Positions 1 to 63,205 of a stretch of DNA of 63,205 bases are shown here, one piece after another. The DNA is taken from positions 1 through 63,205 of IMG/VR virus record IMGVR_UViG_3300025118_000012; one strand, written 5' to 3'. The number at the start of each line of letters is the position of its first letter. The first letter of the stretch is position 1. Both the position numbers and the translations under genes were made by a program. Source of the stretch: a virus (taxonomy: Duplodnaviria > Caudoviricetes). Under the pieces are notes generated by a model, which saw only the letters and a list, made by a program, of their open reading frames with translations, was not told the origin of the DNA and searched no databases.

Positions 1-154
1 AAATTAATGGCAGAGATGAGCGAAGCTATTGCAAAAAGACAACCAAACAAAGCCAGAGCTATTGGTAATGAGGTAAAAGACATTCAAGCAAAATTAAATT
101 CAGTTTTTACTAGAAGGTCAAAGGAAGGTTCTAGATATGATTATTTTCCTATGG
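1..154 (+). repeat. Terminal overlap copy 1
   Basis: Identical to 63052-63205 except at positions 21 (c/t) and 28 (a/g). Confidence 0.97.
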
Positions 155-699
155 TTGAGGCAGATCAATACGGAGACCATGCTTTAAAATATTTAGTACA
201 AAAAGCTGCTAGAGAAGGTGTTGATTATGTAGCCGTTGCTCCTTTTTCTAAATTAAGTTTTAGACAAGGGTATAAAGCAGGGAATGAAAGATTTTATGGA
301 TATGCAACTGGTAAAGGTATAGATAAAAAAGGCTCAGCAGTAATGCCTAATCTTATGAAGAAATTAGCAAAATTCTATAATACAAAAGCAGGGCCACAAA
401 AAATTTCTCTTTCAAATCCAAAAAAAGTTTGGAAAAAAGTTGAAAAAGACAAGTTTGAATACCCAAGTGACCATTCTCAAAAAGGAAGAACAATAACAAG
501 TGAGTATCATGCAGGGGATAGTCTAGATAAATTAGAAGGGTATAAACTTATGCACGCTGATGATCCAAGATTGTATTTTGATGCATTTGCTGTTAAAGTG
601 GAACCTTTAATGAAATTCACCCAAAAAACATATAAAGCTACCGGCGGACTGGTGGTGGATATGTTTAAACCTATAAGGTACAATACATTATGGCTGTAG
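1..699 (+). CDS. 3' part of a ~643-aa protein starting at 61819; GNAT-like region and C-terminal KATGGLV motif
   Basis: ATG at 7 corresponds to in-frame ATG at 63058 of the ORF opening at 61819; LKYLVQKAAREGVDYVAV...FYG resembles GNAT motif B. Confidence 0.8.
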   Translation, partial: KLMAEMSEAIAKRQPNKARAIGNEVKDIQAKLNSVFTRRSKEGSRYDYFPMVEADQYGDHALKYLVQKAAREGVDYVAVAPFSKLSFRQGYKAGNERFYGYATGKGIDKKGSAVMPNLMKKLAKFYNTKAGPQKISLSNPKKVWKKVEKDKFEYPSDHSQKGRTITSEYHAGDSLDKLEGYKLMHADDPRLYFDAFAVKVEPLMKFTQKTYKATGGLVVDMFKPIRYNTLWL

Positions 700-3008
700 A
701 AAAGAATAACGAATTTATTGAAGAAGAAGTTGTAGAGCAACCTGAAGGTTTACCTGTAGATATAACTATTGAAGGTGAGGAAGAAGTTGAAGAAAGACCT
801 CAAGATGATTTTAATGCCAATTTAGCAGAGGAAATGGACGAAAGAACTCTTAGGGAGATGTCTTCTACATTAGTTCAAGATTATAAAAAAGATAAAGGTT
901 CTAGAAAAGATTGGGAGGACGCATACATAAAAGGTTTAGATTTACTTGGTACCAAATACATAAATGTAACAAGACCATTTAAAGGAGCTTCTAACGTAAC
1001 TCACCCGATGCTTGCAGAAGCAGTCACACAATTTCAAGCACAAGCTTATAAAGAATTAGTTCCATCAGATGGACCTGTAAGAACACAAACTGTTGGTTTA
1101 AAAACACCAGCTATTGAGCAACAAGGAGAAAGAGTAAAAGATTACATGAACTTTCTTCTAATGGAAGAGATGGAAGAATATACAACAGACATGGATCAAA
1201 TGTTATTCTATTTACCATTGTCCGGTAGTACCTTTAAAAAAATATATTACGATGCACTATTGATGAGACCCGTCTCAAAATTTATACCTGCTGAAGATAT
1301 TGTAGTGCCTTACTATGCATCTGATTTAAAAGATTGCGAAAGAATTACACACGTCATTAAAATGACGAAAAATGACATTAATAAAAAAATGGCGGCAGGA
1401 TTTTATAGAGATATAGAATTAAACGAAGGAGAGCCAGAGCCAGATAATTTACAGAAAAAATTACATGAACTTGAAGGAGTCAAAAAAACTGGAGATGATT
1501 ATTTACATACAGTTTTAGAAATGCATGTTGATTTAAATTTAGATGAATACGAAGAATTTGATGACAAAGCTAAAAAAATTAAAATTCCTTATGTTGTTAC
1601 TGTAGATGAAGGTAGCGGTGAAATATTATCAATTTATAGAAACTACAAACCAAATGATTTAAATTATTCTAGAGTAGAATACTTTGTTCATTACAAATTT
1701 TTACCAGGACTAGGTTTTTATGGTTTTGGTTTAACTCATATGATTGGTGGTTTATCTACTGCTGCAACTCAATCGCTTAGACAATTAATTGATGCAGGAA
1801 CTTTAAAAAATTTACCTGCTGGATTTAAGTCAAGAGGTATTAGAGTTAGAGATGATGATCAACCAATGCAACCAGGAGAGTTTAGAGACGTAGATGCACC
1901 TGGTGGAAACATACGAGATCAATTTTTCCCACTACCATTTAGTGAACCATCTGTAACACTATATAATCTTTTAGGTTTTGTAGTACAAGCTGGACAAAAA
2001 TTTGCTGCTATCACAGATTCAAATGTAGGAAACGACACACAAAACAGAGCAGTTGGAACTACTGTTGCTCTTATGGAACGTGGCTCAAGAGTTATGAGTG
2101 GTGTTCATAAACGTTGTTACTACGCAATGAGACTAGAGTTTAAAATTTTATCAAGAATTTGTTCTGATTTCTTACCTAAAGAATATCCTTATGATGTTTA
2201 TGGTGGCCCAAGACAAATTAAACAAACAGATTTCGATGGTAGAGTAGATATTCTACCTGTTGCAGATCCAAATATTATGTCTATGGCGCAAAGAGTTACA
2301 TTAGCACAAACTCAATTACAAGTTGCTTCATCTAATCCACAACTTCATAATTTACATGAAGCATATAGAAGAGTTTACGAAGCCCTAGGAACAAAACAAA
2401 TTGAAAATTTACTTAAACCACCCCCTAAGCAACCAGAACCCATGGATCCTGCGAAAGAAAATGCACGTGCATTACAAATGCAAATATTAACTGCATTTGA
2501 ATTTCAAGATCATGACGCACATATACAAGCACACATGGCTTTTATGGCTACAAGAATGGTACAAATTAATCCACAAGTCTATGCATTGCTTCAATCTCAT
2601 ATTTCTGATCACATTTCTTGGAAAGCAAGACAAGAAGTTGAACAAATGATATCCCAAAATCCACAAATGGCAGAAATGCGACAAGCAGATCCAAAGCAAT
2701 TTAGAATTGTGTTTGATGCAGAGGTTGCAAAAAAAGCTGCACAGATAACTCAAGAGCTTGCACAAAGTGAAATGCAGGCAAATGCAAATAAACAAGATCC
2801 ATTAGTAAGAATTAAACAACAAGAAGTTGATTTAAAGGCTATGGACATGCAAAGAAAAGCTGAGGAAACTAAATTTAAAGCAGAAAAAGAAGACGAGAGA
2901 TTAGCTGACAGACTTGATTTTGAATATGATCGTTTGGCAACACAAGATTCACAATCAGATGAAAGATTAGAAGTAGCGAGAGAGAAACTTGAGCAGAATA
3001 AAAAATAA
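690..3008 (+). CDS. Portal protein
   Basis: 772 aa; HPMLAEAVTQFQAQAY, GFYGFGLTHMIG and LRQLIDAGTL portal-type motifs; long helical C-terminus; lies between terL and head genes. Confidence 0.9.
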   Translation: MAVEKNNEFIEEEVVEQPEGLPVDITIEGEEEVEERPQDDFNANLAEEMDERTLREMSSTLVQDYKKDKGSRKDWEDAYIKGLDLLGTKYINVTRPFKGASNVTHPMLAEAVTQFQAQAYKELVPSDGPVRTQTVGLKTPAIEQQGERVKDYMNFLLMEEMEEYTTDMDQMLFYLPLSGSTFKKIYYDALLMRPVSKFIPAEDIVVPYYASDLKDCERITHVIKMTKNDINKKMAAGFYRDIELNEGEPEPDNLQKKLHELEGVKKTGDDYLHTVLEMHVDLNLDEYEEFDDKAKKIKIPYVVTVDEGSGEILSIYRNYKPNDLNYSRVEYFVHYKFLPGLGFYGFGLTHMIGGLSTAATQSLRQLIDAGTLKNLPAGFKSRGIRVRDDDQPMQPGEFRDVDAPGGNIRDQFFPLPFSEPSVTLYNLLGFVVQAGQKFAAITDSNVGNDTQNRAVGTTVALMERGSRVMSGVHKRCYYAMRLEFKILSRICSDFLPKEYPYDVYGGPRQIKQTDFDGRVDILPVADPNIMSMAQRVTLAQTQLQVASSNPQLHNLHEAYRRVYEALGTKQIENLLKPPPKQPEPMDPAKENARALQMQILTAFEFQDHDAHIQAHMAFMATRMVQINPQVYALLQSHISDHISWKARQEVEQMISQNPQMAEMRQADPKQFRIVFDAEVAKKAAQITQELAQSEMQANANKQDPLVRIKQQEVDLKAMDMQRKAEETKFKAEKEDERLADRLDFEYDRLATQDSQSDERLEVAREKLEQNKK

Positions 3009-3147
3009 AACTAATCAAATAAAAAATCTAAGCGGCGGCGTTAGATTTGGACCACCCCCATTAAGAGGCCCCAACCCACAAGGTCTCAAAAGGAAAAAAT
3101 TCAAAAATGTCGGAACCTACACCAAAAAAATCGTCTCTGTACGATAA
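2989..3147 (+). CDS. Small basic Pro/Gly peptide (52 aa, TTG start; not in ORF track)
   Basis: Manual translation LSRIKNKTNQIKNLSGGVRFGPPPLRGPNPQGLKRKKFKNVGTYTKKIVSVR; fills the portal-endonuclease gap. Confidence 0.55.
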   Translation: MSRIKNKTNQIKNLSGGVRFGPPPLRGPNPQGLKRKKFKNVGTYTKKIVSVR

Positions 3148-3475
3148 GCTTTCAGAAAAAAATAAAATAATTTTTTTAGCAGGAGTGTTTGAAGGGGAAG
3201 GTAGTTTTGGTCTTTGGTCAAAGTGGAAAACTAAAAAATATTTTGCCTGTTCCGTAGAAATGACCGATAAAGATGTTGTGCAGCTTTTTTATGACTACTT
3301 CGGGGGGTGTATGTACCTTTGTAAAAGGCGCAAAAAACACCATAAAGACACTTGGAGATGGCGGATTAATGGCAAAGGGGCTTTAAATACACTTGAGAAA
3401 ATGATAGATTACTTGTGTAATAGACGGAAGGAGAAATTTGCAAATGTGGTTCAGTGCCTTAAAATTAGCAGTTAG
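3107..3475 (+). CDS. Single-motif LAGLIDADG homing endonuclease
   Basis: FLAGVFEGEGSF motif followed by VEMTD..V...F...FGG and WRW.I. Confidence 0.85.
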   Translation: MSEPTPKKSSLYDKLSEKNKIIFLAGVFEGEGSFGLWSKWKTKKYFACSVEMTDKDVVQLFYDYFGGCMYLCKRRKKHHKDTWRWRINGKGALNTLEKMIDYLCNRRKEKFANVVQCLKISS

Positions 3476-3827
3476 TGCTGGAAGCAAAATTTACGCTAAC
3501 AAACAGAAGGCAAAAATTGCAATGTCTGACGCACAGGTATTGCATGCAGAACGACAAGCCCGAGGTGAGGAAGCTTACCAGGGCAAACTTTTAGAAGCCC
3601 GTCAAAACGACTACAAGGACGAGGTCGTTTTAGCGATTCTCACACTGCCCATTTTGGTGCTCGCCTGGGGGGTCTGGTCGGACGATCCGGCCGCTATGGA
3701 GAAAATAAAAATTTTCTTCGAGCATTTTGCGGCACTGCCGACATGGTTTACGTCACTTTGGATTCTTGTCTGCGGAAGTATTTTTGGTATAAAAGGCACA
3801 CAAATATTTCGTAATGGCAAAAAATAA
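3444..3827 (+). CDS. Holin (3TM-type)
   Basis: KDEVVLAILTLPILV and LPTWFTSLWILVCGSIFGIKG hydrophobic segments with basic tail; start taken at MWFSALK. Confidence 0.7.
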   Translation: MWFSALKLAVSAGSKIYANKQKAKIAMSDAQVLHAERQARGEEAYQGKLLEARQNDYKDEVVLAILTLPILVLAWGVWSDDPAAMEKIKIFFEHFAALPTWFTSLWILVCGSIFGIKGTQIFRNGKK

Positions 3828-4630
3828 TGCCATTCGAATCAGAAAAACAAAGACGATATATGCATGCTAATCACCCTGAAATCGCAAAAAAATGGACTAA
3901 TAAATATGGAAGAAGAGCAGCTACAGGTAAAATAATGGTTAAAGAAAATAAAAAAAAGAAAAAATTCATACCCGATTATTTAAAGAAAAAAATTAAAGGA
4001 ACTACAATTGGGGGTGGTTTTAATATAGGCGATGATGAGTGGGCAACAACACCAAGCGGAAGTTTAAAACTAGGAAAAGGTAATAAAACAGCAAACATAA
4101 GTATTTCAAAACCTTTTAGTAAAGTAGATAAAAGCAATATAAATAGCACAATAGGACTTGATTTTACAAAAGAAGGGAAAAATTCTTCATTAACTATTGG
4201 TGGAAGTAAAACCGGAAAATCAAAAAATTTTGGAATTTCCTTAACAAAAACTTTTACTAAAGGTGGTGGTGCTGATATGGGTAAGCACAGTCTTTCAGGA
4301 AGAGATGTAAAAATGTTAGGTAAAAAAGGCACAGAAAAATTAATGGAAGCAAGAGGTAAAGTAATTGATTTAGGCACTCCAGAAGGAGAAGCTCATTTAA
4401 GAAAGCATAACCCAGGTTTAACTTACGAATCAAGATATTTACCACCTTGGACAATTATACCAAAGAAAAAACCTAAATATAAAGCAGAGCCTTACACACC
4501 AGGTAAGAAAAAACCTAAATATAAAGCAGAGCCTTACATACCAGGTAAGAATAAAGGTAAGTATAAAAAATTAAATAAAAATACTGGCGGATTTATATCT
4601 ATTAGTGAATACGTTGAAGATATTGTATAA
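3827..4630 (+). CDS. Basic modular protein, candidate virion cargo
   Basis: MPFESEKQRRYMHAN N-module, beta-strand-rich middle, motifs AATGKIM, FTKGGGA and KNTGGFI. Confidence 0.7.
   Translation: MPFESEKQRRYMHANHPEIAKKWTNKYGRRAATGKIMVKENKKKKKFIPDYLKKKIKGTTIGGGFNIGDDEWATTPSGSLKLGKGNKTANISISKPFSKVDKSNINSTIGLDFTKEGKNSSLTIGGSKTGKSKNFGISLTKTFTKGGGADMGKHSLSGRDVKMLGKKGTEKLMEARGKVIDLGTPEGEAHLRKHNPGLTYESRYLPPWTIIPKKKPKYKAEPYTPGKKKPKYKAEPYIPGKNKGKYKKLNKNTGGFISISEYVEDIV
4463..4551 (+). repeat. 42-bp tandem repeat (2 copies plus partial) encoding KKKPKYKAEPYxPG
   Basis: Units 4463-4504 and 4505-4546 differ at one base. Confidence 0.95.
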
Positions 4631-4665
4631 TTTGCAAAAACAAAAATAATCTATATATTGTCGTC

Positions 4666-5250
4666 ATGACTATTCGAGGCGACTCACAAGAATACGACCT
4701 TCTAAAAAAATGGACAGAGACTTTACCTTTTTATGAAGAACCAAAGGTAGTAACCACCGTAGAGATTGGTGTGCGTGAAGGATTGGGCTCTAAGGTTATT
4801 ATGTTAGCCATTAAAGAAAGATTAGGTGGTGCTAAAATACCTTATAAACATATAGGCATAGATCAATATGCTAATTTAAAATATCAACATTATGATAATT
4901 CACCAGCACATACAGCCGACTACACAGATGAAATGAGAAAAACAATGGTAGAAGATTTTAAAGACCACCCGGAGTTTATGTTTTATCACATGAAAGATAT
5001 TGATTTTATGAATACTTTTGTTGAAACAGGTTTTAAAGTTTATGATTTAGTTCATTTTGATGGGCCTCATATGACTAAAGATGTTTTAAGAGAAGCAATA
5101 TGGTTTGCAGATAAATCAAGAGTTGGAACAAGATTTATATTTGATGATTATAAAAAATATGAAATGGATCAAATAGCATTAGTACTAACTCATTTTGGAT
5201 TTAAAACAAAAGAAGCAGGAGATCATAAAATTTGTTTGCAAAGGGTGTAA
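4666..5250 (+). CDS. Class I SAM-dependent methyltransferase (Methyltransf_24-like)
   Basis: VEIGVREGLGS motif I, DLVHFDGPH, IFDDY. Confidence 0.85.
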   Translation: MTIRGDSQEYDLLKKWTETLPFYEEPKVVTTVEIGVREGLGSKVIMLAIKERLGGAKIPYKHIGIDQYANLKYQHYDNSPAHTADYTDEMRKTMVEDFKDHPEFMFYHMKDIDFMNTFVETGFKVYDLVHFDGPHMTKDVLREAIWFADKSRVGTRFIFDDYKKYEMDQIALVLTHFGFKTKEAGDHKICLQRV

Positions 5251-5768
5251 TGAAAGTAATAGATAACTTTCTTGTAAAGGAAGAAGCTGATAAAATAGAA
5301 AAAGAATTTTTACATCCTTTCTTTCCATGGTATTACGCTAAATCTATAAATCCAGACTTTGACCATCTACAGGAAAAACCAAATCATCAATTTCAGTTTG
5401 TTCATTCTTTCTTTTTTGAACATAAAATTCAATCAAATGGTTGGTCGATACTGGAACCTATTATTAATAAATTAAAAATTAAAGCATTAATAAGGGTAAA
5501 AGCTAATTGTATTCCAATGACAGAACAAATAATTACACATGGGTTTCACATTGATTACAAAGACAATCTAACAGCTGTTTATTATATTAATTCAAACAAC
5601 GGCTACACAGAATTTGAAACTGGAGAAAAAGTTGAAAGCATTAAAAACAGAATGATTATCTTTAATTCAAATGTTAAACATAGAGGAACGACTTGTACTG
5701 ATAAACACACCAGAATGAATGTAAATATTAATTTTTATGAACCAAAAGGAGATATGTATGAATATTGA
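5250..5768 (+). CDS. 2OG-Fe(II) oxygenase (FPW...NNGYT.FE subfamily)
   Basis: HID, distal H in KHRG, R in TRMNVNIN; start at MKVIDNFL overlaps the previous stop. Confidence 0.85.
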   Translation: MKVIDNFLVKEEADKIEKEFLHPFFPWYYAKSINPDFDHLQEKPNHQFQFVHSFFFEHKIQSNGWSILEPIINKLKIKALIRVKANCIPMTEQIITHGFHIDYKDNLTAVYYINSNNGYTEFETGEKVESIKNRMIIFNSNVKHRGTTCTDKHTRMNVNINFYEPKGDMYEY

Positions 5769-5985
5769 CACGATATCATTAGTTCAGAGACTTCTTAAAA
5801 GAAGACTCGAGCAACTTAAAGAAACCGCTCTATATAGTGTTGACACGATGGATCAACTACAATATGTTAGAGGACAAATCAAATCATTAGAAGATTTGCA
5901 ACAGGAACTAAAAGACCTGCTGAATAAACAGGAGTTTGAAGATGATAATGTCCACGGTGAAACCGAAACGGACTGGAAAACTTGA
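5758..5985 (+). CDS. Small coiled-coil hypothetical protein
   Basis: LQYVRGQIKSLEDL; GGAG upstream; directly before groES. Confidence 0.7.
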   Translation: MNIDTISLVQRLLKRRLEQLKETALYSVDTMDQLQYVRGQIKSLEDLQQELKDLLNKQEFEDDNVHGETETDWKT

Positions 5986-6388
5986 AGACTCGTATAAAAG
6001 CGAAGAAGAAGTCAGAACAGTTCTAGATCCAAAAGCGATCGATGATAAGCTATTAGCTAGATTACCAACACCAACAGGTTACAGAATATTAGTGTTACCT
6101 TATGCTGGCCCAAAGAAAACTAAGGGTGGTATTCTTTTATCTGATACAACACAAGAAACAATTCAGATGACTACAGTTTGTGGTCTAATTCTTAAAATGG
6201 GGAATCTTTGTTACAGAGACAAAGAGAAATTTCCGTTAGGACCTTGGTGTAAACTAAACGAATGGGTAATATTTAGTAGGTACGCAGGTTCAAGATTCAA
6301 GATTGAAGGTGGAGAAGTAAGAGTGTTGAATGATGATGAAATTATTTCAACAATCAAAAACCCACGTGAAATTTTGCACCATTTTTAA
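5936..6388 (+). CDS. groES: Co-chaperonin GroES-like protein
   Basis: PTGYRILV, KTKGGILL mobile loop, RYAG, VLNDDEII. Confidence 0.9.
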   Translation: MKMIMSTVKPKRTGKLEDSYKSEEEVRTVLDPKAIDDKLLARLPTPTGYRILVLPYAGPKKTKGGILLSDTTQETIQMTTVCGLILKMGNLCYRDKEKFPLGPWCKLNEWVIFSRYAGSRFKIEGGEVRVLNDDEIISTIKNPREILHHF

Positions 6389-6397
6389 GGAGGATAT

Positions 6398-7423
6398 ATG
6401 GCTGAAGAAAATAAAATTCCAGAAGTGGAATTAGATACTGATGGCGTTAATGAAGAAAATGTTAACGTTGATTCAAAAGAACCAGATGAATCTTTTGAAC
6501 AAAAAGAAAATGTTGATCTTGGTTACACTGAGGTAACTAATGGAAAAACAGCAAAGGAACTTTTACAGGAAACAAAAGAAACACCTGAAGAAACACCTAA
6601 AGAAACACCTGAACCAATAAAAAAATCGGAAGAACCGTTAGAGCAAAAGGTTGAGGAAGAAGATAAAGGTGATCTTGGAGAGTATTCTGACAAGGTTCAA
6701 AAGAGAATAAAAAAACTTACCTTTCAAATTCGTGAAGCAGAAAGAAGAGAAAGAGCTGCTATGGATTATGCAAAAGGTTTGAAAGATAAATTTGACACTG
6801 TTGAGAAAAAATATGACGAAACAGACACAAATTATCTTAAACAATACGATGCAAGAATAAATTCTGAAAGAGATAAAGCTAGAACAAATCTAAAAGCTGC
6901 TCTTGATGAAAATGATACAGACAAAATAATGGAAGCTAACGATCTGCTTACTAAATTGGCTGTAGAAAAAGAAAAGGTTTCTATGACTCTTGGCGAAAAA
7001 GAGGCTAGAAAAAAAGAAGCTGAATCACAACCCCAAGCCCCCCAGGAGGGAAAACCACCAGCACCAATTAGTCAAAGAGCTCAAAAATGGGCTGAGAACA
7101 ATGACTGGTTTGGTTCTGATAGAGTGCTTACTGGAGCTGCAATGAGTATTCATGAAGATCTTATACAGCAGGGAATTGACGGAGAAAGTGATCAGTACTA
7201 TAATCAAATAAACAAACGTATGAAGGATTATTTCCCTCAGAAGTTTGCCGAATCTTCGACTGGAGAACAACCAAAGGCTGCACTCGTCCAGAACGTAGCC
7301 TCTGTTAGTAGAAGAGCAGGTGGACGCAAGTCTGTGAAGCTCACCAAATCACAGGTAGTTATCGCTAAGAAATTAGGGGTGCCACTAGAGGAATACGCAA
7401 AATACGTGAAGGAAGGAACATAA
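6398..7423 (+). CDS. Capsid scaffolding protein
   Basis: Acidic coiled coil with 12-bp ETPE/K repeats, C-terminal IAKKLGVPLEEYAK helix, upstream of capsid genes. Confidence 0.7.
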   Translation: MAEENKIPEVELDTDGVNEENVNVDSKEPDESFEQKENVDLGYTEVTNGKTAKELLQETKETPEETPKETPEPIKKSEEPLEQKVEEEDKGDLGEYSDKVQKRIKKLTFQIREAERRERAAMDYAKGLKDKFDTVEKKYDETDTNYLKQYDARINSERDKARTNLKAALDENDTDKIMEANDLLTKLAVEKEKVSMTLGEKEARKKEAESQPQAPQEGKPPAPISQRAQKWAENNDWFGSDRVLTGAAMSIHEDLIQQGIDGESDQYYNQINKRMKDYFPQKFAESSTGEQPKAALVQNVASVSRRAGGRKSVKLTKSQVVIAKKLGVPLEEYAKYVKEGT

Positions 7424-7424
7424 T

Positions 7425-7892
7425 ATGGAAAAAGTTAAAACCTCACGCACGTCCGATACTAGAATTAAACAATCTAGAAAAAAAGCTTGGACACCACCAT
7501 CCAGTTTGGATGCGCCAGCTGCACCGCAGGGTTTCTGTCATAGATGGATACGAACTGCGACTCAAGGTTTGGAGGACGTTGCAAACGTCTCCAAAAAACT
7601 TCGAGAAGGTTGGGAATTTGTTAAAGCTGAAACTATTTTAAGTGAAATTGGCGAAAACGAATACCCAGTCATCACTGAAGGAAAACATGCTGGTCTTATT
7701 GGAATTGGGGGCCTTGTGTTGGCAAGGATACCAGAAGAGATTCTGAAACAACGCGCTGAGTATTTTAGAAAAATTACTCAAGATAGAACAGACGCGCTTG
7801 ATAGGGATCTTATGAAGGAGCAACACCCGGACATGCCAATCAATATTGATAGGCAGTCTAGAGTTACCTTTGGAGGTTCTCGTAAAAAGTAA
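7425..7892 (+). CDS. Head-module hypothetical protein
   Basis: WTPPSSLDAP, RWIR and REGWEFV; between scaffold and capsid genes. Confidence 0.7.
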   Translation: MEKVKTSRTSDTRIKQSRKKAWTPPSSLDAPAAPQGFCHRWIRTATQGLEDVANVSKKLREGWEFVKAETILSEIGENEYPVITEGKHAGLIGIGGLVLARIPEEILKQRAEYFRKITQDRTDALDRDLMKEQHPDMPINIDRQSRVTFGGSRKK

Positions 7893-7952
7893 TATTTTTG
7901 CGATATCTACAAGTAGCTTGGATTAAATAAATGTTAAAAGGAGAAAACAACT

Positions 7953-8528
7953 ATGGCTAACGTAAGTGAACAGTTTGGTCTAAGACCTTACAGAAAACTA
8001 GACGGTACACCATTAGTAGGTGCTCAAAACAGATACACGATTGCTAGTGGCTATGCAACTGCAATATATCAAGGGGACATGGTGGAACCATTAACCTCTG
8101 GTAATATTCAGAAACATGGTGCTAACACATCTGATGCTGTTGTGGGCGTTTTTAACGGATGTTTTTACACTGATCCAACTACACAAAAGCCGACCTATAA
8201 AAACTACTACCCTGGAGGAGTAGCTGCGAGTGACATTACAGCATTCATAGTTGACGATCCAGATGCAGTATTTTTAGTAGACGCAGATGAGGCTTTTACT
8301 AGAGCAGATCTATTTAGAAACTACTCTGTTACTAACACTACTGGTGTTACACAAACAGGAATATCAAAGGCACAATTAGATGTTAGTGTTTCTGGTACAG
8401 CGACTACTTTCGCAATTCAAGCGATCGACATTTCGCAAGACCCAGATAACTCTGACACTTCTGCTGCTAATGCTAATGTTCTTGTTAGAATCAACAACCA
8501 CTTCTATAGAAGTGGTACAGGGCTATAA
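7953..8528 (+). CDS. Capsid decoration/cement-like protein
   Basis: Beta-rich 191 aa directly upstream of the major capsid gene; strong RBS. Confidence 0.6.
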   Translation: MANVSEQFGLRPYRKLDGTPLVGAQNRYTIASGYATAIYQGDMVEPLTSGNIQKHGANTSDAVVGVFNGCFYTDPTTQKPTYKNYYPGGVAASDITAFIVDDPDAVFLVDADEAFTRADLFRNYSVTNTTGVTQTGISKAQLDVSVSGTATTFAIQAIDISQDPDNSDTSAANANVLVRINNHFYRSGTGL

Positions 8529-8547
8529 TAAATAAAGGAGAATAACT

Positions 8548-9465
8548 ATGGCAATATCACGTTCGCAACTAGTTAAAGAACTAGAGCCAGGTTTGAATGC
8601 TTTATTCGGCCTGGAATATAGTAGATATGAAAATCAGCATGCTGAGATTTATACTACTGAAACATCTGACAGAGCTTTTGAAGAAGAAGTAATGTTAAGT
8701 GGTTTCGCTTCTGCACCTGTTAAACAAGAAGGTGCTGGAGTAGTGTTCGATCAAGCAAATGAGACTTTCACTGCTAGATACTCACACGAAACAATCGCTT
8801 TAGCATTTGCTATTACTGAAGAAGCAATTGAAGACAACCTATACGATAGACTTGCTGCTAGATACACTAGAGCATTAGCAAGATCTATGGCAAATACGAA
8901 GCAAGTTAAAGCTGCAAATGTATTGAACAACGCACAGGTTACTACTGTAACAGGTGGTGATGGCGAATCTTTAGTCGGAAACGCTCACCCACTTGCAACT
9001 GGTGGAACTTTCTCAAACGTTCTTGCAACTGCTGCAGACCTTAACGAAACTTCGTTAGAGCAGTCGTTAATCGACATTGCTGGGTTCGTAGACGAAAGAG
9101 GCTTAAAAATCGCTTCTCAAGGTAGAAAAATGATAATTCCAAAAGAATTACAATTTACTGCTGAGAGATTGATGAAGTCTCCTATGAGACCAGGAACTGC
9201 AGATAATGACATAAATGCTGTAAGAAGCATGGGAATGGTACCAGAAGGTTATTCAGTGAATAACTTCCTAACTGATACTGATTCTTACTTCTTAATGACT
9301 GATGTACCTAATGGATTTAAATATTTCGTTAGATCACCAATCAAAACAGCAATGGAAGGTGACTTCGATACTGGTAACGTAAGATTTAAAGCTAGAGAAA
9401 GATACAGCTTTGGGTGGAGTGACCCAAGATGTGTTTTTGGTAACGGAAATCTACCAACTAGTTAA
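8548..9465 (+). CDS. Major capsid protein (HK97 fold, Mu gpT-like)
   Basis: MAISRSQLVKELEPGLNALFG start, KARERYSFGWSDPR end, followed by a strong terminator. Confidence 0.92.
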   Translation: MAISRSQLVKELEPGLNALFGLEYSRYENQHAEIYTTETSDRAFEEEVMLSGFASAPVKQEGAGVVFDQANETFTARYSHETIALAFAITEEAIEDNLYDRLAARYTRALARSMANTKQVKAANVLNNAQVTTVTGGDGESLVGNAHPLATGGTFSNVLATAADLNETSLEQSLIDIAGFVDERGLKIASQGRKMIIPKELQFTAERLMKSPMRPGTADNDINAVRSMGMVPEGYSVNNFLTDTDSYFLMTDVPNGFKYFVRSPIKTAMEGDFDTGNVRFKARERYSFGWSDPRCVFGNGNLPTS

Positions 9466-9488
9466 TAGATAATACGTAAGTATTTAAG

Positions 9489-9520
9489 AAGGGGCGGTGT
9501 TTTACATCGCCCCTTTTTTT
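9489..9520 (+). terminator. Rho-independent terminator after the capsid gene
   Basis: aaggggcggtg-ttta-catcgcccctt followed by a T run. Confidence 0.9.
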
Positions 9521-9536
9521 ATGTATAATATAAAAA

Positions 9537-9606
9537 CCTAGAATTAATTAATTATGTCGACTGGCTAGGCAGACGGTATAGAGACGGCATAGTAAAATGG
9601 CTATAC
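9537..9606 (+). ncRNA. Candidate double-pseudoknot RNA downstream of the capsid gene
   Basis: 9551-59/9585-93 helix; 9561-63/9570-72; cctag 9537-41 with ctagg 9565-69; gtatag 9576-81 with ctatac 9601-06; TATAAT at 9524-29. Confidence 0.55.
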
Positions 9607-9621
9607 ACAAAGGAGAATATT

Positions 9622-10182
9622 ATGGCAAGAACAACGTTTAGTGGACCGGTAAGATCTTTAAGAGGATTCTTAGGAACAGGTCCAGAAATGGCACAATCAA
9701 TAGGTGCAGGAACTACCGATGGTGGAACTGACATTGCAGGGATTGATAAATATCAAGGTAAAGTAATAACATTAGGTGACAATGTTACTGTATTTAACTT
9801 ACCTTCAATTATTGCAACAGCAACTTCTGCAGTAGCAGGTGGAGATGATCCATCTTCTGCAAACAGAGTTGGAATGATGTATGAGTTTATCATGACTTCA
9901 AGTTTAACATCATCAAACACGTTTACTTTAAACGCAGGAACTGCTGCTGGAAGAGACACAGCGGATGTTTTTAGAGGTTGTGCATGGTACAACAATACAG
10001 CGACTGATCCAGGAGCTGTAACTGCTTTTACTGCAGGTGGTACTGACACTTTAACTTTAAGTGCAACTACTAAAGGTGGACTAGAAGGTGCTCACATAAG
10101 ATGTAGAGCAGTTGCTGGTTTAATTTGGTCAATTGATGCATTCCTAATTGGGAATGGTACATTTGCTCAACCTTGGAGTTAA
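9622..10182 (+). CDS. Virion structural protein (head fibre/decoration-like)
   Basis: MARTTFSGPVRS start; Ala/Gly/Thr-rich beta composition; position. Confidence 0.6.
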   Translation: MARTTFSGPVRSLRGFLGTGPEMAQSIGAGTTDGGTDIAGIDKYQGKVITLGDNVTVFNLPSIIATATSAVAGGDDPSSANRVGMMYEFIMTSSLTSSNTFTLNAGTAAGRDTADVFRGCAWYNNTATDPGAVTAFTAGGTDTLTLSATTKGGLEGAHIRCRAVAGLIWSIDAFLIGNGTFAQPWS

Positions 10183-10197
10183 TAGTTAAATAAAATT

Positions 10198-10217
10198 GGT
10201 GCTCCTCCGGGAGCACC
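10198..10217 (+). terminator. GC hairpin, weak terminator or stabiliser
   Basis: ggtgctcc-tccg-ggagcacc with no U tract. Confidence 0.45.
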
Positions 10218-10235
10218 TAATTAAAGGAGAATTTT

Positions 10236-10538
10236 ATGGGCGGATCAAGTTTTACAAGTGACCAGTCGAGTGCACATGCTACGGCTACGGGACAAATGGT
10301 TGCTGTAGGCGGAACAGGCTTAACAAATAGAACAAGATTAACCTCTATTCAGGCAAAAGGTAATGCAAGTGGATCTATTATTTTTAAAAGTGGTGGAGGT
10401 TCTGGAACTACAATCGCAACTTATTTGTTTGGAACTGAAGGTTTAGATATGTACTTACCGGGTTCAGGAATTTTATTTAAAGATGGAATTCATGCAACTA
10501 TTGCTGGTACTGCTGGCGTAACTATTACATATACTTAA
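10236..10538 (+). CDS. Small virion structural protein
   Basis: Gly/Thr-rich, PGSGILFKDGI; RBS present. Confidence 0.6.
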   Translation: MGGSSFTSDQSSAHATATGQMVAVGGTGLTNRTRLTSIQAKGNASGSIIFKSGGGSGTTIATYLFGTEGLDMYLPGSGILFKDGIHATIAGTAGVTITYT

Positions 10539-10565
10539 TAGATAACAATTTAAACAAAGGGAAAT

Positions 10566-10805
10566 ATGGAATTGTGTTTAGAATGTAATCACTTATGTCA
10601 TTGTAAAGGTGTTGCCCCAAATCCAAATACAAATCAATGTATGGGAGATGACGGAAATTGCTTATGTATAGTGTGTAAGCATAATTCAACAGAAGGGAAG
10701 GATATGAACATAATTAAAAAAGTAATAAAATGGATATGGTCTATCATTTGTTGGCCTTTTAAAAAGGTTTTTAAATGGTTAGGGAGTTGTTTACCAAATG
10801 GCTAA
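10566..10805 (+). CDS. Cys/His-rich domain fused to a cationic amphipathic peptide
   Basis: CxxCxHxCHC...CxCxxCxH, then MNIIKKVIKWIWSIICWPFKKVFKWLG with a possible internal start at 10704. Confidence 0.65.
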   Translation: MELCLECNHLCHCKGVAPNPNTNQCMGDDGNCLCIVCKHNSTEGKDMNIIKKVIKWIWSIICWPFKKVFKWLGSCLPNG

Positions 10806-10995
10806 ATGCACTAAATGTTTTCACGATTGTCATTGCAGCGGGGATTTACACGCAGATGAATACGGCTCCTGTGCATGTAAAAATTGTGAATGTATAAATA
10901 AGCAAGAGAGAGCCCACGACTCAACTTATGAAACTAGTTATAAGAGTAATGGATGTGTTGTTGATGACACTGGGGAATGTGAAAGCTGTCAATGA
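10798..10995 (+). CDS. Cys-rich peptide ending ECESCQ
   Basis: CxxCxHxCHC...CxCxxCxC...CVVDDTGECESCQ. Confidence 0.7.
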   Translation: MAKCTKCFHDCHCSGDLHADEYGSCACKNCECINKQERAHDSTYETSYKSNGCVVDDTGECESCQ

Positions 10996-11243
10996 TGGAA
11001 AAAGTTTTAACTCTTCTAGTTGGACTGCTAATTGCATTAGGAGGATGGAGCTTATCTAGAACATTTGAACTTTCTACAACTCAAGCAGTTCTGGAAAATC
11101 AAATTGATCAATTAGAATTTAGAGTACAGATGTTAGATGAGAAGGTGGACAAGATGATGGACTCTGATGAAGAAATTATGGACCAACATAAAAAATTATT
11201 TGAAAAATTAGAATCAGGTAACACAGGGTATAGTTACAACTAA
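10992..11243 (+). CDS. Membrane-anchored coiled-coil protein
   Basis: N-terminal TM segment followed by heptad repeats. Confidence 0.65.
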   Translation: MMEKVLTLLVGLLIALGGWSLSRTFELSTTQAVLENQIDQLEFRVQMLDEKVDKMMDSDEEIMDQHKKLFEKLESGNTGYSYN

Positions 11244-11656
11244 TGGCACTCAAAATTTCAGACGAAGCAAAAGTTCAAATGCCGATGAAAACGGTTGCCA
11301 GCCTCATCGCGCTGGTCGCGATCGGAACCTGGGCTTTTTTCGGCATTCAAGAAAAATTAAATTCAAACTCAACAAAATTAGAACTAATGGAGAAGGATCT
11401 CGTAGAGAACACAGCTTTCCGTATCGGATGGCCTCGGGGTACTTTAGGAAGTCTTCCGGCTGATTCAGAACAATTTATGCTTATCGAAGAATTGTATAAG
11501 CAGGTAGAAAAATTGCAAGTACAACAAGAGTCTGGAATGCATAATAAAGTAAACATTGAATTTTTAACTAAACAATTAGAGAAGGCTTTAGAAGATATAG
11601 AAAAACTTAAAGACTCCAATAGAGAAATACATTATAAGAATGGAAAGACGGAGTAA
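11243..11656 (+). CDS. Membrane-anchored coiled-coil protein (spanin-like role possible)
   Basis: TM VASLIALVAIGTWAFFGI followed by a coiled coil. Confidence 0.6.
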   Translation: MALKISDEAKVQMPMKTVASLIALVAIGTWAFFGIQEKLNSNSTKLELMEKDLVENTAFRIGWPRGTLGSLPADSEQFMLIEELYKQVEKLQVQQESGMHNKVNIEFLTKQLEKALEDIEKLKDSNREIHYKNGKTE

Positions 11657-11660
11657 TTAA

Positions 11661-11897
11661 ATGACAGAATTAGTAGTAGCCCTATTAATGATAATCAATG
11701 GAGAGATTATAGAACACCGAATACAAATTGATCCTAAAACAGGTAAGCCTTCAATGGCAATGTGTTTAAAAGGTAAAAGACACGCTTCAAGAGGTGAAAA
11801 AAATAATCATATACAACACCAGTGTATAAAATCTATGGCTGAAACAGAGTTAAATATTGATGGTAGTAAAAGTATTAAAAAACTAATATTAGAATAA
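11661..11897 (+). CDS. Hypothetical protein
   Basis: Hydrophobic N-terminus, MAMCLKGKR, RBS. Confidence 0.6.
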   Translation: MTELVVALLMIINGEIIEHRIQIDPKTGKPSMAMCLKGKRHASRGEKNNHIQHQCIKSMAETELNIDGSKSIKKLILE

Positions 11898-11933
11898 TGA
11901 AAAAATTAAAAAAGTGACAAGAGAGGAGATAAT

Positions 11934-12134
11934 ATGAGTATAAAAGGAAAAATTAAATGGTTTAATGCCACTAAAGGTTATGGTTTTATAGCACGTGAAG
12001 ACAATGAAAAAGATGTTTTTGTACATAATTCAGCAGCACAAGCAGCTAACGTAGAGTTACGTGAAGGTGACACAATAACATTTGATGTTGAACTAGGACA
12101 AAAAGGGCCATCCGCAGTTAACTTGAATAAGTAA
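11934..12134 (+). CDS. cspA: Cold-shock protein
   Basis: [15 protein letters not shown] (RNP1) and DVFVH (RNP2); GGAG RBS. Confidence 0.96.
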
Positions 12135-12176
12135 TAGTATTAATATAAAATTCAACTTTACAAAAAGGAGAACATT

Positions 12177-12293
12177 ATGGAAAAAGTAATACAACAAGCT
12201 AAAAGAATATGGGGATTAGCTATAACTAACAAAAAAGTTACTGTTGGTATAGTTATCGCTATCTTAGTTATATACCACTTAGCTACTAAATAA
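12177..12293 (+). CDS. 38-aa single-TM peptide (not in ORF track)
   Basis: AAGGAG RBS; MEKVIQQAKRIWGLAITNKKVTVGIVIAILVIYHLATK. Confidence 0.7.
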   Translation: MEKVIQQAKRIWGLAITNKKVTVGIVIAILVIYHLATK

Positions 12294-12332
12294 ATTATTC
12301 ATATACAGTTAAAAATCGTAAAGAATGGAAAG

Positions 12333-12863
12333 ATGAAAATAAATAAAATAGTTCAAAGAAAAATTTCCATGGATTATGTTTTGTTTACTGGAAAGATAGA
12401 TATAGACACAAATTATTTTATTGAAAAAATAGATGAACAAATAAAAGGAGACGATAATCTTAATGGTAAAACAAATGTTATTGGTGGAATGACAAATTGG
12501 CATTTTTTTACACAAGATGAAAAATTTTGGACTCCTTTTTTTCCAGTTCAAGACTACATAGATCAAAAAGACTTATTTTCAGGAACAATTTATAAAATTA
12601 AAGAAGTATGGGGTTTATGTAATCCAAAAGGAGCTTATACTAGATTACATAAACATTTTCCTTCAGTATTTGGAGGAGTTATATATTTAAATAGTAGTGA
12701 TCAAAAATTATTTTTTCCTGATATTGGTGAAGAAATTAAACCAGAACCAGGAACGTTTGCAATTTTTAGTGGTTTTTTAAATCATTATACAAACCGAAAC
12801 ACTAATAATGTTCCAAAATATGCGTTAAGTTTAAACGCTTACGCAAACATGATAGGAGAATGA
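12333..12863 (+). CDS. Putative 2OG-Fe(II) oxygenase
   Basis: WG...YTRLHKH, GVIYL, FSGFLNH, KYALSLN. Confidence 0.75.
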   Translation: MKINKIVQRKISMDYVLFTGKIDIDTNYFIEKIDEQIKGDDNLNGKTNVIGGMTNWHFFTQDEKFWTPFFPVQDYIDQKDLFSGTIYKIKEVWGLCNPKGAYTRLHKHFPSVFGGVIYLNSSDQKLFFPDIGEEIKPEPGTFAIFSGFLNHYTNRNTNNVPKYALSLNAYANMIGE

Positions 12864-12864
12864 T

Positions 12865-13341
12865 ATGAATTTAAGTCGTAACTTTAGTTTACAGGAATTA
12901 ATCAAATCGGACACAGCGATTCGTAAGGGTATCAACAATAATCCAAACGCAGGTCAGATAGAAAAATTAAAAGAACTTTGTGAAAATATTTTACAGCCAG
13001 TACGAGACCATTTTGGTAGAATTAAGATTACCAGCGGATTTCGTAGCGAAGAGTTGTGTCTTGCCATCGGCAGCTCAGTCAATAGTCAGCATACAAAAGC
13101 TGAGGCGGCGGATTTCGAATGTATGGGCACAGATAATGCTGAACTAGCTGATTGGATTTATAAAAATCTTCCATTTGACCAGCTAATTCTTGAGTTCTAC
13201 ACTCCTGGCGAACCAAACAGCGGGTGGATCCATTGTAGTTTTGTACCCGAAGAGAGACGTGCTTCTTTTCTGCATGCATATAAAAATGAAGAAAAAACCA
13301 AATATAAACCAGTTATCGGTAAAGCCACAGACCTCGTATAA
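12865..13341 (+). CDS. Endolysin, peptidase M15 family
   Basis: ITSGFRS, SQHTKAEAAD and WIH zinc-binding motifs. Confidence 0.9.
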   Translation: MNLSRNFSLQELIKSDTAIRKGINNNPNAGQIEKLKELCENILQPVRDHFGRIKITSGFRSEELCLAIGSSVNSQHTKAEAADFECMGTDNAELADWIYKNLPFDQLILEFYTPGEPNSGWIHCSFVPEERRASFLHAYKNEEKTKYKPVIGKATDLV

Positions 13342-13450
13342 CCCTATAGCGAAAAATCTAAGGTCTAGAACTTATAAACAGAAAGTGATACAATCGAAGA
13401 AATTGTATAATCGCAAAAAGGAGAAACATGGCTATCAAACACAGGATTAA
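13286..13450 (+). CDS. ArfA-like basic peptide (start uncertain)
   Basis: NPIAKNLRSRTYKQKVIQSKKLYNRKKEKH; overlaps the endolysin 3' end. Confidence 0.5.
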   Translation: MKKKPNINQLSVKPQTSYNPIAKNLRSRTYKQKVIQSKKLYNRKKEKHGYQTQD

Positions 13451-13634
13451 ATTTAAGGCAGCAATGGGAAGAGCAGCTTTTAGTGAGACTACATCACAAG
13501 CTCCAAGCACTAAAAATCAAGAAAAGTATATAGGTAGTCATATTAAATCAGAAATTGATGGAAAATACGTCTCCAACAAAAGTTATGAAAATTATTACGG
13601 AGAATTTTTAAAAGGTATTAAGAAGGTAAATTAA
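13428..13634 (+). CDS. Hypothetical protein
   Basis: AAGGAG RBS; C-terminal NKSYENYYG. Confidence 0.65.
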   Translation: MAIKHRIKFKAAMGRAAFSETTSQAPSTKNQEKYIGSHIKSEIDGKYVSNKSYENYYGEFLKGIKKVN

Positions 13635-13635
13635 T

Positions 13636-14331
13636 ATGGCAACATCAGGATCTACATCATTTAATCTTAGTATTGATGATATTATTCAAGAAGGTTATCA
13701 AAGATGTGGGGTTAGAACTAACTCAGGATATGATCTTAAATCTGCAAGAACAAGTTTAAATTTGCTTTTTGCTGAATGGGGTAACAGAGGCATTCATCTT
13801 TGGAAAGTTGAATTAGACGAATCACAATTAGTGGAAGGACAAGCTGCTTACACAGTAGCAACTGATGTTAGTGATATCTTAGAGGCTTTTATTTCTACGT
13901 CAGCAGCTTCATCTAATTCTACAGAAACGGAAGATTTATCTCTTACAAAAATTGATCGTTCAACTTACGCTGCAATACCAAATAAATATTCTAAAGGATC
14001 ACCTTCACAGTATTATGTTTCTAGACAAACAACACCAGTAATTTATTTATATCAAACTCCAGATTTAAATAATTACACTTATATAAAATATTATGTAATT
14101 AAAAGAATTGAAGATTCAGGTAAATATACAAACACTGCAGATGTAGCATATAGATTTTTACCATGCATGACTGCAGGTTTAGCTTATTATCTTGCCATGA
14201 AAATTAAACCAGAACTTGTACAACAAAATAAATTAATTTATGAAGATGAATTGAAAAGAGCACTTGAAGAAGATGGTCAAAGAGCTTCAACTTTTGTAAC
14301 GCCTCAATCATTTTATCCGAGTGGAGTTTAA
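13636..14331 (+). CDS. Head-tail adaptor protein
   Basis: ARTSLNLLFAEWGNRG, GLAYYLA; first gene of the tail module. Confidence 0.7.
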   Translation: MATSGSTSFNLSIDDIIQEGYQRCGVRTNSGYDLKSARTSLNLLFAEWGNRGIHLWKVELDESQLVEGQAAYTVATDVSDILEAFISTSAASSNSTETEDLSLTKIDRSTYAAIPNKYSKGSPSQYYVSRQTTPVIYLYQTPDLNNYTYIKYYVIKRIEDSGKYTNTADVAYRFLPCMTAGLAYYLAMKIKPELVQQNKLIYEDELKRALEEDGQRASTFVTPQSFYPSGV

Positions 14332-14333
14332 TT

Positions 14334-14795
14334 ATGGGAAAATTTGCAACAGGAAAACAATCATTAGCAATTTCTGATAGATCAGGAATGGCTTTTCCAT
14401 ATGAAGAAATGGTTAAAGAATGGACTGGTGCATTAGTTCATTATTCTGAGTTTGAACCAAAGCAACCACAAATACGTAGAAAAAGAGTAACCGCAGATGC
14501 AATTGCATTACAGAACCCAAGAGTTCAAAAATACCAACAACCGCAGGTCATGTCTTCATTAAATCCAACGTTTGCTCCTAACGATGCGTCTATTGTAGCT
14601 TCGGGTGGAATAACTGTTTGTATTGCAAATTTAGATTTACCTGGAGACTTTGCATTTAAAACACAAGAATTTAAGATTACAAGAGATGGAGTTACTGAAA
14701 CACTTTATAGTATGATTCCAGAAAATCCTTCCTTACAAAATAGAAGAAGAGAACTTATTCCAACAATAGGAAAAGTAACAGTGAGTATTACATAA
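14334..14795 (+). CDS. Virion-associated hypothetical protein
   Basis: AISDRSG...EWTG...EPKQPQ; translationally coupled. Confidence 0.65.
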   Translation: MGKFATGKQSLAISDRSGMAFPYEEMVKEWTGALVHYSEFEPKQPQIRRKRVTADAIALQNPRVQKYQQPQVMSSLNPTFAPNDASIVASGGITVCIANLDLPGDFAFKTQEFKITRDGVTETLYSMIPENPSLQNRRRELIPTIGKVTVSIT

Positions 14796-15454
14796 TGGCA
14801 ATAACACATTCAAATTTTTTAACAGAAGTAAGAAATTATACAGAGGTAACTTCTACAGTATTAACTGATGCAATAATAGAAGATTTTATTAGAAACGTTG
14901 AGTTAGACATAGCTGGTAAAGTTGATTATGATGACTTAAGAAAGTATTCAACTTCTAATTTTACTAAGGATAATAGATATGTATCTATGCCTGCAGATTG
15001 TATGATTATAAGATCTGTACAGCATATAGCATCTGGTGGTGATAGAACTTTCTTAGAAAAAAGAGATACTAGTTTTATATCTGAATATAACAACGAAGGA
15101 ACAACAGGAACTCCTAAATATTGGGCTAATTGGGACGATTTCACTATACTATGTGCACCAATACCAAGTGCAGCAGACACTATACAAATTAATTATATAA
15201 TTGACCCACCTCATTTTTCCTCATCTTTACAAACCTTCTTAGCAAAATATCAAGAATCCATGTTATTACATGGTGTCTTAGCTGAAGCTTTTAGGTTTTT
15301 AAAAGGACCCGACAATCTATACAATCTATATTCTACCAAGTATAATGAAGAGATACAAAATTTTGCCTTACAACAAATGGGCAGAAGAAGACGTGCGGAG
15401 TATGATGAAGGTGTTCCAAGAGTTAAAATACCATCACCGTCTCCAAACAATTAA
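14795..15454 (+). CDS. Adaptor/tail tubular protein A-like
   Basis: GTPKYWA, LLHGVLAEAFRFLK; position. Confidence 0.6.
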   Translation: MAITHSNFLTEVRNYTEVTSTVLTDAIIEDFIRNVELDIAGKVDYDDLRKYSTSNFTKDNRYVSMPADCMIIRSVQHIASGGDRTFLEKRDTSFISEYNNEGTTGTPKYWANWDDFTILCAPIPSAADTIQINYIIDPPHFSSSLQTFLAKYQESMLLHGVLAEAFRFLKGPDNLYNLYSTKYNEEIQNFALQQMGRRRRAEYDEGVPRVKIPSPSPNN

Positions 15455-15475
15455 TTAATTATAAAGGAGGCCAAT

Positions 15476-15928
15476 ATGGCAATAACAACAAATGCAATTT
15501 GCGATTCGTTTAAGAAGCAATTGATGGGTGGAGAGCATGATTTCGATGCAGCTCCAAATGGTGATACATTTAAATTAGCAATGTACACTAACTCATCTAG
15601 TTTGGGTAAATCTACTGCAAACTACGCAACAGGAAACGAAGTAACTTCACCGTCAGGATATTCTGCAGGTGGAAAAGCTTTAGTAAACGCAGGATGTAAA
15701 GTTTCATCTTCAGTAGCAATTACTGATTTTGCTGACTTATCATTTCAAGGTGTAACATTGACTGCAAGAGGAGCATTAATTTACAATACAACTACTGATG
15801 GCGGAAGTAACACAACTGAAGCCGTAGCTGTTTTAGATTTTGGTGGTGATAAAACTGCAACTTCTGGAACTTTTACAATTCAGTTCCCTGCTTTCACAAC
15901 TTCGGCGGCTATACTTAGAATAGCATAA
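15476..15928 (+). CDS. Tail structural protein
   Basis: FKLAMY, TARGALIYN, VLDFGGDKT; strong RBS. Confidence 0.65.
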   Translation: MAITTNAICDSFKKQLMGGEHDFDAAPNGDTFKLAMYTNSSSLGKSTANYATGNEVTSPSGYSAGGKALVNAGCKVSSSVAITDFADLSFQGVTLTARGALIYNTTTDGGSNTTEAVAVLDFGGDKTATSGTFTIQFPAFTTSAAILRIA

Positions 15929-15944
15929 GGAGTAGAATGTTTTT

Positions 15945-17417
15945 ATGTCAAACACTTGGGGAGCACTTAAATGGTCGGATGGAAATTGGTCCGCACAAAA
16001 TGATTTCACAGTAGAAGTCACTGGTTTAAGCGCATCCTCAAGTCTTGGCACACATTCAATAGAATTAAATACAATAGAACCTGTTACTGGCCAAGTAGCT
16101 ACAATGTCAACAGGGCAAGCCTCTGTTGAACTTGTAAACAACGGGTGGGGCGCAAACACCTGGAGCTTTAGTGAATGGGGACAAGTAGGTAATATTGTAA
16201 CTGGGCAACAAGCAACATTAACTGTTGCAAGTGTAACACCAGTAATCGATGTATCATTTTCTGTTTCAGGAATTAGTTCGACTACATCAATCGGATCAAA
16301 TTCTGTTACAATCAATCAAACTTTAACACTAACAGGACAAACCTTAACATCAAGCATTGGAAATGCTGATCCAGCACCAGATGCTATGATTGTTGGACAA
16401 TCGATGACCACTTCAATAGGAAGTGTAACAGCCGAAGGTATTATAGAAGTTGGTTGGGGCGGAGATAGTTGGGGTCAAAACCAATGGGGTGAATTGAATG
16501 CTCCTACTGTTCCTGTTACTGGAGCAAGCGCAACCATAACTGCGGGAACTGGAACGACCGTTGCAGCACAAGCAACAGCTTCGCCAAGCGGAATATCAAT
16601 TACTCCTTCCATAGGAACAGCTTTAGGCGGAACATCGCATACACAAGCTGTAACAGGTGTTTCAATGACATCTCAAATAGGAACTGAAGTAATTAATATA
16701 GGAGTTCATACTACCGGTTCTACAGCTACCATGACTGCGGGTCAAAGTACAATCGATCCAACATATTTAATTGGTGAAGGTTGGGGTAGAGATGCTTATG
16801 GTAACTTAGGATGGGGAGTTAATTATTCAGCAATAAATTCTGGAGGTTTAGAATTAACTTCATCGATAGGTAGCGAAGCTGTAACTGCTGATGCAAATGT
16901 TACTGTATCTGGTTTAGGTATGACTTCTACGTTTGGAGTTTACTCAGTACAAGCAGATGCTGATATATCACTAACTGTAGCTGAACACACAATGACATCG
17001 TCATTAGGTTCAATTAATTTAATTCAAACTACAAATGAATCAGTAACTGGACAATCTTTAACATCCTCTATGGGTGATGGAGAAGCAGGTCTATTCCTTG
17101 TGGTTCCTGTAACAGGTTCACAAGCTACAATATCTCAAGGAACTACGTCACTTGAGCAAAGCACAGTAGAACCTGTAACTGGACAATCTTTAACATCGTC
17201 TGTTGGAACTGTTACTGAAATCCCTGCACAAATAGTGGGAGTTAGTGGTATATCCATGACTGCTTCAATAGGGGAGGAAGGAACCGCTTCTGATGCAAAC
17301 GTCACCCTTACGGGCATATCATTGACAGTATCTACGGGAGAGGTTAATATTACAGCATGGTCTGAAATTGACATAGGAGTTCTTAATATTTGGCACGATG
17401 TTGATTTGGCAGCCTGA
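15945..17417 (+). CDS. Repetitive Ser/Thr/Gly-rich fibre protein
   Basis: WG..xWG motifs and VTGQSLTSSxG repeats. Confidence 0.65.
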   Translation: MSNTWGALKWSDGNWSAQNDFTVEVTGLSASSSLGTHSIELNTIEPVTGQVATMSTGQASVELVNNGWGANTWSFSEWGQVGNIVTGQQATLTVASVTPVIDVSFSVSGISSTTSIGSNSVTINQTLTLTGQTLTSSIGNADPAPDAMIVGQSMTTSIGSVTAEGIIEVGWGGDSWGQNQWGELNAPTVPVTGASATITAGTGTTVAAQATASPSGISITPSIGTALGGTSHTQAVTGVSMTSQIGTEVINIGVHTTGSTATMTAGQSTIDPTYLIGEGWGRDAYGNLGWGVNYSAINSGGLELTSSIGSEAVTADANVTVSGLGMTSTFGVYSVQADADISLTVAEHTMTSSLGSINLIQTTNESVTGQSLTSSMGDGEAGLFLVVPVTGSQATISQGTTSLEQSTVEPVTGQSLTSSVGTVTEIPAQIVGVSGISMTASIGEEGTASDANVTLTGISLTVSTGEVNITAWSEIDIGVLNIWHDVDLAA

Positions 17418-17454
17418 TTAAGATAAAATACAACTATTAAGGAGAATTAATTTT

Positions 17455-18714
17455 ATGGCATCAACTTATTCAAGTGATATAAAACTAGAACTTATGGCGA
17501 CTGGCGAAAACGCTGGTACATGGGGTGATAAAACAAATACAAATTTAAATCTTTTACAACAAGCAATTGCAGGATATGAAGCAGTAACACTTTCAAGTGG
17601 TGGAACTGTTGCTCTTGCTATGACAGATGGAACATTATCCAATGCTCGTAACCTGGTAATCAAATTTGCAACTGCTTCTATTGCAGCAAGCACAATATGT
17701 ACTATACCAGACAGTATTGAAAAATTTTATATTTTTGATTGTAGTGGTTTAACTAACCCTACAAACTTAACAATTAAAACTGCATCAGGAACTGGATTTA
17801 CTCCAGACGCAGCAAAAATTTATGCTGCATATTCTGATGGAACAAACCTTGTAGAAGTATCTCTTGATACTTTAGGTGGAGCTGTTGGACCTGCACAAAT
17901 TGAAGACGATGCTGTAACTACAGATAAAATTTTAGATGACAATGTAACTTATGCAAAAATGCAAGACACATCTGCTGATAACAGAGTTTTAGGCGCTGCT
18001 ACTGCTGGAACGATTGGAGAAGTTCAAATTGCTACAGATATGATCGCAGACGATGCCGTTGATGCAGACAAACTTGATAACACGACTGTATCTGCAGGAT
18101 CTTACACTTCTGCATCAATTACAGTTGATGCTCAAGGAAGATTAACTGCTGCTTCATCTGGTTCTGCAGGTGGTGGCGGATTTGAACCATTAACTTTTGC
18201 AACAGGTAACGGAACTTATACATCAAGCTCAAACGCATCTTACGTTGCAGCCCTTCTATGGGGTGGCGGTGGCGGAGGAGCAGGAGGCTCACAATGTTGT
18301 GGTGGCGGAACTGGAGGAGGAGGAGGATTTGGTTTCTTCGGTGGCCCAATAACTCACCCTGTATCTTATGCATACACTCTTGGATCTGGAGGAAATAAAG
18401 GTAACGGAAACCCTAACCCAGGACATGGAAATGCGGGGAACGCAGGAAATGGATCTACACTAACAAACATTGGTACATCTAATGGAGGAACTGGTGCAGG
18501 ATCCCATACTAATAACCAAGGTGGACCAGCAGGCAGTACAGGTTCAGCTCCAGGTGCTAAAATGGATATGTCAAACAACTTTAGAAGTTATTTGGTAGGA
18601 TCTTCTTATGGTGCTGGTGGAACTGGTGGAACTTCAATGCCAGGCGGTAGTATGAGTGGTGGAAATGCTGGTCAAGGTGGCGCAATATTCATTCTAGAAA
18701 ATACAGGAGCATAA
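17455..18714 (+). CDS. Tail fibre with C-terminal glycine-rich domain
   Basis: GENAGTWG anchor, VT..KI.D repeats, ITVDAQGRLTAASSG, polyglycine C-domain. Confidence 0.8.
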   Translation: MASTYSSDIKLELMATGENAGTWGDKTNTNLNLLQQAIAGYEAVTLSSGGTVALAMTDGTLSNARNLVIKFATASIAASTICTIPDSIEKFYIFDCSGLTNPTNLTIKTASGTGFTPDAAKIYAAYSDGTNLVEVSLDTLGGAVGPAQIEDDAVTTDKILDDNVTYAKMQDTSADNRVLGAATAGTIGEVQIATDMIADDAVDADKLDNTTVSAGSYTSASITVDAQGRLTAASSGSAGGGGFEPLTFATGNGTYTSSSNASYVAALLWGGGGGGAGGSQCCGGGTGGGGGFGFFGGPITHPVSYAYTLGSGGNKGNGNPNPGHGNAGNAGNGSTLTNIGTSNGGTGAGSHTNNQGGPAGSTGSAPGAKMDMSNNFRSYLVGSSYGAGGTGGTSMPGGSMSGGNAGQGGAIFILENTGA

Positions 18715-18715
18715 T

Positions 18716-19180
18716 ATGGCAAAAGCACTTTTTTCAAAATTTTCATCTGGTGCAGATTCAAACTGCATTGGAATTGTATCTACTTCAGATTGGTTGGATC
18801 CAGCAGAAAGCTTAGTCGATACAGGAGTTACTGAGGTAATAGAAATTTCTGATGTTGATTTTAATAATTATAGAAATGGTACTTCATATATTAATCGTGA
18901 AGATGGTGGAACAATAGTATCTAATTCTGATGCAATCAATAACCAAACACAAGAAGATGCTAAAAAGTATATGGAAGACATGAAAGATTGGCATAAGACT
19001 GTTATGGCTACATGGATTGCAGATGGAAGAACATATAAAATTAGTGAAGCTACAACATGGAATTCTTTTTTAGAAAGTTGGGATACTTCAGCAATAACTT
19101 GGCCTTTAGATAAAACTTTTGAACAGTATTTAGAAAGTATTAGTCAAGACTACGTTAGTCCTTTACAGCTTTGTTTATAA
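18716..19180 (+). CDS. Fibre-associated hypothetical protein (possible chaperone)
   Basis: Directly follows the fibre gene; ITWP motif. Confidence 0.5.
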   Translation: MAKALFSKFSSGADSNCIGIVSTSDWLDPAESLVDTGVTEVIEISDVDFNNYRNGTSYINREDGGTIVSNSDAINNQTQEDAKKYMEDMKDWHKTVMATWIADGRTYKISEATTWNSFLESWDTSAITWPLDKTFEQYLESISQDYVSPLQLCL

Positions 19181-19196
19181 GTTGTAAAAGACATGG

Positions 19197-19940
19197 ATGT
19201 TTGAACAGAAGATAATTTTTTCAGCAGATCAAGAATTTATTAATCAAAATATAGCTCACCCACAACCTATTAAAGTTAATATACCTAAATGGTATAAAGA
19301 GCTTGACCATACAAAAGAAATACAAACTATTAAAGGTTGTATACCTGTTTTAGATTCATTGACTTCTGGGTATCTCATGCGGATGCCTCAAGATATGGCA
19401 ATCCAACATAATGTAACTAATAAAGAAGGCAAGCAAGATTCTTTTGTAAAATGGGGGTACGAGCCTTTAGGGGCATGGACTGCAGCAAAAGGTTTAAACT
19501 TAAATTTTGATGCTTCTGATACACACAACCCAAGACAGGTTGGTAAGTGTCCTTACCTACAAAAAAATAAAGAATTACCTTTTTATAAAATTATGAATCC
19601 TTGGGTTATAACAACACCCCCAGGTTATTCATGTTTATTTGTACCTCCACTCAATAACCCTGACGATAGGTTTCATATTGTTGCTGGTATAGTTGATACT
19701 GATACATATACAACACACATAAATTTTCCTATGGTAATTAATGGTGATAAATACCCAACATTAGAAACAACCATAAAAGTAAATACACCCATTGTTCAAA
19801 TAATACCCTTTAAGAGAGATAATTGGAAAATGGAAATAAAACCAAGTAAAGTTGATGGACGATGGAAAATGCTTAAGTTGACACAAAGATTAGTTCATAA
19901 ATATAAAAATGCTTTTTGGGCTAAGAAATCATGGAAATAA
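19197..19940 (+). CDS. DUF6065-like / dUTPase-fold protein
   Basis: IPKWYK, TIKGCIP, PWVITTPPGYS, GIVDTD, TPIVQIIPFKR. Confidence 0.65.
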   Translation: MFEQKIIFSADQEFINQNIAHPQPIKVNIPKWYKELDHTKEIQTIKGCIPVLDSLTSGYLMRMPQDMAIQHNVTNKEGKQDSFVKWGYEPLGAWTAAKGLNLNFDASDTHNPRQVGKCPYLQKNKELPFYKIMNPWVITTPPGYSCLFVPPLNNPDDRFHIVAGIVDTDTYTTHINFPMVINGDKYPTLETTIKVNTPIVQIIPFKRDNWKMEIKPSKVDGRWKMLKLTQRLVHKYKNAFWAKKSWK

Positions 19941-20506
19941 AAGACTACATAAAAATTATTGATAATACTCTTAGACCCGAAACACTTGAAGTAATTATGA
20001 AATATGCAAAAGAGTTAAAATACGAAGAAGCAGAAATAGTAACTCAACAACAGGAAAAACCTTTTGTAGAAAATACTACCAGAAAAACTTTATTAAAACC
20101 TTTATATAATACTTCACAATCTTTAACTGAAGTTCATTGGGCACATGTTTTTAACAAAATATTTAAAGAAGCCATTACGGCATACTTAAATGCATTTAAT
20201 ATACCTAGTAATACAATAGCTAAACTTGAAGGAGTTCAAATTTTAAAATATGAACCCGGTGGATTTTACACATGGCATGTAGACCATGGTATTCATTTAA
20301 ATAGAAAACTAAGTTGTATATTTTATTTAAATGATGAGTACGAAGGAGGTTCAATACAATTTGCATTTCCTGCAAAAAACGAAAGTTTTGAAATTAAACC
20401 TAAAGAAAATAGAATGATTCTTTGGCCATCAAATTTTTTATACCCACACAGGGTAACTCCAGTAGAGAAAGGTAGTAGATATTCAGCGGTATGTTGGGCA
20501 GTATAA
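19931..20506 (+). CDS. Prolyl-4-hydroxylase-like 2OG-Fe(II) oxygenase
   Basis: QILKY, WHVD, YLNDEYEGG, PSNFLYPHRVTPVEKGSRYS. Confidence 0.92.
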   Translation: MEIKDYIKIIDNTLRPETLEVIMKYAKELKYEEAEIVTQQQEKPFVENTTRKTLLKPLYNTSQSLTEVHWAHVFNKIFKEAITAYLNAFNIPSNTIAKLEGVQILKYEPGGFYTWHVDHGIHLNRKLSCIFYLNDEYEGGSIQFAFPAKNESFEIKPKENRMILWPSNFLYPHRVTPVEKGSRYSAVCWAV

Positions 20507-21075
20507 AAGATTTTAAATATAAGCTTGTAAAAAACTTTTTAACTAAAGAAGAAACAGAGCTATTAAAACAATTTACAATATTATTTCATCAAAGAAATGA
20601 TTCGTCATTTGATACTAAACAATCAATAACTATGGATACAATGGACTACGGAAACCCAGCAACTGATGCATTATTAATTACAAAACGTAAAAAGATGGAA
20701 GAAGAAACAAAACTTAAACTAAACCCAACATATAGTTTTTGGAGAATGTATACAAAATATGCTGTTCTTAAAAAACATAAAGATAGACCATCTTGTGAAA
20801 TATCTTGTACTGTTATGGTAGGTTCTGACAATACTCCTTGGCCCATATACATGGCTGGCACACTAATAGAAATGCAGCCTGGTGATGCAGCTATATATTT
20901 GGGTTGCGATGTAGAACATTGGCGAGAAGAGTTTCAAGGTGATTGGCATAGTCAAATTTTTTTACATTACGTAGATGCAAACGGACCTTTTAAAGATTAT
21001 CAAAATGATCAAAGAGAAATAACTGAAACAGGATTCGAAAATAGACTAAATGCAAAACTTCCCGACAGAATATAA
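20491..21075 (+). CDS. 2OG-Fe(II) oxygenase (HKDRPSCE subfamily)
   Basis: HKDRPSCEIS, YLGCDVEHWRE, QIFLHYV. Confidence 0.85.
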   Translation: MLGSIKDFKYKLVKNFLTKEETELLKQFTILFHQRNDSSFDTKQSITMDTMDYGNPATDALLITKRKKMEEETKLKLNPTYSFWRMYTKYAVLKKHKDRPSCEISCTVMVGSDNTPWPIYMAGTLIEMQPGDAAIYLGCDVEHWREEFQGDWHSQIFLHYVDANGPFKDYQNDQREITETGFENRLNAKLPDRI

Positions 21076-21700
21076 CCACAAGATTACAGATCTTATTCAC
21101 ATACAAAAAGAGTTTGTTGGTGTTCCTTTATGTAAAATGTTTATTGAAGCATTTAACAAATTCCCCCAGCTACAGACTAGAGAACAAAGCTATAAGTATG
21201 ATGAAAAGAAAATTGTGTGGGATAATTATAAGTGCTTAAGTTTATCCGAACATCATAAAAAAGACGAAGTATTACAAAATGTTTTTAAAATAGCAGTTGA
21301 TATGGTTTCCCATGTATTAAAAAATTATGTTGAATACATAAGAAAAGAAATTTCTCCTACGTTTACAGATATGCATATAAGCCAAACAGATAATATTAGA
21401 ATATTAGAGTATGCAGAAGGCACTCAAATAAAAGATCATTCTGACATGACTAAACAAATCAGAGGTTCTCTCTCTATTAATTTAAACGAAGACTATGAAG
21501 GGGGTGATTTTAGATTCTTTAACGGAAGACATAAGGTTAAATTAGGTACGGGAGATACTATGCTTTTTCCTGCTGAACCTATATGGATACATGGAACAGA
21601 AAAAATTACAAAAGGAACCCGATATGCCATAAATTGTTTTTTGACTTTATCGGATGACAAGATACAACAAATGAAAGAGAAAGGATTTTATGAGATTTAA
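21050..21700 (+). CDS. Prolyl-4-hydroxylase-like 2OG-Fe(II) oxygenase
   Basis: DHSD, LNEDYEGGDF, WIHG...GTRY. Confidence 0.88.
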   Translation: MQNFPTEYNHKITDLIHIQKEFVGVPLCKMFIEAFNKFPQLQTREQSYKYDEKKIVWDNYKCLSLSEHHKKDEVLQNVFKIAVDMVSHVLKNYVEYIRKEISPTFTDMHISQTDNIRILEYAEGTQIKDHSDMTKQIRGSLSINLNEDYEGGDFRFFNGRHKVKLGTGDTMLFPAEPIWIHGTEKITKGTRYAINCFLTLSDDKIQQMKEKGFYEI

Positions 21701-21923
21701 ACAATTTGATGATGGTAGCTGTGATATAGAATTTTCAGATGTGGAAATAAAAATGCTGAATGAAAAAAAGAAGATATTTCTTGATTCTACATCTTTTAGA
21801 AATTTTGGTAATATTCTGATTAAAATGGTAGCTGAATGGCAAAAAAAATTTGATGATAGAGTGAAAAATCTTACTACCTATGGGGAAGATACTGAGGACC
21901 CAGATATTAACAAAGCCCCGTGA
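21690..21923 (+). CDS. Hypothetical protein
   Basis: 77 aa, overlaps the previous stop, AGGA RBS. Confidence 0.6.
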   Translation: MRFKQFDDGSCDIEFSDVEIKMLNEKKKIFLDSTSFRNFGNILIKMVAEWQKKFDDRVKNLTTYGEDTEDPDINKAP

Positions 21924-21940
21924 CCGTGTTATAATGCTTT

Positions 21941-24112
21941 ATGCCGTTAACAAGTGTAAATATAAGACCAGGATTTAATAAACAAGTCACAGAAGCAGGA
22001 GCTGAAGGTCAGTGGACTGATGGTGATAATGTTAGATTTAGATATGGTTTACCAGAAAAGATAGGCGGTTGGGAGCAAATTACTTCTAATACACTTGTTG
22101 GTGCAGCAAGAGATCAACACATTTGGGCAGATTTAGATGGTAGGTCTTATGCAGCAATAGGAACACATAAAGGATTGTTTATTTATTACGGAGGTGTAAT
22201 GTATGACATTACTCCTTTAGCGACTGCGGTTACAGGTGCAACTTTTACGATAGCATCAACTTCTGCTCCTCAAACAATAACCGTAAACAAAGCATCACAT
22301 GGATTGGTAGCAGGCGATCTTTTTACTTTTACATCGGTCACACCACCAACTGGATCGGGTTATACTGTTTCTCAACTAGAAGCAAATCCTTTTGAAGTTT
22401 TAACTGCAAGTACTAACACCTTCACTATACAATTTGCAAGTGCTGCTTCAGGAACAACATCGGCCACCGGATCAGCGACAATTAATCCGTATGTTGGTTT
22501 TGGACCACTTACTCAAAGTTTTGGATATGGTTTTGGTACTGGATTATTTGGAGGAACTGTAAGTGGAGCAATCACAACGACTCTAAACGGAGCCATTACA
22601 GGTACAACCGGAGGTAACAATGCATCTGCTACTAATATTACTTTAACGTCTGCTAGTGGACTTCCTTCTTCTGGAACGGTCTTAATAGGAAGTGAACTTA
22701 TAACTTATAGTTCGATAAGCACTAATGATATTATAATTGCATCGAGAGGAGCTTTAGGAACCACTGCGACCACTCATTTAAATTCTGCGACAGTAACAGA
22801 TGCATCAAATTTTATAGGATGGAACCAAGCAACTACATCTTCTACAGTGGTACTAGATCCTGCATCATGGTCTATAGATAATTTTGGCCAACAATTAATA
22901 GCAACAAACAAAAATGGTACAAGTTTTCAATGGAATCCAATAGCTTCAAGCACAAATGCTTTATCAACTAGAGCTACAGCTATATCTGGAGCACCAACTA
23001 AAACAGTCCAAGCGATTGTATCAGAAAGAGATCGACACTTAATAATGTTAGGAACTGAAACAACCATAGGAGATACTTCCACTCAAGATAAATTATTCAT
23101 AAGATTCTCAGACCAGGAAACCACAGGAACTTACGCACCAACATCGACTAACACAGCAGGTACTTTTAGACTGGACTCTGGAACAAAAATAGTTGGAGCT
23201 GCAAAAGGAAAAGATTACATTTTAATTATTACTGATAATGCTGCTTACATAATGCAGTTTGTAGGACCACCTTTTACATTTTCAATTAAACAAGTTGGAT
23301 CTAACTGTGGAGCTATAGGACAACATGCAATATGCTTCGTTAATGGCTCGGTATACTGGATGGGACAATCCGGTGGGTTTTTCAAGTTTGATGGAACAGT
23401 TAAATCACTTCCTTGTTTGGTTGAGGATTTTGTATTTACAAACGGAGGAAATAATCTTGGTTTAAATTATACAGCAGGGGAACTAACATATGCAGGTATA
23501 AACAATCTATACTCTGAAATTAATTGGTTTTATGCAAAAAATGGTTCGACACTAATAGATAGAGTAGTTACATATAATTATAATGAAAATGTTTGGACAA
23601 CCGGATCATTAAATAGAACGACTTATGCTGATGCAACTTTATTTGAACACCCCTATGCAACAGAATTTATTTCATCAGGAACTCCTAATTTTCCAACAAT
23701 TAATGGTGTTACAGCTGCTAATGGAGCAACTACTTACTATGCTCATGAAGAAGGAACCAATCAAGTAAGTGCTTCTGGAACGTCCTCAGCTATAACCTCT
23801 TTCATACAATCCGGTGATTTTGATTTAGATATTGAAGGTAATGGACAGTATTTTATGAGTATGAGAAGATTTGTGCCAGACTTTAAAATCCTTACAGGAG
23901 ATGCTAAGATATCAATATTATTAAAAGATTTCCCTGTGGACACCGAGGTATCATCTCCACTCGGACCTTTTACTATATCTAGTTCAACGAAAAAAATTGA
24001 CACAAGAGCTAGAGCACGGTTTGCAAGTTTAAAAGTAGAGAATACTTCTATTAACCAAAGTTGGCGTTATGGAACATTTAGAGCTGACACACAACCAGAT
24101 GGTATGAGATAA
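21941..24112 (+). CDS. Tail nozzle / packaged-DNA stabilisation protein
   Basis: WTDGDNVRFRYGLPEKIGGW, FIRFSDQE, VGPPFTF; beta-propeller-like size; podoviral position. Confidence 0.75.
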   Translation: MPLTSVNIRPGFNKQVTEAGAEGQWTDGDNVRFRYGLPEKIGGWEQITSNTLVGAARDQHIWADLDGRSYAAIGTHKGLFIYYGGVMYDITPLATAVTGATFTIASTSAPQTITVNKASHGLVAGDLFTFTSVTPPTGSGYTVSQLEANPFEVLTASTNTFTIQFASAASGTTSATGSATINPYVGFGPLTQSFGYGFGTGLFGGTVSGAITTTLNGAITGTTGGNNASATNITLTSASGLPSSGTVLIGSELITYSSISTNDIIIASRGALGTTATTHLNSATVTDASNFIGWNQATTSSTVVLDPASWSIDNFGQQLIATNKNGTSFQWNPIASSTNALSTRATAISGAPTKTVQAIVSERDRHLIMLGTETTIGDTSTQDKLFIRFSDQETTGTYAPTSTNTAGTFRLDSGTKIVGAAKGKDYILIITDNAAYIMQFVGPPFTFSIKQVGSNCGAIGQHAICFVNGSVYWMGQSGGFFKFDGTVKSLPCLVEDFVFTNGGNNLGLNYTAGELTYAGINNLYSEINWFYAKNGSTLIDRVVTYNYNENVWTTGSLNRTTYADATLFEHPYATEFISSGTPNFPTINGVTAANGATTYYAHEEGTNQVSASGTSSAITSFIQSGDFDLDIEGNGQYFMSMRRFVPDFKILTGDAKISILLKDFPVDTEVSSPLGPFTISSSTKKIDTRARARFASLKVENTSINQSWRYGTFRADTQPDGMR

Positions 24113-25110
24113 TGGGCGAAGAATACGATATTAACTACCTTAATAATTTAAATGACCCTTTTGTGTTTAGAAATGATAAACCTGATTTGTCAGGTACAGG
24201 AAATGTTCAGCCTAGAGTAGGACTAGAACCTTTATATCCTAATTTTGGTGCTCCAATGCCGATGGGATGGGAGAAAGAGCAGGGTACAGGAAATGTTCCT
24301 TTACAGGCAGATACAGGAAATGTGGTCCCTAACTTACAAGCACCAGATTGGACAAGTGTTTATGGAGATCCCAACAGAATTCAAGGATTTGAGGAGCGAG
24401 GACAACCTCTTGGTGGTGGGATTGCACCTATATATAATAATGCACTAGCAGCTAACAACAATAACTTACCTTTTAATCCAATTAAATCAGCTAAAAATTT
24501 TATACAGAATAAAATTTTAAATAAAGCAAATTTTACTGGAATGATACCTCTGGGTGCTCAACTATTAGGAGCAGTCCTACCTAAAGAAGATCCAAGGACT
24601 ACTGAGATAAGAAATTATTATTCAGGAATGTACGGTACAGACGATATTGGAAGAATATCGGAAGGAGATTTAATGGCTGGTTATAATCCTATATCAGGTG
24701 GTGGTTTATATACGTTAACAGGCGGAAGAGCGGGAGACCCTCCAACTCAAGGTTTAGATAGAGCATATCAAAAAAGAATTGAAGGAATTGAAAAAACTTT
24801 AAGAAGAAAATACAAAATGACAGATACTGAGATTGCTGATATTTATGCAGGAGATTATAAAGGCGATGTCTCAAGTGATTTAATAAATAGAATAGTTACC
24901 CTTAAAGACAGACAAACTAAAGATAAAAAAACAATTAATAGAATTAAACAAAAACACGGTGCTAACGAAAATACTATAAGAAACCCGAATGTAAGCTCAA
25001 AAGTTAATTATGGAAAAAAAGATACTCATAGAGAAAGTTATCGAGGTAATATTACACCATCTAAAAAAAGTAATGTTCATAGCCAAGCTAGTTATGATAG
25101 AAGAACATAA
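24112..25110 (+). CDS. Low-complexity Pro/Asn-rich hypothetical protein
   Basis: Three TGNV repeats, basic C-terminus. Confidence 0.65.
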   Translation: MGEEYDINYLNNLNDPFVFRNDKPDLSGTGNVQPRVGLEPLYPNFGAPMPMGWEKEQGTGNVPLQADTGNVVPNLQAPDWTSVYGDPNRIQGFEERGQPLGGGIAPIYNNALAANNNNLPFNPIKSAKNFIQNKILNKANFTGMIPLGAQLLGAVLPKEDPRTTEIRNYYSGMYGTDDIGRISEGDLMAGYNPISGGGLYTLTGGRAGDPPTQGLDRAYQKRIEGIEKTLRRKYKMTDTEIADIYAGDYKGDVSSDLINRIVTLKDRQTKDKKTINRIKQKHGANENTIRNPNVSSKVNYGKKDTHRESYRGNITPSKKSNVHSQASYDRRT

Positions 25111-25274
25111 TGGCTAAAATAAATATTTATATTCCAGAACCAAAGGATGTATATGAAGCGTCTAATCAAAGACAAATTCTAGAAGCTTTAGATACATTAA
25201 AAAGTCAACTTAATTTTTCTTTTCAATTTGATTTAAAAGAAGAGCAAGATACATTTAATTGGTTTATAGCATGA
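25110..25274 (+). CDS. 54-aa hypothetical protein (not in ORF track)
   Basis: MAKINIYIPEPKDVYEASNQRQILEAL...NWFIA; TAATG and ATGA overlaps at both ends. Confidence 0.75.
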   Translation: MAKINIYIPEPKDVYEASNQRQILEALDTLKSQLNFSFQFDLKEEQDTFNWFIA

Positions 25275-25615
25275 CAATACAATACAAAAATCAAGGGTTC
25301 AGTTTAACTACAACAAATACTGTTTCAGTGCTTACTGCAAACACAAGCTCAACTATATTAATAAAACAAATTCAAGCAAGTAATGGATCAGGAGGTTCTG
25401 CTCTTTCAGTAGTTTCTCAAGTTACAGATAATTCTGCATCATTAACTTACAGAATAAGTAATCAAAGTATTGATGCATCATCAACCACAGATTTAATAAC
25501 CAAGACATTAGTACTAGAGCCCGGAGACGCACTAAAAATGACATGTTCAACAAAGGATGAGATACAAGGAATTGTATCCTATGCATTGATAGACAGATCA
25601 CAGGAAAATGGCTAG
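25271..25615 (+). CDS. Small beta-rich structural protein
   Basis: MTIQYKNQGF start, LVLEPGDALK. Confidence 0.65.
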   Translation: MTIQYKNQGFSLTTTNTVSVLTANTSSTILIKQIQASNGSGGSALSVVSQVTDNSASLTYRISNQSIDASSTTDLITKTLVLEPGDALKMTCSTKDEIQGIVSYALIDRSQENG

Positions 25616-25736
25616 ACAAAAATTTACGCATTTTGTACCTAGACCTAAACCCAAGAAAAGAATAAGATGCCACAAAAAAAAACTTTCCAAAGAAGAAAAA
25701 AGAGACTATAAAAAATATAATCGACAAGGGCGTTAA
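25608..25736 (+). CDS. 42-aa highly basic peptide (not in ORF track)
   Basis: MARQKFTHFVPRPKPKKRIRCHKKKLSKEEKRDYKKYNRQGR; overlaps both neighbours. Confidence 0.65.
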   Translation: MARQKFTHFVPRPKPKKRIRCHKKKLSKEEKRDYKKYNRQGR

Positions 25737-26281
25737 TGGATTTACAAGACATTGCTAAAAAAGTAAAAAAAATTCAGGTGCCCCTGAAGGAGCAAGATAT
25801 CTTAGACTTTTTAAAAATAACTAGGAGATGGCAATATAGAAATACTTGGGGCCACCCATCAATAGAAATGATAGATTCAATTGGAAGAAGGCAGTCTGAA
25901 AGATTTTTTGATATAAAAGGAGAGCTTATTTATGATATTTGGAAACAATATTACGATAAAGGATTTACCTTTATTTTAACTAATATTTTAGATTTAACAA
26001 AAGAACTTCGAGAAATTGACCAATTAACAAGGGATCAAACTGGTTGGCATACATGGGGTAATTTTTATTTTTCTAAACCTGGAAGACTAGCTAGTTTTGG
26101 GTTACATGAACATGATTATGCTGTTATAGTAAAACAAATTTATGGTAACTCTCATTGGCTGGTTGGGGATAAAAAATTTATCTTAAAACCAGATGAAGTT
26201 TGTTTTATACCAGAAAAAACAAAACACATGGTGTATAATAAAAGTGAAAATAAATTATCACTAACTATAAACTTAGAATAA
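25736..26281 (+). CDS. JmjC/ROX-like cupin oxygenase
   Basis: GNFYFS, SFGLHEHDY, VKQIYG..W, FIPEKTKH. Confidence 0.8.
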   Translation: MDLQDIAKKVKKIQVPLKEQDILDFLKITRRWQYRNTWGHPSIEMIDSIGRRQSERFFDIKGELIYDIWKQYYDKGFTFILTNILDLTKELREIDQLTRDQTGWHTWGNFYFSKPGRLASFGLHEHDYAVIVKQIYGNSHWLVGDKKFILKPDEVCFIPEKTKHMVYNKSENKLSLTINLE

Positions 26282-26291
26282 AGGAGTATAT

Positions 26292-26489
26292 ATGAGTGAG
26301 TTAGAAAGAGTACCTGCTGAAGCAAAAGAAATTATCAAGCACAAAACAACAGGAAAAGTCTATGAGTCTAAGGCTGCTTTTGATGCTGATGTTGCTGATC
26401 CAAGCACAGACACTACAGATGCAGATTTTTCTCAACACGTTGAGATTACTGTTGCAAAACTATCTCTCTTTGGTAAAACCAAGGAGTAA
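26292..26489 (+). CDS. Small acidic hypothetical protein
   Basis: AAGGAG RBS; coupled to the glycosyltransferase gene. Confidence 0.7.
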   Translation: MSELERVPAEAKEIIKHKTTGKVYESKAAFDADVADPSTDTTDADFSQHVEITVAKLSLFGKTKE

Positions 26490-27421
26490 TGGAACCTAGA
26501 GGTGCAACAGAACTTCAACAAGAACAGTTAATAAAACATGTCCCAAAAGAAATTTTGGACAAAGTACAAATCTGTACATCTATACCAGGAAAGGTTCCAA
26601 TCGATCCAAAGAAATTAAATGTGCTTTGGCAAAAGAATTCCTATGACCAAGGTAATTTACAAGAATTTTTTGGTGATTCTAAAAGACATGATGAATATGA
26701 TTGGTATGTCTTCAATTCACATTGGACTTATGAGAAGTTTAGATACTTCCATCAAATACCAGAAGATAAAAGCATCGTAATTAAAAATGGTGCTCACCAT
26801 TTCCCTAAAAGAAAAATTTATAAGCAAGGAGATACAGTAAGAATACTTCACCATTGTACTCCTTGGCGAGGATTAAACGTATTGTTACTAGCAATGCAAA
26901 TGCTTAAAAGCAAACATGTTGTTTTAGATGTGTATAGTTCAGCAAAAGTCTATGGATCTGAGTTTGAAAAAGACCATGACGAATCCTTTCAACCTTTATA
27001 TGAACAAGCTAAATCATTATCAAATGTAAATTATATTGGTTTTAAACCTAACGAATATATTTTAGAGCATATGTCAGATTATGATTTATTTGTTTACCCA
27101 TCTATATTTGAAGAAACTTTCTGCGTATCTGCCTTAGAGGCTTTAGCAGCAGGAGTTCATGTAATCACAACTAATTTTGGTGCACTTCCTGAAACTTGTG
27201 CAGAGTGGCCAGTCTATGTAAACTATTCTCAAAATCATGAATTATTAGCTGCATCTTTTGCACAGGCTATTGAAGTGGCTGTAGCTTATTTACATACTAA
27301 TGATATTCAAAGTCATCTTGAAGAACAACAAAAATTTTATAAGAGATTTTATAATTGGAATAAAAAAGGGCACGAATGGACAAATTTTTTGAAGGGGGCG
27401 TTACGTGTCAAAGGAGTATAA
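26489..27421 (+). CDS. Glycosyltransferase, GT-B/GT4-like
   Basis: PWRGL, YPSIFEETFCVSALEALAAG (Ex7E), GALPET. Confidence 0.9.
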   Translation: MEPRGATELQQEQLIKHVPKEILDKVQICTSIPGKVPIDPKKLNVLWQKNSYDQGNLQEFFGDSKRHDEYDWYVFNSHWTYEKFRYFHQIPEDKSIVIKNGAHHFPKRKIYKQGDTVRILHHCTPWRGLNVLLLAMQMLKSKHVVLDVYSSAKVYGSEFEKDHDESFQPLYEQAKSLSNVNYIGFKPNEYILEHMSDYDLFVYPSIFEETFCVSALEALAAGVHVITTNFGALPETCAEWPVYVNYSQNHELLAASFAQAIEVAVAYLHTNDIQSHLEEQQKFYKRFYNWNKKGHEWTNFLKGALRVKGV

Positions 27422-28319
27422 ACCGATAAAGGTTCAATCAGATTTTACTAAATCTACAAAACCTTTATGGCTAGAAAAAAAACAAGAAGAATATGTCAAT
27501 AAAGATACATATCAAACTCTAAAAGATTTTAGAGTTGATTCTGTAACTCCTATAGATAAAGATAAAAAACCATATTCTGTTTTTTTAGGCACTCCATGTC
27601 ATTCAGAAGTATCTTTGCATTATGTTCAAGCTTTATTAAAATTTAGTCAAATGTGTTATGCGCAAAAAGTTCATTTTGAAGTACAAATTATGAAATCTTC
27701 TTTAGTTACACAAGGTCGTAATTTGTGTGTGTCTGGCTTTTTAAACAGTAAATGTTCACATCTTCTATTCATTGATTCGGATATACATTTTAATCCTGTT
27801 ACTATTTTTAAAATGATTGTTGCAAACAAAGATGTAATTTCTGTACCCTATCCATTAAAACTTTTTATGTGGGACAAAGCTTTTGATGATATAAAAGCTG
27901 GTAAGATAAAATCACCCGAGCAATTATCACAAAGCATGAATTCATACCCTATGAGGGTCTATGATGAAAAAGATATAAAGATCAATAATGGTGTTATTGA
28001 AGTAACACATAGTCCAACAGGGTGTATGTTAATAAAAAGAGAGGTGTTTGATAAAATGATAAAAGCATATCCAAATAGAGAAATCAGTCAACATACAATA
28101 ATAAACGGTAAATTGGTGCCTAAAAAACACATGTGGAACTTCTTTGATACACTTCACGACCCCGTGGAAAAAACTTATCTAGGAGAAGATTTTGCCTTCT
28201 GTAAACTTTGGAAAGATCTGGGGGGTAAATGTTATGCCTATGTCAACGATGAAATCACCCATGTTGGGGAACATACCTATTCTGGCAAGTTTGTCGATGA
28301 GTTGATAATCAATGAGTAA
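27405..28319 (+). CDS. Glycosyltransferase, GT-A/GT2-like
   Basis: GRN, LFIDSD (DxD), TGCMLIKREVF, GEDFAFC. Confidence 0.88.
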   Translation: MSKEYKPIKVQSDFTKSTKPLWLEKKQEEYVNKDTYQTLKDFRVDSVTPIDKDKKPYSVFLGTPCHSEVSLHYVQALLKFSQMCYAQKVHFEVQIMKSSLVTQGRNLCVSGFLNSKCSHLLFIDSDIHFNPVTIFKMIVANKDVISVPYPLKLFMWDKAFDDIKAGKIKSPEQLSQSMNSYPMRVYDEKDIKINNGVIEVTHSPTGCMLIKREVFDKMIKAYPNREISQHTIINGKLVPKKHMWNFFDTLHDPVEKTYLGEDFAFCKLWKDLGGKCYAYVNDEITHVGEHTYSGKFVDELIINE

Positions 28320-28366
28320 AATGGTATTATTCCTTATTTAGATCTAAAAGGAGAATTTTATATATT

Positions 28367-29386
28367 ATGTGGCATCTATTACCCTACGCACTAGCAGCAT
28401 ACGGAGGTTATCAAGGCTATAAAGGAGCAAAACAATCTGGAGCTTCTGGCTTAGGAAGATTATTTGGTGCAGGTATGGGTGCTTATGGTGGCTACACACT
28501 TGGTGCACATGGCTTAAATACAATGAACCCGGGTGCCTACAGTAAATTTGCAGGTATGAGTAAACCTGCGTGGCTTTCACAAGTACCTGGTATGCCAGCA
28601 GCAGGAGCAGGAGCAGGAATAACATCATATCCAGGAATGAATAGAACTGGTGAAGCAACATTTGCTTCTGATATGATTAACGCTAGACAAAAAGCGAATG
28701 CTAGAGAAAGTGGTTCAATTATGGATTTACTTTTCAGAAAAGAAAATGAAAAAGGAGTAATGGAACTTGATCCACTTAAACTTGCAGTAACAACTGGTGC
28801 AGGAATGTATGCATCAGGTGCTTTTAAACAAGCGCCAACGGACATATACACACCAGGATATAATATGGGTTACCTGAAGATGAAAGAAGAGAGAGGTAAT
28901 TACAAATACATAGACCCGGCTACCGGACAAGAAAAAGAATATGAAGAAATGTATTCACCAGAAGAACAAGGAATAGGACAAAGACAAATAGGTCCTTACT
29001 CTTATGATGTTCAGAGATTAAGAGCTGGTGGTATAGCAGAAATTAAAAAATTTAACGAAGGTGGTGTTAACTACCTTCCATCAAAAGTTTCCCACGATGA
29101 AAACGATTCAAATAACTATGTCAGAGCTTCTGGCTATGTTGAAGATGGATCAGGAACAGGTGATAAAGACGAGGATACAATGTTAGCTCAATTAGCAGAC
29201 GGAGAGTTTGTAACAAGAGCAGATGGAGTATTAGGTGCTGGTATCATAGCTGGAGCAAATCCAAACAGCTTCAAAGATATGAAAGAAAAAGGTGCCGAAT
29301 ATTTCTACGAACAACAAAAAAAATACAAAAGAGTATTTGATTTATTGAAGGAGAAAAATGGCGATAGCAAGCAAAAAGCGAATTAA
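28367..29386 (+). CDS. Internal virion / ejection protein
   Basis: Gly/Ala-rich N-terminus; GTGDKDEDTMLAQLADGEFVTRA motif; LRAGG and FNEGG. Confidence 0.6.
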   Translation: MWHLLPYALAAYGGYQGYKGAKQSGASGLGRLFGAGMGAYGGYTLGAHGLNTMNPGAYSKFAGMSKPAWLSQVPGMPAAGAGAGITSYPGMNRTGEATFASDMINARQKANARESGSIMDLLFRKENEKGVMELDPLKLAVTTGAGMYASGAFKQAPTDIYTPGYNMGYLKMKEERGNYKYIDPATGQEKEYEEMYSPEEQGIGQRQIGPYSYDVQRLRAGGIAEIKKFNEGGVNYLPSKVSHDENDSNNYVRASGYVEDGSGTGDKDEDTMLAQLADGEFVTRADGVLGAGIIAGANPNSFKDMKEKGAEYFYEQQKKYKRVFDLLKEKNGDSKQKAN

Positions 29387-29819
29387 ACCGCTAGTAAACG
29401 TTTTACCAATAGAACCTAAAGATATAGAAAGGTTTTGGCCTCTTATGGAATTTATGATTGCTGAAGCTTTAGCATTTTCAGGAAAATACGCTGATGTAGA
29501 ATATTTTTATAGAGAATTAAAAAAAGACACAATGCAATGTTGGTTGATGTTTGGCTCTGACGAAGATGAAGAAAATAAAGTTTTTGGAGTTTGTATTGGT
29601 AGAATTTCACAACTTCCTAATTACTCTCAATATGAAATTACAATTTGTACTGGTAAAAGAAGAGAGCTATGGGAACATCAATTAGTTAAAGCAATAACAG
29701 ATTTTGCTAAAGTTAATAAATGTAAAAGATTAAGTATAATGGCCAGACCTGGTTGGGAAAGAGTATCTAAACAATGGGGATGGAAAAAGAAACACGTACA
29801 ACTAGAGAAATGGATATAA
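29358..29819 (+). CDS. GNAT-like head assembly protein (positional analogue of P22 gp14 / T7 gp13)
   Basis: FAKVNKCKRLSIMARPGWERV; precedes ejection genes. Confidence 0.6.
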   Translation: MAIASKKRIKPLVNVLPIEPKDIERFWPLMEFMIAEALAFSGKYADVEYFYRELKKDTMQCWLMFGSDEDEENKVFGVCIGRISQLPNYSQYEITICTGKRRELWEHQLVKAITDFAKVNKCKRLSIMARPGWERVSKQWGWKKKHVQLEKWI

Positions 29820-29820
29820 T

Positions 29821-30666
29821 ATGAGTTTTTTTGGAGGAGGAAGATCTAGCGCACCAACGACACCATCAACGCAAACACAAATAATGCGTGAGGCTCCTGG
29901 TATTGAAGAAAGAAAAATTGAATTAATGGATATAGCGAGACAAGTCGCTAATCAACCCATAAACCTTCCTGATATTCAAGTATCTCCTTTTTCAGCAATG
30001 GAGCAAGCTGGACTTACAAAAGCTGGAACTACAGGAGTTGGAGCAGGAGCTACGACTGCAGGAATAGGACAAGTTCTTGGAGCTGCGGCACCCGTTGGAG
30101 CTTCTCAAATTTCACAATACTTAAATCCATATCAATCATATGTTACTGGAGAGATTGGAAGACAAGGACAGATGATGCAAAACCAATTAGGTGCACAAGC
30201 TGTAGGCGCAGGCGCATTTGGTGGAGGAAGAGAAGGTGTTCAGCAAGCAGAATTACAAAGAAGAACTTTAGAACAAATGGGTAAGGCTCAACAAGCAGGT
30301 TTTACAACAGCACTAGGAGCTGCTCAAAGACAACAACAAGTTGGTTTAGCAGCAGGTCAACAATTAGGTCAATTAGGATTGCAACAGCAACAAATGGCTT
30401 CAGGTGATATAAATCAATTAATGCAAGCGGGTGGTGTTCAAAGACAATTAGCTCAGGCAACTTTAGATGCGCAAAGACAAAGTACATTACAACAACAATA
30501 TGAACCTTACCAAAGAGCAGAATTTTTAGCTAACCTATATGCTGCTGGACCTAAAACACAATCAGGTGTAACGATGGGAACTACACCTTCAACAAGCCCA
30601 TTAGCACAATCTATAGGAACAGGAATAGGAGCATTCGCAGCTTATCAAGGCGCACAACAAGCATAG
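29821..30666 (+). CDS. DNA ejection protein
   Basis: Gln/Ala/Gly-rich, YLNPY, GAFGGGREGV. Confidence 0.7.
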   Translation: MSFFGGGRSSAPTTPSTQTQIMREAPGIEERKIELMDIARQVANQPINLPDIQVSPFSAMEQAGLTKAGTTGVGAGATTAGIGQVLGAAAPVGASQISQYLNPYQSYVTGEIGRQGQMMQNQLGAQAVGAGAFGGGREGVQQAELQRRTLEQMGKAQQAGFTTALGAAQRQQQVGLAAGQQLGQLGLQQQQMASGDINQLMQAGGVQRQLAQATLDAQRQSTLQQQYEPYQRAEFLANLYAAGPKTQSGVTMGTTPSTSPLAQSIGTGIGAFAAYQGAQQA

Positions 30667-30674
30667 GAGATTAA

Positions 30675-32909
30675 ATGAACCAAGTTTTAAATAGACCTAT
30701 GTTTCGTCAGACAGCACTTCGTAAAGGTCACTTAACACCTGTACGTGCAAATACAGGAGTTATGATAGGACAACCTTATGGTCCACCCGGTCCTTTCAAA
30801 CCACCCTCAACTCAAATAGCTCCTTGGTATCAAAGACTTAAAGCAGATTTTTTAAATTCTAGACAAGGAATTCAACAAGTATTAAAAGGCCATAAAGGAG
30901 CTAATCCTTTAGGATCAGGAAGAGGGCTTGCAGCCGCAACAGGTTATTTGGGTGTTGAGGATTTAGTAAGTAGATTTACAGGATCCCCTTATGGCAGGAG
31001 TATTTTTGAACAATATGGTGTGGAGCCCGGTTTAAAAAAAGTGGCACTAGATACAGGAATAGCAGCAGCATTATCTTTTAATCCTATAACAGGGCCAGTA
31101 GCAAGAGGTGTAGGACTAGGATGGACAGGAGCTAAATTAGGTAAAAAATATCTTTATGACCCAGCAAAAAATTGGTTGTCGGGAATGCCCACTGGAGATC
31201 TTGATACAAAATGGGGAATAGAAGAAGGCCAAAAGATGGTAGATCTAAGTGGAAAGGAACAACCTAAAACAGCAATCCAAATTAAAAAAGAAGTTGAAAA
31301 TATTGGGCCCAAGAGAAAACATAACAGAGTTGGTTTTGGTAATAAACTAACACAAACTGACAATGAATCAAAAGTTGTGGATGGAGCGGTAGATGTTAAT
31401 AAAGTTATAGATAACAACATAGCTTCTATGCTACCAGAAGGTGGAGGGGTAGATGCGTCAAAATCAACATATGGAAAACCTAAATCTAACTACCCTGAAG
31501 ATGAAGAGCTTATTGCAGTATCCGACAAAGAAAAAATAACTGATAAAAAGGCAAATCTGAATGTTGTAAAAAAAGCTAATGCAGTAAATAATGAATTAGA
31601 TAAACCGGGTAAAATAAAAGCAGGGGATGGCACAGAGGTTAATACTGAAGTAATTGACCTTGCAAGAAAATATAGAAAAGAATTAATGGCAGGACAAAAA
31701 TCTCAAGCTGGTTTAGTCTTTTTAGCAAACCTAGCTTCAGGTTTACTTTCAGGAACAACTGCAAAAGCTGGAGTAGGGGGAGCTTTAGAAGTATTAGGTA
31801 AAGCTTTAGGCCCTGCAGTTAACAACTATGCAACTATTAAATTAAAAGAAAACGAACTATCCAACAGTTTTATGTCAGACGCTTTAGAATTAGCAGGAGA
31901 TGAGATTGAAAGAGCAAATGAAATAATAGAATTTAAAATGCCAGAGTACCCAGATGGTGATCCAGGAGTTATTCAAATGTTTGACAGAAATAACCAAATT
32001 GTAAATATGCGTGGTATTAGATTAAAAGATGGTACTGTACAAGTAGCTATGCCTGGCATGAAAGATCAATTTGGTCATAACGTTTATCAAACAATGGTAA
32101 CAGGTTCGTTTAACAGATTTATGCCAAATAGTGAGTTAGATCCAAAAGCTATAGATACTCTTCTAGAATTAGACCAAAAATACAAAGCATACAAATACGG
32201 TGAAACATCTTACAATTTAGTTAAATCATTTGCAGATAAAGGTATCACGGGTGCAGGTCCAGTTGGTAGATTAAATTTAGTTAAAAGTAGATTAGGGGAA
32301 GCTATGTATGACTTAACAGGTATGAATATGTTTACAAACACTGATGATGCATTCCGAAAAGCTGATGAATACAAACAAATGTTAATAGATGATTATATGG
32401 AACAAAACGATGCAACTGAAAAAACAGCTAGAAAATGGGTTGAAAAAGAATTTGGTGAATTTAATTTAGGTAGTGGCGCACAAAATAAACTTACAAAGGC
32501 AATATCAGAATATACTGGAGAAGCTGACGCACAAAAATTATCTCAATTAGCTATTAACGAAACTGTCATGGTTTACGCATTAGCGAACTCATTAAAATCA
32601 AAAGACAGGTTAACTGCTAAAGATATTAAAATGGCTAAAGATCTAGTAAATATCTTCCCGTGGTTTAGAGGTCAAAAAGCAGTTATGAGAGATCTTAAAT
32701 CAGTTAATAATACAATTTTACAAGATATTAAATCTTTGGAAAATACTTATGTTATGGGTTTAATGGGAGAAACTTCTACTATTAACAAATACAGACGAAT
32801 ATATGGAATTGGCGTAGGTGCAGCAGATATGGCACCACAAGAAATACCTGGTTTTGATTGGGAAAATAAATCTGTTGAGGAAATGATGGCGGAAGGTTGG
32901 GGCTCATGA
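30675..32909 (+). CDS. Internal virion protein
   Basis: 744 aa, VLNRPMF start, in the ejection module. Confidence 0.6.
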   Translation: MNQVLNRPMFRQTALRKGHLTPVRANTGVMIGQPYGPPGPFKPPSTQIAPWYQRLKADFLNSRQGIQQVLKGHKGANPLGSGRGLAAATGYLGVEDLVSRFTGSPYGRSIFEQYGVEPGLKKVALDTGIAAALSFNPITGPVARGVGLGWTGAKLGKKYLYDPAKNWLSGMPTGDLDTKWGIEEGQKMVDLSGKEQPKTAIQIKKEVENIGPKRKHNRVGFGNKLTQTDNESKVVDGAVDVNKVIDNNIASMLPEGGGVDASKSTYGKPKSNYPEDEELIAVSDKEKITDKKANLNVVKKANAVNNELDKPGKIKAGDGTEVNTEVIDLARKYRKELMAGQKSQAGLVFLANLASGLLSGTTAKAGVGGALEVLGKALGPAVNNYATIKLKENELSNSFMSDALELAGDEIERANEIIEFKMPEYPDGDPGVIQMFDRNNQIVNMRGIRLKDGTVQVAMPGMKDQFGHNVYQTMVTGSFNRFMPNSELDPKAIDTLLELDQKYKAYKYGETSYNLVKSFADKGITGAGPVGRLNLVKSRLGEAMYDLTGMNMFTNTDDAFRKADEYKQMLIDDYMEQNDATEKTARKWVEKEFGEFNLGSGAQNKLTKAISEYTGEADAQKLSQLAINETVMVYALANSLKSKDRLTAKDIKMAKDLVNIFPWFRGQKAVMRDLKSVNNTILQDIKSLENTYVMGLMGETSTINKYRRIYGIGVGAADMAPQEIPGFDWENKSVEEMMAEGWGS

Positions 32910-35900
32910 CATTAGAAGAATTACAAAAAAAATTAGATGATAAATCTCTTGACCCATCAAGATTAGATAGAAAACAAAGATCTATAATTGATGAATTAAT
33001 TAAAAGAGGAGAATTAAAAGGTCCTAATATAAAAGAATTACAAGCAGAAAGAAACGCAGCAGCTAGAGCAATAGCTAGAAAAGAAGAATTTCATGCAGAT
33101 CCAATAGCCGCAGCTTTAGAAGCTGAGGATAGTTTTTTTAAAGGTAGACCAACTGCAGAACTTGCAGGTGACTTATCTGGTTCAATTGCACCTTACGTAG
33201 CTATGAGAAAAAAAATATTTGGTGCTGCTAAGAACGGTACTCTTTGGCAAAAAGGACCAGGAAAATTTTTACAATCAGCTACAAGAGTTGCTGATAAACT
33301 TCCTGGAAAATGGGGAAAAATAATAGGTGGTGCATTAAAATTAGTTGCAAGAACTGCAGACGTACCTGCTAAAGTTTGGGCTAGTCCTCTTGGTAAAGCA
33401 GAAATTTATTCTGTATTAGGTGGTTCTGCAGGAGCAGGAGCTGGTTCAATTACATATGATATGCTTAACGAGCAAGCAGGAGTAACAATTGCAAATTCAA
33501 TTACAGATGCATTTAGAGATATGCCTCAAAAAGAAATAGATCAAGACATTTTAAAAAATGCTTTTGAAGCTACAAAATATGCAGCAATGTGGAATGCAGG
33601 TGCAGCGGCATTAACCCCTTTTATATTAGGACCACTAGGTAAAGGAGTAGGAAAATTATTTGGAACTAAAGGTGAAAAAGCTGTGAGATTATCTGAGTAT
33701 GCAAAAGAAAAAGGTTTACCATTACCACTTATGACAGGTATTAAAGATGGTGTTCTTACAAACTTAGGTACGGGATATTTTAAAACGGTGGGTGTCTTTC
33801 CTTTTGTGTCTGGAATAGGAAGAAAATCTTTACAAGGAGCTGAACAAGAAGCAAGTAAACAATATTTAGAAGGATTGGTAAAGTTTGCACCTTTAATGAA
33901 AACAGCAGCTCTTTCATCTTCTATCTATAACCAAGCCGCAAAAACTTTTGCAGATCACGTAGCCGTTATTGGTTCTAAATATCAAGCTTTTGAAAGATTT
34001 GCAGAAGCAGCAGGTAATCCAAGAGTAATAGGTTTAGATAAAACATCTAAAGCCGCAAAAGAAATGGTTGAAAACTACAGACAAATGTTTCCTGATATTC
34101 AATCTGCATTAGATACGCAAAGACGACTTGGACGTTCTATTGGTGACTTAGATATCAAAGCAATTGAAAAACATCTTACAGATGCAGGAGATCCTTTAAA
34201 TTTATTTATAAAATCCATTGTTGCTGTTGGAGAGAATGGTAAAATTACTCCTAAAGAATATGGGGGTATTATGAAAATGTTAAATAGAGCTATTGAAGGC
34301 TCTAACTTACAAATTCCAAATAAAACGGTTTGGGCATTAAGAGAAGCTTTAGAAGTAGATTTAAATTCTTTTGGAGCAAAGCTTACAAAAGATAACTTTT
34401 TAAAAGATGATGTTATAAAAGAAGGCTACGAACAAATGGTTAAACAAAGTGGTAAAGAATTTGCTGATGCTGATATGGCTTATAAAATTGGTCAAGGTAC
34501 ACAATTATATAGTAAATTAAAAGAAGCAAATTCTGCATTCTCAAGTATTATGGGATTTTACACAAAACAAACTTTACCTTCTCATTTTAAAAGATTTGAT
34601 ACTACTTTATTTACTGGAAGAGGTGTTAATGGAATTTTAGGTAAAGAAAGTATCCCTAGAGATCAAATGTTTAAGTCTATGGCTAGGGATGTTTTTGCGT
34701 CTAACTCAGAAGATGCAATTTTTCAATTTAAAAGAATTATAGGAGCTGAAGGTCCTAACGCAACAAAAAATGGTAAGCAATTATTTGAGGCAGCTAAAGC
34801 AAGATATATGTTTAATGCTTTTTTTAGTGCTTTTGATAGTGCAGGAAGTCCACAAGCTAAATCTATATTTAATGATGTAGCAATGGACGCATCAGTTAAA
34901 TCAGGTAATAAATATATGGCAGACGCAATGGAAGAATTTGGGGGAGCTGCTCAACAACGTTATAGAAATTTTTCAATTGAGGATGTTAGACTTAATAATG
35001 GTATTTATGATGTATCAAAAATAAGATTTGGTGTAGATGATATTGCTGATTTTAATATAAATAAATTTATGGATAATCTTGGAATTGGTAAAGCAACAGA
35101 AGATTTAGGAAGAGACAAGATGGCTGCAATTATAGGAAAAGGAAAACCTTTAGATGATTTTTATAAATTTACCGACTACATGAAAGCTATATCAGATATT
35201 GCAATATCAGATACATCTACATTCCTTCAAAGAAGATTTACACTTTCTGGAGGTAAAGGTGTTTTAACTGGTGTTGTAATTGGAGGGGGTATGGGTGCGG
35301 TTAATCCTCTTGCTCCATTAGTATTTTTAATGTTAGCGAGAAAAGCAGGAAGCATGTTAACGGATCCTGTTGCTTTAAGATATTTAAATGATGCACTTAG
35401 TGTTGATGAACAATTAAAAATTTTAAAAGGTCAAAAAATTAGAGGTCAAACTTATGGAAGAGGAGCAGTTCCAAAATGGACAGCTGCTGGATTAACTCAA
35501 AAAAGAGAAGCGTTTGCAAGATTGTGGAATTATATGGCTGATGAAGATAAAGATATGCCTAGAATTAATCCTAAAATGATTGACCCAATTAAAATACAAG
35601 AATTTTTACTTAGTCAACCTTTTGAAAGTCCTAAACCAAGATACGATGATAACACTTTACCTAAAAAAACAATTGAATCTATGTTTTCAGAAGATTTTAC
35701 AGGTAGCTCAGGAAATGTAGTAAAGGATAATCAAATAGTTGACTACGTTCGATCAACTGTAGGACATGAAATTGAATCGGATGTTGATCAAGAATCAAGA
35801 GAAGTGGAAGCTGAAAGAGCGAGTATTACAGAAGGTATGGAATTAGAAAATCCTGTACAAAGTCCACCGAACACCGGACAAGCTGGACAAGCTGGACAAC

Positions 35901-35986
35901 AAGTAAACGCACAACAGTTCCAAGCACTATTCCCTAACGATCCAACAGGTGCTGCAATAGCACAAAGAGCAACTAGACGTGCCTAA
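32906..35986 (+). CDS. Large internal virion / ejection protein
   Basis: About 1026 aa from the ATG at 32906; hydrophobic segments; ends FQALFPNDP. Confidence 0.65.
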   Translation: MTLEELQKKLDDKSLDPSRLDRKQRSIIDELIKRGELKGPNIKELQAERNAAARAIARKEEFHADPIAAALEAEDSFFKGRPTAELAGDLSGSIAPYVAMRKKIFGAAKNGTLWQKGPGKFLQSATRVADKLPGKWGKIIGGALKLVARTADVPAKVWASPLGKAEIYSVLGGSAGAGAGSITYDMLNEQAGVTIANSITDAFRDMPQKEIDQDILKNAFEATKYAAMWNAGAAALTPFILGPLGKGVGKLFGTKGEKAVRLSEYAKEKGLPLPLMTGIKDGVLTNLGTGYFKTVGVFPFVSGIGRKSLQGAEQEASKQYLEGLVKFAPLMKTAALSSSIYNQAAKTFADHVAVIGSKYQAFERFAEAAGNPRVIGLDKTSKAAKEMVENYRQMFPDIQSALDTQRRLGRSIGDLDIKAIEKHLTDAGDPLNLFIKSIVAVGENGKITPKEYGGIMKMLNRAIEGSNLQIPNKTVWALREALEVDLNSFGAKLTKDNFLKDDVIKEGYEQMVKQSGKEFADADMAYKIGQGTQLYSKLKEANSAFSSIMGFYTKQTLPSHFKRFDTTLFTGRGVNGILGKESIPRDQMFKSMARDVFASNSEDAIFQFKRIIGAEGPNATKNGKQLFEAAKARYMFNAFFSAFDSAGSPQAKSIFNDVAMDASVKSGNKYMADAMEEFGGAAQQRYRNFSIEDVRLNNGIYDVSKIRFGVDDIADFNINKFMDNLGIGKATEDLGRDKMAAIIGKGKPLDDFYKFTDYMKAISDIAISDTSTFLQRRFTLSGGKGVLTGVVIGGGMGAVNPLAPLVFLMLARKAGSMLTDPVALRYLNDALSVDEQLKILKGQKIRGQTYGRGAVPKWTAAGLTQKREAFARLWNYMADEDKDMPRINPKMIDPIKIQEFLLSQPFESPKPRYDDNTLPKKTIESMFSEDFTGSSGNVVKDNQIVDYVRSTVGHEIESDVDQESREVEAERASITEGMELENPVQSPPNTGQAGQAGQQVNAQQFQALFPNDPTGAAIAQRATRRA

Positions 35987-36176
35987 AGAAAACGCAATAC
36001 AGAAAATAGAATCACATGAAAAACTTTGCCGAATCATGCAAAAACAGACTCAAACTGAGATTAGAGAACTTCAAGCAAGTATACATCGTATAGAAAAAAT
36101 TTTATTGACATCAGCGGGTGTATTAATTACTGGTATGGCAGGAGTCATAATAGTATTAATAACAAAAGTCTGGTGA
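35979..36176 (+). CDS. Coiled-coil protein with C-terminal TM
   Basis: HEKLC...IEKILL followed by a TM segment. Confidence 0.65.
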   Translation: MPKENAIQKIESHEKLCRIMQKQTQTEIRELQASIHRIEKILLTSAGVLITGMAGVIIVLITKVW

Positions 36177-36829
36177 AATTAATTAAAAAATATCCCTATA
36201 AACATTACAATAGATTTTCAGATACGACTGGAAGAAAGTATCTGGTTGATAATATTAAAGTCCCAAGTGTGACAACCATATTAAGTGCCACTAAAGACAT
36301 GCGCCAACTTAATAATTGGCGCAGAAGAGTGGGCGAGAAGGAAGCAGACCGAATTATGAACCAAGCATCAACTATTGGAACCGAAATGCATAGGGTTCTG
36401 GAGTACCATTTAACAGGAGAAGGATATTATAATGACAGGGAGGAAGGCACAAAACCACGAATGATGGCTAAAACTATACTAGATAATATACAATTAGATG
36501 AAGTATGGGGGAATGAGATAAGCCTAGAATATCAAAATAAATTTGCAGGAACCTGTGATTTAACAGCTGTGGCTTATGGAAAACCAAGTATTGTGGACTG
36601 GAAACAGTCAAATAGGCCAAAAAAAGAGGAGTATGTAGAAGACTACAAATATCAGTTGGGTGCTTATTATTTAGCCCATACAGCGAATTACGGCCCCATA
36701 GAGCAGGGGGTAATCAGTATTTGTACCCGAGACCTTCAATATCAGGAATTTAAGCTATCAGAGCCTGAATTAATAGAATATGGGGATAAGTTTTTAGAAA
36801 GACTAGAGCAATTTAAAAAGCTACAATGA
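36173..36829 (+). CDS. PD-(D/E)XK exonuclease (Cas4/MGME1-like)
   Basis: PSVTTIL, GTEMH, E...AGTCD, IVDWKQS, QLGAY. Confidence 0.88.
   Translation: MKLIKKYPYKHYNRFSDTTGRKYLVDNIKVPSVTTILSATKDMRQLNNWRRRVGEKEADRIMNQASTIGTEMHRVLEYHLTGEGYYNDREEGTKPRMMAKTILDNIQLDEVWGNEISLEYQNKFAGTCDLTAVAYGKPSIVDWKQSNRPKKEEYVEDYKYQLGAYYLAHTANYGPIEQGVISICTRDLQYQEFKLSEPELIEYGDKFLERLEQFKKLQ
36814..36827 (+). repeat. 14-bp direct repeat, left flank of the hsp20 cassette
   Basis: TAAAAAGCTACAAT, identical to 37435-37448. Confidence 0.85.
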
Positions 36830-36840
36830 AGAAATAAGTA

Positions 36841-36868
36841 TTGCATTTCTTATAAAAGTCATTATATA
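36841..36868 (+). promoter_or_regulatory. Putative promoter of hsp20
   Basis: TTGCAT-N16-TATATA, then a hairpin and GGAGG RBS. Confidence 0.5.
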
Positions 36869-36925
36869 GGGCTTATAGGTGCCTTTAAGGGCCTATTTTA
36901 TTAACTGTCTAAACATGGAGGTTAA

Positions 36926-37384
36926 ATGACACTCAATAAACTAAAACTACCATCAATCTTTAATCAATTAAGACCTGTATCTATAGGTTTCGATAATATT
37001 TTCGATCATTTCGAAAAAATTTTGGATGACAGTGACGAATTCTTTCGTACACCTACAGCTACATTTCCTTTTTATAACATTGTAAAAACTGGAGGCACAA
37101 CTTACGACATAGAAGTTGCTCTTGCAGGTTACAGTAAGAAGGATATCAAAGTTGATTATACAGATAATCTATTAACAATTAAATCTGTTAAAGAAGTAAA
37201 CGATAGCAAAGAATCTAATGGAGTAATCCATAAAGGTATTGCTAAAAGATACTTCTCTAAAGTATTTACCATCGCTGATGATGTAGAAATCAAAGGTGCT
37301 GAGTTAAAAGATGGATTACTGAAAGTTTCTTTAAACAAGATTCTTCCAGAATCTAAAAAATCTAGATCAATCGAAGTTAAATAA
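36926..37384 (+). CDS. Small heat-shock protein Hsp20 (IbpA-like)
   Basis: IGFD, FPFYNI, IEVALAG, HKGIAKRYF, AELKDGLL, C-terminal IEV. Confidence 0.95.
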   Translation: MTLNKLKLPSIFNQLRPVSIGFDNIFDHFEKILDDSDEFFRTPTATFPFYNIVKTGGTTYDIEVALAGYSKKDIKVDYTDNLLTIKSVKEVNDSKESNGVIHKGIAKRYFSKVFTIADDVEIKGAELKDGLLKVSLNKILPESKKSRSIEVK

Positions 37385-37405
37385 TCTTTAACAATCAACA
37401 ACATG

Positions 37406-37428
37406 AGTAGGGCGCTCTGCGCCCTACT
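37406..37428. terminator. Hairpin between convergent hsp20 and helicase genes
   Basis: agtagggcgc-tct-gcgccctact. Confidence 0.75.
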
Positions 37429-37434
37429 TATAAA

Positions 37435-37448
37435 TAAAAAGCTACAAT
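37435..37448 (+). repeat. 14-bp direct repeat, right flank of the hsp20 cassette
   Basis: TAAAAAGCTACAAT; contains the helicase stop codon. Confidence 0.85.
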
Positions 37449-38869
37449 AACCAAGCTCTTAGGTCTTCTTCTCCTAAAGTTTTAGCTGCTATTTGTCCTT
37501 TGTTTACAAGAGACTTCATTATAGCTTCATCAAGAGTATTTTTTGCCACTATATCAATATATAACACGGATTCTTTTTGTCCCATTCTATGGGCTCTATC
37601 CTCAGATTGCATACGAACTTCTAGGTTGTAACTATTTGAATAGTAAATAACTGTAGTACATGCAGTTAAAGTTAATCCAAAACCTCCGGTGGTTGGGTTA
37701 CCCACTAAAAATCTCGTTTTTGAATCTGTCTGAATTCTATTAACAGCATCTTTTCTATCCATCACACTGACTTCTCCAAAAATACAGACGGTTGATTCGG
37801 GCCCATACTTATTTATAAGAAAGTTTTTAATTTCATGAATATTATATAAATAATTAGCCCAAATAATTACTTTACCACCTGTCTCCTCAAGAATTTCATC
37901 TAATGTATTTAATTTTTGTTTATGTAATCCAATTATTTTACCCTCATCATCTTTAGTAAACCCATTGCACACCTGGTGTAATTTAACAATTTCTGTTAAT
38001 TTATTGGAAAAAGAAATAGTGCTATCTTCTACAATAGCTAAAGCACTATGCCTTAATCTATCATATATTTTTTTATGTTCTCCTTCTAATTCAATATATC
38101 TTTTTTGACGAATCTTAGGTTTAAGATCTAAGCATTGGTCTTTTCTTATTCTAGTTGAAAAGAATTTTAATTTGGTTTCTAGTTCTTCTAACCTTTTGTA
38201 GTATTTTGGAACACTAATAAAACGACCAGAGCCTACTGGTATATCAGTCATTTCTGCATATCTATTTCTAAAAGCTAAGTAACTACCAAACCCTAATAAT
38301 TCTGGACTTAAAAACTGACATTGTGTATATAAATCCAATGGAGATTTTGTTATTGGCGATCCTGTTAGGATACGCCTTATATGCGACAGTTGTCTTAATC
38401 CTAAAATGTTCTTTGTTCTTTTTGCTGATTTATTTTTTATGGTGGTTGATTCATCCAGTACTACAAAATTTAGCTTATTTTTAGTTAAAAAATCTACGCA
38501 ACCATTAAATCCTCTTTTAGTTGATAAAGCCTCAACGTTAATTAGAAAGATTCTAAGATCCTTATATTCATTAAGTTTATAGTATTCACCAGGTTTATCT
38601 AAATTCCATTTATATATTTTATATTTTAATTGGTCTGGAAAATGAGTTTCTATCTCAGTTTCCCATACTGTATATACCGATTTAGGTGCAATGATTAATG
38701 TAGAGGTTATTTTTCTTTGAAAAAATAAATATGCAATATTGTCAAGAGTAACTTTTGTTTTACCCGTACCCATTTCCATGAAATAAGCCCATTGAACTTT
38801 TTCGGCTGATTGATTTAAAGCATCCCTCTGGTGCTGGTATGGCTTAGTCTTATACGGATATTTCCACAT
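37442..38869 (-). CDS. SNF2-family helicase
   Basis: MEMGTGKT, DEST, LTGSP, GGFGLTL, QSEDRAHRMGQ. Confidence 0.93.
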   Translation of the reverse strand: MWKYPYKTKPYQHQRDALNQSAEKVQWAYFMEMGTGKTKVTLDNIAYLFFQRKITSTLIIAPKSVYTVWETEIETHFPDQLKYKIYKWNLDKPGEYYKLNEYKDLRIFLINVEALSTKRGFNGCVDFLTKNKLNFVVLDESTTIKNKSAKRTKNILGLRQLSHIRRILTGSPITKSPLDLYTQCQFLSPELLGFGSYLAFRNRYAEMTDIPVGSGRFISVPKYYKRLEELETKLKFFSTRIRKDQCLDLKPKIRQKRYIELEGEHKKIYDRLRHSALAIVEDSTISFSNKLTEIVKLHQVCNGFTKDDEGKIIGLHKQKLNTLDEILEETGGKVIIWANYLYNIHEIKNFLINKYGPESTVCIFGEVSVMDRKDAVNRIQTDSKTRFLVGNPTTGGFGLTLTACTTVIYYSNSYNLEVRMQSEDRAHRMGQKESVLYIDIVAKNTLDEAIMKSLVNKGQIAAKTLGEEDLRAWLL

Positions 38870-38939
38870 CAGAAAAAATATATAATTTTTTTATTGCAAA
38901 TATCAAGAAGATAATTTAAGAGATCTCTAGGAGGAAAAT

Positions 38940-39482
38940 ATGGATATAGAAAAAATGTCATCCATTGACATTGATCAAGATAAAGTAAAATCAATATCGG
39001 ATAAATGTCACCAACTCAATGAACTCCAACAGCAACTAAAGGAAAAAGAAGAAATTCTTTCAAAACTTAAATTTAAAATTAAAGATTTTGAAGAACGAAT
39101 CATTCCCGAAATGATGCAGGAAGCAGGTGTATCTAAAATTAAATTAAAAGATGGCACCGAAGTAGAAGTTAAACCTTTCTACGCAGCAAAAATTCCTGAG
39201 TCACGTGTTGAAGAAGCTTTTGGCTGGTTAAGAAGCGAAGGCTTTGAGGACTTGATTAAAAATACTGTGACTGCTTCGTTTGGTCGTGGGCAAGATAATC
39301 AAGTTTCTGAACTTATAGGTGTCTGTGAAAAATTTGGTTTCAATTATAATAAAAAAGAAAAAGTTGAACCAATGACTTTAAAGGCATTTGTAAAAGAACA
39401 AGTTGAAGGTGGTAAGAAATTACCATTTGATTTGTTTGGGGTATATATTGCAAATAAAACGAAAATAACAAATAACAAATAA
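38940..39482 (+). CDS. Replication-module hypothetical protein
   Basis: AFGWLR...LIKN, VEPMTLKAFVKE; AGGAGG RBS. Confidence 0.75.
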   Translation: MDIEKMSSIDIDQDKVKSISDKCHQLNELQQQLKEKEEILSKLKFKIKDFEERIIPEMMQEAGVSKIKLKDGTEVEVKPFYAAKIPESRVEEAFGWLRSEGFEDLIKNTVTASFGRGQDNQVSELIGVCEKFGFNYNKKEKVEPMTLKAFVKEQVEGGKKLPFDLFGVYIANKTKITNNK

Positions 39483-39492
39483 GGAGTATAAC

Positions 39493-40281
39493 GTGACGAT
39501 AAAAGACGGACAATCGAACGAAGTAGCGATTAAAAAAGAAGGTCAGTTAGCTGGTTTAAATATTGAACAGTTTGCTGATGCAGGATTTGAGAATGTGGAC
39601 TCTAAGAGTTTAGCATTACCTTTCCTTAAAGTGCTTGGACAATTATCACCACAAGTAACACAAGGTGATAGTAACTTTATGCCACAGGCCAGAGCAGGTA
39701 TGATCTATAACACGGTTACAGATGAACTGTATGATGGTCAAAAAGGTATATCAGTTATTCCATGCTTTTATAAGTTGGAGTACATTGAGTGGAAAGACAG
39801 AGAAAAAGGTGCTGTCGCTCCCGTAAATGTATACACTAGCGACTCAGACATCATGAGTAAAACTACAAGAGGTGAGGACGGTAAGGATAGATTACCAAAT
39901 GGTAATTATATTGAAGAAACTGCGTCTCATTATGTTGTAATTGTTGAACCAGAAAAAACTTCAACAGCCTTAATTGCCATGAAATCTACTCAAAGAAAAA
40001 AATCTAAGAAGTGGAATTCAATGATGATGTCCTTACGACAGAAAAGAAAAAATGGTCAAGGTTTTTTCAAACCTGCTCCATTTACTCAACAGTACACTAT
40101 GAAAACTGTATTAGAAAAAAATAATTTAGGTTCATGGTTTGGTTGGGAGATCGAGTATCAAGGCCCTGTCGGTAACGAGGAGGTCATGAAATCAGCTTTT
40201 GATTTTTATGAAAGCTGTAAAAAAGGTTCTGTGAGAGTGAATCATAACAAAGAAGAACAAGCGCCCAAGACTCCATTCTAA
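39493..40281 (+). CDS. Putative ssDNA-binding protein
   Basis: LPFLKVL, YIEW, MKSTQ, ends in PF; position before primase. Confidence 0.55.
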   Translation: MTIKDGQSNEVAIKKEGQLAGLNIEQFADAGFENVDSKSLALPFLKVLGQLSPQVTQGDSNFMPQARAGMIYNTVTDELYDGQKGISVIPCFYKLEYIEWKDREKGAVAPVNVYTSDSDIMSKTTRGEDGKDRLPNGNYIEETASHYVVIVEPEKTSTALIAMKSTQRKKSKKWNSMMMSLRQKRKNGQGFFKPAPFTQQYTMKTVLEKNNLGSWFGWEIEYQGPVGNEEVMKSAFDFYESCKKGSVRVNHNKEEQAPKTPF

Positions 40282-40284
40282 TTT

Positions 40285-41856
40285 ATGGACGTACTTGACA
40301 AGACCCTGGGGGAGTTTGTACAACTCTTCCAGGGGTCCACTACATATTTTGGTGTTTCCAAACCTACAGGAAAGAAAAATTCTAAAGGTAAGGCAGAATT
40401 CAAACATTGGGTTGAACCTTCTCCAATGACAAAAAAGCATTGGGTGGAACACTTAAAAGGAGAAGCTTACTATGGGTCAGTTCCCATTAGAGACGATAAT
40501 ACATGTAGTTGGGGGGTCATTGATGTTGATCGTTATAATATACGCCATCAAGACCTTATATCCATTATTCGTAAAAGAAAATACCCGCTCGTCCCATTCA
40601 GATCAAAATCCAACGGACTCCATTTAATTTTATTCATTGACGGTGTTGTTCCAGCATCTGCTATGCGTAAAAAATTAATTGAGATTGCATCTGACCTTGG
40701 AATTAATGACACCACTACCGATATATTTCCTGCACAAGACGAAGTTGATTTAAGTCCTGAAGATTGGGAGAAGAAAAGAAAAGGTAATTTTGTAAATCTA
40801 CCTTATCAAAAAGCACACATGACAACTAGAGTTGCTATGGATGATAAAAGTAATTCTATAAAATTAGAAAACTTATTTGAGTTTATTAAAAAATTTAGAC
40901 TTACTCCCGCTGAATTTAAAAAAATTAAAATATTTAAAGACGATGAAACTAAAGACTATCCGCCTTGCGTAGTTAATTTTATGAAAAATAAAGTTCAAAA
41001 AGGTGAAGGTCGTAATGATGCTATGTTTAATGTAGCTGTATTAGCCAAAAAAATTAATCCCGATCCTGTTATGTATGAAGAATGGACTAGAGAAATAATG
41101 CCTAAAGTTTGTTCGGAAAAACTCCACCCGAAGGAGTTACAAAATATATTTAGAGGTGTGGAAAATAAAGAATATGCTTACAAATGTAAAACCTCTATTG
41201 CTAGAATGCATTGTGTATCTTCAGAGTGTATTAAACGAAAGCTTGGAATTGGTGCTAACGAAGCTTTACCTGAAGTTGGAAAACTTCTTAAAGTTAATTC
41301 GTACCCGGAGCCTTATTGGATATTACCTATTCAAGGTAAATCAATTAGATTATCAACTAAACAATTATATCAACAACAATTATTAGGTGAGCAACTTTTA
41401 AACTATGACATTGTTTGGAGACCCTTAAAACCAACTAAAAGAGATCCAGATCCTTATAGAGATTGGTTGGAAGAATTAATTGAAAACAAACAAGATATGG
41501 AAGGATTTGATGCGGTTGAAGAAAGAGACGATGTATTCAACAATAGGATGGCAAGATTTTTAGAAGATGTTGAAGACACCACTGAATTTGATCAAATAGA
41601 TTCTGATAATATATGGCGGGATGATTCTGAAATGAGATTTAAACTAGAGACATTTAGATCTTTTATGAAAAAACTAGGATATAATTGGAATGAAAAAGAG
41701 TGTACAAGATTTTTAGAACAAGGTGGAGCAAAGCCAAAGAAAAAATTTCAAGGCATAGATAGTAGACATTGGTTGGTGGCTCTACCAAAACAAATGGAGC
41801 ATAAAAACAAAGATGTCAAGTTCGCTAAGCCAAAAGCTGCGTGGGAAGACAATTAA
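40285..41856 (+). CDS. AEP-type primase with PriCT-like domain
   Basis: IDVD, RSKSNGLH, NLPY, PPC...GRND. Confidence 0.8.
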   Translation: MDVLDKTLGEFVQLFQGSTTYFGVSKPTGKKNSKGKAEFKHWVEPSPMTKKHWVEHLKGEAYYGSVPIRDDNTCSWGVIDVDRYNIRHQDLISIIRKRKYPLVPFRSKSNGLHLILFIDGVVPASAMRKKLIEIASDLGINDTTTDIFPAQDEVDLSPEDWEKKRKGNFVNLPYQKAHMTTRVAMDDKSNSIKLENLFEFIKKFRLTPAEFKKIKIFKDDETKDYPPCVVNFMKNKVQKGEGRNDAMFNVAVLAKKINPDPVMYEEWTREIMPKVCSEKLHPKELQNIFRGVENKEYAYKCKTSIARMHCVSSECIKRKLGIGANEALPEVGKLLKVNSYPEPYWILPIQGKSIRLSTKQLYQQQLLGEQLLNYDIVWRPLKPTKRDPDPYRDWLEELIENKQDMEGFDAVEERDDVFNNRMARFLEDVEDTTEFDQIDSDNIWRDDSEMRFKLETFRSFMKKLGYNWNEKECTRFLEQGGAKPKKKFQGIDSRHWLVALPKQMEHKNKDVKFAKPKAAWEDN

Positions 41857-43426
41857 AATATTTGGACCCCCAGGTACAGGTAAGACTGAAAATTTATTAA
41901 AACGTGTTCAACGTTATTTAAAAAAAGGATATTCACCCGATGAAATATGTTACATATCATTTACTAATAAAGCTGTGGACGAATGCGTTAGTAGAGTTAG
42001 AAAAAAATTTAAAGAATATAATGAGGATGATTTTAAATATTTTAGAACATTACACTCTTTGGCAAGACAACAATTTGCCGAAATCCCAGTCTTAGATCCT
42101 AAAGCAGACCTTCTGATGTTCCACACTCAATATGGAACTGTAAAAATTAATTATAAAGATAATTATGATGATGCTAAAGTTTATAACAATTGGTCACTAC
42201 AAATTTATGATAGATCTAGAAATATGAAGGTTGATCCTGTGTGGTTGTATAAACAGCAACCTAGAAAAGCTGTAAGACTTCAGCAGTTTAAATCCATTGT
42301 TGCTGGTTACGAACAATTTAAAACAATGGAAGCGCCTACAGGACAACGGACACCGGACAAATTAGACTTTACAGATATGATTGAAAGATACATTACAAAT
42401 GGTTTAGTGATTCCTTTTAAAGTGTTAATGGTAGATGAAGCTCAAGATCTTACTCCTTTACAGTGGGACATGGTAGTTAAGATAGCTAAGCACGTAGACA
42501 GAATTTATATAGCGGGGGATGATGATCAAGCTATTTATGAATGGAACGGTGCTGACGTAACCCTGTTCCAAAAGTTTCCAGGCAAATCATTAGTTTTAAA
42601 AAACTCAGTAAGACTTAACAAAAATATACATTTATTTTCTAAAGGTCTTTTAAATAGTATGGGAAATAACCGTGTTCAAAAAGAGTTTTATTCAAACCAA
42701 AAAGAAGGTAGCGTTCATAAATGGAATTCTTTAAAAAAAGTTCCTTGGGATATGGAAGGTAGTTGGATGGTGTTAGCTAGAATTAATGACGTAAAAAAAG
42801 AACTCCAGCAGGAGGCACGTAACCTGTCTTTATATTATCAAGATGTAAAAGGTAATAAATCATTTGATCCTGGGCAATTTTTAGCTATTGAATATTGGAA
42901 TAAGATTTGTGAAGGAGGTTCTATTACTAGAGAAGAAGCTTGCATAATGTACGAGTATTTATTAAACATAGACCATGGATACCGGACACATGATAGTAAA
43001 AAATGGAGTTTTGCACATCCTAATCAAATGTTTACATTTGAAGAATTACATTTAAGGTGTGGTATGCGTGATGAAAAAGGTCCATGGAATCAAGTATTTA
43101 AAAGAAAATTTAAAGATAAAGACAAACAATATTTTGCTAAATTAACGAAAGAAGGTGTAGATCTTACGCAACCACCTAAAATTACTATTGATACGATACA
43201 TCAAGTTAAAGGTGGGGAAGCTGACAATGTAGTCTTAGCCAGTAAATGTAATTTTCCTTCACATTTTGAAAAGAAAAATCTAGAGGAAAAAGTTAAAGAG
43301 CTGAGAGTCTGGTACACAGGTGCCACAAGATCTAAGCAAACTCTTCATTTATTAGGCACCTATCATCAATATAATTTTCCATTAGGAAAATATTTTAAAC
43401 AATATGAGGCGAACTATGACCAATAA
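41813..43426 (+). CDS. UvrD/Rep-like SF1 helicase
   Basis: GPPGTGKT, VDEAQD, GDDDQAIY, TIHQVKGGEAD, YTGATR. Confidence 0.93.
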   Translation: MSSSLSQKLRGKTIKIFGPPGTGKTENLLKRVQRYLKKGYSPDEICYISFTNKAVDECVSRVRKKFKEYNEDDFKYFRTLHSLARQQFAEIPVLDPKADLLMFHTQYGTVKINYKDNYDDAKVYNNWSLQIYDRSRNMKVDPVWLYKQQPRKAVRLQQFKSIVAGYEQFKTMEAPTGQRTPDKLDFTDMIERYITNGLVIPFKVLMVDEAQDLTPLQWDMVVKIAKHVDRIYIAGDDDQAIYEWNGADVTLFQKFPGKSLVLKNSVRLNKNIHLFSKGLLNSMGNNRVQKEFYSNQKEGSVHKWNSLKKVPWDMEGSWMVLARINDVKKELQQEARNLSLYYQDVKGNKSFDPGQFLAIEYWNKICEGGSITREEACIMYEYLLNIDHGYRTHDSKKWSFAHPNQMFTFEELHLRCGMRDEKGPWNQVFKRKFKDKDKQYFAKLTKEGVDLTQPPKITIDTIHQVKGGEADNVVLASKCNFPSHFEKKNLEEKVKELRVWYTGATRSKQTLHLLGTYHQYNFPLGKYFKQYEANYDQ

Positions 43427-43664
43427 AGATATGTTTAATGATGCCTTCCCGCAGGAGAAGCAGGTGGGAGGAAGCCACTATAAACATTTTACAATTCAAC
43501 CATACGAATTTATTTCGAAAAACAATCTTAGTTTTTTTCAAGGAAACGTTGTAAAATATGTTTGTAGATATATTTACAAAAATAAAATAGAAGATTTAGA
43601 AAAGATAAAACATTATTGTGATCTTGAAATTTTAAAAATGAAGGATGAGAAAAAAAATAAATGA
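43416..43664 (+). CDS. DUF3310 protein
   Basis: QVGGSHY, GNVVKYVCR, EDLEK..HY. Confidence 0.88.
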   Translation: MTNKDMFNDAFPQEKQVGGSHYKHFTIQPYEFISKNNLSFFQGNVVKYVCRYIYKNKIEDLEKIKHYCDLEILKMKDEKKNK

Positions 43665-44248
43665 TATTTGAATTTAATGTACCCATGCCAAAATTGGCAC
43701 AGCTTTTAAATATTGCAGATGCTGAGCAAACACCTATGAATGAAAGACTTGCAGGTAATATTAGAAAAGAAATCGATTTAAGTAAGTATACATATCTTCT
43801 TGAAAATTTTTTAAAAAATAAAATTGCAGAACACAAACCTTTAGAGGAAAGAGTTTACTCATACAATTGGAATGACACAAAAAAGGATATTCGTTTAAGA
43901 GAATTATGGGTTAATTACCAAGCTAAACATGAGTTTAATCCAATCCACAATCACGCAGGTATTGTTAGTTTTGTAATTTTTGGACGAATACCTTACTGGA
44001 TTAAAGACGAACATAAGGTAAGCCCAGGCGTAAAAGCTAGAAAAAATAAGTCTGGTGTTTTGCAGTTTATTAAATTATCGAATGATTTTAAAGAACCAAT
44101 TGATACAATTGATTGTTTTGCTGACGCTGGTTGGGTTGGTAAAGGTCTTTTGTTTTTGTCAAATGTAAATCATTGTGTTTATCCTTTTTATTCAAGTGAT
44201 GATTATCGTGTAACTTTTTCAGGAAATTTTTATTATAGTGATAAGTAA
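43661..44248 (+). CDS. Putative 2OG-Fe(II) oxygenase
   Basis: WVNYQ..EFNPIHNH, HCVYPF, RVTFSGN. Confidence 0.82.
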   Translation: MIFEFNVPMPKLAQLLNIADAEQTPMNERLAGNIRKEIDLSKYTYLLENFLKNKIAEHKPLEERVYSYNWNDTKKDIRLRELWVNYQAKHEFNPIHNHAGIVSFVIFGRIPYWIKDEHKVSPGVKARKNKSGVLQFIKLSNDFKEPIDTIDCFADAGWVGKGLLFLSNVNHCVYPFYSSDDYRVTFSGNFYYSDK

Positions 44249-44251
44249 TTA

Positions 44252-44839
44252 ATGCCAGATGCAATTATAAAACCTTTTGGTCCATGTTTAGTGGAAACGT
44301 CTGTAGAAGAAGACAAAGTAGAAAAAATAAAAGAATTTTGTGAAAAAAACAAAAATTTAAATATAAGAGATAAGTTAGCTGGACATTTAGATCATGAATA
44401 TGAAATTAATGCAACTAAGTTGCAAGAAATAATTCAATTTAATGTGGATCAATATAAAGTAATATTAAATCATTATTATGGATACAATGAACAAAGAAAT
44501 TTAACTATATCAGTAGCATGGGTAAATTATATGCAAAGTGGAGATTTTAATCCTTTACATACACACTCTGACTGCAATTTTTCAGGAGTTATATATTTAA
44601 GTGTGCCGAAAGAATTAGAGAAAGAAGCTGAAGCAAGTGTTGCTAAGGGTATAAAACCTGGTCAAATAGAATTTACAGTAGGAACAAAAGTTCCAAATTA
44701 TATTACAAGCCACCAATTTTTTCCTAAAAAGGGTTCTTTATATATTTTTCCTCATAACATATTACATATGGTGTGCCCTTTTAAATCTAATGTTGAAAGA
44801 GTATCCGTAGCTTTTAATCTACTATGGAGTAATGAATGA
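44252..44839 (+). CDS. Putative 2OG-Fe(II) oxygenase
   Basis: WVNYM..DFNPLHTH, HMVCPF, RVSVAFN. Confidence 0.82.
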   Translation: MPDAIIKPFGPCLVETSVEEDKVEKIKEFCEKNKNLNIRDKLAGHLDHEYEINATKLQEIIQFNVDQYKVILNHYYGYNEQRNLTISVAWVNYMQSGDFNPLHTHSDCNFSGVIYLSVPKELEKEAEASVAKGIKPGQIEFTVGTKVPNYITSHQFFPKKGSLYIFPHNILHMVCPFKSNVERVSVAFNLLWSNE

Positions 44840-46704
44840 CACATCAATTAAATTTTATATACAACGACAGTGATTGGGTCTGCCCCCCGGAGTATCCAGA
44901 TTTATCTCAAGCAAAAGAAATAGCAATTGACCTAGAAACCAAAGATCCAAATATTAAAACAAAAGGCCCAGGTTGGGCAACTTTTGATGGTGCTATAGTT
45001 GGTTTTGCAGTAGCTGCCTTTGATCAGCAATGGTATTTTCCAATTCAACATGACGCAGGTGGTAATATGGATCTTGCGATTACTACTGCATGGATGCAAG
45101 ACATACTTAACACTCCTGCAACTAAAATTTTTCACAATGCAAGTTATGATGTCGGTTGGTTAAAGATAAATGGTTTTAATATTAATGGACCAATTGTAGA
45201 TACAATGATTGCAGCAGCTTTGATTAATGAAAATAGATTTAGTTTTGCATTAAATTCTTGTGCTAAAGATTATCTTGGTGAAATTAAAAATGAAACTTTT
45301 TTAAATGAAAAAGCAAAAGAATGGGGAATTGATCCTAAAGCAGACTTATGGAAACTACCCGCAGGTTATGTAGGATTCTATGCTGAACAAGACGCAGGTC
45401 TAACTTTACGTTTATGGCAGCGTTTTAAAACAGAAATTTCTAAACAAAGTTTAAATGATGTGTGGGAAATGGAGATGGAGCTGCTACCTATTTTAATAGA
45501 TACTAGAATGAGAGGAATAAGAGTTGACGAAGAGAAAGCTTCACTTCTTAAAAAAGAATTTAAAAGTAAAGAGTCTGAGGTATTAAATAAAATTAAAAAA
45601 GAAACCAGTTTAAATGTGGACATTTGGGCTGCAAGATCTGTAGCGCAGGTGTTTGATAGAATAGGTGTTGACTACCCACGGACACCGAAAAGTGATGAGC
45701 CTAGCTTTACCCAAAATTGGTTAGTAAACTGTGATAACCCGATAGCGCAACTAATAAGACAAGCAAGAGAAATAAATAAATTCCATTCCACATTTATAGA
45801 CTCAATTCAACGTTATGCTCACAAAGGCAGAATACATTCTGAAATAAATCAATTAAGATCTGATCAAGGTGGAACTGTTTCTGGAAGACTTTCATATTCA
45901 AATCCTAATTTACAACAAATTCCAGCAAGAAACAAAGAATACGGAGATAAAATTAGAAGTTTATTTTTACCTGAAGAAGGTAAACAATGGGGTTCTTTTG
46001 ATTACAGCCAACAGGAGCCTAGACTTGTAGCTCATTATGCTGCAAGTGTTGATCAACAATTTACAGGAGCAGATGAATTTATAGATGCTTATAAAAATGA
46101 AGCTGCCGATTTCCACCAAATCGTGGCAGATATGGCAGAAATAAGTAGAACTCATGCTAAAACAATTAACCTTGGTTTATTCTATGGTATGGGTAAAGCT
46201 AAATTAGCTAGAGAATTGGGTATTTCTAAAGACAAGGCAGAAGCCCTTTTAAATCAATACAATTCTAGAGTCCCATTTGTTAAAAGATTAGCTACAGAAG
46301 TCACTAATTCTGCTTCAAAATATGGCTTTATTCGAACAATAAGGGGTCGTAAATGCCGATTTGACATGTGGGAGCCTGCTACCTTCGGAATGAATAAGGC
46401 AATGCAATATGAAGAGGCTAAGGCAATTTATGGAAATAATATAAGAAGAGCCTTTACTTATAAGGCTTTAAATAGATTAATCCAAGGATCAGCAGCAGAT
46501 CAGACTAAACAAGCTATGATAAATTGTTATAAACAGGAATATCAACCCATCCTACAAATTCATGATGAATTGTGCTTTTCTATAAATGACGAAAGTGATA
46601 TAGTGGGGGTGAAGGAGGTAATGGAAAATGCCATCGAAAATCTCAAAGTCCCCTTCAAGGTTGACGTTGCACTCGGAAGAAGTTGGGGCGAAGCAAAAGA
46701 GTAA
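44836..46704 (+). CDS. polA: Family A DNA polymerase with 3'-5' exonuclease
   Basis: DLET, FHNASYD, GRLSYSNPNLQQIP, DYSQQEPR, RTHAKTINLGLFYG, QIHDEL. Confidence 0.96.
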   Translation: MTHQLNFIYNDSDWVCPPEYPDLSQAKEIAIDLETKDPNIKTKGPGWATFDGAIVGFAVAAFDQQWYFPIQHDAGGNMDLAITTAWMQDILNTPATKIFHNASYDVGWLKINGFNINGPIVDTMIAAALINENRFSFALNSCAKDYLGEIKNETFLNEKAKEWGIDPKADLWKLPAGYVGFYAEQDAGLTLRLWQRFKTEISKQSLNDVWEMEMELLPILIDTRMRGIRVDEEKASLLKKEFKSKESEVLNKIKKETSLNVDIWAARSVAQVFDRIGVDYPRTPKSDEPSFTQNWLVNCDNPIAQLIRQAREINKFHSTFIDSIQRYAHKGRIHSEINQLRSDQGGTVSGRLSYSNPNLQQIPARNKEYGDKIRSLFLPEEGKQWGSFDYSQQEPRLVAHYAASVDQQFTGADEFIDAYKNEAADFHQIVADMAEISRTHAKTINLGLFYGMGKAKLARELGISKDKAEALLNQYNSRVPFVKRLATEVTNSASKYGFIRTIRGRKCRFDMWEPATFGMNKAMQYEEAKAIYGNNIRRAFTYKALNRLIQGSAADQTKQAMINCYKQEYQPILQIHDELCFSINDESDIVGVKEVMENAIENLKVPFKVDVALGRSWGEAKE

Positions 46705-46846
46705 AGATATAGTTTGTAAAAGGTGTAAGGACACCGGACAAATAGAAACTTGGCACGATGCTTCAGAAAAACGTAAAATTATTTCTGACTGTCCTGTTTG
46801 TCCTCCTCAAATAAATCTTTTTCATCTTCGGGCTGCTGGTCTTTAA
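46628..46846 (+). CDS. Small zinc-ribbon protein (start uncertain)
   Basis: CKRCKDTG...CPVC. Confidence 0.5.
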   Translation: MPSKISKSPSRLTLHSEEVGAKQKSKDIVCKRCKDTGQIETWHDASEKRKIISDCPVCPPQINLFHLRAAGL

Positions 46847-46910
46847 TAAATTCTTCCCGAATTTTTCTTAGTTCTTTATAGTGGTTTGGGTGTTTCCATT
46901 CAAACGTCAT
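46779..46910 (-). CDS. 43-aa hypothetical protein (not in ORF track)
   Basis: AGGAGAG RBS; MTFEWKHPNHYKELRKIREEF... Confidence 0.6.
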   Translation of the reverse strand: MTFEWKHPNHYKELRKIREEFIKDQQPEDEKDLFEEDKQDSQK

Positions 46911-47098
46911 ATGCTCTCCTTGTTTTTTTTATAACCTATTATAACATGAGCACTTTTTTGAAATCCTCCAGAAGTTAGTAAAACAATTTTTCTAAAAAAA
47001 TTATTTAGTAGTACCAATGTGTATAAAATTAAAAAAATGTTTTTTCGGAAAATTTAGAGCGCACTATCCTTAAGGAAAAAATTAATTTTTTGGGCTAC

Positions 47099-47275
47099 TT
47101 AACTTGCTATGCTAAACTTTTTACTTTGTTCAACAGCATTGTCTATTTGCTTCTTTAGGTCACCTATTCTTATTGCAGTCCATTTCATTTCTTCTTCATG
47201 ACCTTCAGCAGCTTGCTTCGCCCATTTGTGTTCCAAGTTCAATTTGTCCTGAACTACTTGTTGTAACGTTGACAT
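47099..47275 (-). CDS. Hypothetical helical protein
   Basis: GGAGG RBS before MSTLQQVVQDKLNLEHKWA. Confidence 0.65.
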   Translation of the reverse strand: MSTLQQVVQDKLNLEHKWAKQAAEGHEEEMKWTAIRIGDLKKQIDNAVEQSKKFSIAS

Positions 47276-47465
47276 CTTTTTTATCAACCTCCTCAAATGT
47301 AAGAAACACTTTGTAGGGTTCGTAGAACCCTTCATCGGTTCCTTCTATTGCCCCTGATTCTACTTCTGTAGCAAATTTGTCAAGAGCAGCCCTATCGCTC
47401 TCCGCCTCTATTATCTTATTAAGATACATATTTTTGTATCTTGCTTGGATGCGATAAAGCTTCAT
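47205..47465 (-). CDS. Hypothetical protein
   Basis: MKLYRIQARYK...IEAE; same-strand cluster. Confidence 0.65.
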   Translation of the reverse strand: MKLYRIQARYKNMYLNKIIEAESDRAALDKFATEVESGAIEGTDEGFYEPYKVFLTFEEVDKKDVNVTTSSSGQIELGTQMGEASC

Positions 47466-47500
47466 GTAGTATTATATATCAAAATAAGTGCACATTGCAA

Positions 47501-47782
47501 CTATGTGGACACTTTTGGTTTAGGTGAGGGAATTATTAATTTTGGCGGTTTTGGTAGGTTTACGGGCTTACATTCAAATTTTATTACTAATTTTTCACGT
47601 TCTACGTGTTTCCTATCTATTTCTTCTGTCTGTTCTAGCCCTTTAAAAGTATTATGGGCCACTCTATAACCTGTCACTACGCAGTCATAATGATTATCGA
47701 ACGTATATCCTGGAATGGAACTAAATGGGCACATTCCTGTGATTGTGCTACAAAGATACATAATTAATACAAATTTTGTCAT
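47501..47782 (-). CDS. Secreted/membrane-type Cys-containing protein
   Basis: KFVLIMYLCS...C...C...GY...IKFEC; AGGA RBS. Confidence 0.7.
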   Translation of the reverse strand: MTKFVLIMYLCSTITGMCPFSSIPGYTFDNHYDCVVTGYRVAHNTFKGLEQTEEIDRKHVEREKLVIKFECKPVNLPKPPKLIIPSPKPKVST

Positions 47783-47785
47783 AAA

Positions 47786-47842
47786 ATCCTATATTATCCT
47801 ATTGTATTTTTTCCTTGCATATCCCACGAAAATGTTTATATA
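47786..47842 (+). promoter_or_regulatory. Divergent promoter region with tandem ATCCTAT boxes
   Basis: ATCCTAT at 47786 and 47796, ATCCCAC at 47821, TTGCAT 47815 and TATATA 47837. Confidence 0.6.
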
Positions 47843-47884
47843 CAGTTCATGTTTTTTAAAAATAATAACAACAAAGAGGATACC

Positions 47885-48196
47885 ATGAAAACAGATGGAA
47901 AAGAAGAAGCGATAACTGTACAAGAAAAGCAGTTAATCACTGAGAAGATAGGCGAAGCTTTGGTTTTAAAACCCGATTGGGAAATTAAACCTAAGAGCGT
48001 TGCTATGACTCATATCTTTTCAGTTGAATTTAATGAGTCAACTAAAGAACTACAACTGGTGGTCAATAATGAAGTTTATGAAACTCTCAGATGTAAAGAT
48101 ATACTTAATGGTAAAATTAAATTTCATAATGGTTTAAATGAAATCATTTCTAAATTTAATTTGTGGAGGTATGATGAGCCAAAATCCAAAAACTAA
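47885..48196 (+). CDS. Hypothetical protein
   Basis: AACAAAGAGG leader before MKTDGKEE. Confidence 0.7.
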   Translation: MKTDGKEEAITVQEKQLITEKIGEALVLKPDWEIKPKSVAMTHIFSVEFNESTKELQLVVNNEVYETLRCKDILNGKIKFHNGLNEIISKFNLWRYDEPKSKN

Positions 48197-48443
48197 ATCA
48201 TCGTCAACAGTATTCTTGGAATGGATAGATGAAATGAATAAAATTTTATCTGAAGTTCCGATGAATAATATAAGTGGTGAAATGGTAGAATATTCCGATC
48301 ACGAATGGCAAAAGGCAATGAAGCAACTTCAACAGTGCTCAATGAAATTTGAGGACATGCCTATTTACCCAATCAACGAAGAGATCGCAAATAGACTAGT
48401 CGCAGACCACTTGAAAGGTAAGGATGAGCAACCAGATCATTAG
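48171..48443 (+). CDS. Hypothetical acidic protein
   Basis: GGAGG RBS before ATG 48171. Confidence 0.65.
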   Translation: MMSQNPKTKSSSTVFLEWIDEMNKILSEVPMNNISGEMVEYSDHEWQKAMKQLQQCSMKFEDMPIYPINEEIANRLVADHLKGKDEQPDH

Positions 48444-48531
48444 TTTTTTATTCTTACTTTTATTAATAGTATTACCAGCAAAACTTGTATTAGCAATTTT
48501 TGGATTACTGGTATACACAATCTTGTTTTAA
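48424..48531 (+). CDS. 35-aa hydrophobic peptide (not in ORF track)
   Basis: MSNQIISFLFLLLLIVLPAKLVLAIFGLLVYTILF. Confidence 0.55.
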   Translation: MSNQIISFLFLLLLIVLPAKLVLAIFGLLVYTILF

Positions 48532-48546
48532 CCAAGGAGGGAAAAG

Positions 48547-49332
48547 ATGGCAAGAGCAGTAAATAATAAATTTTTTGAAACTAGAGATTACTCTATATTC
48601 AAAAAAGTCCGAGGCAATAGACCTGTGGATGAAGCACACGTTAAGCAATTAAAAAAATTAATTGCTGATAAAGATCTAATGGATCCTATACGTGTAAATC
48701 AAAATAAAGAGGTAGTGGATGGTCAACATACATTACAAGCGAGAAAGGAATTAGGTTTACTTGTTCCTTACATCATAATTAATTCTGATGATCCGCTTGA
48801 TGTAGCAAGACTTAACCAAGGTAGAAAAAATTGGTCGATGGAACATTTTTTACATCACCATTGTTCTAGAGGCAAAATGGATTACAAAATTTGTAAATCT
48901 AAAATGCAACAGTATGGTCTACCTGTGTCTGAAACAATAATTTTATTGTTGAAGATAACCTCAAAATGGAGAACGATTCACGATCAATTCAAACAAGGGG
49001 AATTTAAAATTCCTGCAGGTGGAATTTCACATTGTGATAGAATAGGTGATCAATTAATGGCTCTTAAAAAATATCTTCTTGGTATGGATAATACTAATAG
49101 AAGAGTTAAGAGACAAATGGTAACTGCTTATATTATAGCAGATAGACACCCGGAGTTTAGTTACGATAGATTTAAAAATGCTATTAAAACTAAATCAGCA
49201 TGGTTGATGACTGGAACATCAGCACGTGATTATATTCAAATTTTTCAGAAAATATATAACTCTGGTTTAAAGCCCAATAGAAGAATTAATCTTCTTGATT
49301 TCTTTGATACTAGACAATATACCGAAGAATAA
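48547..49332 (+). CDS. ParB/Srx N-terminal-domain protein
   Basis: GNRPV, PIRV, VDGQHTLQA. Confidence 0.8.
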   Translation: MARAVNNKFFETRDYSIFKKVRGNRPVDEAHVKQLKKLIADKDLMDPIRVNQNKEVVDGQHTLQARKELGLLVPYIIINSDDPLDVARLNQGRKNWSMEHFLHHHCSRGKMDYKICKSKMQQYGLPVSETIILLLKITSKWRTIHDQFKQGEFKIPAGGISHCDRIGDQLMALKKYLLGMDNTNRRVKRQMVTAYIIADRHPEFSYDRFKNAIKTKSAWLMTGTSARDYIQIFQKIYNSGLKPNRRINLLDFFDTRQYTEE

Positions 49333-49341
49333 GGAGACACA

Positions 49342-49557
49342 ATGGATATCACTAAATGGAAATCTTGTGCGGTTGATATTGAATCATACATTCTAATAAG
49401 AGCGATGGGAAAGGCAGGTTTTAGAAGACCTGGAAGTATGATCGCTAAATTAGTTGATGAAGAAGTAAAGAAGATAGCTAAAAAAGAGGGTAAGAGTTAT
49501 CAATCAATGAAAGAGAATTTGCTATCTCAAGGTAAGAAGCTCTTGAATGGTAAGTAG
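49342..49557 (+). CDS. Ribbon-helix-helix-like transcription regulator
   Basis: WKSCAV strand followed by two helices (SYILIRAMG; GSMIAKLVDEE). Confidence 0.6.
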   Translation: MDITKWKSCAVDIESYILIRAMGKAGFRRPGSMIAKLVDEEVKKIAKKEGKSYQSMKENLLSQGKKLLNGK

Positions 49558-49597
49558 ACCTGCAGGTTGGATGGTTAACCTTTAATCTGGGGTTGAG

Positions 49598-49624
49598 AAG
49601 GGCCGGGAGACTGGCCCTTTTTTT
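49598..49624 (+). terminator. Rho-independent terminator
   Basis: aagggccgg-gaga-ctggccctt plus T run. Confidence 0.9.
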
Positions 49625-49634
49625 CTTGCAATAT

Positions 49635-49658
49635 AATATTTGACATAGATCAAATATT
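49635..49658. promoter_or_regulatory. Palindromic operator over a TTGACA box
   Basis: AATATTTGA-N6-TCAAATATT; TTGACA at 49640-45. Confidence 0.6.
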
Positions 49659-49681
49659 TTTATATTCACAATACATACGTA

Positions 49682-49724
49682 TTCATAAGCCTAAAATGAA
49701 AAGGTGAGGCTTTCAAAACACCTT
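49682..49724 (+). ncRNA. Candidate pseudoknotted leader RNA
   Basis: ttcat/atgaa, aaggtg/cacctt, loop-loop aagcct/aggctt. Confidence 0.45.
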
Positions 49725-49774
49725 ATTTCCAATTAACAACGAACACTAAAATTAACTTTTAAAAAGGAGATTTA

Positions 49775-50017
49775 GTGGGTAAAAAAGCTACAAAAGGTAG
49801 CCCAGAAGCATTAGAACAAGCACTACAAAAGCTTGTAATGTTGTGTCCGAATAAGCAAACTTATGACGAGATGACCAGTTTAATGTTTCAGTTGTACTGT
49901 GGAAATGACTTTGGCTTAGGAAATTTTAGTTTAGCATTTCTTGATAAAATCGAGAAATGTTGGCAATCAGGTAGAAAAAAGGCCGCTTCGGCTAAAGGTT
50001 TAAGACTGGTTGTCTAA
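49775..50017 (+). CDS. Hypothetical protein
   Basis: AAGGAG RBS, GTG start. Confidence 0.7.
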   Translation: MGKKATKGSPEALEQALQKLVMLCPNKQTYDEMTSLMFQLYCGNDFGLGNFSLAFLDKIEKCWQSGRKKAASAKGLRLVV

Positions 50018-50020
50018 AAT

Positions 50021-50074
50021 GTGTAGCCAAGGTGTAATTCCACATCTATATCTTTTCCCACATCTTGGCTATGC
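50021..50074 (+). ncRNA. Stem-loop with loop antisense to translation starts
   Basis: 15-bp stem with three G-U pairs; 24-nt loop aattccacatctatatcttttccc. Confidence 0.55.
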
Positions 50075-50271
50075 TGATGTATTTATTTGATAAAACTTAT
50101 ATAAGAGCCTCAATTAATTTTTGCAAAACTTTGGATGGTCCCGGTCGTGTGGGCTTTATCTCTGAAGTTCTTGAAGATTATTATATTAGCGTAGAAAAGA
50201 AATCTCCAGCACTTGTTCAAAGGAGGTTTCGTGAGTTATACGCCGAACTTATTAAAAATTTTGGGCACTAG
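50065..50271 (+). CDS. Hypothetical protein (start uncertain)
   Basis: 68-aa ORF filling the operon gap. Confidence 0.55.
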   Translation: MAMLMYLFDKTYIRASINFCKTLDGPGRVGFISEVLEDYYISVEKKSPALVQRRFRELYAELIKNFGH

Positions 50272-50641
50272 CATGTCTGCTCAAATTTTAAAAGAAGATA
50301 AATCACCTGAACAGAAATTATTTCAGGCTATAGTCCTCCAGGCGTTTGAAGATGTTTTGACGACTCATGGGAATAAGCAAGATTCTTATCTTAAAAAAGA
50401 TGCTCATGATTGGTTTTTAAATAAAAATAATCGCTTTAATGATATTTGTTGGTATGCAGGTTTTGATCCAGAAATTATAAATGAAAAATATAAAAAATTA
50501 TTAGCTGAAGGTAAAATTAAATTTACTCGACTCCAGGAGGCGTGGATAGAATATAGAAATTTATATAAAAATTATAGAGCTGCTAAAACTTCTGTTGAGA
50601 GAAGAAACATTATGATTAAAATTTGTAGAATAAAAAAATAG
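50213..50641 (+). CDS. Hypothetical protein (true start probably later)
   Basis: EQKLFQAIVLQAFED...DAHDWF...ICWYAGFDP. Confidence 0.7.
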   Translation: MFKGGFVSYTPNLLKILGTSMSAQILKEDKSPEQKLFQAIVLQAFEDVLTTHGNKQDSYLKKDAHDWFLNKNNRFNDICWYAGFDPEIINEKYKKLLAEGKIKFTRLQEAWIEYRNLYKNYRAAKTSVERRNIMIKICRIKK

Positions 50642-50818
50642 TTACCATTTTCTAACGGGACAGTAAGATCTTTCTAATCTTACTTTTAAACGCATTACAC
50701 ATCCACATTTAAGGCATAGACCTATTTTATAAAATGGACAAGTACGGCAGTGGTTGATTCTTTTTTTAATTGTGGAGTGGTTTGCTAGGATAGGTTTTTT
50801 TCGTGGTTTGGTAGTCAT
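50642..50818 (-). CDS. 58-aa Cys-rich protein, DUF6171-like (not in ORF track)
   Basis: RINHCRTCPFYKIGLCLKCGCVMRLKVRLERSYCPVRKW. Confidence 0.75.
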   Translation of the reverse strand: MTTKPRKKPILANHSTIKKRINHCRTCPFYKIGLCLKCGCVMRLKVRLERSYCPVRKW

Positions 50819-50990
50819 GGTGGCCTGAATGTTAATCTAATAAACCGGTGCAATCTTTTTTTAATGTAAGGGACCCTTGGGGGAAGTTCTAAAGAGCTTT
50901 GATGACTAAAAACCCCCAAAGGTTCCGATACTTTTAAGTAAGTGCTAATTAACACATAATAAGTATATCACAACACCGGATACCGGACAA

Positions 50991-51518
50991 TTAATTTGTA
51001 TAGTTGATGTTTAGGACTATCCTACATTTACTGTCTGTGGTATTTGTGCCACAATGTTTCATCTGAGAGTTGAAGGTAATTAATCTATTGGCTTTTGAGT
51101 ATATTTTTGTGCCATCTTCAAATTTTGTATACCCATTATTGGTATTTATATAAAAAGCTGAGGTTTTGCAGTCATCTGGGACATCAACATGTAGATCTGA
51201 TTCATGTAATTTAGCTGAACCAGTAGTCATATTAAGCTTTAATCTATATAATAGTTTGACATTTAATTTTTGCAAAATTGGCTTAACAATATCAAAATAT
51301 CTAGACGCTATTTCTTTATCATCGTAGGTTTTGAATACATGTGTAAATTGGAATGATTCTAAAATAGGATCATCCCATTTGGGATCACCATCTTGATTGT
51401 AATTTATATATTTGTTAAAAAACCACGGAAAATGAGCACCTTCTAGGTCTTCAACCACCACATCAAAGATTCTTTTGTCTAAAAAATTGTCCTCCTGAGT
51501 GTATCCAAGTATTTCCAT
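50991..51518 (-). CDS. 2OG-Fe(II) oxygenase (FPW...NNGYT.FE subfamily)
   Basis: HVD, NNGYTKFE, KHCG, RIVLNIN. Confidence 0.85.
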   Translation of the reverse strand: MEILGYTQEDNFLDKRIFDVVVEDLEGAHFPWFFNKYINYNQDGDPKWDDPILESFQFTHVFKTYDDKEIASRYFDIVKPILQKLNVKLLYRLKLNMTTGSAKLHESDLHVDVPDDCKTSAFYINTNNGYTKFEDGTKIYSKANRLITFNSQMKHCGTNTTDSKCRIVLNINYTN

Positions 51519-51581
51519 AAATTTTACTATATAGATATTCTAGACACCTGACTAATAAAAAGTACCCCAGGGGGTCAAACA

Positions 51582-51687
51582 GGTGTCCCTGGTGTCCCTG
51601 ATACACTATTAATCAATAATATCAATGCTTTTAATCAATTTTAATGGTGTCCCTGTGGTGTCCCCGTGGTGTCCCTAGGGACACCAC
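51582..51687. repeat. Iteron-like GGTGTCCC array, putative replication origin
   Basis: Five direct copies plus one inverted copy around an AT-rich ATCAAT core; 22-bp perfect palindrome 51666-51687. Confidence 0.75.
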
Positions 51688-51760
51688 TCTTGCGGGAACG
51701 CAATCAAAACAATTTCAGGTAGTTACTTTGTGATGAAATAATCTATATAATAAAAAAACT

Positions 51761-52216
51761 ATGATGAAAAAATTAGAAATGTCCAAACTGATATTTAAGA
51801 CCGCTAAAGAGCAGTTTAGAAAACTATATAAAAAACATAAATCTGAGGTGAGGCACACCAAAAAAACAAAAGGGGCTATTCCAACTGTTCCATATCAACT
51901 TAAGAAAGCTGATGTAAAAAGAAAAATAAGAGGAACTAAATTTACTGCTAAAGCTGACATAAAAGCTAAACCAGGTTTAAGACGTAGAATCTTACTTAAA
52001 ATTGAAAGAGATAAGCGAGCTAAAACTAAACATAAAGGTCCTGTTATTTATGGTAAAGGTTGGGCATCCGACAGAGCAGGTAAGACTATGCAAATTCCTG
52101 CAATGACATTTAAAGCTAGAAAGCAAATGAAAAAAGAAATGGCAGTAGCTGCTGAGAAAGGTTATAAGAGAATTAGGTTTAAAAAATTCGGATATAAAAA
52201 AGGTAGTTATGTATAA
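51761..52216 (+). CDS. Highly basic hypothetical protein
   Basis: Lys-rich, ends GYKKGSYV. Confidence 0.65.
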   Translation: MMKKLEMSKLIFKTAKEQFRKLYKKHKSEVRHTKKTKGAIPTVPYQLKKADVKRKIRGTKFTAKADIKAKPGLRRRILLKIERDKRAKTKHKGPVIYGKGWASDRAGKTMQIPAMTFKARKQMKKEMAVAAEKGYKRIRFKKFGYKKGSYV

Positions 52217-52427
52217 AAAAATGTTGTTAGGTGGTTTGTTAACCAAAGGTATTAAAGAAAGTTATAAGGCTTATAGAAAAGCTGGTGGTAGAAGTATTAT
52301 TGAAATTATGAAATCTGGTGTACGAGGTGCTGGTAAAAGAAAAGATGCAAAACTTGATATTAAACATGGTATCAAAGTACATGGTGGTAGACATTTAACA
52401 AAAAGAGATTTGGCAAAATTAAGATAA
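52209..52427 (+). CDS. Basic hypothetical protein
   Basis: MYKKMLLGGLL start; overlaps the previous gene. Confidence 0.65.
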   Translation: MYKKMLLGGLLTKGIKESYKAYRKAGGRSIIEIMKSGVRGAGKRKDAKLDIKHGIKVHGGRHLTKRDLAKLR

Positions 52428-52534
52428 TGTTTTGGGTTTGGCATTTGGTGGCAATTACATCTATAATATCAATTTCATTCATAATAGGATACAGCTATGG
52501 GTCTAAAGAAAAAAGAATTAAGAACAGTAGATGA
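52427..52534 (+). CDS. 35-aa membrane peptide (not in ORF track)
   Basis: TAATG coupling; MFWVWHLVAITSIISISFIIGYSYG. Confidence 0.5.
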   Translation: MFWVWHLVAITSIISISFIIGYSYGSKEKRIKNSR

Positions 52535-53021
52535 TTTAACTCCCAAACAAAGAATGTTTGTGGAAATTTACGTAAAAGACTGGGGAAGCATTACTCAAGC
52601 GGAAGCTTTAAAACGCGCTGGATATGTTTGTAAAAATGAGAATGACTATAGTGCAATCGCTTCTAGATTATTATCCAGAAGATTAAATCCACACGTTGCA
52701 AAATATTTTGATAAACGATTTGAAAAAGAAATAAAAATGTATGAGGGAGATAACCTCAGACGGTTTAAACGATTTGAAAGACTTGCTGATAAAGCTGAGA
52801 ATAAGGAGCAATTTGCTGCTGCTATTAATGCTGAATATAGATCAGGTCAATTAGCGGGTTCTTTTATTGATAGAAAAGAAGTTAGAGTAACCGGACTGGA
52901 GGGTATGTCACGTGAAGAACTTGAAAACAAGTTACAAGAGCTATCGCAGAAGATCGATGGGCATAATGCCAAAACGATCCAAGCTGAGCCCACAGACATT
53001 AAAGAAATTAAAAACAGTTAG
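52497..53021 (+). CDS. terS: Terminase small subunit
   Basis: LTPKQRMFVEIY...ALKRAGY...ASRLL...PHV HTH pattern; AAAINAE..G. Confidence 0.85.
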   Translation: MGLKKKELRTVDDLTPKQRMFVEIYVKDWGSITQAEALKRAGYVCKNENDYSAIASRLLSRRLNPHVAKYFDKRFEKEIKMYEGDNLRRFKRFERLADKAENKEQFAAAINAEYRSGQLAGSFIDRKEVRVTGLEGMSREELENKLQELSQKIDGHNAKTIQAEPTDIKEIKNS

Positions 53022-53104
53022 TTGGTCTGAGTGGATAAAAGTATTCAACAGTGTCCACAACTCAACTATGTTTACCTCCGTAGGAATGGTGAAGGTAGAT
53101 ATTG

Positions 53105-53404
53105 ATGAGACATAAGAAAAAAATTGTAATTAATAAAAAGGCCAAACATTGGAAGGATAGATTTCCTTTGGTAGAGGTTACATGGGTTGATATTTGTAGT
53201 GATTCAGCGTGGCAAAGTATAGATACTTTAAATAAAGCACAACTACCTAATTGTGTGACTAAAGGGCATTTACTAACTCAAAAAAATGGTGTTACTAGGT
53301 TGTTTGGAGACTACTCCGAGAATAAAGAAGGAGAGATTGACGAAATAGGAAATAGTACTATTATTCCCAACAACGTGATTAAAAAAATTCAAAAACTGAT
53401 CTAA
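53105..53404 (+). CDS. Phage hypothetical protein
   Basis: VEVTWVDI...W...CVTKGHL...TIIP. Confidence 0.7.
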   Translation: MRHKKKIVINKKAKHWKDRFPLVEVTWVDICSDSAWQSIDTLNKAQLPNCVTKGHLLTQKNGVTRLFGDYSENKEGEIDEIGNSTIIPNNVIKKIQKLI

Positions 53405-53805
53405 TGCCACGTAGTATAAACCAAGAGAGTTTATTGTGGCAAAGAACTAAAAAAGGACTGACTGATTGTTACTTAACCCGCATAGAAACTAGCACAATCA
53501 ATGGTGTACCTGATATTCATGGAGTACATAAACAAGGTGTTTTTTGGATAGAATTAAAATCAGATCAACTCAATTATCCCAAACTAAATAAGTGGCAGAT
53601 AGTATGGATAAATAAATATATTAAAGCTGGTGGTAAAGTATTTATCTTGAAAGAGACCCTCTCGAAGAGGTCTCTTAGACTGTACAGACCGGTGTCCCGG
53701 TTCACCGAACCTCGGGAACTGAAACCTCGGTTTGAGTTCTCGGTTCCTTTTAAATGGCCGGCGATCCAGGAAGCACTGGTGAGCTCCCTCCAGGAGGCAG
53801 CGTGA
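53404..53805 (+). CDS. VRR-NUC / Holliday junction resolvase-like nuclease
   Basis: ESLLW, RIE, GVPD, FWIELK, QIVW, GGKVFIL. Confidence 0.85.
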   Translation: MPRSINQESLLWQRTKKGLTDCYLTRIETSTINGVPDIHGVHKQGVFWIELKSDQLNYPKLNKWQIVWINKYIKAGGKVFILKETLSKRSLRLYRPVSRFTEPRELKPRFEFSVPFKWPAIQEALVSSLQEAA

Positions 53806-53903
53806 TCTCGTTCTCGTTGGCATTTCTCGTTGACAAACCTCGCTCGTTAAGGAAGACCGGACCATCCAGGCCGTCTTCAGCAGCTGGGTCTGGATCCTGA
53901 AGC

Positions 53904-53971
53904 TCGTGTCGTTTCCCGCCCTCGTTTTATTTCCCTCTTTGTTAGTTTAACGGGGGCAGGTGACGACACGA
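53904..53971 (+). ncRNA. Long stem-loop with anti-Shine-Dalgarno loop
   Basis: 23-position stem (2 mismatches, 2 G-U); loop ttatttccctctttgttagttt. Confidence 0.6.
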
Positions 53972-54002
53972 ATGGGGCAGCGTGAGGCTGTCGTTTTAGC
54001 TA

Positions 54003-54031
54003 TTGACAAATCTCCCATGATATCTTATATA
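54003..54031 (+). promoter_or_regulatory. Sigma70-type promoter with tandem heptamer boxes
   Basis: TTGACA-N17-TATATA; CTCCCAT 54012 and ATCTTAT 54022. Confidence 0.7.
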
Positions 54032-54037
54032 GACAAT

Positions 54038-54243
54038 GCCTCGTTGTGGCTGGTCCATTGGAAAATGATATATGGAAACCAAGATGTAGCCACGGGATCG
54101 CAAAGTCCCTAGGAACCAGACTTTGGACGCAACGTGGAACGAACTGAAGGGAAGAGTAGTTAACTATAAAACAGGGATCTTCTTCATTAGCTTCATTAGG
54201 TGAGGTTAGAGGCGAGCCACTAGGTTAAACGAAGGTGCGCCTC
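54038..54243 (+). ncRNA. Candidate ~200-nt structured non-coding RNA
   Basis: Starts 7 nt after the -10 box, no ORF, at least four helices. Confidence 0.55.
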
Positions 54244-54486
54244 GATCCTCGTTCTCGTTTGAAAATCAATCATCTCGTTCTCGTTTATAAGGATAGCACT
54301 GGGGTCTGCAGCGTACTTCAGCTTCCTTCCCCCCCTGAAGCACAGTACCTTCTCTTCGCTCTCGTTTTTGGTAAGGAAAAAGAAAGGTTTTGTATCTCGT
54401 TTAAGACTGGGATCTCCGGGCACTGGTGGTAATGATGACCATTAGGGTCTCCAGAGCTGCTGGAAAAAAGAATTCAAAAAAAGGAC

Positions 54487-54515
54487 TTGACATTTATCTT
54501 ATCGTGTCTTATGTA
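54487..54515 (+). promoter_or_regulatory. Sigma70-type promoter with tandem heptamer boxes
   Basis: TTGACA-N17-TATGTA; ATCTTAT 54496 and GTCTTAT 54506. Confidence 0.7.
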
Positions 54516-54605
54516 ATGTCTGGCCTGTAACGCTGGCACATTAACAAGTCGCCTATGTAACAAACGAAAGGGTGGTGCAGGCTTAACTAACAAAAGGAGG
54601 AAAAG

Positions 54606-54791
54606 ATGAAGAATAAAGAATATCAAAAAGAGTTAGATGAAGCCATTCAGGAAACGGTACCACATAATGATATTGCGGAAGCTAACAACATACCACAAGC
54701 TGGTAAGGTTTATGCGTTAACCGGTGGCACCGGATCCAAATGCATTGCCAATGGAAATACATGGAAAGAGTCGGAGGTAAAAGATGGCTAG
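54606..54791 (+). CDS. Early-region hypothetical protein
   Basis: AGGAGG RBS; GKVYALTGG...CIANGNTW. Confidence 0.75.
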   Translation: MKNKEYQKELDEAIQETVPHNDIAEANNIPQAGKVYALTGGTGSKCIANGNTWKESEVKDG

Positions 54792-55293
54792 ACATTTAAT
54801 GACAAAGCAAAAACAATTGCTCGACAAACATAGATGGTGTAAAAAATGGCAGGATCTCCCGGACGAGGTTTACTTCTCGCTCGAACAACTCAATGATTTT
54901 GAAACCATTCAACATCACATTGATGACCACCTGCAGCGTAACTTCGATGCCGATGCCGTGAAGCCTGAAGAGGCAAAGCACATTTCGCACTGGTTGCAGC
55001 TCGGTGAGAAGGATGATCAGTTTCTCATCAAAGATATAGCTAAACACGGCTGCGCCGGTGGCGTGCCAGGACTAGTCTACTATCGTGAGACAGGGTCGTT
55101 TTACAATGATTTCCATCTGGAGATCTGGCTAATGATTGGGGATTACGCAGCGGACGCTGGGCAGAAGACTGGTCACTTTTTAGGGGCTATCGTGAAGGAT
55201 GCCTCGTCTCGTGCTCAGTTCAAGAATGCATTGGTTTGGTGGGCCGTTGAGGTACGAGCCCAGGAGCTGCTGGAGAAAAGGAATGCCGCTTGA
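54784..55293 (+). CDS. Early-region hypothetical protein
   Basis: GGAGG RBS; DIAKHGCAGGVPGLVYYRETGSFY; LVWWAVE. Confidence 0.75.
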   Translation: MARHLMTKQKQLLDKHRWCKKWQDLPDEVYFSLEQLNDFETIQHHIDDHLQRNFDADAVKPEEAKHISHWLQLGEKDDQFLIKDIAKHGCAGGVPGLVYYRETGSFYNDFHLEIWLMIGDYAADAGQKTGHFLGAIVKDASSRAQFKNALVWWAVEVRAQELLEKRNAA

Positions 55294-55391
55294 CAATTGC
55301 CTCTATCTACATACTATTGCTCTTACTATGGCCTGAAGGGATGTTAGTCATTACTGGCATCCTAATTCTCGTTTTGACTGGAATGTTCTAG
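55290..55391 (+). CDS. 33-aa hydrophobic peptide (TTG start, not in ORF track)
   Basis: LTIASIYILLLLLWPEGMLVITGILILVLTGMF; overlaps the previous stop. Confidence 0.45.
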   Translation: MTIASIYILLLLLWPEGMLVITGILILVLTGMF

Positions 55392-55666
55392 CTCGTTCTC
55401 GTTTAAGAAAGAACTGGGACCAGCTGCCCGTACTCAAAGGACGGGGATCTGCAGCACACACAGTACCTTCTCCTCGCTCGTTTGATAAGGAAATGCTAAT
55501 GGGACTAGACTTTAATGAGCTTCCCCCCTCCAGTAGCGTAGCTGATGGCAGATGTCGCTCGTTGGGTAAAGAAATTGTTTAGTTTAGAATAGTTCTAAAG
55601 AGTTCCCGCGCCTCCAGTTCTTCCCTGACGCTTCAGATGTCCATGCACTTGTGCATGAATTAATGC

Positions 55667-55720
55667 TTGCACTACTGCATGGGATTTGATAAGAGTTGTC
55701 AACGACACTTATGTCGTTGA
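55667..55720 (+). promoter_or_regulatory. Promoter with tandem boxes and 5' hairpin
   Basis: TTGCAC-N17-TAAGAG; ATGGGAT 55679 and ATAAGAG 55689; tcaacgaca/tgtcgttga hairpin. Confidence 0.6.
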
Positions 55721-55745
55721 AAAAAACTAAACAAGGAGAAAAGTT

Positions 55746-56153
55746 ATGGGACTAGATATGTATGCTTATCGTCATAAAGGCGAGATGCTAACAGACGAAG
55801 ATAGAAAAAAACAAGACGAGTTGCCAGAAGATAGAAAGCCAATTCAATTTGCCGATTGGAGAAAGCACAACAGACTACAAGGTTTTATGCAAGAACTTTG
55901 GGATAAGCAAACAGGATACACAGGTGATTTTAATTGTACACCTCTCTATCTCGGTAAAGAAGAGTTTGACATGTTAGAGAAACAAATTGAAACTCGCACA
56001 CTTCCACAAACAGGTGGATTCTTCTTTGGTCAAGACAGCTACACTTGGGAAGGTGAGCAGGAAGATATGAAAGCCTACGATTTAAAATTTTGTAAGGAAG
56101 CAAAACAATGGATAGAGAAAGGATACAAAGTATTTTATGAGTGTTGGTGGTAA
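55746..56153 (+). CDS. Phage protein of the MGLD...WRK...GFFFG type, function unknown
   Basis: MGLDMY, WRKHNRLQ, GFFFG, YECWW; AAGGAG RBS. Confidence 0.8.
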   Translation: MGLDMYAYRHKGEMLTDEDRKKQDELPEDRKPIQFADWRKHNRLQGFMQELWDKQTGYTGDFNCTPLYLGKEEFDMLEKQIETRTLPQTGGFFFGQDSYTWEGEQEDMKAYDLKFCKEAKQWIEKGYKVFYECWW

Positions 56154-56382
56154 AGATAAAAAGAGCGAGACGACTGATGTCGTCTCGTTTCGCTCGGAGT
56201 TAGAGTGTCGTAAGGAACAAAGAGAAAAAGATGCACGACTGCACCAAGACCAAGCAACTAAGCAAGTTGAGAAATTAGTTAAAGAATTAGAAGCTGTAAT
56301 GGGTGAGGGTGTACAACTAGAAGTTGAGCCAAATGTTAGTAGTTTTATTGATAAACCTATTGAGAAAAAAAAGTTAAATTAA
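56137..56382 (+). CDS. Hypothetical protein
   Basis: Overlaps the previous gene; charged helical sequence. Confidence 0.55.
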   Translation: MSVGGKDKKSETTDVVSFRSELECRKEQREKDARLHQDQATKQVEKLVKELEAVMGEGVQLEVEPNVSSFIDKPIEKKKLN

Positions 56383-56395
56383 TTGAAAATAACTC

Positions 56396-56446
56396 TTGTA
56401 ATAAGATTTGATAAGATATAAAAGAGTTGGGCAATCATAAGATTGT
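56396..56446 (+). promoter_or_regulatory. Promoter with tandem ATAAGAT boxes
   Basis: ATAAGAT at 56401, 56411 and 56437; TTGTAA 56396; TGnTAAGAT extended -10. Confidence 0.6.
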
Positions 56447-56467
56447 AAACTTAACAAAGAGGTCAAT

Positions 56468-56794
56468 ATGACAAACGCGGTAAAAAAGCTAAAGCAAGAT
56501 GAGAAAAAAGTTGTTCTTGCTTATGCTCAATTAAAGCTAAGAGCAAATAGACTATCTAAAGAGTTAGACACAATGAAACAAAATGTTGTTAGTGTGTTTG
56601 ATAGATCAAATCAAAACTTAATCATTGTTCAAGATGAGCATGGCAATAGTTTTGGAATACAAAAAATAAATCGTAAGAGAAAAAAGTTTGAGACAGCAAA
56701 CTTTAAGATTGCTCATAATGATTTATTCAATCAGTTCTGCACCGAATTAGAATATGCAGAATATAAAGCGATTGGTGGTACTGATGACAAATAG
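56468..56794 (+). CDS. Early-region hypothetical protein
   Basis: TAACAAAGAGG leader; coiled coil then FETANFK..H.DLF. Confidence 0.75.
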   Translation: MTNAVKKLKQDEKKVVLAYAQLKLRANRLSKELDTMKQNVVSVFDRSNQNLIIVQDEHGNSFGIQKINRKRKKFETANFKIAHNDLFNQFCTELEYAEYKAIGGTDDK

Positions 56795-57038
56795 TCTAAT
56801 CAATATTGCTCAAACATTAACAGAGCGAGTAAGCAATACTACACAACCAACTCAACTATCAGATATGTATCTTGATGTAGCTGGTAAGAAACAATTAAAC
56901 TATGAGATAATGTTTCAGTTATTAATGGGAGAGTGTGAGAAACATATACTAGAAAATCATGGCAACCCTGTTGTTGATGAATTTAGAGATAGTATATTAA
57001 CTAAGTTCTCAACTCTAGTTAGTTCATTAACTAAGTAA
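56784..57038 (+). CDS. Early-region hypothetical protein
   Basis: GGTGG RBS before MTNSLINIA; LNYEIMFQLL. Confidence 0.7.
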   Translation: MTNSLINIAQTLTERVSNTTQPTQLSDMYLDVAGKKQLNYEIMFQLLMGECEKHILENHGNPVVDEFRDSILTKFSTLVSSLTK

Positions 57039-57055
57039 TTAATCATACATAGAAA

Positions 57056-57140
57056 CCTATAGCGCGTCTGCGCTATAGGTGCGTCTGCACTATAGAAGGC
57101 TCTTAAAATCAAACGACTTAAAACGAAGCGCCTGCGCTTC
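57056..57140. repeat. Cluster of GC hairpins at the early/late boundary
   Basis: cctatagcgc-gtct-gcgctatagg, an overlapping second gtct hairpin, and gaagcg-cctg-cgcttc. Confidence 0.7.
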
Positions 57141-57223
57141 AGGATCACGTTAAAAGACGTGGCTTTTCCCCTCGAAGAGGTTTACAAAGCAAGATATACA
57201 AATATACTAGGGTCCCAAACGGT

Positions 57224-57955
57224 ATGAATTTTAAAATAAAAAATTTTTCTAAAAAATTAACGTTTTATAGTTTAATTGAAGGTATTGAATATATAATGCC
57301 TATTATACCCAGTAAAGATTACAAGCACCCTTGGTTACAAAAAGCCATTGTAAATATTAAAAAAGATCAAAGTGTTCTAAGATGCCCAGGTATACTTAAA
57401 ATTAGAAATGAAGGTTGGATTGTAAGAGCATGGCAAGACATTAAAATTAAGGTTGAAGGCTCTGAATTCTCTTGGACCACACCTTTAGATCAACGAGAAC
57501 TATACACACATTTACCAGCAGATGCTTTAGGGTGGCATGACGAATCACGATTATTTGATTATTTTGAAAATTGGCCAAAAGATTCTCTATCTAAAATAAT
57601 TAAAATAAATGTACCTTGGTCGGTGGACGTTCCTAAAGGTTATATCTTACATCAGTTCCATCCTGCTTATTTAGATGAAAATAGGTTTACTACACTTCCT
57701 GGAATGTATACGTCAGATACAGGTTTAAATACTTTAAATGTTCCAATTATTTTACATATGAATAAAGGTGAAGTTTTAATCAAGGCTGGTACACCAATAG
57801 CACAACTAGTATTATATAAAAAAGAAAGTATACAACATGAAAATGTATTGGCTTGCACAAGTAAAAAATTTTTAAAAAAAGAAAGATTAACTTATTTATT
57901 GTTAAATATGAGATTTAAAAAACTATATAATAAAATAAAGGATTTTTGGAAATGA
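57224..57955 (+). CDS. DUF6065-like / dUTPase-fold protein
   Basis: RCPGI...GWIVRAWQD, KINVPW...PKGY, IKAGTPIAQL. Confidence 0.65.
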   Translation: MNFKIKNFSKKLTFYSLIEGIEYIMPIIPSKDYKHPWLQKAIVNIKKDQSVLRCPGILKIRNEGWIVRAWQDIKIKVEGSEFSWTTPLDQRELYTHLPADALGWHDESRLFDYFENWPKDSLSKIIKINVPWSVDVPKGYILHQFHPAYLDENRFTTLPGMYTSDTGLNTLNVPIILHMNKGEVLIKAGTPIAQLVLYKKESIQHENVLACTSKKFLKKERLTYLLLNMRFKKLYNKIKDFWK

Positions 57956-58443
57956 GTTATAAAATAGTAGATAACTTTATAGAGGACCCAAAAGTATTTA
58001 ACATTATTACAGAAAAACTTTTTAGTGATGCCTTTCCTTGGTACTATAGTGATAATGTAGCGTACTCAGGAGAAAATAATAAAAGTTTTTATTTTGTGCA
58101 TAATTTTTTTAGAGATGGTAAACAACAAAGTGATTGGATGGATATAATGCACCCGGTGTTAGGAAGACTACAGTTCAACCACTTGTTACATATACGTGCA
58201 AATTGTTATACTAATGTGACTGAACCTCTTACGCACGACTATCACGTTGATAGACATACTCCGCATAAGGTTGCTTTGTATAGTCTTAATGACAACAATG
58301 GGTACACTCAATTTGAGAAAACAGAAGAGAAGGTTCAGTCTGTTAGAAACAGATTATTATTGTTTGATGGAGAGGATACACATAGAAGTACTACACAAAC
58401 AGATGAAAATTTAAGGATTAATATAAATATTAACTATGTATAA
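57946..58443 (+). CDS. 2OG-Fe(II) oxygenase (FPW...NNGYT.FE subfamily)
   Basis: HVD, NNGYTQFE, THRS, RINININY. Confidence 0.85.
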   Translation: MEMSYKIVDNFIEDPKVFNIITEKLFSDAFPWYYSDNVAYSGENNKSFYFVHNFFRDGKQQSDWMDIMHPVLGRLQFNHLLHIRANCYTNVTEPLTHDYHVDRHTPHKVALYSLNDNNGYTQFEKTEEKVQSVRNRLLLFDGEDTHRSTTQTDENLRINININYV

Positions 58444-59917
58444 TTTAGATCAACTTTCCGAAGAAGAATTAAAAGATATTATTTTGCAGAAACAACTGCA
58501 GTGGATCAAGTTATGCCAAGATAATTTTATAATTTTTGCAGAGACTATGTGGCAAGATTTTATTTATCGTAAAACAAAGAACCCAAAAAAATATGGGCAC
58601 CATCAAATTATTGCAAAGGCTTTTCAAGATATAGCAGATGGTGATGCAAAGAGGCTCATCATTAATATGCCTCCTAGGCATACCAAATCAGAATTTGCAT
58701 CTTATTTATTTCCTGCTTGGTTTATTGGAAAGTATCCAAAGAAAAAAATTATGCAGGTATCGCACAACGCAGAACTAGCGTCAAGATTCGGAAGTAAGGT
58801 TCGTAACTTAATGAACACAAAAGAATATAAACAAATTTTTGGTAACGTACAGTTAAGAGAAGATAGTAAAGCAAAAGGCAGGTGGGAAACCAATCATGGT
58901 GGAGAGTACTTTGCAGCGGGAGTTGGCGGATCTATCACAGGTCGAGGGGCCGATTTGCTTATTATCGATGATCCACATACTGAACAAGACTCAATGTCAG
59001 ACAATGCAATGGAACGTACGTACGAGTGGTATAATTCAGGACCCAGACAACGTTTGCAACCAGGGGGAAGAATTTTAATTGTCATGACCCGGTGGGCGGT
59101 AGACGATCTTACTGGAAGGCTCATCAAGGCACAAAGTGAACCTAAAGCAGATAAGTGGAAGTTAATAGAATTTCCTGCAATACTTCCAAGCGATGACCCT
59201 GTGTGGCCAGAATATTGGTCAAAAGAAGATTTAGATTCTGTTAAAGCATCTATCTCTATGAAGAACTGGAATGCACAGTATATGCAGGACCCAACTTCAG
59301 AAGAAGGTGCAATTATAAAACGAGAATGGTGGCAAGACTACGATAAAGAATACCTCCCTAAATTATTACATGTCATACAAAGTTATGATACTGCGTTTTC
59401 AAAAAAAGAAACTGCAGATTATTCTGCTATAACCACCTGGGGTATATTTGAACCTATAGAAGGTTATGAGAAGTGTATTCTTCTATTAGATGCAATGAAA
59501 GGTAGATATGATTTTCCAGATTTAAAAAATATTGCTTTAGAGCAGTATGAATATTGGGAACCGGAAACTGTAATCATTGAGGCTAAAGCTTCAGGACAAC
59601 CATTAATACATGAGTTAAGACGTGCGGGTATACCTGTTATTGATTATGTACCTGCAAGAGGTAGGGATAAACATACACGTATTAATTCCTGTGCCCCCGT
59701 ATTTGAGTCTGGTATGGTATATGCTCCTATTGATGAGCATTTTGCACAAGAGGTTATGGAGGAATGTGCGGCATTTCCTAACGGACAATATGACGACTAT
59801 GTAGACAGTACGACCCAAGCTGTGTTAAGATATCGGCAAGGTGGATTTGTAAGTACCTACTCAGATGATTGGGATGATCCCCCTATAAAAATAGAAAAAG
59901 AGTATAAATATTATTAA
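58436..59917 (+). CDS. terL: Terminase large subunit
   Basis: MPPRHTKS Walker A, LLIIDDP Walker B, VMTRW, SYDTA, IEAKASG, DDYVDS. Confidence 0.95.
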   Translation: MYNLDQLSEEELKDIILQKQLQWIKLCQDNFIIFAETMWQDFIYRKTKNPKKYGHHQIIAKAFQDIADGDAKRLIINMPPRHTKSEFASYLFPAWFIGKYPKKKIMQVSHNAELASRFGSKVRNLMNTKEYKQIFGNVQLREDSKAKGRWETNHGGEYFAAGVGGSITGRGADLLIIDDPHTEQDSMSDNAMERTYEWYNSGPRQRLQPGGRILIVMTRWAVDDLTGRLIKAQSEPKADKWKLIEFPAILPSDDPVWPEYWSKEDLDSVKASISMKNWNAQYMQDPTSEEGAIIKREWWQDYDKEYLPKLLHVIQSYDTAFSKKETADYSAITTWGIFEPIEGYEKCILLLDAMKGRYDFPDLKNIALEQYEYWEPETVIIEAKASGQPLIHELRRAGIPVIDYVPARGRDKHTRINSCAPVFESGMVYAPIDEHFAQEVMEECAAFPNGQYDDYVDSTTQAVLRYRQGGFVSTYSDDWDDPPIKIEKEYKYY

Positions 59918-59926
59918 GGAGTTATT

Positions 59927-60244
59927 ATGCCAAAAAACTTAGGTTATAGAGGATACGGAGCAGCTAGAACCCCTGGATCACAAGATTACGGTTTACAAGA
60001 TGAGAAGCTTTCTCCTGGAAAAATTTACAGCGCAAAAACAGGAAAATTAATTACAAAGGGATATACAAAAGGTTCAGAACATCCATTAGCTGGTAGACAA
60101 GGTAATGTTCTACATAAACTTAAATCACAAAAAGAATTAAAAAAAATTACTGATAGCGATAAATACAAAAAATCTGATTACAAAGGCAAAACTGAAATGC
60201 TTGGCGGTAAAGTTTATACCAGAGCCGAGATGGAAAATAAATAA
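59927..60244 (+). CDS. Basic hypothetical protein
   Basis: AAGGAG RBS; RGYGAART and AKTGKLI. Confidence 0.7.
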   Translation: MPKNLGYRGYGAARTPGSQDYGLQDEKLSPGKIYSAKTGKLITKGYTKGSEHPLAGRQGNVLHKLKSQKELKKITDSDKYKKSDYKGKTEMLGGKVYTRAEMENK

Positions 60245-60256
60245 GAGAGGTTAATT

Positions 60257-61810
60257 ATGTTACCACCAAGACACAAATGCCCACCATCAGACAGTCCAAA
60301 AAGACCTGAAAAAGCATTTTTAGGTAAACTGTTTAGAAAAAAAGGAACTGCAACTCCTAACTCAGCATCAAATATTTCTAGCGGAAGTAGTTCTGGAATG
60401 GGTGGTCTATTAAAAATTATTGAAAAGAAAAAACATTTACTCATGGGAAAAGCTAAAAGAGGAAAGTTCATGGAAAGAAGAATGAAACTTGCTGGTGCTA
60501 AAACAGCTATGACTGCGATCTCCGGAAAAACATCAATGGGCAAAGCAACAGATTACAAAAAATATTTAGAAGGTTTAAAAAAAGCTACAGCAGGTGCTAC
60601 ACCAGGTGGCACAGGTTCAGGCTCAGGTTCAGGAAGTACGTTTCTTAAAAGAAGATTGAAACTTGCTGGATCGTCTGCTCTAGGTGCAGCTAAAGCAACT
60701 AAATATGGAAAAATAGCATTAGGTGTCGCTGCTGCGGGATTAACTGCACAACAATACTTAAAATCTAAAATGAAAAAAAATAAAAACAAACAAACTTTAA
60801 AAGATTTTAGAGAACAAAAGAAACCAGGAATACCTTCTAAAAAAACACAAACTATTAATAAGGCTAAAATTAAACTTAAAAAATACACTAAAGGTGGTGG
60901 TGCTGACACTGGTACAAAGGGTGAATGGAAAAGTAAAGGTGCAGTTATAGCTGATAAATTAAAAAGAAAATATAGAACGCTTACCGATCCTGATCTTTTA
61001 AGAAAAGCACACGAAAAAAAATTTAAATCTCTAAGAAAACAAAATCACGATCAAGCTTTAAGACCGGTTCCACAATGGATAAAGGACCGTCAACAGAAAA
61101 AAACAGCAGGTCCGGTGGGTGATTTAAGAAGAGTTAATCCTTTTCAAGGCAGACATAAACCTTTAAATTTTTCAAAAAGAACAATGGAGATTTTAAAATC
61201 ACGAGCTAAAGCAACAAAAAAAATGGGCGGTGGCATGATGCAAAAACCTAGGGGATATAAAACAGGTAGTGATGAATACATTTTCAAGAAACTTAAACCA
61301 ACTGATAGAACAGGAGGTGGTTATGATGCAGGTATACCAGGTATGCTTAGAGACAAGTATAAAGAAGATGGTATTCATTATAGAAAACCACAAGAAATAG
61401 GACCAGATGATCCAAGATCTAGGATATTCAAAAGATATTTAGAAGCACAAGATAGAAAGAAAAAAATTAAACAAAAAATTAAATCTATAGCTAAAGGAAT
61501 TGCTACAGCTGTGATTCCTGGAGCTAAAGCCGCAGAAATTGCTGGTCAAGTTATTTCAAAAATAAAAAGTTCTGGAAGTTCATCTAAGAAGGTTTCGAAG
61601 GGCCCTGGTGGAAGAATAGGTTCAAAAGGTAGACCCATAACTAAAATTGTACCTAAAAAGAATAATGATAATAGTAGAAATCCAAATCCAAAAACACCAA
61701 AAAGAATGGGCGGTGGCATGATGCAAAAACCTTCAGCCGGATTCACATCAGGTGGTTCGGTAACCGTTAAAACTAAAATAGGGAAATTTTTTCCGACTAA
61801 AACATATTAG
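60257..61810 (+). CDS. Very basic modular protein with repeated xxGG/xxGK motifs
   Basis: AFLGKLF, AKRGKFM, YTKGGGA, KMGGGMM, RMGGGMM, FTSGGSV; 28-bp direct repeat at 61222-61249 and 61705-61732. Confidence 0.75.
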   Translation: MLPPRHKCPPSDSPKRPEKAFLGKLFRKKGTATPNSASNISSGSSSGMGGLLKIIEKKKHLLMGKAKRGKFMERRMKLAGAKTAMTAISGKTSMGKATDYKKYLEGLKKATAGATPGGTGSGSGSGSTFLKRRLKLAGSSALGAAKATKYGKIALGVAAAGLTAQQYLKSKMKKNKNKQTLKDFREQKKPGIPSKKTQTINKAKIKLKKYTKGGGADTGTKGEWKSKGAVIADKLKRKYRTLTDPDLLRKAHEKKFKSLRKQNHDQALRPVPQWIKDRQQKKTAGPVGDLRRVNPFQGRHKPLNFSKRTMEILKSRAKATKKMGGGMMQKPRGYKTGSDEYIFKKLKPTDRTGGGYDAGIPGMLRDKYKEDGIHYRKPQEIGPDDPRSRIFKRYLEAQDRKKKIKQKIKSIAKGIATAVIPGAKAAEIAGQVISKIKSSGSSSKKVSKGPGGRIGSKGRPITKIVPKKNNDNSRNPNPKTPKRMGGGMMQKPSAGFTSGGSVTVKTKIGKFFPTKTY

Positions 61811-61818
61811 GGGGATTA

Positions 61819-63205
61819 ATGTCCCTAAAGAATATTCTATTCGGGATTGGCAAAAAGGTATTTGGTAAGAAACCACAACCATCACCGGTTACCGGAAAAC
61901 AGCAAGGTTTAATCACATACGAAAAAAAGAACCTTCAATCCACAGGTAAAGATCTAGCTACTCAAGATTTAAAAAATCCCCCAACTATTCTTAAAAAAAC
62001 TAAGCCCCTTCACATGGGCGATAAAACCCCTCCAGCTTTTGGTTCTTCAACTTATGATTGGGTAATGAAAAAAGGATCAGGTAAATTTACTGCGGATGAA
62101 TGGGTAGATCATTTAACTGCTACTAGAAAAGAAACATTTAAATTATGGGGTAAACCTGCAACTAGAACTGTAAGGGATACTAAAAGATTTAAGTACGATT
62201 CAGGAGAATTTCAAGGGAAAGAAGTAACTATTGGTAAAGACGAATTATTCGATTCTAATCTTGCTATTTTTAACGAAGCGGGCGATCTTACAGGTGGTTT
62301 ATTATACGCAGCTAAGAAGTTTGGTTTAAAATTAGATGCTAATGAATTAGGTGCTATGATTAAATTAAATCCTATTAATAGATTAAAACCTATGGAATTT
62401 GGTATACCTAAAGGAGCTGCGGAAGCTCTAGAGACTCAAGTTAAAACTGCAGGCGAACAAATAAAAGGATTATCCAAAAAATACGCTAATATCAGTGATT
62501 CTGTTAAAACAGAATTAGATTCCTTATCCTATCACTTAAAAGGTATTACAGGCACCGGGAGTAACGAACAATTAGTAAATGCAACAGATGATTTTATGTA
62601 TACTCTTAAAGAGATTAGAAAAATGAGAAAAATAGCAGTTGAGGATAAAAAACTTTTAAATGAAATAATGGGCAATCTAAGTAAAAGAGTTGCTCCTATA
62701 AAAGGATCTAAAACAAGATATGCAAACGAAAAAAGTTACACTTTACAAAGTGGAAAAGATTACAAAGAAACTTTATTTTATTTAGACGAGCCAATTGCAT
62801 CTAACAAAAGTCCTTTAGTAAAAGGAGGGCACTTTAGTGACTCCGGTGCTACGAACCAAATTTATCACGTTAGATATGACACAAGGTTCACTCCAGATAA
62901 TAAAAAAGTTTTCATGATTCATGAAGTACAATCAGATGTTAACCAACCCATAGCAAAAGCTTTAACTAAACTTCAGCAATTGGGTGGAGAGAGAAGAGTT
63001 AATCCTTTTCAAGCCGATATAGAATTAGATTTACTTTCACGTAATAGAGCTAAATTAATGGCAGAGATGAGTGAAGCTGTTGCAAAAAGACAACCAAACA
63101 AAGCCAGAGCTATTGGTAATGAGGTAAAAGACATTCAAGCAAAATTAAATTCAGTTTTTACTAGAAGGTCAAAGGAAGGTTCTAGATATGATTATTTTCC
63201 TATGG
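61819..63205 (+). CDS. 5' part of the ~643-aa protein continuing at 1-699 (absent from ORF track)
   Basis: Frame read open by eye from ATG 61819 (MSLKNILFGIGKK) to the window end; YTLQSGKDYKE, GGHF, YHVRYDTR, IHEVQSD. Confidence 0.85.
   Translation, partial: MSLKNILFGIGKKVFGKKPQPSPVTGKQQGLITYEKKNLQSTGKDLATQDLKNPPTILKKTKPLHMGDKTPPAFGSSTYDWVMKKGSGKFTADEWVDHLTATRKETFKLWGKPATRTVRDTKRFKYDSGEFQGKEVTIGKDELFDSNLAIFNEAGDLTGGLLYAAKKFGLKLDANELGAMIKLNPINRLKPMEFGIPKGAAEALETQVKTAGEQIKGLSKKYANISDSVKTELDSLSYHLKGITGTGSNEQLVNATDDFMYTLKEIRKMRKIAVEDKKLLNEIMGNLSKRVAPIKGSKTRYANEKSYTLQSGKDYKETLFYLDEPIASNKSPLVKGGHFSDSGATNQIYHVRYDTRFTPDNKKVFMIHEVQSDVNQPIAKALTKLQQLGGERRVNPFQADIELDLLSRNRAKLMAEMSEAVAKRQPNKARAIGNEVKDIQAKLNSVFTRRSKEGSRYDYFPM
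63052..63205 (+). repeat. Terminal overlap copy 2
   Basis: See 1-154. Confidence 0.97.

Follow-up and report, generated by a model that had tools for sequence, protein, structure and literature searches.

A conserved hairpin of HTVC023P-type pelagiphages, most likely a new antisense RNA controlling translation of the phage's own genes

In the phage genome analysed here, a gap of 800 nt without a called gene lies between the terS operon and a set of small genes that run to terL. The first-pass annotation read a hairpin in this gap as a later-expressed antisense RNA, its loop being complementary to ribosome-binding leaders of early genes. The locus thus raises the question whether the hairpin works as an RNA at all, on which strand, and whether the leaders are what its loop recognises.

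The window (the whole stretch of DNA that was analysed) comprises 63,205 bases and is a complete linear virus record of IMG/VR, whose completeness CheckV estimates at 100%. Its G+C content is about 34% (about 44% in the 54-56 kb bin), and the + strand carries almost all genes. Its large terminase shares 69% identity with the terminase of Pelagibacter phage HTVC023P and 63% with the HTVC027P one, and the window was therefore assigned to the HTVC023P-type pelagiphages. The gap and its surroundings are composed as follows.

52497-53021, terS, left of the gap
Left of the gap, with terS and the 133-aa gene: a 100-aa gene
53404-53805, + strand, 133-aa gene, PD-(D/E)XK nuclease-like (Hjc / VRR-NUC), matching PHROG 2165 and 93
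53806-54605, the 800-nt gap without a called gene that holds the hairpin
53805-53848, + strand, CTCGTT-box array just past the stop of the 133-aa gene, 55 nt before the hairpin
53904-53971, + strand, conserved RNA hairpin (folds, covariance model, covariation, G-U bias)
53927-53948, + strand, hairpin loop UUAUUUCCCUCUUUGUUAGUUU, anti-leader sequence (alignments; unpaired in MFE and centroid folds)
Right of the gap, running to terL at 58436: small genes with unassigned functions

The match of the 133-aa gene to Pfam Hjc (E 0.0021) is under the Pfam cut-off. Two genes paralogous to each other, at 50991-51518 (- strand) and 57946-58443 (+ strand), match PHROG 274 ('DNA endonuclease V') with E values of 3e-45 and 1e-40, the second immediately preceding terL, and 48547-49332 holds a ParB-like gene. 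Repeats of the form GGTGTCCC(T/C), about five of them direct and one inverted (GGGACACC), cluster at 51560-51690, in the intergenic region from which the minus-strand gene 50991-51518 and gene 51761 diverge; they may serve as an origin, in partition or in the binding of a regulator. No tRNA or tmRNA was found by scanning.

Exact coordinates, the 22-nt loop and the long stem were all recovered by folding and repeat search, and the position downstream of the terS operon agreed with the terS coordinates. In the repeat search the arms lie at 53904-53926 and 53949-53971, 22 nt apart; the stem of about 21 bp consists of three segments with two fixed interruptions. Folded as + strand RNA, the hairpin reached -35.6 kcal/mol (z -6.64; 0 of 200 shuffles as good), compared with -31.5 kcal/mol (z -5.66) for the - strand and -16.6 kcal/mol (z -4.8) for DNA. 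The + strand fold contains two U-G pairs and is the more stable one, in line with the earlier remark that two G-U pairs favour this strand.

Related loci were collected with the 133-aa protein, which has 156 relatives in IMG/VR; the best 80 loci of the 156 were kept. When the gap was compared with these loci by blastn, the block with the hairpin was among those conserved well beyond the closest relatives; blastn of 53400-54700 against GenBank phages gave no match. A covariance model was built from 49 aligned hairpin copies. It scored the window hairpin at 87.7 bits (E 1.5e-19) and matched the window and 79 of the 80 related loci (the best 80 of 156), each time on the + strand. The sole locus without the hairpin (L013) stops 5 nt past the 133-aa gene. 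This gene is the constant upstream neighbour of the hairpin, which starts about 95-105 nt past it (five loci, coordinates compared by hand), and one hairpin place per record was seen in five related records, of which two have a completeness of 90% or more. No match to the model was obtained in the whole genomes of cultured HTVC023P and HTVC027P.

Fifty-six distinct hairpin sequences were available for the analysis of base pairing. Standard pairs were found in 97.3% of stem cells (84.0% after shuffling) and a compensatory change in 10 of 15 stem pairs. The stem covariation score was 0.457 versus 0.197 for shuffled alignments, with 0 of 500 shuffles reaching 0.457, and it fell to 0.135 or below in a control in which the stem partner was slid by 1-3 columns. 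Among 840 stem cells, 92 were G-U and 3 were C-A, which corresponds to G-U on the opposite strand; hence the structure is selected in the + strand, and the wobble frequency points to RNA. The + strand fold was also the more stable one in 45 of 47 distinct stem-loops (means of -29.1 kcal/mol for + and -23.1 kcal/mol for -).

Several simpler identities were considered for this element. An intrinsic (Rho-independent) terminator was ruled out, because a T-tract (at least 4 T within 10 nt past the stem) is present in 0 of the 56 distinct hairpins; the terminator scan of the window does not list the hairpin, and the loop measures 22-28 nt in homologues, compared with 3-8 nt in usual terminators. A live minus-strand leader or small ORF was rejected as well, since 47 of the 56 sequences have no suitably spaced minus-strand start codon and loop lengths vary by non-multiples of 3. 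The decayed minus-strand leader that had been offered as the alternative to an antisense RNA thus fails as a present function, given compensatory stems in 56 distinct sequences; as the hairpin's origin, to judge by the sequence, it may still apply. No family was found by Rfam cmscan of 46000-58000 (E up to 1) or of 53780-54620 (E up to 10), the only rows being sub-threshold chance matches (microRNA, snoRNA, lncRNA). A sigma-70 promoter of its own is not claimed for the hairpin: the candidate TTGACA in the box array at 53829 is followed by no conserved -10, and neither an own promoter nor an own terminator was evident in the scan of the window and in the relatives' flanks.

The repeated CTCGTT boxes form arrays at 53805-53848, 54246-54285, 54360-54401 and 55367-55403, all in one orientation, and do likewise in most related loci. 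TCTCGTT occurs in 14 copies in the window versus 4.8 expected, 11 of them on the + strand between 53806 and 56189, and positions 53824-53848 are identical (25/25) in several relatives. The boxes often read GCAGCGTGA-TCTCGTTCTCGTT and are then followed by a TATAAGGATAG-like sequence. In nearly all relatives they flank the hairpin, and they lie roughly at least 100 nt upstream of conserved promoters. Their role might be that of factor-dependent promoters, of sites for protein binding or of sites for Rho loading. The earlier proposal of heptamer-box promoters ahead of the target genes fits 54606 and 55746 (TCTCGTT at 53806-54401 and 55367-55403), but 47885 has no box nearby and the box at 56183 is inside the ORF 56137-56382. 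In the equivalent gap of HTVC023P (3930-4075), three copies of ATTGAGA(A/T)TAACAACGAAA replace the hairpin and the CTCGTT boxes, and the next gene after that gap keeps a AACTAACAAAGGAG leader.

A second hairpin at 50021-50072, directly past the stop of gene 49775-50017, has a 15-bp stem, a 24-nt pyrimidine-rich loop and a fold energy of -20.1 kcal/mol. The suggested link between the two hairpins found no support: among the 14 best duplex partners of the 50021 loop in the window, none was one of the leaders discussed here.

Contigs from two marine metatranscriptome runs (one study, contigs only, small shares) cover 54038-54200 and do not cover the hairpin, a gap that is not evidence in either direction. 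A near-perfect sigma-70-like promoter, TTGACA (54003-54008) and TATATA (54026-54031) at 17 nt spacing, precedes this 163-nt stretch, which is the only part of 53400-54800 under such contigs; one contig of 166 nt spans it with 0 differences, and in the other run the depth reaches about 120. L003-L006 carry the stretch with 100% identity and L007 with 99.4%, compared with 84-86% for the flanking gap, and the next relatives (L008-L010) lack it as a block. The fold of the stretch is unremarkable (z -0.24) and it has no Rfam match. It is likely an abundant small RNA cassette.

The loop of the hairpin, which includes the stretch CUUUGUUAG, was still unpaired when folded in a 232-nt context. The first-pass annotation had made conservation of the loop a point to be checked; in relatives the core CUCUU(U/A)GUUAG is near-invariant, whereas the stems vary. 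The leader AACUAACAAAG(G)AGG corresponds to the reverse complement of this core. Duplex energies with the loop were ranked over the 93 + strand translation-initiation regions (TIRs) of the window, and the features concerned are listed here.

47855-47887, + strand, TIR of 47885, first gene of a rightward operon; exact 10-mer at 47870-47879; rank 5 of 93
54487-54515, + strand, gene A promoter, sigma-70-like, TTGACA-17-TATGTA, of the conserved type CTTGACATNTATCCCATCAGGTCTTATGTAAG
54576-54608, + strand, TIR of gene A (54606-54791, 61 aa); leader AACTAACAAAAGGAGG with an exact 10-mer at 54585-54594; rank 4 of 93
55716-55748, + strand, TIR of gene B (55746-56153, 135 aa); -14.8 kcal/mol, rank 6 of 93
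56438-56470, + strand, TIR of gene C (56468-56794, 108 aa); exact 11-mer at 56452-56462; -19.7 kcal/mol, rank 2 of 93

All three complementarities that had been reported were reproduced: an exact 11-mer TAACAAAGAGG at 56452-56462, an exact 10-mer at 47870-47879 (47869-47879 has 1 mismatch) and 10 nt at 100% between loop positions 53938-53947 and 54585-54594. In the ranking, the leaders named before took places 2 (56468), 4 (54606) and 5 (47885), and leaders that had not been named took places 1 (11934), 3 (48547) and 6 (55746). Within the window alone, the complementarity is weakly above chance and not significant: 11-mers with at most 1 mismatch gave 5 matches versus 2.37 expected, and 11 of 100 shuffles reached 5. 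The strength of the observation comes from the relatives, because hairpin, loop and leaders are all conserved there.

A strong sigma-70-like promoter precedes each of genes 47885, 54606, 55746 and 56468, which come first in their operons. For gene A, the 61-aa and 63-aa products were taken as homologous after visual comparison, and the leader in relatives is AACTAACAAAGGAGGATCTCGATGAAGCTC. In the shortest versions of its promoter, the spacing suggests that transcription would begin just before AACUAAC, which would place the motif at the mRNA 5' end. The gene A promoter is conserved past the -35 and -10 hexamers (window 54486-54517; for example L057 2180-2215 and L023 830-865), and its spacer TCCCAT recurs at the 47885-type promoter (TTGCATATCCCAT...TATATA); the shared spacer hints at an extra factor or operator. 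In the window, the gene B leader is degenerate (AAACTAAACAAGGAG), and the relatives carry AACTAACAAAGGAGAAAATATGGG. The 47885-type leader was found in two other genomes (ACTAACAAAGAGGT and AACTAACAAAGAGG), about 6 kb upstream of their hairpins. Among the predicted targets, gene C is conserved best: 65 loci retain both the gene and its TIR, the leader in relatives is (C)TTAACAAAGAGGTAAAAATG, and protein identity is 51-92%, mostly 75-92% (32 aligned copies). No Pfam or PHROG family was matched by its product, and hits in the ESM Atlas were to hypothetical viral clusters only. An AlphaFold model of the gene C protein (pLDDT 79, pTM 0.51) gave no PDB match at E<=0.001, the best being 0.34. Genes A, B and C and their neighbours were not found by tblastn in the 8-10 kb stretches examined of HTVC023P and HTVC027P (10 kb of HTVC027P). 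With no hairpin in either whole genome and no module gene in these stretches, the cultured phages are unsuitable for a direct test.

In most loci, 2-4 of the genes downstream of the hairpin have AACTAACAAAGGAG or TAACAAAGAGGT 5-9 nt upstream of their ATG. For a statistical comparison, 57 non-redundant loci with at least 1.5 kb of downstream sequence were used together with composition-preserving shuffles of the loop. In 46 of the 57 loci, an ATG stands within 20 nt after a perfect site of 10 nt or more, versus 9% for shuffled loops; 11 loci had no perfect 10-nt site near an ATG. For gene C, the duplexes of all 43 distinct loop/TIR pairs ranged from -12.8 to -22.2 kcal/mol (mean -17.9), with a mean z of -4.4 against shuffled loops (range -6.0 to -1.5). 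The predicted duplexes cover the Shine-Dalgarno box and often extend to the start codon.

Co-variation between loop and leader, proposed as a further check, was seen in part. Own loop/TIR pairs were slightly more stable than cross pairs (-17.91 versus -17.09 kcal/mol), with 7 of 5000 permutations as good, although permutation figures overstate the significance because related sequences are not independent. Matched changes were found in L072/73/75 and in L066, where an extra U in the loop goes with an extra A in the leader, and in L050/51, where the loop UUUUUUAC goes with the leader GUAAAAAA. L078 has GUUGUUU with AAACAAC and was partly compensated by the energy test, and the window's own group is also among the compensated lineages. 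Among 21 double variants, however, 9 were not compensated, compared with 5 that were fully and 7 that were partly compensated. The common loop change of U to A (CUCUUAGUUAG) is matched in the leader only in L035. Differences between loop complement and TIR comprised 11 wobble, 7 anti-wobble and 56 transversion changes and show no clear wobble bias.

Taken together, we consider it most likely, with a probability of roughly 0.6, that the hairpin is a structured + strand RNA that pairs with the leaders and represses translation of a small regulon in trans. The first-pass annotation was upheld on comparative grounds as regards a strand-selected + strand RNA and a loop antisense to conserved shared leaders; the accumulation of this RNA, its pairing, the repression and its timing are inferred, and a late RNA that shuts off early genes is a plausible reading. 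The RNA would be made by HTVC023P-type pelagiphages of one large uncultured subclade, perhaps as the 3' part of the terS / nuclease transcript or from a start at the CTCGTT-box unit 53805-53848. A stem of about 21 bp would hold the loop of 22-28 nt open, and the loop core with its flanks would pair with the 5' leader and Shine-Dalgarno region of 47885, 54606, 55746 and 56468, up to the start codon. With the 30S binding site blocked in this way, three to four genes would be repressed at the level of translation, in trans; action in cis may also occur, on readthrough transcripts from the upstream terS / nuclease operon.

Reverse-complemented, the loop and the inner 5' arm can be aligned with about 25 nt of the gene C TIR, an ACG standing where the TIR has its ATG. 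This likeness suggests an origin by inverted duplication of a ribosome-binding region, and the hairpin probably arose in this way from a TIR. HTVC023P has four forward copies of the leader core, no reverse copy and no hairpin; the leader motif is therefore older than the hairpin or independent of it, with a function of its own. A bolder and tentative version of the proposal is that of a master anti-leader, in which one hairpin, born by inverted duplication of its target's ribosome-binding region, would silence all strong sigma-70 (presumably early) units once the terS / nuclease operon is transcribed, and in which the CTCGTT units may be factor-dependent promoters of the same circuit.

It is also conceivable, though unlikely, that the hairpin is a + strand RNA element with another job, and that its likeness to a TIR is a relic of inverted duplication kept for protein binding. 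An RNase III-type processing or stability site, an insulator, an unusual terminator, and a protein-binding or nut/put-like antitermination hairpin by the CTCGTT boxes would all belong here. A stem of about 21 bp has the size typical of RNase III substrates, and together with the two fixed interruptions and the intergenic position this geometry is compatible with such a substrate of the T7 early-region type, in which a duplex of about two helical turns with internal loops lies between cistrons. The constant placement of the hairpin between CTCGTT-box arrays and promoters, the TIR-like reverse complement with ACG for ATG and the partial co-variation of loop and leader fit the same reading. A loop kept for a protein need not track varying TIRs, however, and both the advantage of own over cross pairs (7/5000) and the matched indels argue for such tracking; the lack of a T-tract in all 56 hairpins speaks against an intrinsic terminator, and no Rfam family is known for the element from the searches above.

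A function at the DNA level appears more improbable still. The loop would then repeat, in inverted form, a double-stranded operator or promoter-proximal site to which a protein binds also at the transcription-start and leader regions of the targets, or the hairpin would form in ssDNA as a replication priming or packaging signal near terS. Free but compensated stem variation, with about 11% G-U cells on one strand only, fits RNA far better than duplex DNA, and in ssDNA a G-T pair is destabilising, so that RNA fits better there too. The leader motif does begin at about +1 in the shortest promoters, a usual operator position, but where sequence is inserted it keeps to the Shine-Dalgarno box and not to the promoter (for example in L060 and L055), and its spacing to the ATG is fixed. 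The remaining points in favour are the fold of the hairpin as DNA, its position between terS and terL amid repeat arrays, and the weak wobble bias of the loop/TIR differences. Finally, the loop could pair with the leaders and yet activate or protect them, for example by shielding mRNA 5' ends from decay. The evidence from complementarity applies equally to this case, and the targets are 5'-terminal leaders; it is nevertheless very improbable, as the predicted duplexes span the Shine-Dalgarno box as far as the start codon, and in known systems a duplex over these elements blocks initiation.

Repression in trans by an antisense RNA is thus preferred. The hairpin represents a new unannotated RNA family in a very abundant SAR11-infecting phage group, and its covariance model can be used for annotating marine viromes. 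If the proposal is true, this would be the first regulatory RNA described for pelagiphages: among the titles listed, a literature search found no pelagiphage antisense RNA, and the pelagiphage papers searched make no mention of promoters, antisense or small RNAs, hairpins or intergenic elements. According to the accessible part of the HTVC027P transcriptome paper, HTVC027P has no RNA polymerase gene of its own and its early genes are functionally unassigned. The targets of the hairpin form a defined candidate set of early or host-takeover genes, and the loop/leader pair is cleanly testable. Temporal classes of the HTVC027P genes are reportedly given in the published Table S3.

Among known systems, the P1 C4 logic named in the first-pass annotation proved an apt likeness, with a loop-exposed antisense sequence directed at a ribosome-binding site downstream on the same strand. 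As described in the accessible part of the review PMC12197685, c4 of P1/P7 is a phage-encoded trans-acting antisense RNA whose loop sequences pair around the ribosome-binding site and block translation. In both cases the target is located downstream on the same strand. The hairpin differs from c4 in having one long stem, one large loop and one place per genome instead of two loop motifs, and its targets are several, dispersed and joined by a shared leader, whereas c4 targets one operon. Its phage is of lytic type with no evident immunity function, and no match to the Rfam C4 model was obtained in 53780-54620 (E up to 10). IS10 RNA-OUT carries its loop on a stable stem, and this loop pairs with the target mRNA at the 5'-terminal leader and ribosome-binding site; in the hairpin, too, a stem-presented loop would meet an mRNA 5' leader. 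RNA-OUT, however, is transcribed opposite its target and is fully complementary to it, whereas the hairpin is on the strand of its targets, 0.6-6 kb away, with imperfect pairing over 10-25 nt. The hairpin belongs to neither the C4 nor the IS10 RNA-OUT family.

Phages P22 and lambda use small antisense RNAs, sar and OOP respectively, to control how their own regulatory mRNAs are translated or how stable these are (PMC12197685, accessible part). Both sar and OOP are cis-antisense RNAs from the opposite strand in temperate phages, whereas the hairpin is on the same strand as its targets and does not overlap with them. A cis-antisense RNA of the IS10 RNA-OUT or P22 sar type was rejected for the hairpin, its structure being selected on the targets' strand and the pairing being distant and imperfect. 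In T4, RegB and RegA recognise early mRNAs via a shared feature of the ribosome-binding region and act in post-transcriptional shut-off. The hairpin resembles them in logic; the T4 regulators are proteins, and here the proposed recogniser is an RNA loop. What places the hairpin beside trans-encoded base-pairing RNAs is a conserved single-stranded seed that faces conserved TIRs (46/57 loci versus 9%; mean z -4.4).
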